Program-made: the position numbers and the translations under genes
In this document: one piece after another, positions 1-32,000 of the stretch
Position numbering within the stretch: position 1 is the first letter of the stretch
Layout of the letters: each line of letters starts with the position of its first letter
NCBI GenBank assembly: GCA_964373795.1
Contig: CAYJVY010000007.1
Coordinates: 30,001 to 62,000 of the forward strand
Direction of reading: 5' to 3'
Length of the DNA stretch: 32,000 nt
From: an uncultured archaeon
GTDB taxonomy: Archaea; Iainarchaeota; Iainarchaeia; Iainarchaeales; DATDZZ01
Notes under the pieces: generated by a model
Seen by the model: the letters and a program-made list of their open reading frames with translations, nothing else
The model's database searches: none
What the model was told of the DNA's origin: nothing

Positions 1-1598
1 TCTTTGTGCGGAGAATCAATCATTCCAACTAATCCAACAAAAATTAAATCTTTTTCATCCCTTAATTCAAGTTTTCCTTTTTCTTTTCTTTCTTTGAATG
101 CAAATCCTAAAACCCTTAAACCCTTTGATGCAAGTTCATTGTTTTTTTCCAAGAATTCATTCAATTTTTTTTTGTCTAATTTTTTTTGCTTTCCATTTTC
201 CATGAAAAAAGTTGAACGTTCCAAAATTGCTTCAGCCGATCCTTTTGAATACAAGAAGTGTTTTCCTTTTGCATTGAATTCAACGCTCATCATTTTTCTG
301 TTTGAATCAAATTCTAATTCATCTAAAAATTCTTCTTTAAGGTTTTCTTTTGTAAATCCTAGTTTTTTTCCTAATACAAGCAAGGCTATTTCAGTTGGAT
401 CTCCAATTAATTCTTTTTTTGTTTCACCTATGTGAGCGTTATTGCATAAAACACTTATTTTTGAAATTAATTCAAGTTCTTTTGAAGGAGTTAAAATTTT
501 TTCTTGGTTTAAGGAAATTTCGCCTTGAAGATTGTATCCTTCTCCGCTTACATTAAATTCTTTGAAGTTGTCGAAAACTTTTTGCACCATTAACTCGTTT
601 TTAGTAATTGTCCCAGTTTTATCAGAGCAAATAACTGTTGTACTGCCAAGTGTTTCAACTGCGGCTAATTTTCTTATAACTGCATTTCCTCTAGCCATTG
701 CTTGAGTTCCTAAAGCTAAAGCAATTGTTACAACTGCTGGCAAGCCTTCTGGAATAGCTGCTACTGCTAATCCAATGGCAATTAAAAACATTTTAATTAA
801 TTCGCTTCCAGCTAGCATTCCAAGCAAGAAAATTATTATTATTAATACAACAGCTATTTTTGCTAAAAAAGTTCCAAGTTTATCCATTTTTTCAACTAAA
901 GGTGTTTTAGTTTCTTCAATGGATTGAAGTGATTCAGCTATTTTTCCAAACTCTGTGAATTGCCCTGTTGCAATAACTATTGCTTTTCCTCTTCCTTTTA
1001 CAATAGTTGTTCCAGCAAATAAAATGTTTTTTTGTTCTGCTATAGGAATTTTTTCTTTTTCAATTACCTCTGCAATTTTTCCAACTGGAGTTGATTCTCC
1101 TGTTAAAACAGCTTCATCTACTCTTAAATTAATTGCTTCAATTATTCTTGCATCTGCTGCAACAATTTCTCCTTCTTCTACTAAAATAATGTCTCCTGGA
1201 ACTAAATGCTTTGAATCAACTAATTCTTCTACTCCATTTCGAATTACTGTTGCATTTGAAATAGTCAATTTTTTTAAAGCCTCTAAAGCTTTTTCTGCTT
1301 TTGATTCTTGGTAAAACCCAATAAATGCATTCACTACCACAATTATTGCAACCAGAATTGCTCCATCAAGTTCTCCAATAAATAAATTAATTATTCCTGC
1401 TGCAATTAATACATAAATTAAAGCTGATTTGAATTGATTTAAAAAAAGAATTAATGCATTAATTTTTTTCTTTTCCTTTAATTCATTTAATCCAAATTTT
1501 TTTAATCGCTTTTTTGTTTCTTCTTCGCTTAAGCCATTTAAATTACATGTTAATTCATTCAAAACTTTTTCTACGCTTAACCTATAATAGTCGGCCAT
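1..1598 (-). CDS. P-type (E1-E2) cation-transporting ATPase, N-terminal ~532 codons; 3' end lies beyond the window
   Basis: Absent from the ORF track because it runs off the window edge. Reading the minus strand from the ATG (complement of 1596-1598) gives an open frame to position 1: MADYYRLSVEKVLNELTCNLNGLSEEETKKRLKKFGLNELKEKK... It carries the hallmark motifs LTGESTPV (TGES), PEGLPAVVT (TM4) and CSDKTGTITKN (phospho-Asp, around nt 600-640). Confidence 0.9.
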   Translation of the reverse strand, partial: MADYYRLSVEKVLNELTCNLNGLSEEETKKRLKKFGLNELKEKKKINALILFLNQFKSALIYVLIAAGIINLFIGELDGAILVAIIVVVNAFIGFYQESKAEKALEALKKLTISNATVIRNGVEELVDSKHLVPGDIILVEEGEIVAADARIIEAINLRVDEAVLTGESTPVGKIAEVIEKEKIPIAEQKNILFAGTTIVKGRGKAIVIATGQFTEFGKIAESLQSIEETKTPLVEKMDKLGTFLAKIAVVLIIIIFLLGMLAGSELIKMFLIAIGLAVAAIPEGLPAVVTIALALGTQAMARGNAVIRKLAAVETLGSTTVICSDKTGTITKNELMVQKVFDNFKEFNVSGEGYNLQGEISLNQEKILTPSKELELISKISVLCNNAHIGETKKELIGDPTEIALLVLGKKLGFTKENLKEEFLDELEFDSNRKMMSVEFNAKGKHFLYSKGSAEAILERSTFFMENGKQKKLDKKKLNEFLEKNNELASKGLRVLGFAFKERKEKGKLELRDEKDLIFVGLVGMIDSPHK

Positions 1599-1652
1599 GA
1601 AATTAGATAATGAAAAACTATTATAAAAGCCTTCGCAAAATTAATTTTCAAA

Positions 1653-1826
1653 TTATTCTGGGCTAATGTAGTTTTCTTTGCATTTTTCACTGCAAAATCT
1701 TTGATAGTACAAATAGTTTTTCTCGTTTTTTTCAATTGAGTTACTGCAGTTTAAGCATTTTTTTCCAGGCATTAATTTTTGTAAGTCTTTTTTATTACTT
1801 TTTTTAATGTATTCCCCTAAATCCAT
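1653..1826 (-). CDS. Small (57 aa) CxxC...CxxxC zinc-ribbon-like protein, hypothetical
   Basis: Hand translation of the minus strand gives MDLGEYIKKSNKKDLQKLMPGKKCLNCSNSIEKNEKNYLYYQRFCSEKCKENYISPE-stop. It is below the ORF-track size cut-off. It has four Cys in two knuckles and lies 54 nt upstream of, and co-oriented with, the P-type ATPase. Confidence 0.35.
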   Translation of the reverse strand: MDLGEYIKKSNKKDLQKLMPGKKCLNCSNSIEKNEKNYLYYQRFCSEKCKENYISPE

Positions 1827-1895
1827 ACACTATATTTTAATGCAAAGGTAAATAAATATTTTTCTTTGCAATTAATTTCTTTCTGCATTCGAAAG

Positions 1896-1903
1896 CTATT
1901 TAA
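1896..1903 (+). promoter_or_regulatory. Candidate archaeal TATA box (preceded by a purine-rich BRE-like GAAAG) for carA
   Basis: cgAAAGCTATTTAAtt lies 28-35 nt upstream of the carA ATG (1931). There is no SD motif before carA, which fits a leaderless or short-leader first gene. TATA-like strings are frequent by chance in this AT-rich DNA. Confidence 0.2.
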
Positions 1904-1930
1904 TTTGATCTATGTTAAAACTTATTTTTA

Positions 1931-3019
1931 ATGAGCTTAAAAGTTTTTGGAAAACTAATTTTAGAAGACGGCTCTGTTTTTGTTGGAGAAAGCTTTGGTT
2001 TTGAAAACCCTGTTTCAGGAGAAGTTGTTTTTAACACTGGAATGGTTGGCTATCCTGAAACCTTAACAGATCCTTCTTATAAAGGGCAAATTTTGTGTTT
2101 AACTTATCCTTTAATAGGTAATTATGGGGTTCCTGCAAAAAAATTGGATGAGTTTGGAATTCTTGAAAACTTTGAATCAAATCAAATTCATGTTTCAGGA
2201 TTAATTGTTTCAGAGTATTCTGTTGCACATAATCATTGGAATTCAGTGAAAAGTCTTTCAGATTGGTTGAAGGAGGAAAAAATTCCTGCTTTAACAGGCA
2301 TTGATGTTCGAGCTTTAACTAAAAAATTGCGTGAAAAAGGAACAATGCTTGGCAAAATAGTTTTTCAAGGAAAAGATATTAAAATTTTTGATCCAAATAA
2401 AACTAATTTGGTTGCAGAAGTATCAATTTCTAAGCCAGTTTTTTATGAAAATAATTCTAGGAAAACAATTGCTTTAATTGATACTGGAGTAAAAAATAAT
2501 ATTATTCGTTCACTGCTTTCCAGAAAAGTAAATGTTTTACGCATTCCCTGGAATTATGATTTATTTAATTCAAAGCATTGCAATGACTTTAATGCAATAA
2601 TGTTATCTAATGGCCCTGGAAATCCAAAGCAATGCATTGAAACAATTCAATCAATTCAAACTGCTTTAGAGTATAAGACTCCGATTTTTGGAGTGTGTTT
2701 AGGAAATCAATTGCTTGCACTTGCTTCTGGAGCTAATACCTTTAAATTAAAATATGGACATAGAAGTCAAAACCAGCCCGCCTTGGAATTTAATTCAAAG
2801 AAGTGTTTTATTACTTCTCAAAATCATGGGTTTGCAGTTGACAAGAAAACTCTGAAGAAGAATTGGAGTGAATGGTTTGTTAATGCAAACGATGAAACAA
2901 ATGAAGGAATTAAGCATGCAAAACTTCCTTTTATGAGTGTTCAATTTCATCCAGAAGCCTGTCCAGGGCCAGTTGACACTAATTTTTTGTTTGACGAGTT
3001 TTTGAAAAAGGTGAAATGA
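1931..3019 (+). CDS. carA: Carbamoyl-phosphate synthase small (glutaminase) subunit
   Basis: 362 aa. N-terminal CPSase small-chain signature (LEDGSVFVGESFG...GEVVFNTGMVGYPETLTDPSYKGQIL). Class-I glutamine amidotransferase triad context (GVCLGNQLLAL; SVQFHPEA). Confidence 0.95.
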   Translation: MSLKVFGKLILEDGSVFVGESFGFENPVSGEVVFNTGMVGYPETLTDPSYKGQILCLTYPLIGNYGVPAKKLDEFGILENFESNQIHVSGLIVSEYSVAHNHWNSVKSLSDWLKEEKIPALTGIDVRALTKKLREKGTMLGKIVFQGKDIKIFDPNKTNLVAEVSISKPVFYENNSRKTIALIDTGVKNNIIRSLLSRKVNVLRIPWNYDLFNSKHCNDFNAIMLSNGPGNPKQCIETIQSIQTALEYKTPIFGVCLGNQLLALASGANTFKLKYGHRSQNQPALEFNSKKCFITSQNHGFAVDKKTLKKNWSEWFVNANDETNEGIKHAKLPFMSVQFHPEACPGPVDTNFLFDEFLKKVK

Positions 3020-3771
3020 TTTTGGTTGAATTACATTTTGCAGTGCTTTTAGCAATTGTTGCATTCATTGCAGGCTTGTATGGATCAATTTCTGGAGGTT
3101 CTTCTCTGATTTTATTGCCTACTCTTTTATTCATTGGTTTAAGTCCTGGAATTGCTATTGGAACTAATAGATTATCTGTTACTTTTGGATCTATTTTTGC
3201 TTTAATTAGTTTTCATAAAAAAGTTGAATTTTTTTGGAAGGAAATTATTTTCTTTCTTTTACTTGCAACAATTGGAGCATTTCTTGGAGCAGTTTTCATT
3301 GTTTCAATTGATGAAAAAATTGCTTTAAAAATTGTGGGAACAATAATGCTTGTAACTGGTTTGCTTATGTTGTTTGGCAAGAAAGATAAAAAGTTTTTTG
3401 AAAACGTTAACCCAAAAATTAAAGACCTTATTTCAGGAATTATTATTTTTCTTATTAGTTTTTATAGAGGTTTTTTTGGAGGAGGAGCAGGAATTTTTGT
3501 TCGAAGCATTTTCATTAATATTAAACATTTTGAGCCTGTTAAAGCAATTTATTATGCAATTTTTACTGGATTTATTGCATCAATTGCTGCATTAGGGGTT
3601 TTTACTTTTACTCAAAGCATTGATTTAGATTATGGATTAATTGCAGTTGCTTTTGGAAGCGTAGGAGCTTTTCTTGGCCCGAAAATTGTTTTAAGTAAAG
3701 GAAGTAATTGGACTAAAAAATTTGTTGCATTAATTGAAATAATTTCCGGAATATATTTTTTAATAAAATAA
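3016..3771 (+). CDS. TauE/SafE (DUF81) family anion-exporter-like membrane protein
   Basis: 251 aa and highly hydrophobic, with the duplicated family motif (GLYGSISGGSSLILLPTLL...GTNRL and GFFGGGAGIF). GGTGA SD 6 nt upstream. The ATGA start/stop overlaps carA, and the gene ends 13 nt before carB. Confidence 0.85.
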   Translation: MILVELHFAVLLAIVAFIAGLYGSISGGSSLILLPTLLFIGLSPGIAIGTNRLSVTFGSIFALISFHKKVEFFWKEIIFFLLLATIGAFLGAVFIVSIDEKIALKIVGTIMLVTGLLMLFGKKDKKFFENVNPKIKDLISGIIIFLISFYRGFFGGGAGIFVRSIFINIKHFEPVKAIYYAIFTGFIASIAALGVFTFTQSIDLDYGLIAVAFGSVGAFLGPKIVLSKGSNWTKKFVALIEIISGIYFLIK

Positions 3772-3784
3772 ATTTGGTGAATGA

Positions 3785-6700
3785 ATGAAAAAAACTTTTC
3801 CAAAAAAAGTTTTAATTTTAGGCAGCGGAGGTTTAAGCATTGGCCAGGCAGGAGAATTTGATTATTCTGGAAGTCAAGCAATTAAAGCCTTAAAAGAAGA
3901 AGGCATTGAATCAATTGTAATTAATCCAAACATTGCTACAATTCAAACAGATGAAAAATTAGCTGACAAAATTTTTTTCTTGCCGGTAACTCCTTTTTTT
4001 GTTGAAAAAGTAATTGAAAAAGAAAAACCTGATTCAATTCTTTTATCTTTTGGAGGGCAAACAGCATTAAATTGTGGTTTAGAGCTTGCAAAAAGAGGCG
4101 TTTTAAAAAAATTTAATGTAAAAGTTTTAGGCACTCCAATTACTGCAATTGAAAAAACTGAGGACAGAAAACTGTTTGTAGAAGAATTAAATAAAATTGA
4201 GGTTAAAACTCCTAAAAGCATTGCAGTTTACTCTTTAATTGAAGCAAGAAAAGCAGTTAAAAAAATTGGTTTTCCTGTAATGATTAGAATGGGTTTTGCT
4301 TTAGGAGGTAAAGGCTCTGGAATTGCAAGAAATTTAAGGGAATTGGAAAAAATTTGTAGAGAAATTTTTTTCGAACCAAATCAAGCATTAATTGAAGAAT
4401 GCTTGGAAGGCTGGAAAGAAATTGAATATGAGGTTGTAAGAGATTCTTTGGATAACTGCATTACTGTTTGTAATATGGAGAACTTTGATCCGCTTGGAAT
4501 TCATACAGGTGAAAGCATTGTTGTTGCTCCCTCGCAAACTCTAACTAATTCAGAGTATCACAAGTTGCGAGAAATTTCAATTAAAGTAATAAAACATTTT
4601 GGAATTATAGGAGAATGCAATATTCAATTTGCTTTAAATCCTTTTTCAGAAGACTATAGAGTAATTGAAGTTAATGCTCGTTTATCCAGGAGTTCTGCTT
4701 TGGCTTCAAAGGCAACTGGTTATCCTTTGGCTTTTGTTGCAACAAAAATTGTTTTAGGATTTGCTTTGCCTGAAATTAAAAACTCTGTTACAAGAGTTAC
4801 TGGAGCGTGCTTTGAACCTGCCTTGGATTACATTGTAGTGAAAATTCCTAGATGGGATTTAAAAAAATTTAAAAAAGTTTCAAAAAGAATTGGTTCTGCA
4901 ATGAAATCAGTTGGAGAAGTAATGGCTATTGGGAAAAACTTTGAAGAAGCCTTGCAAAAAGCTTTGCGAATGCTTCATGTAGGAGTTGAAGGCCTGGCAT
5001 GTAATTCTGTAGGAAAATTTTCTTTCCAGGATTTGAAAAACGAATTACTTGAACCAACTGATGAAAGAGTTTTTGCAATTGCCGAAGCCTTAAAGCAAAA
5101 TTATTCTATAAAACAAATTCATGCTTTAACTAAAATTGATAAATGGTTTTTATTCAAGATTCAAAACATTGTTGAATTTGAAAAAATTCTTTCAAGGAAA
5201 TCTCTTAAAACAATTTCAAGAGAAGAATTCTTGAAAGCAAAACAATTAGGTTTTTCAGATAAACAACTTGCCTTTCTTTGGAATTCAAATGAATTAATTG
5301 TTAGAAAAAAGCGTAAAACTTTTGCTTTAAATCCTTTTATAAAACAAATTGACACTCTAGCAGCTGAATACCCTGCTAAAACAAATTATTTGTATTTAAC
5401 GTATAATGCAATTGAATCAGATATTCAAAGAACTTTTAATGCTGTAATGGTTTTAGGTTCTGGAGCATATAAAATTGGTAGTTCAGTTGAATTTGATTGG
5501 TGTGCAGTTAACACTGTTTTTACTTTGCATGAATTAGGTTTTAAAACAATAATGGTTAACTTTAATCCTGAAACTGTTTCAACTGATTACGATGTATGCG
5601 ATAAATTATTTTTTGATGAATTAAGTTTTGAAACTGTTTTAGATTTATATGAATTTGAGCAACCTTTTGGCGTAATTGTTTCAGTTGGAGGGCAAATTCC
5701 AAACAATTTGGCTTTAAATCTTTACTTGCAAGGAGTAAATGTTTTAGGCACTTCTCCTGAAAGCATTGATAAAGCTGAAAATCGTTTCAAGTTTTCAAAG
5801 CTTTTAGACAAGCTTGAAATTGATCAACCTGATTGGAAAGAATTAAAGTCTATTTCTCAAGCAAAAAAGTTTTGTAAAAAAATTGGTTACCCTGTTCTTG
5901 TCAGGCCAAGTTATGTTTTAAGCGGAGCTGCAATGAATGTAGCCTTTAATGATAGTACTTTGAAAAAATATTTATCTGCTGCCGCAAAAGTTTCAAATGA
6001 ATTTCCAGTTGTAATAACAAAGTTTATTACTAATGCAAGAGAACTTGAATTAGACGGAGTTGCAAAAAACGGTAAACTAATTATTTATGCAATTACTGAA
6101 CATGTTGAAAATGCCGGAGTGCATTCAGGTGATGCCACAATTGTCTTGCCTGGACAAAAAATTTACCTTGAAACAACTAATCAAATTAAGGAAATTTCTA
6201 AAAAAATTGCAAGAGACTTAAAAATAACTGGGCCATTTAATATTCAGTTTTTAGCTAAAGATAATAACATTAAAGTAATTGAATGCAATTTAAGGGCTTC
6301 TAGGAGTTTTCCTTTTTGTTCAAAAGTTGTTGGAAAAAACTTTATTGAATTAAGCACTAAAGCAATAATGAATAAATCTTTGCCTAAAGAAATTGATTTT
6401 TTTGGGAAACTAAACCATGTAGGAGTAAAAGCTCCAATGTTTTCTTTTAACAGATTAAAAGGAGCTGACCCAGTTCTAGGAGTTGAAATGGCTTCAACTG
6501 GAGAAGTAGCTTGTTTAGGAAAAAATTTTCACACAGCATTGCTGAAAGCATTGCTTTCCACAGGCATTAAATTGCCTGAAAAAAATGTTTACATTTCAAT
6601 TGGAGGAGAAGAAAACAAATACAAGTTTGTTCATCAAGTAAAAAAATTAGTTGAATTAGGGTTTAACATTTTTGCTTCAGAGCATACCTCTAATTTTTTG

Positions 6701-7033
6701 AATTTCATTGGAGTGAAAAACAAAATGCTTTTCAAAGTGCATGAAAAAAAAGAACCCAATGTTTTAACTTATTTGAAAAACAAGGAAATAGATTTTGTGA
6801 TTTACATTCCAAATCAATACAAGCCAATTGAAGAAGATGATTCATATCAAGTTAGAAGAACTGCAGTGGATTACAGTATTCCATTAATTACAAATCTTCA
6901 ATTAGCCAAGGCATTCATTAAAACAATTTCCAAAACTTCTCTTGAAAGCCTTGAAATAAAGTCTTGGAATGAATTCATGCAAGAAAATTCTTCTTCTCAA
7001 AATATCTCTCAAAATGGGAAAATAATTAACTAA
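3785..7033 (+). CDS. carB: Carbamoyl-phosphate synthase large subunit
   Basis: 1082 aa with two ATP-grasp halves (VLILGSGGLSIGQAGEFDYSGSQA... and VMVLGSGAYKIGSSVEFDWC...), an oligomerisation domain and a C-terminal MGS-like domain. GGTGA SD at 3776-3780. Confidence 0.97.
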   Translation: MKKTFPKKVLILGSGGLSIGQAGEFDYSGSQAIKALKEEGIESIVINPNIATIQTDEKLADKIFFLPVTPFFVEKVIEKEKPDSILLSFGGQTALNCGLELAKRGVLKKFNVKVLGTPITAIEKTEDRKLFVEELNKIEVKTPKSIAVYSLIEARKAVKKIGFPVMIRMGFALGGKGSGIARNLRELEKICREIFFEPNQALIEECLEGWKEIEYEVVRDSLDNCITVCNMENFDPLGIHTGESIVVAPSQTLTNSEYHKLREISIKVIKHFGIIGECNIQFALNPFSEDYRVIEVNARLSRSSALASKATGYPLAFVATKIVLGFALPEIKNSVTRVTGACFEPALDYIVVKIPRWDLKKFKKVSKRIGSAMKSVGEVMAIGKNFEEALQKALRMLHVGVEGLACNSVGKFSFQDLKNELLEPTDERVFAIAEALKQNYSIKQIHALTKIDKWFLFKIQNIVEFEKILSRKSLKTISREEFLKAKQLGFSDKQLAFLWNSNELIVRKKRKTFALNPFIKQIDTLAAEYPAKTNYLYLTYNAIESDIQRTFNAVMVLGSGAYKIGSSVEFDWCAVNTVFTLHELGFKTIMVNFNPETVSTDYDVCDKLFFDELSFETVLDLYEFEQPFGVIVSVGGQIPNNLALNLYLQGVNVLGTSPESIDKAENRFKFSKLLDKLEIDQPDWKELKSISQAKKFCKKIGYPVLVRPSYVLSGAAMNVAFNDSTLKKYLSAAAKVSNEFPVVITKFITNARELELDGVAKNGKLIIYAITEHVENAGVHSGDATIVLPGQKIYLETTNQIKEISKKIARDLKITGPFNIQFLAKDNNIKVIECNLRASRSFPFCSKVVGKNFIELSTKAIMNKSLPKEIDFFGKLNHVGVKAPMFSFNRLKGADPVLGVEMASTGEVACLGKNFHTALLKALLSTGIKLPEKNVYISIGGEENKYKFVHQVKKLVELGFNIFASEHTSNFLNFIGVKNKMLFKVHEKKEPNVLTYLKNKEIDFVIYIPNQYKPIEEDDSYQVRRTAVDYSIPLITNLQLAKAFIKTISKTSLESLEIKSWNEFMQENSSSQNISQNGKIIN

Positions 7034-7163
7034 TTTTCTCGGTTTTAAATTCAAAGTTATTGTCCTTTAATAGTTTGTTTTTTGAACAAATAAAGGTTAT
7101 TAAAAAAACCAACAATATATACTTGTTTTCTATCACCCCGATTTCGAATAGAAACAAAGGCAA

Positions 7164-7204
7164 AGGGAAGGGTTTTGAACTTGTTAAAAGCATATCCCTT
7201 CCTT
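7164..7204. other. G+C-rich imperfect hairpin (9-bp stem AGGGAAGGG / CCCTTCCTT, 23-nt loop) in a 247-nt intergenic spacer
   Basis: Stem arms at 7164-7172 and 7196-7204 (one G-U pair if transcribed from the + strand). It is followed by T-runs at 7216-7232. It stands out compositionally from the AT-rich surroundings. Confidence 0.3.
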
Positions 7205-7250
7205 CCCTAGCCAAAAATTTTTATGCTTTTTTCTGATTTCTAGCAAACTG

Positions 7251-7257
7251 TTTTATA
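7251..7257 (+). promoter_or_regulatory. Candidate TATA box for the orphan gene at 7281
   Basis: TTTTATA lies 24-30 nt upstream of the ATG at 7281, with no SD motif in between. This suggests a leaderless transcript. Confidence 0.2.
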
Positions 7258-7280
7258 CTTCTTTAATTCTTTATTTATTA

Positions 7281-7769
7281 ATGCCAATGCAATCACGTTT
7301 TTTGTTTAATATTGAAAGAAAAGATTCAACTCATGGAAAACTTTCAAGCTATGCTTTGAAGGCAATTAAGAAGCCTGATAGAGGGTCTGTTTTAGATGTA
7401 AAAACTAAAAGAATTAGATGGCTTCCTGGAAGAATTTTATTATGGGTAATGAAAAAATCTAATTATGATTTGTTGATAAGTGAAAGTGATGGGAAAATAG
7501 ATGCACATTTAGTTGTTCAAAGGCAAGGAACTACATTGCATGTACTTTCAACTAAAATTATTGATAAGCCTAGAAGAGAAGAAATTGAGTCTCATCTTGG
7601 AGATGAATTAATTAAACAAGCAAGATTAATTCCCGGAGTGAATAGATTAATGCTTGGTTCTGGTGGAAGCCTTCCAATTGTGGGAATGCTTAAAAGCATT
7701 AGACGAAAACAATTAGATCTTGGGGTAAGAATTGTGGATTCACAGAAAGGGCGGATTGATTTACTGTAA
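7281..7769 (+). CDS. Hypothetical protein (162 aa), no family recognised
   Basis: A long ORF with protein-like composition and no nested competitor. It is rich in Arg/Gly relative to its neighbours. There is no canonical GNAT Q/RxxGxG/A motif despite a loosely similar size and layout. Confidence 0.6.
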   Translation: MPMQSRFLFNIERKDSTHGKLSSYALKAIKKPDRGSVLDVKTKRIRWLPGRILLWVMKKSNYDLLISESDGKIDAHLVVQRQGTTLHVLSTKIIDKPRREEIESHLGDELIKQARLIPGVNRLMLGSGGSLPIVGMLKSIRRKQLDLGVRIVDSQKGRIDLL

Positions 7770-7783
7770 AATTAAGTGAATTT

Positions 7784-8413
7784 ATGGCAATTAAAGCAGT
7801 TATATTCGATTTATTTAATACTCTTGTCAAATGCGGCAATCCAGAGGGAAGAATGATTAAAGAATTCAACCTACAACTTGATTACTATGAAGTTGAACGA
7901 ATCTCTAACAGTGTTAACGAGCATTCAGAAGAAAAGTATGCACAAATTCTTTTACAAGAATTTGGCTTGCCTTTGTCAAAACAAAACTTGAATAAAATGC
8001 TTAAAGTTTTTGAAATAGAAAAAGGTTTCCTTGAATTGTTTTCTGATTCAATTCCTGTTTTAGAGGAATTAAAAAAACAAGGCTTGAAAGTAGGTTTGAT
8101 TTCAAACTCTCTTCCTTTTTTAATGCCAAAACTTGAAGAACCAAAATTTCAAAATTTAATGCATAAATTTGATGTAGTTATTCTTTCAGAAAAAATCGGA
8201 ATTGTAAAACCTAACCCAAAAATTTTTCAAATGTGTATTAAAAAACTTAAAGTAAAACCATTCGAAGCTTTAATGGTTGGAGATTCTTTAAGAAACGATT
8301 TCCAAGGCGCAGAAAAAACCGGAATGAATGCATTACTATTAGATAGAGCTAATGAAAAAGATTTTTCTAAAAAAATTTCTTCTTTGAATGAAATAATGAA
8401 TTTTTTAGAGTAA
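7784..8413 (+). CDS. HAD-superfamily hydrolase, subfamily IA (dehalogenase-like)
   Basis: 209 aa. Motif I VIFDLFNTL, motif II LISNS, motif III Lys in GIVKPNPKIF, motif IV VGDSLRND. AGTGA SD-like motif upstream. Confidence 0.85.
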   Translation: MAIKAVIFDLFNTLVKCGNPEGRMIKEFNLQLDYYEVERISNSVNEHSEEKYAQILLQEFGLPLSKQNLNKMLKVFEIEKGFLELFSDSIPVLEELKKQGLKVGLISNSLPFLMPKLEEPKFQNLMHKFDVVILSEKIGIVKPNPKIFQMCIKKLKVKPFEALMVGDSLRNDFQGAEKTGMNALLLDRANEKDFSKKISSLNEIMNFLE

Positions 8414-8416
8414 GGA

Positions 8417-9148
8417 TTACTTTTTTCCCGGTCTGCGTTTTTTCAAGCTCCTCCAAAGCTTGTAAAAATGTTTTCTAAAAGATTTAGCTAAATCTTCGCT
8501 TTCAATCAAAATTGTTGTAATTACGGGTTCCCAAATAATTATTATTGTTTTATTTCCATAAACTGCAATTGGAATGTTATGGAAAAATTCTTTTGGAATA
8601 AATCTATATTCAGATGTTTTAGCTCCAAAAGTTTTGCATCCTTCAAAGGTTATTAGTTTTTCTTTAAGTGCTCTAGTTGAATCAACTTCTTTAGTGTATT
8701 GCTTGAAATGCAAGTAATCTAAATCGTAAAAATTTTGTTCATCTATTCCCCATCCAACGAATTCTCCGCCTGTTTTAAGGCCATCTTTATAAATGAAATG
8801 AATTGCTTCTAACCCTTTGAATACTTCTACTTTTACATCCTTTTTTTCTGTTTGAGTGATTTTTTTCAAATCAGCTATGCTGTTTTCAAAATTTTTTTGT
8901 TTTTGTTTTAATAATTCGTTAATGTGTTCAGGATTTGTAGATGAAAAATATTTAACATTTTCTTTAATGTTGGATGAAACAAAACCTTTTTCTTGTAACT
9001 TTAAAAGCATGTAATAAGTTGTTGTTCTGTCAAAACCCAAATCTTCAGCAACCTTGCTTGCAGGAGCAGAACCTCTTTTAAGTAAGCTAACATATATTTT
9101 TGTTTCATTTTCAGTTAACCCTATTTCTTGCAAAGGAGCTGTATTCAT
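8417..9148 (-). CDS. TrmB-family transcriptional regulator (winged HTH plus C-terminal effector domain)
   Basis: N-terminus MNTAPLQEIGLTENETKIYVSLLKRGSAPASKVAEDLGFDRTTTYYMLLKLQEKGFVS matches the TrmB HTH layout. The ORF track extends it to a GTG at 9196. I prefer the ATG at 9148, which has a TATA-like box 23-32 nt upstream. Confidence 0.85.
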   Translation of the reverse strand: MNTAPLQEIGLTENETKIYVSLLKRGSAPASKVAEDLGFDRTTTYYMLLKLQEKGFVSSNIKENVKYFSSTNPEHINELLKQKQKNFENSIADLKKITQTEKKDVKVEVFKGLEAIHFIYKDGLKTGGEFVGWGIDEQNFYDLDYLHFKQYTKEVDSTRALKEKLITFEGCKTFGAKTSEYRFIPKEFFHNIPIAVYGNKTIIIIWEPVITTILIESEDLAKSFRKHFYKLWRSLKKRRPGKK

Positions 9149-9170
9149 TAACAAATTAGTATTTAAACTA

Positions 9171-9180
9171 TTATTTAAAT
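9171..9180 (-). promoter_or_regulatory. Candidate TATA box for the TrmB-family gene
   Basis: The minus strand reads ATTTAAATAA, 23-32 nt upstream of the ATG at 9148. It lies in the 86-nt divergent spacer 9149-9234. Confidence 0.2.
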
Positions 9181-9201
9181 GTTGTGAATTTTTCACAGCA
9201 A

Positions 9202-9211
9202 GAATATTTAA
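9202..9211 (+). promoter_or_regulatory. Candidate TATA box for the swivel-domain operon
   Basis: AATATTTAAG lies 24-33 nt upstream of the ATG at 9235, with no SD motif before that ATG. This suggests a leaderless first gene. Confidence 0.2.
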
Positions 9212-9234
9212 GCATCTTTTGCATCAATTACTGT

Positions 9235-9561
9235 ATGCAAGGAAAACTCTATTCTGGAAAGCTTTTACGCGGAGACGTTGAAATAAAAGTTCCTGCGGAA
9301 AAAATTAAATATGAATCTAGAACTGAAATAGTTTTAGATTTTATTCAAAGACATATTCTTCAAGAAAAATACAGACTCAAATTTTTGTTTAATGGATTTT
9401 TTCTCTTGCTTTCAATTTTGCTTTCAATGTTTCTTTCCCCATTATTTTTAATTATTGCTTTTCATTTTTTCAAAAAAGCGATGAGGTTTAGTGCTAATTA
9501 TGGTTACACTAAACATATTTCTGAATCAATGGATGCAAAGCAAATGGCTATGATGGATTAA
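9235..9561 (+). CDS. Small membrane protein (108 aa from the ATG; the ORF track starts at GTG 9184), hypothetical
   Basis: MQGKLYSGKLLRGDVEIKV... is followed by a roughly 35-residue hydrophobic stretch (FLFNGFFLLLSILLSMFLSPLFLIIAFHFF). It ends 9 nt before the next gene. The 9184 start would overlap the TrmB ORF. Confidence 0.5.
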   Translation: MQGKLYSGKLLRGDVEIKVPAEKIKYESRTEIVLDFIQRHILQEKYRLKFLFNGFFLLLSILLSMFLSPLFLIIAFHFFKKAMRFSANYGYTKHISESMDAKQMAMMD

Positions 9562-9570
9562 GGTGAAAAA

Positions 9571-9888
9571 ATGTTATTGAAAGGTATTGCCGCAAGTAAA
9601 GGAACTGTGAAAGGAAAGGTCAGAATTGTAAGTAAAAACTCGTCTCCATATGTTTTTGAAGAAGGAGAAGTTTTAGTTACAGAAATAACTGATCCTTCAA
9701 TGGTTCTACTTATTGCAAAAGCTTCTGCAATAATTACTGATATTGGTGGAATAATGAGTCATCCCGCAATTGTTGCTCGTGAGTTTGGAATTCCCTGCAT
9801 TGTTGGAGTAAAAAATGCGACAAAGATTTTGAAAAATGGTCAAGAGGTTGTTGTTAATGGAGAAACTGGAGAAATTAAATTATACTGA
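9571..9888 (+). CDS. Stand-alone PEP-utilizing-enzyme mobile (phosphohistidine swivel) domain protein
   Basis: The 105 aa cover just the swivel domain: GIAASKGTVKGKVRIV...GEVLVTEITDPSMVLLIAKASAIITDIGGIMSHPAIVAREFGIPCIVG...VVVNGETGEIKLY. This is as in PEP synthase / PPDK / enzyme I, with the phospho-acceptor His retained in GGxxSH. GGTGA SD at 9563-9567. Confidence 0.85.
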   Translation: MLLKGIAASKGTVKGKVRIVSKNSSPYVFEEGEVLVTEITDPSMVLLIAKASAIITDIGGIMSHPAIVAREFGIPCIVGVKNATKILKNGQEVVVNGETGEIKLY

Positions 9889-10957
9889 TTTTAAATGGAT
9901 TAAGCCTTTTCAGGAATCAATTTTTCATACTCTTGGAGAAATGGATTTATCAACTATTGAACCATTTAATTGGCTTGATTTTCATGTCTTGTTTGATAAA
10001 CCTTTTTTAGAGAAAACTTTGAATTTAATTAATAAATGCTATGAAAAAAGAATTTCAATTAAAAAATTAGTTAAAGAATTTGATAATCCTTCTGAATTAA
10101 GAGTAATTCTTTACTTTCTTTTAACTGACATAAAATCAGTTAAGCTAAGTAAACCACAGAGATTAAAAATTGCTTATTTTTTTAAAAGAATTTTAGACGA
10201 ATCAGTTTTAGAAGATCATTTTGGTTTTGAATCAACAATAATTCACTCTGATATACAGGTTCATGAACTGCTTAAATTAATTCCTTTTTTCCATGCAAAT
10301 TCTAGTCTTACTTTTAATGCTGCTAGAATTTTTAATGCAGGTTATCATTTGACTAATGGATTATATTTTGATTTTTACATGGATTTTTCTCATGAAAATT
10401 ATGGGCCTTATATGATTAAAGAAGACAGCGAAACAGAAACTTTTATTATTAAAAAATTTCACAACTTAAAACCGTTGTGTTTATGGCCTGAAATGATTGA
10501 ATCGAATTTCAATAATATAACTATTTATGCAATCTATAAAAATATTGAATTCAAGTCTCAATTTGTTTCAAGTCATGCTTATCTTAATTCTTCAGCAAAA
10601 GATTCGTTAATTAAAATTGCAATTAAAGTTGATGAAAAATTTCTTTCCGAGCAAGAAATTAGCATTCTAGCAGATCACCTAGAGGTAGTTTCAGTTAATC
10701 AGTGGAATAGACTTAAATCTCTTTCAATTTCTGAGCTTAAAGAAAAAGGTGTTTGGATTAGAAATTATTCGATGAAAAAATTATTTGATTTAGTTGAACT
10801 TGATTGGAAGCCTTCAATTGAAATGATTAAAGCAGTTAAAGAAAGAGAACTTGAAAGGAAGTGGAAGTACTATGTACTTGAAGGAAAAGGAAAAGAGTAT
10901 TGGAGTAAAATCTTAGACCCGCGAGAAGAATTTTTTATAGAGGATGATGTGCAATGA
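9857..10957 (+). CDS. Hypothetical protein (366 aa from ATG 9857; 373 aa from ATG 9836), no family recognised
   Basis: A long, clean ORF. GAGGT lies 9 nt upstream of the ATG at 9857. It overlaps the 3' end of the swivel gene by 32 nt (53 nt if the start is 9836); ATG 9941 is another possible start. The stop overlaps the next gene start (ATGA). Confidence 0.7.
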   Translation: MEKLEKLNYTDFKWIKPFQESIFHTLGEMDLSTIEPFNWLDFHVLFDKPFLEKTLNLINKCYEKRISIKKLVKEFDNPSELRVILYFLLTDIKSVKLSKPQRLKIAYFFKRILDESVLEDHFGFESTIIHSDIQVHELLKLIPFFHANSSLTFNAARIFNAGYHLTNGLYFDFYMDFSHENYGPYMIKEDSETETFIIKKFHNLKPLCLWPEMIESNFNNITIYAIYKNIEFKSQFVSSHAYLNSSAKDSLIKIAIKVDEKFLSEQEISILADHLEVVSVNQWNRLKSLSISELKEKGVWIRNYSMKKLFDLVELDWKPSIEMIKAVKERELERKWKYYVLEGKGKEYWSKILDPREEFFIEDDVQ

Positions 10958-11532
10958 AATTAATTTCTTTTGGTTTGAAGGAACTTGCTTTAACTGTAAT
11001 TATTTATTTAACAATATTTTTTTTAATTCCTCTAGAGTTTGATGTATTTTTGCATCTAACTATTTTCTATGTAGTTCATTTAATTGTTTTATTTTTTTTG
11101 AGTTTATTTAAAGAGAAAAAAACAATTATCTTTGATTTTGTGGATGTAGTGAGTGATAATAATTATTTTACTGAGCCTTTTAGAATTCGTCCTGGAATTC
11201 CTCAAATAGTGAAAAATTTGAGGAAAGGTCATGAAGTTGTTTTGTTTACTAATAACAATAAATTGGTTGCCGATAATATTGCAAAAGAATTAAAACTCGG
11301 AAAAATGTTTGATAAACTTTATAGTTCTGGAGATGTTGGAATTGCTAAACCCGATCCGAAAGCTTACAAGGCCTTACTGAATAAATTAAGTGTTTCCTCA
11401 GATAAAGCAGTTATGATTGACGACAATAAGGATAATATTGAAGGGGCCATCAAAGCTGGCTTAGATGGAGTATTATTTAAAAGCACGGGAGAATTATTGT
11501 TTGATTTACAGTCAAGAAAACTCTTAAGGTAA
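10954..11532 (+). CDS. Membrane-anchored minimal HAD-superfamily hydrolase
   Basis: Two N-terminal hydrophobic helices (LALTVIIYLTIFFLIPL; LTIFYVVHLIVLFFLSLF) precede a HAD core: motif I IIFDFVDVV, motif II LFTNN, motif III GIAKPDPKAY, motif IV MIDDNKDN. Confidence 0.8.
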   Translation: MKLISFGLKELALTVIIYLTIFFLIPLEFDVFLHLTIFYVVHLIVLFFLSLFKEKKTIIFDFVDVVSDNNYFTEPFRIRPGIPQIVKNLRKGHEVVLFTNNNKLVADNIAKELKLGKMFDKLYSSGDVGIAKPDPKAYKALLNKLSVSSDKAVMIDDNKDNIEGAIKAGLDGVLFKSTGELLFDLQSRKLLR

Positions 11533-11558
11533 TTTTGAATTTCATTTAATGAGACTAC

Positions 11559-11909
11559 CTATTTCCATTCGAGTTTGTCTCTTAAACTTATTTTTCCTTT
11601 AATTGTTTTTGGTGGAAGCTCAATAATGTATTTTGCTTTCAGTTTTGGAGTGTAATTTAAACTCCACGGTTGAAGATTTTCTACTAAATCTATTACTTTT
11701 TTTTCTTCATTTAAGAAAACCACGTCTATTGGAGTGAAAACAAACAGCATGTGAATTGATGCTCCAATCATTGTTTCAGAATTTAAGTGAAAAATTAACG
11801 CGAAATCAATTTTTTTTTGAAACATTAAACCTTTTGCTTTAGAGAAAAAGTTTTTCGCATGTTTTACTTTTTTTATTATAATTTTTTTAGTTGTATTGTT
11901 TTCCAACAT
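11559..11909 (-). CDS. DUF192 (COG1430) family protein
   Basis: 116 aa. KGLMFQKK...HMLFVFTPIDVVFLNEEKKVIDLVENLQPW...YIIELP fits the DUF192 pattern. Confidence 0.75.
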   Translation of the reverse strand: MLENNTTKKIIIKKVKHAKNFFSKAKGLMFQKKIDFALIFHLNSETMIGASIHMLFVFTPIDVVFLNEEKKVIDLVENLQPWSLNYTPKLKAKYIIELPPKTIKGKISLRDKLEWK

Positions 11910-11910
11910 T

Positions 11911-12174
11911 TTAAGCCTTTTGTTTTTTTAATTCATCCATTGAAGGAACATTTATTTCTTCTAAACTTGTTTTAATTTTTTCAGAATTAATTTTATGAAT
12001 TTTAACGCTTTGTTCTTTTTCTTTTAATTTTTTCTTTAAGCGTTTTAATGCATTGTGTAAATCTTTTAATTTAATTTTTTCAAGTATTTCCAAAGCCTTT
12101 GATTTTTCAGTTTTTTTTGTCTTTGTTTTCTTAATTGACTTTATTGCTTTTTTCTTGGCTTTCTTTTCAGGCAT
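11911..12174 (-). CDS. Lys-rich small protein (87 aa), hypothetical
   Basis: 29 of 87 residues are Lys by hand count, with coiled-coil-like K/E periodicity. The stop lies 1 nt from the DUF192 start, suggesting co-transcription. The low complexity lowers confidence. Confidence 0.45.
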   Translation of the reverse strand: MPEKKAKKKAIKSIKKTKTKKTEKSKALEILEKIKLKDLHNALKRLKKKLKEKEQSVKIHKINSEKIKTSLEEINVPSMDELKKQKA

Positions 12175-12299
12175 GAAATCCTCTTTAACTAATTTAAATC
12201 AAACTTTAATTTATAGTTTTTCTTTCAGTGTTTGAACCAATAAGTTAAAAAAACCCTTATTGATAAGTTTTTTAAGAAGCTTAATGGAATTGGTTTTAA

Positions 12300-12998
12300 A
12301 TGAATTTGAATTCAATTGCCTTCATTCCAGATGGAAATAGAAGGTTTGCTGGTTTAATGAATATTTCTCTTGCAGAAGCTTATTCTTTGGGAACTCAAAA
12401 AGCTTGGCAAGTAATTGACTGGATTTCAAAGTATAAAGAAATAAAGTTTGGAACTTTTTACACTTTGTCACTTGAAAACCTGCAAAGAAATAATTTAGAG
12501 TTACACATTTTATTTAAATTATTTGAAAACGAGTTAATTAAAGTAAAAAACTCAGATTTTTTTCAAGTAAAAGGAATTAAATTGAAATTTATTGGAAGAA
12601 TTGATTTACTGCCTAAAAGCCTTCAAAAACTGGTCTCAGAAGCTGAAAAACAAACTTCTCAAAATACTGAAAAACAAATTAATTTAGCAATTGGATATAA
12701 CGGGCAACAAGAAATAGTTGATGCTGCAAAAAAAATTGCTGAAAAATTCAAAAACAATGAATTGAATTTAAATGATTTAAAGCCTGAAAATTTTAAAAAT
12801 TATTTATATGAAGACTTTCCTTTTCCTGACTTAATTATTCGCACTTCAGGAGTTGAACGTTTAAGTGCTTTTCTAACATATCAATCCAGTTACTCTGAAT
12901 TAGAATTTATTAACAAGTACTGGCCTGAGTTAAGTGAACAGGATTTAAATAAAGCTATTTCAAATTATTACACTAGAAAAAGAACTTTTGGATTGTAA
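12300..12998 (+). CDS. uppS: cis-Prenyltransferase (undecaprenyl/polyprenyl diphosphate synthase family)
   Basis: 232 aa. IAFIPDGNRRFA (DGNRR motif) and IIRTSGVERLSAFLTYQSSYSELEF (RTSGE-RLS-FLLWQ motif). A TATA-like GTTTTTTAAG lies 23-32 nt upstream of the ATG. Confidence 0.9.
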   Translation: MNLNSIAFIPDGNRRFAGLMNISLAEAYSLGTQKAWQVIDWISKYKEIKFGTFYTLSLENLQRNNLELHILFKLFENELIKVKNSDFFQVKGIKLKFIGRIDLLPKSLQKLVSEAEKQTSQNTEKQINLAIGYNGQQEIVDAAKKIAEKFKNNELNLNDLKPENFKNYLYEDFPFPDLIIRTSGVERLSAFLTYQSSYSELEFINKYWPELSEQDLNKAISNYYTRKRTFGL

Positions 12999-13061
12999 TT
13001 TTGATTATAAAATTCTTTCTCATTGTTTTAATTTCTTTTCTACTTTTATTTTTTCTATAAA

Positions 13062-13134
13062 AGCCCCGTAGTGTAGCGGTCAATCACGGTGGGTTCTGAA
13101 CCCGCAAACAGGAGTTCGACTCTCCTCGGGGCTA
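13062..13134 (+). tRNA. tRNA-Gln (anticodon CUG)
   Basis: Hand-folded cloverleaf. Acceptor AGCCCCG/CGGGGCT (A1-U72). D arm GUG(U)-AGCGGUCAA-(U)CAC. Anticodon stem GUGGG/CCCGC with loop UUCUGAA. 4-nt variable loop. T arm AGGAG-UUCGACU-CUCCU. Discriminator A. No encoded CCA. Confidence 0.9.
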
Positions 13135-13181
13135 TGAAAATTCTTTTAATTAGTATTACTTTATTTTTTAATGTTGATTTA

Positions 13182-13889
13182 ATGCAAAAAAAACTTGCAA
13201 TTTTTGATGTTCACGGAACACTTGTTTTTGCTTTGCCTGCATGGGACAAAGCTTACAGCAAAACAGTTTTTGAATTATTTAGAGTGAATGGTTCAATCTA
13301 TGATGCTTTCTTTTTTGCTGCCCCAACAATTCAAGAAGTTTCAAAGGCAATTGCAAAATCAAAAGGCGTTTCTGAAAAAGAATTAAAAGAAAAAGAGCAC
13401 TTGATTTTGAAAACCTTTGAAAAGCATGCAATAAACGCTTTACACGAATTGCCTCCCAAAATCTTGCTTGGAGTGAAAGAATTGCTTAAACTATTGCATG
13501 AAAACAACTTTGTTATTGCTTTGTATACTGGAGATTCTTTTAATAATAGTAAACTGATTTTAAAACAAACTTTTTTGAAACAATTTTTCAATGAAAAATT
13601 GTTTGCCTGTGCAAGTGACTCTGGAGAACTTAGTAGAAGAAAGACTTTGGAAGAAGCAATTAAAAAAGCTGAGAAAAAGTTTGGAAAATTTGAAAAGAAA
13701 AATATTTTTGTTTTTGATGATTCAACTAAAGGATTAAATGCAGGAAAAGAGCTTGAAATTAAAACTGTTGCAGTTAATACAGTGCCAGAAAAATTTGAAA
13801 AACTGGAAAAATGTAATCCAAATTACTTGTTTAAGGATTTTAGTTCTCCTGAAAAGGTATTTAAAACAATTTTTCAAGAAAATTTGTGA
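13182..13889 (+). CDS. HAD-superfamily hydrolase
   Basis: Start re-set to MQKKLAIFDVHGTLV (motif I close to the N-terminus), because the ORF-track GTG start at 13089 lies inside the tRNA. Motif II LYTGD; motif IV VFDDSTKG. Confidence 0.75.
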   Translation: MQKKLAIFDVHGTLVFALPAWDKAYSKTVFELFRVNGSIYDAFFFAAPTIQEVSKAIAKSKGVSEKELKEKEHLILKTFEKHAINALHELPPKILLGVKELLKLLHENNFVIALYTGDSFNNSKLILKQTFLKQFFNEKLFACASDSGELSRRKTLEEAIKKAEKKFGKFEKKNIFVFDDSTKGLNAGKELEIKTVAVNTVPEKFEKLEKCNPNYLFKDFSSPEKVFKTIFQENL

Positions 13890-13899
13890 AGGTGACTTA

Positions 13900-14295
13900 A
13901 TGAAAGAATCTTTTCAAAAGCTAATTGATTTGTTGAATGAATTGCATGGCCCTAATGGTTGTTCTCATGACAAACAGCAAACAATTCAGTCTTGGAAATA
14001 TAAAATAGTTGAAGAAGCTAAAGAAATTTCAGAAGAAATTTCTTCAGGGGATATTGAATCATTAAAAGAAGAATTAGGGGATTTTTTGTGGGTTGCATTG
14101 CAATTGATTCATATAGGGGAAAGAGATGGTTTGTTTAAAGCAAAAGATGTGCTTAACGGAGTTGCAGCAAAAATTATTAGAAGACATCCACATGTATTTG
14201 GTAACGAAATTGCGAAAACTCCTGAAGAAGCTGCAGCTATTTGGAATAGAGTTAAAGGACAAGAAAAGCTTGCAAAAAAGAATTTAAAAAAATAA
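13900..14295 (+). CDS. mazG: MazG-family nucleoside-triphosphate pyrophosphohydrolase
   Basis: 131 aa from the ATG at 13900, with GGTGA 5 nt upstream. EEAKEISEEI...EELGDFLWVALQL...KIIRRHPHVFG are MazG signatures. The ORF-track start at 13738 would overlap the previous gene by 150 nt. Confidence 0.85.
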   Translation: MKESFQKLIDLLNELHGPNGCSHDKQQTIQSWKYKIVEEAKEISEEISSGDIESLKEELGDFLWVALQLIHIGERDGLFKAKDVLNGVAAKIIRRHPHVFGNEIAKTPEEAAAIWNRVKGQEKLAKKNLKK

Positions 14296-14311
14296 TTTTT
14301 TGAGGGAGAAA

Positions 14312-14680
14312 ATGTTTGTAAAAAAATTCAATGACTGCAAAGAAATAATTGCAGCTGATGGCACGATTCTGCGGGAAACCTTGCATCCAATTAGAAGTAA
14401 TGTGAAAATTGATTATAGTATTGCTCATGCAAAGGTTTTGCCTGGCAAGAAATCCAAAATTCATTCTTTGGCTTTTTCAGAAGTATACTACATTATTAGA
14501 GGAAAAGGAGTAATGCATATTGGAAATGAATTTCAAAAAGTGAAAGCAAGGGACACAATTTTTATTCCGCCTAAAACAAATCAATGGATTGAAAATACTG
14601 GGAAAACGGTTTTAGAGTTTCTAGCAATTGTTAATCCTGCTTGGGAACTAGAAGCAGAATTGGGAGAGCAAAAGAATTAG
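14312..14680 (+). CDS. Cupin-fold protein (cupin_2 / type-II phosphomannose-isomerase-like barrel)
   Basis: MFVKKFND... with GAGGGAG SD upstream of the ATG at 14312. Cupin motifs H-x-...-EVYYIIRGKG...IFIPPKTNQWIENTG. The function is not assignable from sequence alone. Confidence 0.75.
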   Translation: MFVKKFNDCKEIIAADGTILRETLHPIRSNVKIDYSIAHAKVLPGKKSKIHSLAFSEVYYIIRGKGVMHIGNEFQKVKARDTIFIPPKTNQWIENTGKTVLEFLAIVNPAWELEAELGEQKN

Positions 14681-15825
14681 CTCATCATGAATTTAATTAC
14701 TTGAGGAAATAAAGTTATATAGTGTGGATTGCGAAGCATTTGTGGAATGAATTTTGTTAAAAACTCCATGTCTCCTTTTTCGGATAAATAGTCTTGAACT
14801 CTTAATTGAACTAGTTTTTTAATTAATTTATTTATTTCTTCATTGCTTAATGAATTGAAAAAATTTCTAATTTTTGAATGAAGCTTTAATTCTCTATGGA
14901 TTCTGGATAAATTTTTTTCATATTTTTCTAGAGGGGTTTTGTGTTTTAAATGATCGGAAATTGTTTTGCTTAAAACATCTCCAGCCATCATTCCAAATAA
15001 TATTCCTCCTCCAGTTGTTTTTTTGCAGTGAAAAGCTGCATCTCCAACTAAAAACATGTTGTCTTTAAATAATGGGCTTAAAGGATCTCCGTAAGGAATT
15101 AGCGAGGAATCAATTTCAAATTGATCTATTTGTAAGTTTTTTGCTTCAATGAATTCTTGAAATTTTTCTTTCACGTTTGCTCCTAAATTTGTTCCAAACC
15201 CGATTTTAGCTGTTTCTTTGTTTTCTGGAATTATCCATGCAAAATAGTTTGGAGCAAAATTTCCTATATGCATTTCCACAAAATCTGGATTGAAAGAGCC
15301 TTTAGCGCGAATTTGAATTGAGTGAATAAAGTTTTCTTTTGGAACGGTTATTCCCATTAATTCCCTTACTTTAGAGTTAACTCCGTCTGCTCCAACTAAA
15401 AACCTTGTTTTAAGCATTTCTCCTCTGTTCTCTTTTTTAATGAAAATTTTTTCGCCTTTCACGTCAAGTAATTGTGCTTGAGTCAGTATTTCTGCTCCTG
15501 CATTTTGTGCTTTTTTTGCAAGCAATTTATCAAATTTTGCTCTATCCACTACGAATGCAACAAAGTCTTTTCTTTTCACTTCAAGCATTGAATTATCTGG
15601 AGAAAAAATTTTTGCTCCTTTAACTACATTTAATACAATGTCTTCCAAGTCAATTCCTAGTTCTTTTACTCCGCTTCTACTAACTAGTCCAGAGCAATGG
15701 GTCGGCACTCCTATTTGAGGATGCTCTTCTAATACTTTTACTTCCCATCCTTCGAACGCAAGTTTTTCAGCTGTTCTTAAACCTGCAGGCCCTCCTCCTA
15801 CTATTGTAATCATTGTTTCAGTCAT
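14677..15825 (-). CDS. FAD-dependent geranylgeranyl reductase family protein (archaeal lipid or polyprenol saturation)
   Basis: 382 aa. Dinucleotide-binding IVGGGPAGLRTAEKLAFEGWEVKVLEE, plus LVGADGVNS and LVGDAAFHCKKTTGGGI motifs typical of GGR. Its stop codon overlaps the cupin stop (TTAG at 14677-14680). Confidence 0.9.
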   Translation of the reverse strand: MTETMITIVGGGPAGLRTAEKLAFEGWEVKVLEEHPQIGVPTHCSGLVSRSGVKELGIDLEDIVLNVVKGAKIFSPDNSMLEVKRKDFVAFVVDRAKFDKLLAKKAQNAGAEILTQAQLLDVKGEKIFIKKENRGEMLKTRFLVGADGVNSKVRELMGITVPKENFIHSIQIRAKGSFNPDFVEMHIGNFAPNYFAWIIPENKETAKIGFGTNLGANVKEKFQEFIEAKNLQIDQFEIDSSLIPYGDPLSPLFKDNMFLVGDAAFHCKKTTGGGILFGMMAGDVLSKTISDHLKHKTPLEKYEKNLSRIHRELKLHSKIRNFFNSLSNEEINKLIKKLVQLRVQDYLSEKGDMEFLTKFIPQMLRNPHYITLFPQVIKFMMS

Positions 15826-15902
15826 TCAATAAAGTTTATTTGCGTTAATTATTTAAATAATTAGATAAACAATATTTGTAAACTTTTTATTGTGAAAGGA
15901 TT

Positions 15903-16268
15903 ATGGTTTTAACTGAATTTTATGGATTAATTGCTTTACTTGTTTTTTTGTTTGTTCCAGGTTATTTTTTAGCTTTAGGTTTTTTTCCAAGCAAGAAAGA
16001 AATTGATTTACTTGAAAGACTTGTTTTTTCATTTGTTTTTTCTATTTCATTTATTCCTTTAATTGTCTTAATTGTAAATCAATTGCTTGGAATTAAAATT
16101 GATTTTGTTTCAGTTTTTGCAATAATTGTTTTCTTGATTTTTATTGGATTAATTAGTTATTTGATTAGAGTTCAACAAATAATTGTTCCGGAAAAGCTTT
16201 ACCTTGTTTGGCCTAAAATTGATAAAAATGATGCTTTTCCTTTGCTTCCAAAAATTAGTAAAAACTAG
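15903..16268 (+). CDS. Small polytopic membrane protein (121 aa), hypothetical
   Basis: Three hydrophobic helices. GAAAGGA SD-like motif upstream. Confidence 0.55.
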   Translation: MVLTEFYGLIALLVFLFVPGYFLALGFFPSKKEIDLLERLVFSFVFSISFIPLIVLIVNQLLGIKIDFVSVFAIIVFLIFIGLISYLIRVQQIIVPEKLYLVWPKIDKNDAFPLLPKISKN

Positions 16269-16271
16269 TTT

Positions 16272-19200
16272 TCAATTTTTTTTCTGAATTACTTTTTTTA
16301 AGTCTTCAAAAATTCTTATAGGTTTTTTTACTTTTTTTTCCTTTAACTCAAAGCTTTTTCTTTTTTGTGAATCAGTTTTTGGAGAAAGCGCTTCTAAATT
16401 AGTTTTAACTGTTTTACTCATTGATGCTGTAAACTCTGTTACTTGTTTTGGATTTGAGTAAGCATAGTATCCTCCTCCAATTACTCCAAGTATTAATGCA
16501 ATTAGAACTAATCCAAGTAAAATATCGAAGGGGTTGAATTCGGACACTGTTATTAAAGCTGTTGGATTTAAGGTTTCCTTTAATTGGTCTTTTGAAACAC
16601 TTGTTTCTTTGTTTAATAAAATTGGAGGGCTTTTGAATTTTTCTATTACTTTTTCTTCAATTAAACTTTTTTTCTTTTCTTCAGTTATTTTTTCTTTTAA
16701 AGAATAACTTACCTTAATTGTTTCCCCTGCCTTCACGTTTTCTAAATTGAATTTAATTACTGGATCGTCTTCAATTATTTCAAAATTATAATCAGATTCA
16801 ATTTGAATTGCTTTTTCAGTTAATTCTTTTGGAATTACTTCAATTAATTGAATGTTTTGATCTGCATTTGAATCGTTAGTGAAATTTAATTCAATTTGCA
16901 CTTTAAATAACGCTTTATTTTCATCGCTTACTTCGTTTAAATCAATTAAATTTAATTTTCTTGCAACATTGTTTTTTTCAAGTAATTTAACTGCTTCTTC
17001 AATTAATCCTTTGTCTTTTAAAACTTCTTCAACTAGTTTTTGAGTTAAATCTTTATTGAAGTCATAGCTTTGAGTTTTAATTACTTTTTCTTCTACTTTT
17101 GTTTTTCCTTCAATTCTTACTTTCAATGTTTTTTCCTCTATATTTTCAGCTTTATCTTTTACAATTGCTTTTAAAGTATACTCACCTGAATCCAAATTGT
17201 TTAAATTCCATGAAAACTTAAATTCATTTTTATCACTTAAAGAACTTGATCCGATTTTAGTGTTATTATAATAAAATTCAACTTCTTTTACTCCGCTTAA
17301 TGAATCAAATGCCTCTACTTTTAATTCAACAGAGTTTTTCAAACTTGCATTTATGCTAGGCGACAACCATTTAATTGAAGGCTTTTCCTTATCTAAACTG
17401 AAGTTTTTCTTTAAATTACAACTTGCCTTTGCAGAATCCAAACCAATTATGTAGAATTCTGCTTCTCCTGTGTTTTTATCTATTGAATTAATGTCTACTG
17501 TAATGCTTGCCCCGTTTAAATCTTTTTTAATTGTTAAATATTTTTCTCCAAAGAATTTTACTTGAATAGTTGTATTACTTAAACTTCCTCCGCTTGAATT
17601 CACTGTAACTGTTTTAATTCCTTGATTTAAATATTCTGGTAAATCAGTTGAAAGAGTTAAACTGCATTGAGTAATTGTTGGAGAATTATTTGATGTAGGA
17701 GTGGTTACACTTACGCTGATTTTGTCTGAAGTATTTGAAGCATTTCCTGCTTTATCAATTGCTTTAATTTTATAATAATATGTTCCGTTTGACAAGGTTT
17801 CAGTATATGAATTACTTGTTGCATCAGCTATTTTGTTTGATGAATCTGCATTGAAATCAGGGTTTGTTGACCTGTAAAGCTCGTATTTACTTATTCCACT
17901 TAAATCACTTGAAGTATTCCATGAAAGAGTTACTTTTCCGCTTGAATCACTTGAACCATTAAAGCCATCTGGAATTCCTGGAGAAGTTTTATCAATGTTT
18001 ATAGTGAAATGAGTAGTGCTTCCCCATAGAACTCCATTAAATGCTCTTATATGAAAATAATAGGTTCCATCTGCTTTTCCTGAATACGATGTGTTCAAAT
18101 TAGTTCCTTCACTTGTTTCATCTGCTGTTGTTCCACTGCTTTGATCTAATAAATATGAATAACCTGTTGCTCCGCTTACTGCACTCCAAGAAACATTTAC
18201 GTCGTTTACTGCATACCAATTTGTTTCAGTTGGATGAGTTGAACTTGAAACGCTTACATTTCCTGGGCCAGTGCAAACAATTGGAGTAGCATTTTTGTCT
18301 CCTGAATTTATTGGGCCTTCATTTCCAGCTAAATCCACTGCGCTTAGCTTGTAAAAATAATTTGTTCCATTGCCTAACGCGTTTGAATCAGTGTAAACAC
18401 AACTTGTCGAAGAACAATTATTGTGTGAAAATTTTCCTATATTTGTTTGACCATTTAAATCAACACTTGAATCAAAGTCTCTGTAAATTTTGTAATAATT
18501 AATTTTTCCTGCATCAGTATTTGGAGTCCAAGTTAATTTAATTGATGCATTGCAGGCTTCACTTAAAGTTGGAGCATTAACTGCGGCAGGCGCATTAGTG
18601 TCATTTACAGTTAAGTTTGCTGTTGAAGAAACGTTTTTGTCTTCGTTTCCAGCTAAATCAATTGCTGTTACTGCAAAATAATATTTAGTATTAAAATCTA
18701 ATCCGCTTACAGTTGAAAGAGTTGTTCCGCTTGAAATTATTTTTGTTGCAGTTAATCCTGAAACACTGGTAATGCTTGAAGTTGAATAATATATTTTGTA
18801 TTGATTTGCATCTGAAACTACACTCCAAGAAACATTTACATCTGATCCATTTGATAAATCTATTGCACTAACTCCTGTTACATCATTTGGAGCAATAGAG
18901 TCAACTGTAAAACTAAATACAGATTGAGTTGCAGAGTTTCCTGCTTTATCGTTTACATCAATTGAAACACTTATGCTTCCTTCATTGAAATCATTTGAAG
19001 GAGTAAAAGTTAATGTTCCATTTGAATAACTTATTTCACTTGAACTTGTAGTGAAATTATTTCCTGCTATTTTTACTAAAATTGTTGAAGTGTTTACGTC
19101 TGAAGTTGAATCACTTATTGAAGCAGTTATTGGAATTCTTTTATTGCTAGTGTTTAAACCATTTGCAGGAGAATTATTTGAAATTATTGGATTTAATCTG

Positions 19201-19565
19201 TCTAAAGTAATTTGAGCAGTGGCATCTTGAGTTGAATAATTTCCATCTAAATTAAATGCTCTGAAATAAACTGTTTTAAGTCCATCACTTGAGTTGCATC
19301 CAGTTGAAAGAGTTGTTAAATTAAAAGTTGTTGTTGTTGCATAGTTTTCCAATGCACTAAAATTGCTTCCATTGCAAGAGAATTGCATTTGATTTGCATC
19401 TGTTGCAAAAATATTTAATGTTACAACTGCATTTTTTGAATACACAGCGTTATTGTTAATATTTACATCTAGATTTGCTGGAATGCCTGCTTCTACTGAG
19501 GAAAGAAAAAACAGTATTAACAAAGTTAATGAAAACAGTATTTGTGCTTGTCGGATATCTATCAC
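16272..19565 (-). CDS. Giant cell-surface (S-layer-like) glycoprotein candidate: signal peptide, tandem Ig/FN3-like modules, K/E-rich stalk, C-terminal TM anchor
   Basis: 1097 aa with a GTG start. Signal peptide MIDIRQAQILFSLTLLILFFLSSVEA. S/T/N-rich ectodomain with about 35 N-x-S/T sequons (hand count). Repeated VNVSWS...Y.IY...YYF.V.AID[KL]AGN modules. Composition switches to K/E-rich after about aa 815. TM helix ILLGLVLIALILGVIGGGYYAY (aa ~1014-1036), then a Lys-rich tail. Confidence 0.85.
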   Translation of the reverse strand: MIDIRQAQILFSLTLLILFFLSSVEAGIPANLDVNINNNAVYSKNAVVTLNIFATDANQMQFSCNGSNFSALENYATTTTFNLTTLSTGCNSSDGLKTVYFRAFNLDGNYSTQDATAQITLDRLNPIISNNSPANGLNTSNKRIPITASISDSTSDVNTSTILVKIAGNNFTTSSSEISYSNGTLTFTPSNDFNEGSISVSIDVNDKAGNSATQSVFSFTVDSIAPNDVTGVSAIDLSNGSDVNVSWSVVSDANQYKIYYSTSSITSVSGLTATKIISSGTTLSTVSGLDFNTKYYFAVTAIDLAGNEDKNVSSTANLTVNDTNAPAAVNAPTLSEACNASIKLTWTPNTDAGKINYYKIYRDFDSSVDLNGQTNIGKFSHNNCSSTSCVYTDSNALGNGTNYFYKLSAVDLAGNEGPINSGDKNATPIVCTGPGNVSVSSSTHPTETNWYAVNDVNVSWSAVSGATGYSYLLDQSSGTTADETSEGTNLNTSYSGKADGTYYFHIRAFNGVLWGSTTHFTINIDKTSPGIPDGFNGSSDSSGKVTLSWNTSSDLSGISKYELYRSTNPDFNADSSNKIADATSNSYTETLSNGTYYYKIKAIDKAGNASNTSDKISVSVTTPTSNNSPTITQCSLTLSTDLPEYLNQGIKTVTVNSSGGSLSNTTIQVKFFGEKYLTIKKDLNGASITVDINSIDKNTGEAEFYIIGLDSAKASCNLKKNFSLDKEKPSIKWLSPSINASLKNSVELKVEAFDSLSGVKEVEFYYNNTKIGSSSLSDKNEFKFSWNLNNLDSGEYTLKAIVKDKAENIEEKTLKVRIEGKTKVEEKVIKTQSYDFNKDLTQKLVEEVLKDKGLIEEAVKLLEKNNVARKLNLIDLNEVSDENKALFKVQIELNFTNDSNADQNIQLIEVIPKELTEKAIQIESDYNFEIIEDDPVIKFNLENVKAGETIKVSYSLKEKITEEKKKSLIEEKVIEKFKSPPILLNKETSVSKDQLKETLNPTALITVSEFNPFDILLGLVLIALILGVIGGGYYAYSNPKQVTEFTASMSKTVKTNLEALSPKTDSQKRKSFELKEKKVKKPIRIFEDLKKVIQKKN
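17121..19208 (-). repeat. Tandem array of about six 80-100-aa beta-sandwich (FN3/Ig-like) coding modules inside the surface-protein gene
   Basis: Each module ends in a D-[KL]-A-[GE]-N motif: DKAGN aa 206-210, DLAGN 303-307, DLAGN 411-415, DKAGN 604-608, DKAEN 804-808. Several begin with V(N/T)(V/L)SW(S/N/T). The repeats are diverged at the nucleotide level and are protein-level repeats only. Confidence 0.55.
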
Positions 19566-19704
19566 CCACTAACTATAAAATTTAATGTTTAGGTTGTATT
19601 TAAATTCTTTGCAGAGCTATTTTAATTAAGTTTTAGGCTTTTTGTATTGGAGTTAAATTTTTATTTACTTTAATAGTTATTAATAATTAATTTGGAGGAT
19701 TTTT

Positions 19705-20277
19705 ATGGTTTGGCTTTTAATTGCTGCAGGTTTTTTTGGATTAATTGTTTTAGTTGTATTGTTTTTTGTCATAATTTTCAATGGATTAGTTGTTTCTCGA
19801 AACAGAATTGATAATGCTTGGAGTCAGATTGATGTTCAGTTAAAGAAAAGATTTGATTTGATTCCTAACTTGGTTGAATCAGTTAAAGCTTATATGAAGC
19901 ATGAAAGAGGTACTCTTGATCAATTGACTCAGGCTAGAACTCAGTGGCAGAATGCAAAAAACCTTCAAGAAAAAGCAGTTGCAACTGACTTGTTAACTGG
20001 AGCATTAAAATCCTTATTTGCTGTGGCAGAAAATTATCCTAATCTGAGGGCAAGTGAAACTTTTTTGTTGTTGCAACAAGATATTTCTTCTATTGAAAAC
20101 AAGATTGCTTATGCAAGACAATTTTATAACGATGCAGTTTTGTCTTATAATAATTCAATTCATACAATTCCTTCAAACATTGTAGCAATGCTATTAAATT
20201 TTAAAGAAAAAGATTACTTTGAAATCCAAGAACAAGAAAAAGAAAAATTTACAGTAGGAGAACTATTCAAAAAATAA
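19705..20277 (+). CDS. lemA: LemA family membrane protein
   Basis: 190 aa. An N-terminal TM helix, then FNGLVVSRNRIDNAWSQIDVQLKKRFDLIPNLVESVKAYMKHE, the LemA signature. GGAGGA SD upstream. Confidence 0.9.
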   Translation: MVWLLIAAGFFGLIVLVVLFFVIIFNGLVVSRNRIDNAWSQIDVQLKKRFDLIPNLVESVKAYMKHERGTLDQLTQARTQWQNAKNLQEKAVATDLLTGALKSLFAVAENYPNLRASETFLLLQQDISSIENKIAYARQFYNDAVLSYNNSIHTIPSNIVAMLLNFKEKDYFEIQEQEKEKFTVGELFKK

Positions 20278-20303
20278 TTTTTTTGAATTTTTAAGGTGAG
20301 TGT

Positions 20304-21182
20304 TTGATTTATGATGAAATTAATCATAATAAAAACATGACCTTAATTTTGTGTTCAGTTTTTTTTGTTTTTGTATTAATTTTTTTTTCAATAATTTTTG
20401 GATTGATTTTTAGATCAAGTTTTCTTGGATTATTAATTTCTTTTATCATTTCTATTTCAATGGTTTTGTTTTCATATTATTTTTCTGATTCAATTGTTTT
20501 GAAAATTTCTAATGCTAAAGAGGCTTCAAAAAAAGATTATCATTATTTGCATGAGGTTGTAGATAGTCTTTGCATTGGAATTGGTTTGCCTGTGCCAAAA
20601 AAATATGTAATTGAGGATTCTGCATTAAATGCTTTTGCCACTGGTAGAGATCAAGAGCATTCAGTTGTATGCATTACTACTGGCTTGCTTGAAAAACTTG
20701 ATAGACAAGAATTAGAAGGAGTAATTGCCCATGAATTATCTCATATAAAAAATTACGATATTAGATTGCAAACAGTTATTGTTGTTTTAGTTGGACTTGT
20801 TACTCTTGTAAGTGATTTAATTTTGAGAATGGCTTTTCGTTCTCGAGGTGGAAGAAGTGGTAAAGGAGCAGCAATTCTTTTACTTATTGGATTGCCTTTG
20901 GCTTTACTATCTCCAGTTATTGCAAACATTATTAAGTTAGCTATTTCTAGGCAAAGAGAATATTTAGCTGATGCTTCTGCTGCCTTGCTCACTAAAAACC
21001 CTGACGGATTGGCTTCTGCTTTGGAAAAAATCTCTAAAGATAAAGAAGAATTAGAAGCCGCAAACAATGCAACTGCTCATTTATTTTTTGTTAATCCTTT
21101 TAAAAATAAAAATTTTTTAACTAATTTGTTTTCAACTCATCCTCCAATTCAAGAAAGAATTGCTCGCTTGAGAAAAATTTAA
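20304..21182 (+). CDS. htpX: HtpX-like M48 zinc metalloprotease
   Basis: 292 aa. TM helices, HELSHIKNYD (HExxH), and a downstream EYLADASAA third-ligand region. TTG start with AAGGTGAG SD 4-11 nt upstream; the alternative ATG is at 20337. Confidence 0.9.
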   Translation: MIYDEINHNKNMTLILCSVFFVFVLIFFSIIFGLIFRSSFLGLLISFIISISMVLFSYYFSDSIVLKISNAKEASKKDYHYLHEVVDSLCIGIGLPVPKKYVIEDSALNAFATGRDQEHSVVCITTGLLEKLDRQELEGVIAHELSHIKNYDIRLQTVIVVLVGLVTLVSDLILRMAFRSRGGRSGKGAAILLLIGLPLALLSPVIANIIKLAISRQREYLADASAALLTKNPDGLASALEKISKDKEELEAANNATAHLFFVNPFKNKNFLTNLFSTHPPIQERIARLRKI

Positions 21183-21245
21183 TCTTTTAATTAATATTTT
21201 GAATAGTTTTTTTAATTGTTGTTGGTTAAATTTTATAGTGATTGA

Positions 21246-22091
21246 ATGAAATATTTAATTTATGGAAAGGGTTGGCTTGGAAATAAATTTAAACAATATT
21301 TTGCAGATGCTGAAATATCTTTATCAAGAGTGTTAGATTCCAAAACAATTGTACAAGAACTTAATGAAAAACAACCAAAGATAGTAATAAATTGTATTGG
21401 GATAACGGGAAACCCTAATATTGATTGGTGCGAATCTCATAAAAATGAAACCTTGTTTGGAAATGTTACAGTTCCTCTTTTACTATTAGATGCATGTCAG
21501 CAAACTAATACTCCTTTAATGCATATTGGGAGTGGATGTATTTATGAAGGAGACAATAACGGCACAGGATTTTCAGAGGAAGATCCTCCAAATTTTTTTG
21601 GAAGTTTTTATAGTCGTACAAAAATTTTGGCTGAACAAGCTCTAAAAGAGTTTCCAGTTTTACAATTGAGGTTAAGAATGCCGCTTGATTCAGTTCCTAA
21701 TAAAAAAAATTTAATTACAAAATTAGTTGGATATAAAAAAGTAATAAGTGTAAAAAACTCTATTAGTGTTATAGATGACTTGCTTTTTGCTGCAAAAAAA
21801 TTAATTGATAAAAAAAAGGTTGGAGTCTATAATGTTGTAAATCCAAACCCAATTGAGCATTCTGAAATTTTAGATTTATATAAGGAAATTGTTGATTCAA
21901 GTTTTAAATATGAAATAATGGCCTTGACTGAACTTGAAAAAATTACTAAAGCAAAAAGAAGTAATTGTGTTTTAAGTACTAGAAAGCTTGAGGGTGAGGG
22001 AATTCATTTGGATTCAACAAAGGTTGCTTTGAAAAGAATTTTTAAAGAGTACAAAAACCATTTGCAGAGTAATATTGAACTTCAAAAGTAA
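21246..22091 (+). CDS. RmlD-substrate-binding-fold reductase most like bifunctional NDP-4-keto-6-deoxyglucose 3,5-epimerase/4-reductase (NRS/ER-type L-rhamnose synthase)
   Basis: 281 aa. YLIYGKGWLGNKF, ITGNPNIDWCESHKNET, FSEEDPPNFFGSFYSRTKILAEQ and LQLRLRMPL closely parallel the plant NRS/ER (UER1) blocks as I recall them (FLIYGKTGWIGG, TGRPNVDWCESHK-ET, F-EED-PNF-GSFYS-TK, LR-RMP). Confidence 0.75.
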   Translation: MKYLIYGKGWLGNKFKQYFADAEISLSRVLDSKTIVQELNEKQPKIVINCIGITGNPNIDWCESHKNETLFGNVTVPLLLLDACQQTNTPLMHIGSGCIYEGDNNGTGFSEEDPPNFFGSFYSRTKILAEQALKEFPVLQLRLRMPLDSVPNKKNLITKLVGYKKVISVKNSISVIDDLLFAAKKLIDKKKVGVYNVVNPNPIEHSEILDLYKEIVDSSFKYEIMALTELEKITKAKRSNCVLSTRKLEGEGIHLDSTKVALKRIFKEYKNHLQSNIELQK

Positions 22092-22096
22092 CCTTA

Positions 22097-22879
22097 TTAT
22101 ATTAAAGCATTTTTTAATGCGTCTTTGCATTCACATTTTCTTTCTTTTGAAGAATGAATTCTTGGAATAATTTCTGTAATTAATTGTTTTACTTTTTCTG
22201 AATTGTTTTTCATTATTTGAATTATTTCTTCAACTGTAACAGGTTTTTCTGCAAATGAATCAAAATCTGTAACCATTGAAATATTTGCATAACAAATTTC
22301 TGCTTCTCTTGCTAAAACCGCTTCTGGAACCAAAGTCATTCCAATTATTTGAGCACTCCATGAACGAAATAAATTTGATTCAGCTTTAGTGGAAAACCTT
22401 GGTCCTTCAATGCATACATAAGTTCCTTTTTCATGAAATTTTAAATTCAATTTTTTTGCTGAATTAATTAGAGTTTTTCTTAAATCTTCACATATTGGGT
22501 GAGCAGTTGAAATATGACATACTTGGCTTCCCTCAAAAAATGTTTGCTTTCTATTAGTTGTTCTATCAATGAATTGATCTGCAAAAACAAATTCGCCTGG
22601 TTTAATGTTTTCCTGTAATGATCCAACTGCTGAAGGAGCTAAAATGAATTTTACTCCTAATTCTTTTAAAGCCCAAATATTTGCTCTATAATTTACATTT
22701 GATGGGTTGAATTGATGGTTCAAGCCATGTCTTGGAATTATTGCAATTTCTTTTCCTTCATATTTTCCTAATGTAATTAAATCGCTTGGACTTCCAAAAG
22801 GAGTGTGAACTTTTCTTTGGCTTGAATTTGTTAATAGTTTTGGATCGTATATTCCTGTTCCGCCAATTATTCCAATCAT
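22097..22879 (-). CDS. mtnP: S-methyl-5'-thioadenosine phosphorylase
   Basis: 260 aa. MIGIIGGTGIYDP, IPRHGLNHQFNPSNVNYRANIWALKELGV, GMTLVPEAVLAREAEICYA. Confidence 0.9.
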   Translation of the reverse strand: MIGIIGGTGIYDPKLLTNSSQRKVHTPFGSPSDLITLGKYEGKEIAIIPRHGLNHQFNPSNVNYRANIWALKELGVKFILAPSAVGSLQENIKPGEFVFADQFIDRTTNRKQTFFEGSQVCHISTAHPICEDLRKTLINSAKKLNLKFHEKGTYVCIEGPRFSTKAESNLFRSWSAQIIGMTLVPEAVLAREAEICYANISMVTDFDSFAEKPVTVEEIIQIMKNNSEKVKQLITEIIPRIHSSKERKCECKDALKNALI

Positions 22880-22894
22880 GTTTTTTTCACGATT

Positions 22895-23437
22895 TTATTG
22901 ATCTGGTTTTTCGTATTTAATTAAAGAGAAAATATTGTGGCCTTTGAGTTTTTTTCTACCACCAAGCCATTCTAATTCTACTAAAAAAGTTAAATTTTTT
23001 ATGTTTCCTTTTAATTTTTTCACTAGTTTTGTTGCAGCTAAAGCTGTTCCACCTGTTGCAAGTAAGTCATCCACTATTAAAACCGAGTCTCCTTTATCTA
23101 TTCCATCTTCATGGATTTCAATTGAATCAGTTCCATATTCTAATTCATATTCTTGTTTAATTGTTTTAGCTGGAAGTTTTCCGGGTTTTCGTAGAGGAAC
23201 AAAACCTGCATGTAATTCGTTTGCAAGAATTGCTCCAAAAATGAATCCTCTTGATTCAGCTGAAACAACTTTATCAAAATGCAAGTCATGTTCAATATAG
23301 TAATTAATCATTTCATTTACTACATATCTTAGAGTGTGAGCTTCTTTAAGCAAAGTAGTTATGTCATAGTATAATACTCCTTCTCTTGGAAAATCAGGAA
23401 CTTTTCTAATTTTTTGTTTTAAATCTAGTTTAGCCAT
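22895..23437 (-). CDS. apt: Adenine phosphoribosyltransferase
   Basis: MAKLDLKQKIRKVPDFPREGVLYYDITTLL and the PRPP loop VLIVDDLLATGGTALA. The ATG at 23437 is preferred over the ORF-track GTG at 23461. Confidence 0.9.
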   Translation of the reverse strand: MAKLDLKQKIRKVPDFPREGVLYYDITTLLKEAHTLRYVVNEMINYYIEHDLHFDKVVSAESRGFIFGAILANELHAGFVPLRKPGKLPAKTIKQEYELEYGTDSIEIHEDGIDKGDSVLIVDDLLATGGTALAATKLVKKLKGNIKNLTFLVELEWLGGRKKLKGHNIFSLIKYEKPDQ

Positions 23438-23479
23438 TGAATATAAATTAGTAGTTAACACTTTTAATTTTAACTGTTT

Positions 23480-24442
23480 TTAGTTTACTGTTTTTCTCCA
23501 GTAATTCAGTAAATCTTTTAACGTTTGTTCTATTGGAATTTTGGGTTTCCAATTAGTTTCTTTAACAAATTTAGAGTTGTCTCCTAAAAGTTTTGGAATT
23601 AATGCTTGTCTTAATCTTTTTTCATCAACTTTTATTTCAATTTTTTTATTGCTTAATTCTAATAATTTTTTCAATAAATCTTTCATTAAAATTCCTTTTC
23701 CTGAACAAATATTGTATGCTTCTCCTGCTTTGCATTTTTCTGCTGCAAGCCAATAAGCTTTCACCATGTCTCGAACATCGGTGAAATCCCTAACTGTTTC
23801 AAGGTTTCCTACAAAAATAATTGGTTCTTTTTTGCCTTTTTCAATTTCAACTATTTGATGACACCAATCAGAGTCAACTGTTTTAGAGTCTCTTTTAAGG
23901 CCAATGTGATTAAAAGGACGAATTCGAACAATGTTTAATTCATAGCTTTTAAAGTATTGATATCCGAGTAAATCCATTGCTGCTTTGCTTGTTCCGTATG
24001 GAGTTAAAGGCCTAAATGGCTGTGTTTCTTTTATTGGTAATTCATTGTCATAAACTAATCCATATAATTCAGGACTTGAAATTGCAATTACTTTAGTTTT
24101 ATCTGAATATTTTCTTATGCTTTCAAATAAATTAATTGCGCCATCAAAGTTTACTTGAAAGGTTTTTTTAGGGTTTTCAAAAGAATCAGGAACAAATGCA
24201 ACTGCTGCTAAATGAAAAATAATATCTGGTTGAACTTGTTTTATTACTTCGTTTAATTTTTTTTCGTCACAAATATCACATTCAAACAACTTTATTTTGT
24301 TTAAATGTTCTTCTAGTTTTTCAGTGTTTTTCTTATTTCTAATTATTCCGTGAATTTGAGTTTCTTTAACGTTTTTAATTAAAAATTCAACTAAATGACT
24401 TCCTGCAAACCCTCCAATTCCTGTAATTAAAACTTTTTGCAT
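23480..24442 (-). CDS. Extended-SDR NDP-sugar dehydratase/reductase, GDP-4-keto-6-deoxy-D-mannose reductase (Rmd)/GMD-like, paralogue A
   Basis: 320 aa. ITGIGGFAGSHL Rossmann motif, SSPELYG, YxxxK in PYGTSKAAMDL, VGNLETVRDFTDVRDMVKAYWL. The canonical NHTGPRR is degenerate here (NHIGLKR). Confidence 0.85.
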   Translation of the reverse strand: MQKVLITGIGGFAGSHLVEFLIKNVKETQIHGIIRNKKNTEKLEEHLNKIKLFECDICDEKKLNEVIKQVQPDIIFHLAAVAFVPDSFENPKKTFQVNFDGAINLFESIRKYSDKTKVIAISSPELYGLVYDNELPIKETQPFRPLTPYGTSKAAMDLLGYQYFKSYELNIVRIRPFNHIGLKRDSKTVDSDWCHQIVEIEKGKKEPIIFVGNLETVRDFTDVRDMVKAYWLAAEKCKAGEAYNICSGKGILMKDLLKKLLELSNKKIEIKVDEKRLRQALIPKLLGDNSKFVKETNWKPKIPIEQTLKDLLNYWRKTVN

Positions 24443-24529
24443 TCAAATCCATTCTCTAAAAATTGCTTCTAATATATCTTAATTGTTCTTATTAATATTT
24501 TTAAACTATTCTAAGTTTATTTTAAGTGA

Positions 24530-24841
24530 ATGGCTGAGTCAAAATTTTCTGCAATAAACAAATGTAGGTCGTGTGGATCGGAAAATTTAGAGTTTGTTTT
24601 ATCTCTTGGAACTCAATTTGTTTCTGCTTTTGTTGATTCAAATTAAATGGGGAAAAAAACTGTGGGAACTTTAATTCCAATTATTTCTGAAGAACAAGCA
24701 AGAAAAGACAAGCCGAATTATTTTCTTATATTGCCTTGGCATTTTTTGAAAGAATTTAAAGAACGAGAAAAAGATTTCTTGAATTCAGGCGGAAAATTTA
24801 TTGTTCCTCTTCCTGAGTTTAAAATTATTTCTTCTCAATAA
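24530..24841 (+). pseudogene. Remnant of an NDP-sugar C-methyltransferase-type gene: N-terminal Zn-ribbon and C-terminal domain only, joined in frame across a TAA, with the SAM-MTase core missing
   Basis: 24530-24646 encodes MAESKFSAINKCRSCGSENLEFVLSLGTQFVSAFVDSN-stop (CxxCGS...L..VL.LG.Q, the Methyltransf_13-like zinc-binding N-terminus). The next codon (24647), in the same frame, starts MGKKTVGTLIPIISEEQARKDKPNYFLILPWHFLKEFKEREKDFLNSGGKFIVPLPEFKII (Methyltransf_14-like C-terminal tail). Intact homologues as I recall them are about 400 aa. Confidence 0.65.
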
Positions 24842-25850
24842 GTTTAACAATTTTTTTCACGTTTTGAGCTTCATTTTTATGACAAATTAATATTTTATCA
24901 TTGCTTTCGACAATAATTAAGTTTTTTACACCAATTAATCCAATTAATTTTTTTCCAAAAACGATGTTATTTTTTGATTCAATTGCAATTGTTGGAGCAA
25001 TTAATGTATTTTGATTCTCATCTTTTCCAAATTTTCTTTCCAACGCAGTCCAATCTCCTATGTCATCCCAATCAATTGGCGCTTCAACAACACTTAAATT
25101 TAATTCTTTTTCCATTATCCCATAATCAATTGAAATGTTTTCAAGTCCATTAAAAACTTCTTGCATAATTTTTTCATTAAAATTTGATTGCTTTATTTTC
25201 ATTAAACCTTGATATAAGTTTGGCATGAATTGTTTGAATGATTCAAGTATTACTTTTGCTTTAAAAATAAATATACCTGAATTCCATAAAAAGTTTTTTG
25301 ATTCAATGAATTCTTCAGCTTTTTCTTTATTGGGTTTTTCTACAAATCTTTTTACTTCAAAAAGTTTGTCTTTAATTTTGTTTCCTTTTTCAATATATCC
25401 ATACCCAGTTTCTGGACGAGTAGGAGTTATTCCAATTAAAACAATTTTCCCTTTTTCTGCTTCTTTAAAACCAATTTCTAAGTGTTCAAAATATTTTTTA
25501 TTATCTTTATAAGTATGGTCTGATGTTTCAACTAAAATTGTTGCTTCTGGATTTTCACTTAAAATTTTTATAGCACTTAATCCAATGCAGGCAGCAGTAT
25601 TTTTTGCAATTGGCTCTAAAACAAACTTAGCTCTTGGAACGACTTTTTTAATTGGTTCGAACAAGTTTTTTCCAGTTGAAATAAAAATGTTTTTTTCAGG
25701 AATTAATTGAGTTAATCTTTCAACTGTTTCTTCAATCATTGTTTTTTCAGTGAAAATTTTCAAGCATTGTTTTGGAGTTTCCTTTGTTGAAGCAGGCCAA
25801 AATCTTTCACCAAATCCGCCAGCCATTATAACTACAAATCTATTTTGCAT
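24825..25850 (-). CDS. manC: Mannose-1-phosphate guanylyltransferase (nucleotidyltransferase domain only, no C-terminal PMI cupin)
   Basis: 341 aa. VIMAGGFGERFWPAS, PKQCL, LEPIAKNTAACIGL, SDHTY, GITPTRPETGYGYIEKG. Confidence 0.85.
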   Translation of the reverse strand: MQNRFVVIMAGGFGERFWPASTKETPKQCLKIFTEKTMIEETVERLTQLIPEKNIFISTGKNLFEPIKKVVPRAKFVLEPIAKNTAACIGLSAIKILSENPEATILVETSDHTYKDNKKYFEHLEIGFKEAEKGKIVLIGITPTRPETGYGYIEKGNKIKDKLFEVKRFVEKPNKEKAEEFIESKNFLWNSGIFIFKAKVILESFKQFMPNLYQGLMKIKQSNFNEKIMQEVFNGLENISIDYGIMEKELNLSVVEAPIDWDDIGDWTALERKFGKDENQNTLIAPTIAIESKNNIVFGKKLIGLIGVKNLIIVESNDKILICHKNEAQNVKKIVKLIEKK

Positions 25851-26808
25851 TTACTTTTTCTCTCCAGTAATTCAGTAAGTCTTTTAATGTCTGCTCAAAT
25901 GGGATTTCTGGTTTCCAGCCTGTTTGTTTTATGAATTTAGTTGAATCACATAAAAGTAATGGCACATCACTTGGACGCATTCTTGAAGGATCTTTAACTA
26001 TTTCGATTTTTATCTTTGTTAACTTTAAAAGCATTTGTTGTAGTTCCTTCATTGAATAAGCTTTTCCTGTTCCAATATTATATTCTTCTCCTGGAACCCC
26101 TTTTTCTGCAGCTAAATAATATGCTTTAACAATGTCTCTTACGTCAGTGAAATCTCTTCTTGCATCTAAGTTTCCACAGAATAATTTTGGTTCTCTTTTT
26201 TTTGCTTCAATTTCAGCTATTTGTTTACACCAATTGCTTGCAACATATACTTGTCCTCTTCTAGGCCCTGTGTGATTGAATGCTCTTGTTCTAACTATTT
26301 TTAATCCATAGCTTTTAAAGTATTGATATCCAAATAAATCTGTTGCAACCTTGCTTACTCCGTAAGGACTTAAAGGTCTTAAAGGATTTGATTCTTTTAT
26401 TGGAACCTCATTTTCTAAAACTAATCCATATTCTTCACTTGATCCAGCTAAATGAATTTGTGGATTTAATTCTAGTCTTCTTAATGCTTCAAGCAAGTTA
26501 ACTGTTCCAAAAATATTTGAATTAATTGTTTCGTGTGGAGCAAGCCAAGACTTTGGAACAAATGCTTGAGCAGCTAAATGAAAAACATAATCTGGTTGAG
26601 ATTGTTTTAATGAATCCAAAACAGTATTTTGATCAGTTAAATCACATTCAAATAATTTTACTTTATCTAAAATATGTTTAATGTTGTCTAGTTTTGCATT
26701 ATATGTTCTAATAGTTCCATGTACTTCTCCTAATTTGTTACTCAAAATATAATCAGCTAAATGGCTTCCTGCAAAGCCTGTAATGCCAGTAATAAAAAAT
26801 TTCTTCAT
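25840..26808 (-). CDS. Extended-SDR NDP-sugar dehydratase/reductase, Rmd/GMD-like, paralogue B
   Basis: 322 aa. ITGITGFAGSHL, GSSEEYG, PYGVSKVATDL, FNHTGPRRG, CGNLDARRDFTDVRDIVKAYYL, RPSDVP, TGWKPEIPFE. Overlaps manC by 11 nt and the upstream GT4 gene by 4 nt. Confidence 0.88.
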   Translation of the reverse strand: MKKFFITGITGFAGSHLADYILSNKLGEVHGTIRTYNAKLDNIKHILDKVKLFECDLTDQNTVLDSLKQSQPDYVFHLAAQAFVPKSWLAPHETINSNIFGTVNLLEALRRLELNPQIHLAGSSEEYGLVLENEVPIKESNPLRPLSPYGVSKVATDLFGYQYFKSYGLKIVRTRAFNHTGPRRGQVYVASNWCKQIAEIEAKKREPKLFCGNLDARRDFTDVRDIVKAYYLAAEKGVPGEEYNIGTGKAYSMKELQQMLLKLTKIKIEIVKDPSRMRPSDVPLLLCDSTKFIKQTGWKPEIPFEQTLKDLLNYWREKVNAK

Positions 26809-27932
26809 TTTTCTTCCTCCAGTTCTTTTTCATAAACCTCAATAAATTTATTAATATTTTCTTTCCAATCAAACCTTTTAACAAAGTTTGAAGCATTTAC
26901 GACAATTTTTTGCTTCTCTTTATTGTCTAAATTTATTATTTCATTAATTTTTTTAGCAGCATTTTCATGATTTGAATAATCGACTAAAAAACCATTAGTA
27001 TTATTATTAATTATGGTTCGAAATTGGTTTATATTATTTACGATTGGAATTAATTTTACAGTCATTCCTTCAATTAATGAAATTCCAAAACCTTCAAATT
27101 CTGAAGCCGAAACAAAATATTCCGCTTTTGCAAGTTCTTGTAATAAATCTTTTTCATTTCTTTCACCTAGTAAAAACACGTTTTTTTGTAATTTGTTTTC
27201 TTGAATTAATTCTGTTAACTCGTTAGTTAATCCATGAAAGTCTTTTCCAATTATTTTTAATTTCACGTTTGAATTTAATTTAATCAGTTCTGCAAATGTT
27301 ATAATTAAGTTGTCTACCCGTTTGTTTTTTGAGATTCTTCCAACAAAAATAAACGAATTTTTTTCCTGCTTTTTTTTTAGTTTAAATTTTTCTAGATTGA
27401 ATGGAATTTCAATTACTCCTAAATTTTCTTTCTTAACTATCTTCGAAAAACTTTCAAAATCAGTTTTACCAATAGCTAAAATATGTGACTTGTTTAGTGA
27501 AAACTTTAACCACAAATTAAAATAAATCCATTTTATAATACTTAATTTTCGTGTATGAAATATTCCTCCTCCTGTAGAGACAACTAGTTTTTTCGAATGC
27601 AATCCAAGCAATTTTGTTAAAATTAAATAATCTGCAAAAAAACCCAATCCGTGAATATGGATTAAATCAAATTCTTTTACAAAACTTAAAACCTTTAAAG
27701 CGATTTTATAATATTTTAAATCAATAAAAGGAATTCTGTGAATTTTAATGCCTTCTTCAAAAGATGCCTCTAGCAATATTTCATCCGAGTTATGGCATTT
27801 ATTTAAGCAGACAATTTCTGAATAGATTCCTTTTTTATTTAATTCTTTTGCCAACTCCAATACATATGTTTCAATTCCGCCAATGCATGGAAAAACATGA
27901 TTTGTCACATGTAATACTTTGAATTTTTTCAT
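26805..27932 (-). CDS. GT-B fold glycosyltransferase, family 4-like
   Basis: 375 aa. GGIETYV near the N-terminus, FVGRISKNKRVDNLI, and the EX7E-type region SEFEGFGISLIEGM. Confidence 0.85.
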   Translation of the reverse strand: MKKFKVLHVTNHVFPCIGGIETYVLELAKELNKKGIYSEIVCLNKCHNSDEILLEASFEEGIKIHRIPFIDLKYYKIALKVLSFVKEFDLIHIHGLGFFADYLILTKLLGLHSKKLVVSTGGGIFHTRKLSIIKWIYFNLWLKFSLNKSHILAIGKTDFESFSKIVKKENLGVIEIPFNLEKFKLKKKQEKNSFIFVGRISKNKRVDNLIITFAELIKLNSNVKLKIIGKDFHGLTNELTELIQENKLQKNVFLLGERNEKDLLQELAKAEYFVSASEFEGFGISLIEGMTVKLIPIVNNINQFRTIINNNTNGFLVDYSNHENAAKKINEIINLDNKEKQKIVVNASNFVKRFDWKENINKFIEVYEKELEEEK

Positions 27933-28892
27933 TTAATTCGCCTTCAAATAACCTGTAATTAATCCTGTACAAAAAGCAATTGTTCTAATAAATAACATAA
28001 ATGGACTAATTAGCGCAACTAAAAAATTTTTTTGCAATGCAAATAATGTGAAAGGAATAAAACTCAAAAACAATGCTGTAAACAGAATGAAGACAATCAT
28101 TATTAGGGGTAAATAAATTATTGAAAAAATTAAAAATAATGGAATTAAATATCCTAATAGAATTTGGATTTTCATTAATTGAGGGGTATAAGAATCTTTC
28201 ACAATTTTTTCTTTAAAGTTCTTGTATAATTTTACTCTCCAAAAAGCGCGAAAAAATTTTACTTTAATATATTTCCATAAAGAGGTTGGATGGAAGTGAA
28301 ATACCATTGCCAAGGGGTTAAATATTAGTTTAGCTCCTTTTTTTGCAAGCTTAAAACTTAAATCAGGATCCTCTCCTGAGGCAATAGGGTATGATTCATC
28401 AAATCCTTTTACTTGCATAAATTCTTTTTTTCGGTATGCACAGCAATAACTTCCAATAAAGTCAATGAATTTATTTTTTTTCATTAAATTATATCTGTCT
28501 TCTATTTCTAATTGAATGAAATTAGCTATTAGTGATTTTTGTTTTGTTTTATATGTTCCTTGAACGCCAATTATTTTTTTATCTTTGAATGGTTTTAATA
28601 ATTCTTTTAACATGTTTTTATCCGCTTCGCAATCGGCATCAGTGAATATGATTATTTCTCCATGAGCTTTTAATGCTCCAAGATTTCTTGCAGTAGCTGG
28701 TCCTTTGTTTTTTTGATAAAAATATTTTACTTTTGAAAACTTTTTTACAACTTCTTTTGTTTTATCAGTTGAACCGTCGTCTACCACAATTATTTCAAAT
28801 GGTTCTAGAAAGCTTTGATTTAGCAATGACTTAATGCATGTTTCAATTCTTTTTTCTTCATTAAATGCTGGAACTATAATTGATGCATTCAT
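27933..28892 (-). CDS. GT-A fold glycosyltransferase, family 2, with C-terminal membrane helices (dolichyl-phosphate-sugar-synthase-like architecture)
   Basis: 319 aa. SIIVPAFNEEKRIETCIKSLLNQ, EIIVVDDGSTDKT, FTDADC, GEDPDL, then about three hydrophobic helices. The stop abuts the GT4 start (TAA-ATG on the minus strand). Confidence 0.85.
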   Translation of the reverse strand: MNASIIVPAFNEEKRIETCIKSLLNQSFLEPFEIIVVDDGSTDKTKEVVKKFSKVKYFYQKNKGPATARNLGALKAHGEIIIFTDADCEADKNMLKELLKPFKDKKIIGVQGTYKTKQKSLIANFIQLEIEDRYNLMKKNKFIDFIGSYCCAYRKKEFMQVKGFDESYPIASGEDPDLSFKLAKKGAKLIFNPLAMVFHFHPTSLWKYIKVKFFRAFWRVKLYKNFKEKIVKDSYTPQLMKIQILLGYLIPLFLIFSIIYLPLIMIVFILFTALFLSFIPFTLFALQKNFLVALISPFMLFIRTIAFCTGLITGYLKAN

Positions 28893-28946
28893 ATTTAGAT
28901 CTCAATGAAATTAAATTTAAATCCAAACTAGTACAAAATTAATTCT

Positions 28947-29753
28947 TTAAAGCATTGCTTTTGCTTTTTTAACATCATTTTTTGAGTTAATATTAATGTA
29001 TATTCCTTGAAATGGGTATCCTAAAAGTAATCCTTTTTTTGCTAGTTTTGGAAAAAAATCTTTTTCAATGCTTTTCATGTCTCTTGAAATGTATTTATAT
29101 ATTTCGGGTTCAAATAAAAAATGTCCTGCTGAAACTAAATAGCTTTTAACTTCTTTTTTTGGTTTTTGAATGAATTCCTTTATTTTGTTTCCTTCAAGTA
29201 TTACTACTCCGTAATTTTTTGGATTTGAAACAGTGGTTAACGCAATTGTTGCAATTGAATTATTTTTTTTATGAAAAGTTAGCATGTCATTTAAATTTAG
29301 TGAACAAATGGTGTTTCCATATGAAACCAAAAAAGTGTCATCAAATAATTCTTTTACTTTGAATAATGGCTCCATTGTTCCTTCAGGTTTTTCGTTTAAA
29401 ATAAAGTTAACATTGTACTCTAGCTTTTTTGAAGTTAATTTGTTTTGGATTTCATTTTGTTTAAAATCCAAGTATAATTGAAAATTATTTGCGCCAAACT
29501 CACTTATTCTACTTAATACAGTTTCCAAAACAGTTTTTCCGTTCAAGTCAACTAAAGCAATTGGTTTTTTGTCAACCTCTTCTTTTCCACCAGCTAAAAC
29601 TAAAACGTTTTTTAATTTAAAATCGGTTAAAAATTTTGTTAAAAGATACTCTATTGCTTGACTTCTGCTTCTAATTGTTAATCCATCAATTATTCTATCA
29701 ACTTGTTTTACTACGTCGTTTTTAATTGTAATAGTTATTCTATCGCGTTTCAT
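28947..29753 (-). CDS. Fusion protein: N-terminal ribbon-helix-helix (CopG/NikR-like) DNA-binding domain plus sugar-phosphate nucleotidyltransferase-fold domain with a degenerate signature loop
   Basis: 268 aa. RHH: MKRDRITITIKNDVVKQVDRIIDGLTIRSRSQAIEYLLTKFL (beta-strand, then a NikR-like RS-xAI motif). NTase fold: VLVLAGGKEEVDKKPIALVDLNGKTVLE...NYGVVILEGNKIKEFIQKP...SAGHFLFEPEIYKYI. The canonical GGxGTRLxPLT is replaced by GGKEEVDKKP. Confidence 0.75.
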   Translation of the reverse strand: MKRDRITITIKNDVVKQVDRIIDGLTIRSRSQAIEYLLTKFLTDFKLKNVLVLAGGKEEVDKKPIALVDLNGKTVLETVLSRISEFGANNFQLYLDFKQNEIQNKLTSKKLEYNVNFILNEKPEGTMEPLFKVKELFDDTFLVSYGNTICSLNLNDMLTFHKKNNSIATIALTTVSNPKNYGVVILEGNKIKEFIQKPKKEVKSYLVSAGHFLFEPEIYKYISRDMKSIEKDFFPKLAKKGLLLGYPFQGIYININSKNDVKKAKAML

Positions 29754-29806
29754 TTTTTCACTTTTTCGAGATTTGTATTAATTAAGTTTAAGAACTTCTT
29801 TTACTT

Positions 29807-29825
29807 AATCATACTATATATGATT
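29807..29825. promoter_or_regulatory. Inverted repeat AATCATA-N5-TATGATT in the divergent promoter; candidate RHH operator overlapping TATA-like sequence
   Basis: Seen directly at 29807-29813 and 29819-29825, centred on CTATA. It lies 54 nt upstream of the RHH-NTase ATG (29753) and 68 nt upstream of the ugd TTG (29893). Short AT-rich palindromes are common by chance. Confidence 0.2.
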
Positions 29826-29892
29826 GTTTTATTAATTTAAAGTTTTTCTTAATGGATTGTTTTACTTTTTAATCTTTTTATGAAGTGATTGC

Positions 29893-31191
29893 TTGAAGAT
29901 TTGCGTTATTGGAGTAGGCTATGTAGGATTAGTTGTTGGAACTTGTTTAGCTGAATTAGGAAACGATGTTATTTGTGTTGACTCTGATAAAGACAAAATT
30001 AATAAATTAAATAAAGGAGTTATTCCAATTTATGAGCCAGGATTGAAAGAATTAGTTGATAGAAGTGTTCGAGAAAAAAGATTGTTTTTTTCTATTGATG
30101 CTGATTCAAGTATTCAAAAATCTGGAGTAATTTTTATTGCAGTTGGAACTCCTCAAGGAAGTAAAGGAAAAGCTGATTTAACTAGTATATTCAATGTTGC
30201 TGAAAGAATTGGTCAAAACTTGAATGAATATAAAGTTGTTGTAGTGAAGTCTACAGTGCCTGTTGGAACAACTGAAAAAGTAAGGCAATTAATTAAAAAA
30301 AATTCTTTAAATAAAAATGGGTTCGATGTTGTCTCTAATCCAGAGTTTTTAAGGGAAGGCGAAGCAGTAAACGATTTTTTGTTTCCAGATAGAGTTGTAA
30401 TTGGAGTTGAAAGTGAGAAAGCAAAGAAAAAATTGGAAGAACTTTATAGTGGAATTGTTCGAATTAAAAGGCCTTTAATTATAACTGATGTGAAAAGTGC
30501 TGAAATGATTAAATATGCTGCTAATTCTATGCTTGCAACAAGAATTTCTTTTATGAATGAAATTGCTCGTTTGTGTGAAAAAGTTGGAGCAGACGTTAAA
30601 ATTGTTTCAAAAGGAATTGGCTTGGATTCAAGGATTGGGCCAAGATTTTTGCAAGCAGGAGCAGGTTATGGTGGGAGTTGTTTTCCAAAGGATGTTCAAG
30701 CTTTTATTAAAACAGCTGAGGAGAATGGAATTGAATTCAAAATTTTAAAAGCAGTTGAAAAAGTAAATGAAGAGCAAAAAAAGTCTTTGTTTGAAAAATT
30801 GAAGAAATTTATTCCAAATTTGAATGGAAAAAAAATTGCGTTATGTGGTTTAGCTTTCAAGCCTAAAACTGATGACATTAGAGAAGCTCCTGCGCTTACT
30901 TTAATTAATCAATTATTAAATGAAGGAGCAATTGTTCAAGCCTTTGATCCTGAAGCAGAAAATAATATAAAAAAAGTTTTTCCTCAAATAAAGTGTTGTT
31001 CAACTCCTTATAATGCTCTTGAAGGTTGTTCTGCATTAGTAATTGTAACAGAATGGAATGAATTTAGAAACCTAGATAAAGAAAAAATTAAATCCTTATT
31101 ACTTGAACCAGTAATTGTGGATGGAAGAAATGTTTACGAGCCAAAAGAAATGAAAGAATTGGGGTTTAAGTATGTTGGAATTGGAAGGTGA
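29893..31191 (+). CDS. ugd: UDP-glucose 6-dehydrogenase
   Basis: 432 aa. TTG start preceded by AGTGA. KICVIGVGYVGLVVGTCLAELGNDVICVD, NPEFLREG, GGSCFPKD (catalytic Cys), GLAFKPKTDDIREAP. Confidence 0.93.
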   Translation: MKICVIGVGYVGLVVGTCLAELGNDVICVDSDKDKINKLNKGVIPIYEPGLKELVDRSVREKRLFFSIDADSSIQKSGVIFIAVGTPQGSKGKADLTSIFNVAERIGQNLNEYKVVVVKSTVPVGTTEKVRQLIKKNSLNKNGFDVVSNPEFLREGEAVNDFLFPDRVVIGVESEKAKKKLEELYSGIVRIKRPLIITDVKSAEMIKYAANSMLATRISFMNEIARLCEKVGADVKIVSKGIGLDSRIGPRFLQAGAGYGGSCFPKDVQAFIKTAEENGIEFKILKAVEKVNEEQKKSLFEKLKKFIPNLNGKKIALCGLAFKPKTDDIREAPALTLINQLLNEGAIVQAFDPEAENNIKKVFPQIKCCSTPYNALEGCSALVIVTEWNEFRNLDKEKIKSLLLEPVIVDGRNVYEPKEMKELGFKYVGIGR

Positions 31192-31195
31192 ATAG

Positions 31196-31993
31196 TTGAA
31201 AGCAATTTTATTGGCTGCAGGTTATGCTACTAGAATGTATCCATTAACCTTGAATACTCCTAAGGCTTTGCTTAAAATTGGAGAAAAAACTATTATTGAC
31301 TTCATTATTGAAAAGTTATTAGAAATAGATGTTGATGAAATCTTTATTGTTTCAAATGAAAAATTTTATCCAGAGTTTATTAAATGGAAGGAAAACAGTA
31401 ATTATTCCATTCCAATTCAGGTTTTCAATGATCAAACCAAATCAAATGATGATAAATTGGGTTCTATTGGAGACATTGATTTTGTATTAAAAAAAACAAA
31501 TTTATTTGACAAATTTCTTGTAATTAATGCTGATAACTTGTTTGATTTTAGTTTAATTGAAGTATTTAATTTTTTTAAGAAAAAAAATAAATGTGTTATT
31601 GGATTATATGATGTTGGTTGGCTTGAAGAAGCAAAAAAATTGGGGGTTGTAGAAATTGATAAAAACAATAAATTAATTGGGTTTGAAGAAAAACCGGAAA
31701 ACCCTTCATCTACTTTAGCTTCGACTGGAATTTATTTCTTTCCACCAAATATTGGTGAATTAATCAGGCAATATTTAGAAGAAGGAAATAACCCTGACAA
31801 GTCAGGAAAATTTATTGACTGGCTTTATCAAAGAGAGCCAGTGTATGGAATAGTTTTCAAAGGAAAATGGTTTGATATTGGTTCTTTAGAGTCTTTTGAG
31901 CAGGCAAAAAAAGAGTTTTTAAACAAGACTTCAATGTCAGAAAAAGTTGTAGTTTTAGATGACAAGGAAAAAAGCGGAAGTTTTTTTGATTAA
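31196..31993 (+). CDS. Sugar-1-phosphate nucleotidyltransferase (glucose-1-phosphate thymidylyl/uridylyltransferase-like)
   Basis: 265 aa. TTG start preceded by GGTGA. ILLAAGYATRMYPLTLNTPKALL signature loop, INADNL, GVVEIDKNNKLIGFEEKP, WFDIGS. Confidence 0.85.
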   Translation: MKAILLAAGYATRMYPLTLNTPKALLKIGEKTIIDFIIEKLLEIDVDEIFIVSNEKFYPEFIKWKENSNYSIPIQVFNDQTKSNDDKLGSIGDIDFVLKKTNLFDKFLVINADNLFDFSLIEVFNFFKKKNKCVIGLYDVGWLEEAKKLGVVEIDKNNKLIGFEEKPENPSSTLASTGIYFFPPNIGELIRQYLEEGNNPDKSGKFIDWLYQREPVYGIVFKGKWFDIGSLESFEQAKKEFLNKTSMSEKVVVLDDKEKSGSFFD

Positions 31994-32000
31994 CTTTTTG

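Follow-up and report, generated by a model that had tools for sequence, protein, structure and literature searches.

The 32-kb stretch of archaeal DNA analyzed here (the window) holds four closely packed genes on the plus strand and, divergent from them, a gene for a TrmB-like regulator on the minus strand (8417 to 9148, 243 aa). Gene 1 (9235 to 9561) encodes a small predicted membrane protein of 108 aa, gene 2 (9571 to 9888) a stand-alone phosphohistidine swivel of 105 aa (termed SHP type), gene 3 (9857 or 9836 to 10957) a protein of 366 or 373 aa that is the founding member of the family termed G3 here, and gene 4 (10954 to 11532) a cap-less HAD protein of 192 aa with a predicted membrane anchor. 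This tight layout had been described in an earlier reading of the DNA (the sequence-only reading), and the junction coordinates confirm it. Genes 1 and 2 are separated by a 9-nt gap that contains a ribosome-binding site (AGGTGA), genes 2 and 3 overlap by 32 or 53 nt depending on the start codon, with a GAGG about 10 nt upstream of the ATG at 9857, and genes 3 and 4 overlap in an ATGA start/stop, with a GAGGA about 9 nt upstream of the gene 4 start. In all likelihood, the four genes are cotranscribed, and since the next gene (DUF192, 11559 to 11909) is convergent with gene 4, the transcription unit stops at gene 4.

The TrmB-like gene and gene 1 share an 86-nt promoter region (9149 to 9234). 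Its minus strand carries two exact TTTAAATA boxes (9160 to 9167 and 9172 to 9179), the second of which is centered about 27 nt upstream of the TrmB ATG. TATA-like boxes had been claimed at about 27 nt from each ATG; this holds on the regulator side, but gene 1 has just a looser AATATTTAAG A/T box (9203 to 9212), about 28 nt upstream of its start. The TTTAAATA-type motif is not enriched over the window as a whole (17 occurrences observed and 16.2 expected by chance).

A stand-alone swivel protein under purifying selection

The gene 2 protein consists of the swivel (mobile) domain only, as had been read from the sequence: PF00391 is its sole Pfam match and covers its full length (E = 5e-28). The GG-x-x-x-H pattern is present in the motif GGIMSH64PAIVAREFGIPC, which carries the catalytic His64. 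In NCBIfam, the protein matches the swivel segments of PpsA, RPH, and PigC, the best matches corresponding to residues 353 to 460 of PpsA, and it weakly matches PtsI and DhaM. We found 67 stand-alone swivel homologues of gene 2.

The sequence-only reading had raised the possibility that gene 2 is a decaying ppsA fragment in which the His would be lost among orthologues. Comparison with a 93.7%-identical strain (L041) gave a dN of 0.025 and a dS of 0.152 for gene 2 (dN/dS of 0.17), and the swivel His is kept in 99% of 97 stand-alone homologues. Purifying selection (dN/dS of about 0.1 to 0.2) and His conservation thus rule out the decaying fragment, and they support the view that the protein is a genuine, selected swivel that would act as a His-bearing phospho-carrier.

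The G3 family and its predicted fold

Gene 3 has no sequence match in Pfam, NCBIfam, or the PDB, and 103 G3 members searched against Pfam likewise gave none. A word-index homology search with gene 3 retrieved the query itself only, and a profile built from 103 sequences retrieved just 6 proteins, so an exhaustive HMMER search was needed to delineate the family; it yielded 233 representative clusters at 50% identity (E ≤ 1e-3). Gene 3 had earlier been described as an orphan without a placeable motif; it is not an orphan but belongs to a sizeable family. Gene 3 is also under purifying selection (dN/dS of about 0.11 against L041), and the conserved polar residues of G3 are R82, D120, D172, E180, H240, D259, and K307.

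An AlphaFold2 (AF2) prediction from the single sequence was uninformative (pLDDT of 37). The AF2 model of gene 3 that we used is very confident (pLDDT of 95.5, pTM of 0.93) and shows, in order, a helical bundle, an antiparallel sheet, and further helices, an alpha+beta arrangement and not a barrel. Together with the conserved acidic, basic, and His residues, this model gives G3 an enzyme-like character. Foldseek searches of this model against the PDB and BFVD gave no match at E ≤ 1e-3, and the model suggests that G3 adopts a previously undescribed alpha+beta fold. A cryptic ATP-grasp or PEP-binding barrel in gene 3, which the sequence-only reading had proposed to look for, was not found: the 103 members gave no Pfam match, hhalign against PPDK_N gave a probability of 0.6%, and the model is neither a barrel nor a grasp fold. 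At the available sensitivity, G3 is not an RPH rifampin (RIF)-binding domain either (hhalign probability of 0.2% against RPH-like paralogues), and no RPH chain is among the best 50 Foldseek matches listed for G3. A phage origin received no support from tblastn against phage genomes or from fold matches in BFVD, and PADLOC returned no match to a defense system.

The swivel-G3 pair in related loci

From the gene neighborhoods around homologues of G3 and of the stand-alone swivel, we obtained 28 distinct loci, 26 of which include upstream DNA. In all 26, the swivel gene lies directly before the G3 gene, is fused to it, or is parted from it by a second unannotated domain of about 320 aa alone, which we termed DX; of the gene neighborhood that the sequence-only reading had suggested surveying, the swivel-G3 part is thus conserved. 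The junctions between swivel and G3 genes are always overlaps or gaps of at most 7 nt. Natural fusions of swivel and G3 occur in P0070, P0079, and P0092, where the swivel is Pfam confirmed, and about 10 further proteins of 450 to 490 aa have the same layout, as judged from their length and match position. Since adjacency is found in 26/26 loci and the two are naturally fused, the comparison supports the view that the G3 protein is a dedicated partner of the swivel. Our literature searches turned up no account of a G3-type partner for a stand-alone swivel.

The pair is accompanied by different partners. Nine of the 28 loci (those with organism names being Patescibacteria [CPR]) have a PPDK_N ATP-grasp gene in cis, and in one protein (P0169) G3 is fused to PPDK_N. 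Several of these PPDK_N loci hold arrays of RPH/HpeH-like paralogues that match RPH beyond its swivel (5FBS residues 634 to 866). Two single chains of about 790 aa (P0113 and P0125) have the order DX-swivel-G3, which is PpsA-like. The DX loci carry two different His-bearing swivels, of SHP type and TCH type; comparisons of DX with PPDK_N, G3, and RPH-type domains gave no signal of a divergent relationship. Elsewhere, as in L020, L037, and L024 among others, the swivel and G3 have no third partner nearby. The organism-named G3 loci belong to CPR bacteria and DPANN archaea.

In a rough neighbor-joining tree, the window G3 falls into a nine-locus clade with L010, L026, L012, L016, L022, L014, L024, and L021, of which L016 and L021 are named archaeal metagenome-assembled genomes and L010 and L012 have a gene content that marks them as archaeal. 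PPDK_N is absent in cis from all nine loci. Where the flank suffices, the extra partner is instead DX (L012, L016, and L022) or a HAD with transmembrane (TM) helices (the window, L010, and L026), whereas outside the clade PPDK_N or a further G3 (P0069, L018, and L036) serves as the second partner. We also scanned the window together with 4 kb of left flank from a Logan contig (36 kb in all) by six-frame HMM search (with --max) and tblastn, and found no PPDK_N, PEP-binding barrel, DX, or RPH-type domain, which agrees with the earlier statement that ATP-grasp and PEP barrel are absent from the window. The further idea that the relay is self-contained is not supported, given that PPDK_N stands beside the pair in 9/28 loci and that a G3+PPDK_N fusion exists.

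The HAD protein, the regulator, and gene 1

The gene 4 protein matches the Pfam families Hydrolase (3e-19), HAD_2 (9e-17), and NIF (1.3e-8), as well as the glucose-1-phosphatase PRK09456 (5.6e-17), and has a YihX-like HAD core. Its hydrophobic N-terminal stretch (residues 3 to 55) is read as two TM helices, and TM-TM-cap-less HAD orthologues lie directly after G3 in L010 and L026, which have a GC content of 0.59 (0.29 in the window). The claim that gene 4 is a membrane-tethered HAD-fold protein thus finds support in the family matches, the hydropathy, and this recurrence. Like YihX-type HAD-IA proteins, gene 4 retains motifs II to IV (T99, K132, and D156-D157). Unlike them, it has its cap deleted, with about 37 residues between motifs I and II, likewise in L010; in HADs that have one, a C1 or C2 cap closes the active site for small substrates. 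In both Pfam and NCBIfam, the profiles are matched over their C-terminal two thirds only, Pfam positions 1 to 79 being unmatched. Motif I (FDFVDVV) has the nucleophile Asp61, but the second Asp of the HAD consensus DxDx(T/V), at position +2, is V63 (His in the HADs of L010 and L026). This replacement is unusual for a plain phosphatase, yet E. coli YihX also has no Asp at +2 and is an active glucose-1-phosphatase. Cap-less HADs typically act on macromolecules, and in CTDNEP1/Dullard a cap-less core follows a membrane anchor at the N terminus, a layout that gene 4, with its NIF match, resembles. The HAD is present in 3 of the 28 loci, which represent two lineages (the window and the GC-rich archaeal L010/L026). 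We saw no fusion of the HAD with swivel or G3 and found no report of a HAD genetically coupled to a swivel-G3 pair.

The TrmB-like protein contains the PF01978 winged helix in residues 22 to 89 (E = 6.7e-15, 55 bits). It shares with the sugar sensors of the TrmB family this N-terminal winged HTH and a position divergent from the presumed target operon, but it has 243 aa and its C-terminal half (about 150 aa) has no match to the TrmB sugar-binding domain in Pfam or NCBIfam. The NCBIfam model TrmBL1 matches residues 6 to 117 only, with 39.7 bits against a cutoff of 650, and the TrmB equivalogs as a whole score 14 to 40 bits against cutoffs of 500 to 650. The label of sugar-type regulator is therefore not supported. 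Regulators adjoining the module in L002 are homologous to the protein along its entire length, and TrmB-like genes flank the module in 7/28 related loci.

Gene 1 has a single hydrophobic stretch of 33 residues (48 to 80), consistent with the small membrane protein proposed earlier. It has no family match in Pfam or NCBIfam searches, and its homologues are absent from the other related loci searched, making it lineage specific. It is retained in strain L041 with a dN/dS of about 0.16 (small counts).

Discussion

We propose that a swivel-type phosphotransferase, belonging to the PEP-utilizing-enzyme/dikinase superfamily, is here split over separate genes and that genes 2 and 3 are its conserved two-gene core, a reading that we consider moderately probable and that best explains the whole. 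The 105-aa swivel would carry phosphate on His64 and dock onto the 366-aa G3 protein, which would pass the phosphate to a second substrate, X; the flow of phosphate from swivel to X is the direction we favor. G3 would thereby stand in, with an unrelated fold, for the PEP/pyruvate barrel of PpsA or the rifampin-binding domain of RPH and HpeH. Since genes 2 and 3 are translationally coupled, the two proteins are expected to be made in equal amounts. The TrmB-like regulator, which travels with the module, would control the operon from the shared divergent promoter.

The phosphate on His64 would come from a donor domain that acts in trans and has its gene beyond the window. The most likely donor is an ATP-grasp (PPDK_N) protein like that of the relatives in Patescibacteria, and the PPDK_N association in these relatives suggests that the reaction would be ATP + X + H2O -> AMP + X-P + Pi. 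The presence of PPDK_N in cis in 9/28 loci and in fusion with G3 places the G3 family in the world of ATP-dependent dikinases, and the donor may here be encoded elsewhere. An ATP-grasp acting in trans in the lineage of the window is nevertheless our assumption, because PPDK_N is not found in cis in the nine-locus clade. The cap-less HAD, which would be tethered at the cytoplasmic face of the membrane, may hydrolyze or transfer the phosphate of the product, or it may act on a downstream phospho-intermediate, probably bulky or membrane associated.

The swivel-G3 core is most like the small-molecule dikinases RPH, HpeHI, and PpsAB, with a new second-substrate domain. In RPH, HpeHI, CreHI, and PpsAB, the swivel His shuttles between the PPDK_N ATP-grasp site and a second-substrate domain that is not a barrel (PMC12167813, PMC4844700), and in the two-component systems HpeHI, CreHI, and PpsAB, the last being phenylphosphate synthase, the ATP-grasp is a separate subunit and does not bind its partner stably (PMC12167813). 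The Patescibacteria clusters similarly combine G3 and swivel, RPH/HpeH-like paralogues, and one PPDK_N gene. In contrast to RPH and HpeH, where the swivel is the C terminus of the partner, the swivel of the G3 systems is a separate upstream gene, and the window variant has a membrane HAD instead of an ATP-grasp in cis. As G3 has no detectable homology to the RIF-binding or HpeH substrate domain (see the hhalign result above), it is by position and analogy that we designate it a putative catalytic domain for the second substrate (acceptor).

The resemblance to PpsA and PPDK is clearest in the fused proteins P0113 and P0125, whose N-domain-swivel-C-domain layout and length mirror PpsA. Here, however, the C-terminal partner is G3 and not a PEP-binding TIM barrel, the N-terminal partner is DX and not PPDK_N, and the window swivel has Met in place of the regulatory Thr that precedes the His. 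The swivel-G3 pair looks like a broken-up relative of the ATP-driven dikinases. PTS Enzyme I/HPr and DhaM have a homologous swivel His domain and offer a precedent for small phospho-carriers, but there is no PEP-binding barrel, HPr, or EIIA/B/C among the proteins of the window.

The absence of PPDK_N from the window clade, where DX or the TM-HAD is found whenever the flank is sufficient, could also be read as a relay that works without an ATP-grasp. The swivel would then shuttle phosphate, in either direction, between G3 and Asp61 of the HAD at the membrane, resulting in an ATP-independent transphosphorylation or a signaling-type His-Asp transfer. Such a relay would obey the rule of a swivel with two catalytic domains if the HAD is counted as the second. 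It would also suit a HAD that has no cap, as is typical of those acting on macromolecules, that has no water-activating Asp at +2, and whose catalytic domain is predicted to be cytoplasmic by the positive-inside rule. However, the contact between swivel and HAD is putative and no fusion joins the HAD to swivel or G3, the HAD occurs in only two lineages (3/28 loci), HADs without Asp at +2 can be ordinary phosphatases, as YihX is, and phosphate transfer between a PEP-utilizer swivel and a HAD has no known precedent. We therefore regard this relay as unlikely. We give equally little credence to its fullest form, in which swivel, G3, and TM-HAD would be a complete ATP-grasp-independent His-Asp machine at the cytoplasmic face, unrelated to classical two-component systems, and G3 and DX would be new catalytic folds replacing both canonical dikinase partner domains in DPANN archaea.

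Less likely again is that G3 is the loading domain, taking phosphate from PEP, ATP, an acyl phosphate, or polyphosphate, with the swivel as a diffusible HPr-like carrier and the HAD and gene 1 as loosely related passengers. The free-standing 105-aa swivel does recall HPr in the PTS, the conserved acidic and basic residues of G3 would suit Mg and phosphate binding, loci such as L020, L037, and L024 pair swivel and G3 without a third partner, and the SHP-type and TCH-type swivels of the DX loci hint at carrier-to-carrier transfer. Against this, the recognized donor PPDK_N adjoins G3 or is fused to it (P0169), which puts G3 on the acceptor side, and the strict 1:1 translational coupling and the swivel+G3 fusions favor a swivel of the intramolecular type. 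Finally, the pair could be a nonfunctional relic, left over when a dikinase lost its ATP-grasp, with an operon look that is incidental. The lack of a donor domain in the 36 kb scanned would fit this, as would an organism that appears to be a reduced-genome, low-GC archaeon, but we consider it very improbable. The dN/dS is 0.11 to 0.17 against a strain that diverges by 6% at the nucleotide level, and the reading frames are undisrupted; the His, every swivel motif, the ribosome-binding sites, and the coupled starts are intact; a very distant lineage retains the swivel-G3-HAD trio; and no orthologue has a frameshift or a lost His.

Swivel enzymes such as PpsA, PPDK, PTS Enzyme I, glucan water dikinase, and RPH are textbook cases of phosphate transfer by domain motion. 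The split phosphotransferase that we favor would add to them a family of large, putative second-substrate domains, G3, with at least 233 clusters, unannotated and without a fold match in the PDB, which is genetically tied to its own stand-alone swivel in every informative locus. It would also add a second unannotated partner domain, DX, and a variant in which a membrane HAD takes the place of the usual ATP-binding gene. The family provides an annotation handle for hundreds of hypothetical proteins and for many fragments of "PEP-utilizing enzyme" that are now mislabeled as pyruvate, water dikinase. The G3 hosts with organism names are ultrasmall, symbiotic CPR and DPANN organisms whose metabolism is mostly uncharted, and the finding opens to experiment the questions of whether charging a swivel requires an ATP-grasp and of what these organisms phosphorylate, scavenged metabolites, lipids, glycans, and antibiotics being candidates.

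Organization of the operon and conservation of the swivel

ORF listing, together with inspection of the sequence itself, confirmed the compact + strand cluster of four genes that the sequence-only reading had described, with a TrmB-like gene (8417-9148, - strand) diverging from it across an 86-nt spacer (9149-9234). Gene 1 (9235-9561, 108 aa) is separated by a 9-nt gap containing AGGTGA from gene 2 (9571-9888, 105 aa), which encodes the swivel. Gene 2 overlaps gene 3 by 32 nt if the latter starts at ATG 9857 (366 aa, with GAGG ∼10 nt upstream) or by 53 nt if it starts at ATG 9836 (373 aa). Gene 3 ends at 10957 in an ATGA stop/start overlap with gene 4 (10954-11532), upstream of which lies GAGGA at ∼9 nt. 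The next gene, encoding a DUF192 protein (11559-11909), is convergent with gene 4, so the transcription unit stops after gene 4. Within the spacer, TATTTAAA is found in direct repeat with 12-nt spacing (9160-9179; TTTAAATA on the - strand), and this repeat could represent a pair of TATA boxes or an operator for the TrmB-like regulator.

The regulator, proposed to be of the TrmB family, carries a TrmB-type winged helix (Pfam, NCBIfam), but its likeness to TrmB is confined to this domain and a sugar effector is therefore not implied. TrmB-like regulators adjoin the module in seven loci (the window and, among the related loci fetched for comparison, L002, L012, L016/L023, L022, L024, and L036). 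Since the window regulator aligns full-length with those of L002, the regulator travels with the module. Its inducer is probably the substrate.

Gene 2 is, as had been read from the sequence, a PEP-utilizer mobile domain with its catalytic His: the match is full-length (Pfam, NCBIfam; E 5e-28) and the motif GGIMSH64PAIVAREFGIPC is complete. Such stand-alone swivel proteins, of 105 to 131 aa, are common (67 matches), and the few that are source-named are labeled "PEP-utilizing enzyme" or "pyruvate, water dikinase." Selection on the operon was evaluated against L041, a close strain that is 93.7% identical in nucleotides and retains the gene 1-gene 2-gene 3 order. Nei-Gojobori estimates, based on small counts, gave dN 0.025 and dS 0.152 for gene 2, 0.037 and 0.347 for the N-terminal 67 codons of gene 3, and 0.037 and 0.227 for the C-terminal 33 codons of gene 1; the 32-nt overlap of genes 2 and 3 contains no substitution. 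The low dN relative to dS, together with the conservation of the catalytic His in 99% of 97 stand-alone swivels, excludes that gene 2 is a decaying fragment of ppsA.

The window has a GC content of about 29% and also encodes a geranylgeranyl-reductase-like flavoprotein, a cis-prenyltransferase, CarAB, nucleotide-sugar enzymes, glycosyltransferases, and one large Ig-repeat surface protein, a gene content that points to a small archaeon.

Gene 3 belongs to a large unannotated family coupled to swivel domains

Gene 3 had been taken for an orphan, and a word-index search returned only the query itself. When 1.84 billion cluster representatives were searched exhaustively with phmmer, a large unannotated family emerged instead, here called G3; it counts 233 relatives at E ≤ 1e-3, of which 131 reach E ≤ 1e-10. 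Pfam, NCBIfam, PADLOC, and PDB sequences gave no match to gene 3, and none of 103 G3 members matched a Pfam family. The named source organisms are DPANN archaea (Woesearchaeota, Micrarchaeota, and Nanoarchaeota) and CPR bacteria (Staskawiczbacteria, Magasanikiibacteriota, and other Patescibacteria).

From assemblies, GTDB genomes, and metagenomes, we collected the neighborhoods of swivel and G3 homologues; annotation with purpose-built HMMs yielded 28 distinct G3 loci. Swivel and G3 are coupled both genetically and physically: wherever upstream DNA was present (26 loci), G3 directly follows a stand-alone swivel, is fused to a swivel, or is parted from swivels only by DX, a second unannotated domain, and at the swivel-G3 junction the two always overlap or lie ≤7 nt apart. 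A 32- to 35-nt overlap recurs in 11 distinct loci (window 9857-9888, L005, L007, L010, L018, L019, L020, L025, L026, L028, and L029), because the ATG of G3 falls inside the codons, (G/A)AT-GGn, for the V-[D/N]-G motif conserved at the C terminus of the swivel; in the remaining loci, the G3 ATG is found with a 4- to 14-nt overlap or a 1- to 7-nt gap. A +1 slip within the overlap would yield a swivel+G3 fusion, as encoded by the single gene P0070. An overlap of 35 nt was also seen in L009 (113-1319), where a 111-aa stand-alone swivel precedes a protein of 301 aa with no match to the G3 profile; there may be further uncharacterized families that partner swivels.

Predicted fold of G3

AlphaFold2 modeling of G3 from a 103-sequence alignment gave a pLDDT of 95.5 and a pTM of 0.93 (pLDDT 37 for gene 3 as a single sequence). 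The model comprises an N-terminal helical region (∼9-177), a central antiparallel sheet (179-258), and a C-terminal helical region (265-364). At E ≤ 1e-3, Foldseek returned no match from the PDB (best TM, 0.13 to 0.14) or BFVD, a comparison that covers solved structures and viral models only, and within it the modeled G3 is a new fold. Profile-profile comparison detected no relationship of G3 to the N-domains of proteins like rifampin phosphotransferase (RPH), to the ATP-grasp domain PPDK_N, or to DX. The cryptic ATP-grasp or PEP-binding barrel suspected in gene 3 was thus not found, and the model, Foldseek, and the profile comparison together rejected both of these and, at the sensitivity available, an RIF-binding domain as well. 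Conserved across the family are the polar residues R82, D120, D172, E180, H240, D259, K295, and K307 and the aromatic or structural residues P36, Y170, G183, Y185, W210, Y227, W317, and P319, a pattern that fits a catalytic or ligand-binding domain better than a scaffold.

Fusions and gene neighborhoods of G3

We scanned the longer G3-family members (P numbers) for domains. Swivel+G3 fusions were found in P0070, P0079, and P0092, where Pfam confirmed the swivel, and in about 10 more proteins of 450 to 490 aa, judged by length and match position. In P0169, G3 (41-350) is fused to PPDK_N (396-695, E 2e-97), and G3-G3 tandems occur in P0069, P0078, L018, and L036. DX (∼320 aa, 30 to 56% identity among members) is found alone, fused to G3, or in single DX-swivel-G3 chains of ∼790 aa (P0113, 789 aa; P0125, 797 aa); further examples are L022 6667-7602, L012 4206-5141, L016 8972-9961, P0072, P0085, P0089, and P0219. 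Domain scans and profile comparison detected no similarity of DX to PDB, Pfam, or PPDK_N, and DX is a candidate substitute for the nucleotide-binding domain.

A PPDK_N gene lies beside swivel+G3 in nine loci (L002, L004, L005, L007, L017/L030, L025, L027, L031/L032, and L035), and where the organism is named, it belongs to Patescibacteria or is an unclassified bacterium. Arrays of two to six paralogues made of a variable N-domain and a C-terminal swivel also occur in several of these loci, as do loci with no PPDK_N in the fetched DNA, e.g., L019. The paralogue profile matches RPH well outside the swivel (residues 634-866 of structure 5FBS, E 1.6e-27). In Patescibacteria, these RPH/HpeH-like arrays reach six genes (L019 465-11092, L030 1-10038, L031 6-9068, and L004 861-7364), with the paralogues preceding swivel+G3 and, in L004 and L030, a single PPDK_N gene coming last. 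By their order, the arrays look like a set of acceptor modules served by one ATP-loading subunit. Fusions and neighbors together place G3 in the dikinase world.

In L007 (810-10336), the PPDK_N-swivel-G3 cluster lies among SSB, WGR-domain, and phage-integrase genes, suggesting that the module may move on mobile elements; no G3 is encoded in the phage genomes of INPHARED.

The membrane HAD variant of the window clade

In a rough neighbor-joining tree of G3 domains, the window groups with L010, L026, L012, L016, L022, L014, L024, and L021, of which L016 and L021 are MAGs named as archaeal, while gene content marks L010 and L012 as archaeal. The partner type differs by locus (PPDK_N, DX, HAD, or G3-G3), and this rough tree suggests that it tracks phylogeny.

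Gene 4 was rightly read as a membrane-anchored HAD-fold protein: its HAD core (Pfam, NCBIfam) is preceded by a hydrophobic stretch (residues 3-55), the soluble domain comprising residues 56-192. A membrane HAD directly follows G3 in three loci (window, L010, and L026). L010 (GCA_040960315.1) and L026 have a GC content of 59%, and the L010 G3 shares only about 29% identity with that of the window. Despite this divergence, their HAD is built like gene 4: the N terminus is hydrophobic, the cap is missing, motifs II to IV are intact, and motif I lacks the Asp at +2 (FDFVDVV in the window, FDIHGVY in L010/L026). The swivel-G3-membrane HAD trio is thus conserved rather than incidental, yet rare (2 lineages in 28 loci). 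We read the hydrophobic stretch of these HADs as two TM helices, and the positive-inside rule predicts a cytoplasmic catalytic domain. Gene 1 has no counterpart in the other loci.

Within 4 kb of the operon are two more genes of the HAD family (7784-8413 and 13182-13889). Motif I of the latter, FDVHGTL, has His at Asp+2, the same DxH variant as the L010/L026 membrane HAD. Its longest ORF call starts at 13089 and overlaps tRNA-Gln (13062-13134), so the true start is probably ATG 13182.

Three of the nine clade loci contain DX and two His-bearing swivels in tandem, one sharing the "SHP" type of the window swivel and one of the PpsA-like "TCH" type (L012 3564-4216, L016 8106-8896, and L022 6029-6670, the last a fusion of both into a single 213-aa protein). 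This arrangement hints at a dedicated partner domain for each swivel or at a handover of phosphate from carrier to carrier. Between the TrmB-like gene and the swivels, L016 (6890-7948) and L012 (2506-3567) encode proteins of ∼352 aa that are dissimilar by BLAST, the L016 copy having a weak HD-domain match (E 9e-4); by analogy, they may be a further phosphohydrolase partner, the counterpart of the window HAD.

Proposed function of the module

From the association and fusion with PPDK_N, we infer that G3 is the acceptor side; the donor in the window organism would most likely be an ATP-grasp in trans. On the reading with the strongest support, His64 of the swivel would be charged at the donor site, and the charged swivel would dock on G3, which would hold the second substrate and catalyze the transfer. 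The HAD would act on the phosphorylated product or intermediate near the membrane, and the cotraveling TrmB-like regulator would switch the operon.

The absence of the usual swivel partners from the window, already noted from the sequence, was borne out: no PPDK_N, PEP barrel, DX, or RPH-type domain was found in the window and 4 kb of extra left flank (∼36 kb). The lack of a suitable donor within this region and of PPDK_N in cis in all nine loci of the clade keeps alive the reading that the swivel has its second partner in the HAD (in sister loci, in DX), which we regard as unlikely.

In its proposed working, the module resembles the small-molecule dikinases RPH, HpeHI, and PpsAB, and published precedent is close. 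In HpeHI, CreHI, and PpsAB, two-component relatives of RPH, the ATP-grasp is a subunit of its own, which charges the swivel on the substrate-binding subunit without a stable complex (PMC12167813); the architecture of RPH has also been described (PMC4844700). Unlike RPH, HpeHI, and PpsAB, the module has no RIF-BD-type domain. The likeness to PpsA and PPDK is more remote, as the module lacks the PEP barrel; in both comparisons, the window holds no ATP-grasp for the module. P0113 and P0125 match PEP synthase in length and in the order of domains, with both outer domains replaced.

Our literature search found no publication on G3 or DX, nor on a stand-alone swivel partnered in this way. The module defines a large unannotated family of putative enzymes in CPR and DPANN organisms, with a predicted new fold in G3 and a second uncharacterized partner domain in DX, and it raises the concrete question of an ATP-grasp-less variant.

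Follow-up and report, generated by a model that had tools for sequence, protein, structure and literature searches.

The window, by which we mean the whole 32,000-nt stretch of archaeal DNA analysed, carries on its minus strand a gene whose product joins a domain of the ribbon-helix-helix (RHH) type to a sugar-1-phosphate nucleotidyltransferase (NTase) fold. An earlier note on this DNA had described the genes around it, and its account agrees with ours:

28947..29753, minus strand: RHH-NTase gene, 268 aa, ATG start (coordinates with stop codon)
24825..28892, minus strand: GT2, GT4, gmd-like SDR and manC, downstream of RHH-NTase on the same strand
29893..31191, plus strand: ugd, UDP-glucose 6-dehydrogenase, the divergent conserved neighbour and candidate target
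31196..31993, plus strand: NTase with the near-canonical loop LAAGYATRM, second gene of the ugd operon

The identical 268-aa RHH-NTase protein was called on contigs of two independent runs (ERR4904391 and ERR3478686), so its odd residues are not read errors. The phylogenetic survey that the earlier note had proposed revealed a conserved DPANN family. The fusion is conserved at full length in >120 protein clusters (44–70% identity) and in about 60 GTDB species, and the pairing of RHH with NTase is thus a real one rather than chance. The family falls into two clades: clade A comprises the RHH-NTases of Iainarchaeia and Aenigmatarchaeota, the window protein included (33 proteins, 32 loci), and clade B those of Woese-, Nano- and Parvarchaeota (27 proteins in the residue counts). 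In Iainarchaeia a second RHH-NTase paralogue pairs the same RHH with an NTase that is fully intact, and intact and dismantled versions with the same operator half-site occur together in the same genomes. Separate intact NTases are also present in the same loci as RHH-NTase and would provide the catalysis there. All family members are publicly annotated as ‘sugar phosphate nucleotidyltransferase’. The earlier note knew of no characterised example, and our literature searches for a protein combining an RHH with a sugar-NTase likewise turned up no description. Although databases label it as an enzyme, RHH-NTase is probably a transcription factor, and one so far undescribed.

The N-terminal domain occupies the first 46 residues:

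29616..29753, minus strand: RHH DNA-binding domain, residues 1–46, assigned by NikR profile match and RHH_1 score

It displays the strand, two helices and G-x-x-x-(R/N)-S turn of the RHH superfamily, with the β-strand at R5-I-T-I-T-I10, helices at residues 12–21 and 30–44 and the turn G24-x-x-x-R-S-R-S, and it is detectable by profile. Pfam RHH_1 scored 17.6 bits (E=0.0037, under threshold) with the full protein and 22.2 bits with the isolated N-terminal 48 aa, which passes the cutoff of 20.5; the same model matched 27 of 35 family N-termini. A profile of the family matched Escherichia coli NikR (1q5v) with E=3.5e-6, and P. horikoshii NikR (E=0.016) and CopG (E=0.03) more weakly, bearing out the earlier description of a NikR/CopG-like N-terminus. 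The NikR match is confined to residues 2–43; the C-terminal 220 aa have the NTP_transferase fold. R-[VI]-T-[IL]-T is a strand common to NikR and the RHH-NTase family, and the RHH is the best-conserved segment of the RHH-NTase protein (0.77). In an AlphaFold model, computed as a monomer, the RHH had low confidence (block-mean pLDDT 45–59, ∼45 for residues 1–10), in line with a strand whose folding depends on dimerisation. An exhaustive RHH-only search for fusions to other sensor domains returned 73 representatives; the 10 of atypical length, scanned against Pfam, were seven RHH-NTase fragments, one RHH without another domain and two proteins without a Pfam match.

The remainder of the protein retains the NTase fold, with changes at the following positions relative to VTC1:

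28950..29612, minus strand: NTase-fold domain, assigned by Pfam, NCBIfam, AlphaFold model and Foldseek
29562..29591, minus strand: degenerate β1 loop G55-G-K-E-E-V-D-K-K-P64, which stands for GGxGTRLxPLTxxxP and is five residues shorter
29559..29561, minus strand: I65 at the VTC1 Lys23 position (PPi/phosphate contact); K/R in the 32 other clade-A proteins
29313..29315, minus strand: N147 at the catalytic Asp (VTC1 Asp111) position; D in all 32 remaining clade-A proteins and all 27 of clade B
28992..28994, minus strand: N254 at the VTC1 Asp219 position (second metal); N in 33/33 clade-A proteins

Pfam NTP_transferase (PF00483) matched residues 68–232 with E=1e-22, the match beginning only at profile position 25. 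The AlphaFold model had a mean pLDDT of 84.7, with 10-residue block means from residue 51 all ≥80 and mostly ≥90, and a Foldseek search of the PDB returned VTC1/GMPPB (E about 1e-19, TM 0.74, rmsd 2.0–2.5 Å, 228 columns), placing the domain in the GT-A-like Rossmann fold of sugar-1-phosphate nucleotidyltransferases. The protein ends at residue 268, directly after this Rossmann-like domain, and the GMPPB alignments stop at about residue 224 of 360. None of the NCBIfam equivalog thresholds was reached; the best model, Arch_glmU, scored 88 bits against a 292-bit cutoff, and the others lay far below their own cutoffs.

As the earlier note had recognized, the fold is kept and the catalytic loop is replaced by GGKEEVDKKP. 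Where intact relatives read LAGG-xGTRLxPITxEIPK-PLV, the window protein reads LAGG-KEEVDKKP-IALV, so that the Thr-Arg of the signature G-x-G-T-R-x(5-9)-P-K is missing (GGKEEVDKKPI). In VTC1 the residues Gly9, Thr12, Arg13 and Lys23 provide the NTP phosphate/PPi contacts of the β1 loop (PMC9168903). The catalytic loop is gone in all 33 clade-A proteins. Its length there varies from 7 to 13 residues, its columns are conserved at 0.30 compared with 0.63 for the remaining domain, and it is rich in Lys and Arg, often starting with K or R.

Scoring the catalytic residues on an alignment to NTase structures, a check proposed at the outset, placed I65 at VTC1 Lys23 and asparagines at both catalytic/metal acidic positions (N147 for Asp111, N254 for Asp219). 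The window protein is the sole clade-A member that also lacks the Lys23 and Asp111 equivalents. N254 alone is weak evidence of inactivity, because Asn is also found there in clade-B members with an intact loop. The sugar-phosphate contacts (VTC1 Lys163 and Glu195-Lys196) are present in the window protein as K197, E230 and K231. Throughout clade A, G125, G182 and K197 are invariant (33/33) and E230 nearly so (32/33), and the pocket has been remodelled coherently, with Y145 in 27/33 and both N254 and N256 in 33/33. The guanine-binding Glu, found in 27/27 clade-B proteins, is lost in clade A, and most clade-B members retain every GDP-mannose pyrophosphorylase active-site residue. Pocket motifs (YGDT, TIALTTVSNP..YG, EKPK, SAGxF, SxEKD and FQGxYxNxN) are among the most conserved parts of the protein across 33 clade-A species. 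Given the Lys23 and Asp111 equivalents in all 32 clade-A proteins other than that of the window, together with K197, E230-K231 and the basic loop, some residual or altered catalysis in clade A is conceivable.

The earlier note had named the gene’s own promoter and/or the divergent ugd operon as the control target. In line with this, a conserved NikR-type operator lies between TATA box and gene start in the orthologues, and the window contains its counterpart:

29799..29823, minus strand: predicted operator TCATA-tatag-TATGA-ttaag-TAAAA, conserved upstream of orthologues
29834..29841, minus strand: TATA-like box of archaeal type, TTTAAATT, lying 10 nt upstream of the operator at a position conserved in orthologous spacers

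The conserved form of this element is TCATA-N5-TATGA-N5-TATGA, situated about 10 nt downstream of the TATA box and before the RHH-NTase gene; in the window, positions 29809–29823 form a perfect palindrome and the third half-site is degenerate. Exact TCATA-N5-TATGA occurs once in 32 kb (29799–29823), with 0.06 occurrences expected by chance. When a PWM built from other species was used to scan the window, 29799–29823 scored 17.5 bits and was the sole site above 8 bits, so no other gene in the 32-kb window bears the operator. Among the clade-A loci, TCATA-N5-TATGA with ≤1 mismatch was found within 100 nt upstream of the orthologue in 27/32 (exact in 20), a density of 7.96 per kb in these upstream regions compared with 0.049 per kb elsewhere, or about 163-fold enrichment. 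The modal position of −21 puts the ATG inside the third half-site, and nearly all clade-A loci have a TATA box 9–11 nt upstream of the operator. Unlike most orthologues, the window has a leader of ∼47 nt between operator and ATG. A purine-rich BRE-like stretch, AAGAAAAAC, precedes the TATA-like box TTTAAATT, a putative promoter element. In clade B the same half-site recurs as direct or inverted repeats, the direct repeats at 4.25 per kb versus 0.094 per kb.

Repeated short boxes at the protein’s own promoter are typical of RHH operators, and such an arrangement is what was found in silico. The predicted half-site is identical to that of NikR, GTATGA/TCATAC (PMC7055735). The architecture differs from the NikR operator, in which two GTATGA-type half-sites are ∼16 bp apart: here there are three boxes with N5 spacing in a 10-bp register. 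A metagenome scan with a version of the operator specifying 17 bases placed, among the matches listed, 6 of 85 sites directly upstream of an RHH-NTase gene. The remaining matches belong to other elements or arose by chance, and the scan therefore added nothing on the regulon; in metagenomes the motif is not confined to the family. An unrelated RHH family (protein start MSKLVRVTITL) has the operator across the start codon in at least four metagenomic loci. An inverted repeat at 29781–29809 was rejected as the operator, being absent from orthologous spacers, in which the conserved element is the adjacent TCATA-N5-TATGA. A sigma-70-like promoter/terminator scan found fewer sigma-70-like sites than in shuffles; this bacterial scan is uninformative because the organism is archaeal.

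The ugd operon, which the earlier note had described as divergent, proved to be a conserved partner. A ugd-NTase-epimerase operon diverges from the RHH-NTase gene in 28/32 clade-A loci, and the spacer between RHH-NTase and ugd-(FBPase)-NTase-epimerase measures 60–190 nt. The NTase at 31196 retains the Thr and Arg of its loop with altered Gly positions, and its orthologues (44–53% identical) occupy the same place in most clade-A loci. In the window GT2, GT4, SDR and manC come after RHH-NTase on the same strand, but its place at the head of a glycosylation operon, as the earlier note had it, is not conserved across clade A: GT2 comes after RHH-NTase only in the window and a few Aenigmatarchaeota. 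A TATA-like box stands 21 nt before the GT2 ATG, from which the downstream GT2 operon could have its own promoter.

We consider it fairly probable that RHH-NTase is an autoregulated one-component repressor whose NTase-derived domain probably senses nucleotide sugars. The earlier proposal of a one-component regulator composed of RHH and pseudo-NTase is supported by the operator at orthologue promoters, the ugd partner in 28/32 loci and the loss of the loop in 33/33 proteins. As a dimer, the NikR-like RHH would recognise TCATA/TATGA half-sites in the 10-bp register, and occupancy of the operator between the TATA box and the transcription/translation start would block recruitment of RNA polymerase. 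A site between TATA box and start is the classical place for an archaeal repressor acting in this way. The ancestor of the C-terminal domain would be an NTase of the GDP-hexose pyrophosphorylase type to which the RHH was already joined. Clade A has lost the triphosphate-gripping GxGTR loop and remodelled the base and sugar pocket, with the motifs predicted to contact the nucleotide sugar kept under strong constraint. The clade-A domain is most likely non-catalytic, and would bind a nucleotide sugar or a precursor and provide higher-order oligomerisation. Because RHH-NTase is almost always divergent from ugd across 60–190 nt, the same operator probably also tunes the divergent UDP-glucuronate-branch operon, which would amount to feedback on nucleotide-sugar supply. 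Domain assignments, loop loss, conservation of the family and of the operator, operator placement and synteny are in silico results; DNA binding, repression, absence of catalysis, the ligand and control of ugd are predictions.

The closest solved relative of the N-terminus is NikR (E. coli 1q5v/2hzv, P. horikoshii 2bj1; E=3.5e-6), with which it shares the R-V-T-I-T recognition strand, the GTATGA/TCATAC half-site (PMC7055735) and the layout, with the RHH at the N-terminus and a ligand-binding oligomerisation domain, in RHH-NTase a predicted one, at the C-terminus. In NikR, however, that domain is an ACT-like nickel-binding one; RHH-NTase has a sugar-NTase fold in its place, and neither the ACT-like tetramerisation domain nor the His/Cys high-affinity Ni site of the NikR family was found. 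NikR half-sites are inward-facing and 16 bp apart, whereas the RHH-NTase boxes are 5 bp apart (10-bp register) and in three copies, and NikR senses metal in bacteria and euryarchaea instead of regulating sugar metabolism. The small RHH repressors Arc, Mnt, CopG and MetJ resemble the proposed system: their dimers occupy neighbouring copies of a short box along one face of the DNA, in the promoters of their own genes. CopG matches the family profile only weakly (E=0.03), and all four are single-domain proteins, in contrast to RHH-NTase with its 220-aa enzyme-derived domain. In MetJ, SAM serves as corepressor within the RHH fold.

For the C-terminal domain, the non-catalytic GDP-mannose pyrophosphorylase paralogues GMPPA and plant KONJAC, which bind the product nucleotide sugar for feedback (PMC11228364, PMC9168903), offer a precedent. 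GMPPA has the same fold, and the window domain matched GMPPB and VTC1 best in structure. GMPPA, though, acts allosterically on GMPPB through β-helix-mediated hetero-oligomers and has no DNA-binding domain, and the window protein lacks the β-helix domain. From the conservation of its pocket motifs, we infer that the presumably dead site of RHH-NTase may bind a product nucleotide sugar in the manner of GMPPA.

Fusions of a DNA-binding domain to a metabolic enzyme of the regulated pathway are exemplified by PutA (RHH with proline catabolic enzymes), BirA (wHTH with biotin ligase) and NadR (HTH with NMN adenylyltransferase), and PutA shares the RHH itself. Their enzymes belong to other families and are active, in contrast to the window protein, which lacks the catalytic loop and the catalytic Asp. 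By analogy, the clade-B RHH-NTases with intact active sites probably work as enzyme-repressors of this type. Bacillus subtilis PurR likewise has an enzyme fold as its effector domain, with ligand binding kept and catalysis lost: its phosphoribosyltransferase-fold domain is without PRT activity, and PRPP inhibits DNA binding. PurR, however, belongs to another domain of life and has a different DNA-binding domain and enzyme fold.

The main competing explanation is that the clade-A protein is itself bifunctional in the sense of BirA, NadR or PutA, its NTase being active through a non-canonical basic loop and its RHH autoregulating. Clade B and the Iainarchaeial paralogues have the same RHH, the same operator and NTases with all canonical residues, for which reason the ancestral RHH-NTase was probably bifunctional. 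Within clade A, the equivalents of Lys23, Asp111, Lys163 and Glu195 persist in 32–33 of 33 proteins and the loop often begins with K or R. We nevertheless hold this explanation to be unlikely for clade A: the PPi/triphosphate-binding GxGTR loop (VTC1 Gly9, Thr12 and Arg13; PMC9168903) is absent, variable in length and unconserved, the guanine-binding Glu of all 27 clade-B proteins is lost, the window protein is also without Lys23 and the catalytic Asp (N147), and the NCBIfam equivalog is not approached (88 of 292 bits). It is improbable that the protein represses itself constitutively, with a dead NTase fold that senses no ligand and acts purely as a scaffold for oligomerisation. RHH proteins do require partner domains or cooperativity for tandem sites, and the window protein has lost two residues kept in its clade, as if ligand contacts were dispensable in its lineage. 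Yet the pocket-lining motifs are highly conserved across 33 clade-A species and the remodelled residues are fixed (Y145 27/33, N254/N256 33/33), a constraint from which a binding site is to be expected rather than a mere scaffold.

That the fusion is an artefact (an RHH match by chance, a wrongly called start or a chimeric assembly) has next to no probability. The sub-threshold RHH_1 score of the full-length protein would fit it, but it is refuted by the conservation of the full length in >120 clusters and about 60 species with the RHH as the best-conserved segment (0.77), by the significant NikR profile match, and by the conserved operator and TATA box that immediately precede the called start; finding the same protein, residue for residue, in two independent samples also speaks against it. 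RHH domains and ‘nucleotidyltransferases’ co-occur in the toxin–antitoxin literature as well, and the protein could be imagined as a toxin–antitoxin-like module, with the antitoxin in its RHH and the toxin in its nucleotidyltransferase. We give this virtually no credence, since the fold is that of a GT-A-like sugar-1-phosphate NTase (VTC1/GMPPB/RmlA), not the minimal Pol-β-type one found in toxin–antitoxin systems, and the conserved gene context is nucleotide-sugar metabolism.

Returning to the autoregulated repressor, the RHH fusion is not an invention of the pseudo-enzyme, because clade B and the Iainarchaeia paralogue carry the same RHH on an intact NTase. Tentatively, at somewhat short of even chances, we propose that RHH-NTases constitute an unrecognized DPANN factor family that arose when a GDP-hexose pyrophosphorylase acquired a NikR-type RHH. 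The product would at first have been a bifunctional enzyme-repressor, surviving in Woese-, Nano- and Parvarchaeota and as the Iainarchaeia paralogue. In Iainarchaeia and Aenigmatarchaeota, perhaps more than once (as read from an NJ tree without support values), the active site would then have been dismantled and the pocket retuned, leaving a pure nucleotide-sugar sensor on a TATA-proximal operator held in common with ugd. In the shortest spacers (60–70 nt) a single quasi-palindromic TATA box may serve both genes, with operator occupancy switching the direction of transcription between RHH-NTase and the UDP-glucuronate pathway.

DPANN archaea have tiny genomes and, to our knowledge, almost no transcription factors with a predicted function. 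RHH-NTase would be a DPANN regulator for which operator and target pathway are both predicted and the class of ligand is testable; the predicted pathway provides nucleotide sugars to the envelope of the cell, through which contact with hosts is made. The label ‘sugar phosphate nucleotidyltransferase’ makes biosynthetic capacity look larger than it is, and a probable regulator goes unnoticed. An R-V-T-I-T strand goes together with GTATGA in NikR, RHH-NTase and a third RHH family, a link that could be of use in predicting the operators of further RHH proteins, and the intact and dismantled versions of one fusion may offer a view of how an enzyme is converted into a sensor.

RHH-NTase joins an N-terminal ribbon-helix-helix (RHH) domain to a sugar-1-phosphate nucleotidyltransferase (NTase) fold. 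The identical protein was encoded on contigs of two independent sequencing runs.

28947-29753, minus strand: RHH-NTase gene, ATG start, 268 aa

Pfam NTP_transferase matched residues 68-232 (E=1e-22) from profile position 25 onward only, so the N-terminal signature loop is without a match. RHH_1 scored slightly under the Pfam threshold on the full-length protein (17.6 bits), passed on the isolated N-terminal 48 residues (22.2 bits, cutoff 20.5) and matched 27 of 35 N-termini of the family. A family N-terminal profile covered the entire RHH of Escherichia coli NikR (1q5v; E=3.5e-6), with P. horikoshii NikR (E=0.016) and CopG (E=0.03) also matching. The AlphaFold model, for which 26 homologues were the input, had a mean pLDDT of 84.7; all 10-residue block means from residue 51 were at least 80 and mostly at least 90. 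RHH helices were modelled at residues 12-21 and 30-44 with low confidence, as expected where folding takes place in the dimer. Foldseek placed the large domain closest to Arabidopsis VTC1 and human GMPPB (E~1e-19, TM 0.74, r.m.s.d. 2.0-2.5 Å), followed by RmlA, GalU, HddC and ST0452. Together these matches bear out the fusion proposed in the earlier note.

Active-site residues were mapped by phmmer alignment to VTC1/GMPPB, using residue roles from the VTC1 structure paper. In VTC1 the PPi site comprises Gly9, Thr12, Arg13 and Lys23; Asp111, Glu195-Lys196 and Asp219 are catalytically critical; and GDP-mannose is contacted by residue 80, Gly85, Asn109, Tyr145-Gly146, Glu162, Asn173 and Trp217 (PMC9168903). 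The window protein retains Gly55-Gly56, Gly125, Tyr181-Gly182, Lys197 and Glu230-Lys231. Its loop, GGKEEVDKKP, is five residues shorter and has no Thr-Arg, confirming the crippled catalytic loop noticed earlier, and the equivalents of Lys23, Asp111 and Asp219 are also replaced (Ile65, Asn147 and Asn254). The protein thus has the NTase fold, yet fails the signature-loop and acidic-residue tests of the NTase family. All NCBIfam enzyme models scored far under cutoff (top, 88 bits versus 292).

Full-length matches to the fusion comprised more than 120 protein clusters (~270 aa, 44-70% identity) from Diapherotrites/Iainarchaeum or Aenigmarchaeota MAGs, the named ones all labelled 'sugar phosphate nucleotidyltransferase' or similar. 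When each GTDB species was scanned through a single genome, ~60 species had the complete fusion, exclusively DPANN; matches in other phyla began at residue 30-50 or later and therefore lack the RHH. The phylogenetic survey suggested earlier thus shows that the fusion is not a one-off. By alignment the family falls into two clades, clade A from Iainarchaeia and Aenigmatarchaeota and clade B from Woese-, Nano- and Parvarchaeota.

Active-site positions in clade A (n=33, including the window protein) and clade B (n=27)
GxGTR loop: A, lost 33/33, length 7-13; B, intact in 21/27, LAGGxGTRLxPITxEIPKP
Guanine-binding Glu (residue 80): A, G, S, L or A; B, Glu 27/27
Asn109 position: A, Tyr 27/33; B, Asn 27/27
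Asp111 position: A, Asp 32/33; B, Asp 27/27
Trp217 position: A, Tyr 25/33; B, Trp 27/27
Asp219 position: A, Asn 33/33; B, Asp in 13, Asn in 10
Gly221 position: A, Asn 33/33; B, Gly 20/27

The Lys23 equivalent is K/R in 32 of the 33 clade-A proteins; the window protein is the sole exception both here and at the Asp111 equivalent. Clade-A column conservation was 0.30 in the loop versus 0.63 in the remaining domain and 0.77 in the RHH. Six clade-B proteins have lost the loop, and four of these sit beside an intact member in a neighbour-joining tree without support values, which suggests repeated loss. One clade-B subclade (loci L048, L051, L053, L054, L057, L058, L060-L062 and L064) combines an intact GVGTRLQPIT loop with Asn for the second metal Asp (GQWYNTG), so Asn alone is no marker of a dead enzyme.

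Five Iainarchaeial genomes carry, besides the clade-A gene, a 281-aa clade-B-type paralogue ~1.7-2.3 kb downstream (offsets from the clade-A gene start: L014, +2306; L020, +1670; L021, +1730; L022, +1804; L025, +2296). Its loop is intact (GGKGTRLRPLT..PKP), it has its own TATA box and its own TCATA-N5-TATGA-N5-TATGA element, and it heads the string NTase, gmd-like SDR, APRT, MTAP. This SDR is 63% identical to the product of window gene 25840-26808; the corresponding SDR, APRT and MTAP genes occupy 22097-26808, with manC where the paralogue would stand. From the distribution of intact and dismantled sites over clades and paralogues, the RHH likely joined an intact enzyme first, with active-site dismantling and coherent pocket retuning following later.

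Aligning DNA upstream of the window gene and of its counterparts at orthologous loci identified a conserved element, the predicted operator TCATA-N5-TATGA-N5-TATGA. An archaeal TATA box (TTTAAATA), with a purine-rich, BRE-like stretch ahead of it, lies 9-11 nt upstream of this element. In archaea, repressors that act by blocking recruitment of the polymerase typically have their operator between TATA box and start site. Across 32 clade-A loci, [-100,+5] windows totalling 3.4 kb contained 27 copies of the core palindrome (at most one mismatch), versus 17 copies in the other 348 kb (7.96 versus 0.049 per kb, ~163-fold enriched); the palindrome was exact at 20 loci, and five of the 17 belong to operators of intact paralogues with identical geometry. 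The modal position is -21, which places the ATG within the third half-site and implies a leaderless or nearly leaderless mRNA. Clade B keeps the half-site, predominantly in direct repeats (TCATAC-N4-TCATAC) immediately ahead of BRE/TATA, at 4.25 versus 0.094 per kb; inverted repeats are seen in other members.

The window contains one exact palindrome (29809-29823; 0.06 expected from shuffles), and a PWM trained solely on other species gave that same site as the single one above 8 bits in the 32 kb (29799-29823, 17.5 bits). Its third half-site is degenerate (TAAAA) and is followed by a ~47-nt leader with an SD-like GTGA. Overlapping this half-site, in the presumed leader, is an inverted repeat (29781-29809; 14-nt arms ATTAAGTTTAAGAA / TTCTTTTACTTAAT, 86% complementary, 1 nt between) that the spacers of orthologues lack; it may represent a hairpin of the leader, another protein site or, at 29% GC, chance. 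At two other loci the operator is separated from the RHH-NTase start, in L004 by a 69-nt tandem repeat (7863-8013; 2.2 copies, 75% matches) with units similar to the 5' end of the gene, and in L011 by a SAM-methyltransferase-like ORF (5360-5995), the start there being a GTG preceded by AGGTGA.

The E. coli NikR operator is GTATGA-N16-TCATAC (PMC7055735); its half-site equals that of RHH-NTase, and both proteins share the R-V-T-I-T strand. In at least four metagenome loci (L122, L130, L131, L137) the predicted operator lies over the start codon of an unrelated RHH protein, which suggests a general recognition rule, common to NikR, of R-V-T-I-T strand for GTATGA. This ~120-aa protein begins MSKLVRVTITL (MSKLVRVTITLPKDLLDAAD...RSRSWVVAEALR), its start codon within the third half-site of TCATAC-N3-GTATGA-N4-GTATGA. 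One 680-kb contig has four separate copies (L107, L124, L155, L159) of a repeated palindrome, GCGGATTTT-TCATACnnnGTATGAnnnnGTATGA-AAAATCCGC, which is also present in other samples (L091, L098, L138, L160); no RHH-NTase gene adjoins it at these loci.

The neighbours are as first described: GT2, GT4, gmd-like SDR and manC downstream, and ugd (UDP-glucose 6-dehydrogenase, 29893-31191, plus strand) then an NTase gene on the divergent side. Divergent ugd is conserved at 28 of 32 clade-A loci (spacer 60-190 nt), where it usually leads a string of class-V FBPase, NTase (44-53% identity to window gene 31196) and SDR epimerase or decarboxylase-like genes. The FBPase (Pfam FBPase_3), inside the ugd-NTase-epimerase operon at L003, L004, L009 and most clade-A loci, links gluconeogenic hexose-phosphate supply to that divergent promoter; in the window the NTase directly follows ugd, without an FBPase. 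That NTase (31196-31993), called intact earlier, does retain the loop Thr and Arg, but its Gly positions are changed (LAAGYATRM versus canonical LAGGxGTRL). In the shortest spacers a single TATA-like box is seen, 27-35 nt from the ugd start; hypothetically it may serve both genes, in which case the operator would lie directly before BRE when read in the ugd direction.

Genes downstream of RHH-NTase differ (the window shares GT2 with a few Aenigmatarchaeota; elsewhere there is a plain NTase, AP endonuclease or ParA), so the glycosyltransferase string is not a conserved partner, and the idea that RHH-NTase heads a glycosylation operon does not hold as a conserved arrangement. A 54-nt gap (28893-28946) separates its stop from the GT2 start.

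28914-28921, minus strand: TATA-like TTTAAATT, 21 nt before the GT2 ATG

This box may provide GT2-GT4-SDR-manC with a separate leaderless promoter. The gap also contains TCATT-N10-TATGA, whose second box includes the ATG and which lies outside the operator's 10-nt register.

The best-supported reading of these sequence comparisons is that RHH-NTase would be an autoregulated one-component transcription factor with an NTase-derived effector domain, as the earlier note proposed; the predicted operator at its own promoter, the conserved divergent ugd and the loss of the loop across clade A all support this. The effector domain would have lost its NTP/PPi grip and kept a conserved, retuned nucleotide-sugar pocket, and the protein would probably exert feedback control on the adjacent UDP-glucuronate-branch (ugd) operon. 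The main rival, a bifunctional enzyme-repressor whose NTase domain is still active, appears unlikely; it stays in play for clade A because several catalytic residues are kept outside the window, and clade-B proteins are probably of this type. The window protein is the least likely candidate for it, with the Lys23 and Asp111 equivalents also lost there. That the NTase fold is a ligand-blind scaffold seems quite improbable, being a poor match to how strongly and coherently the pocket residues are conserved.

As a one-component regulator, RHH-NTase would resemble NikR in combining an RHH with a ligand-binding oligomerization domain and in its identical half-site, but the ACT/Ni domain is absent and the operator spacing differs, so it is not a NikR. 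Fusions of enzyme and repressor have precedents in PutA, BirA and NadR, and a pseudo-enzyme effector domain has one in Bacillus subtilis PurR. GMPPA, a dead NTase that senses its own product (PMC11228364), is a conceptual precedent for the non-catalytic sensor proposed here. Full-text literature searches brought up no account of a protein combining an RHH with a sugar-NTase; the proposal supplies a concrete predicted operator, target and ligand class for testing.
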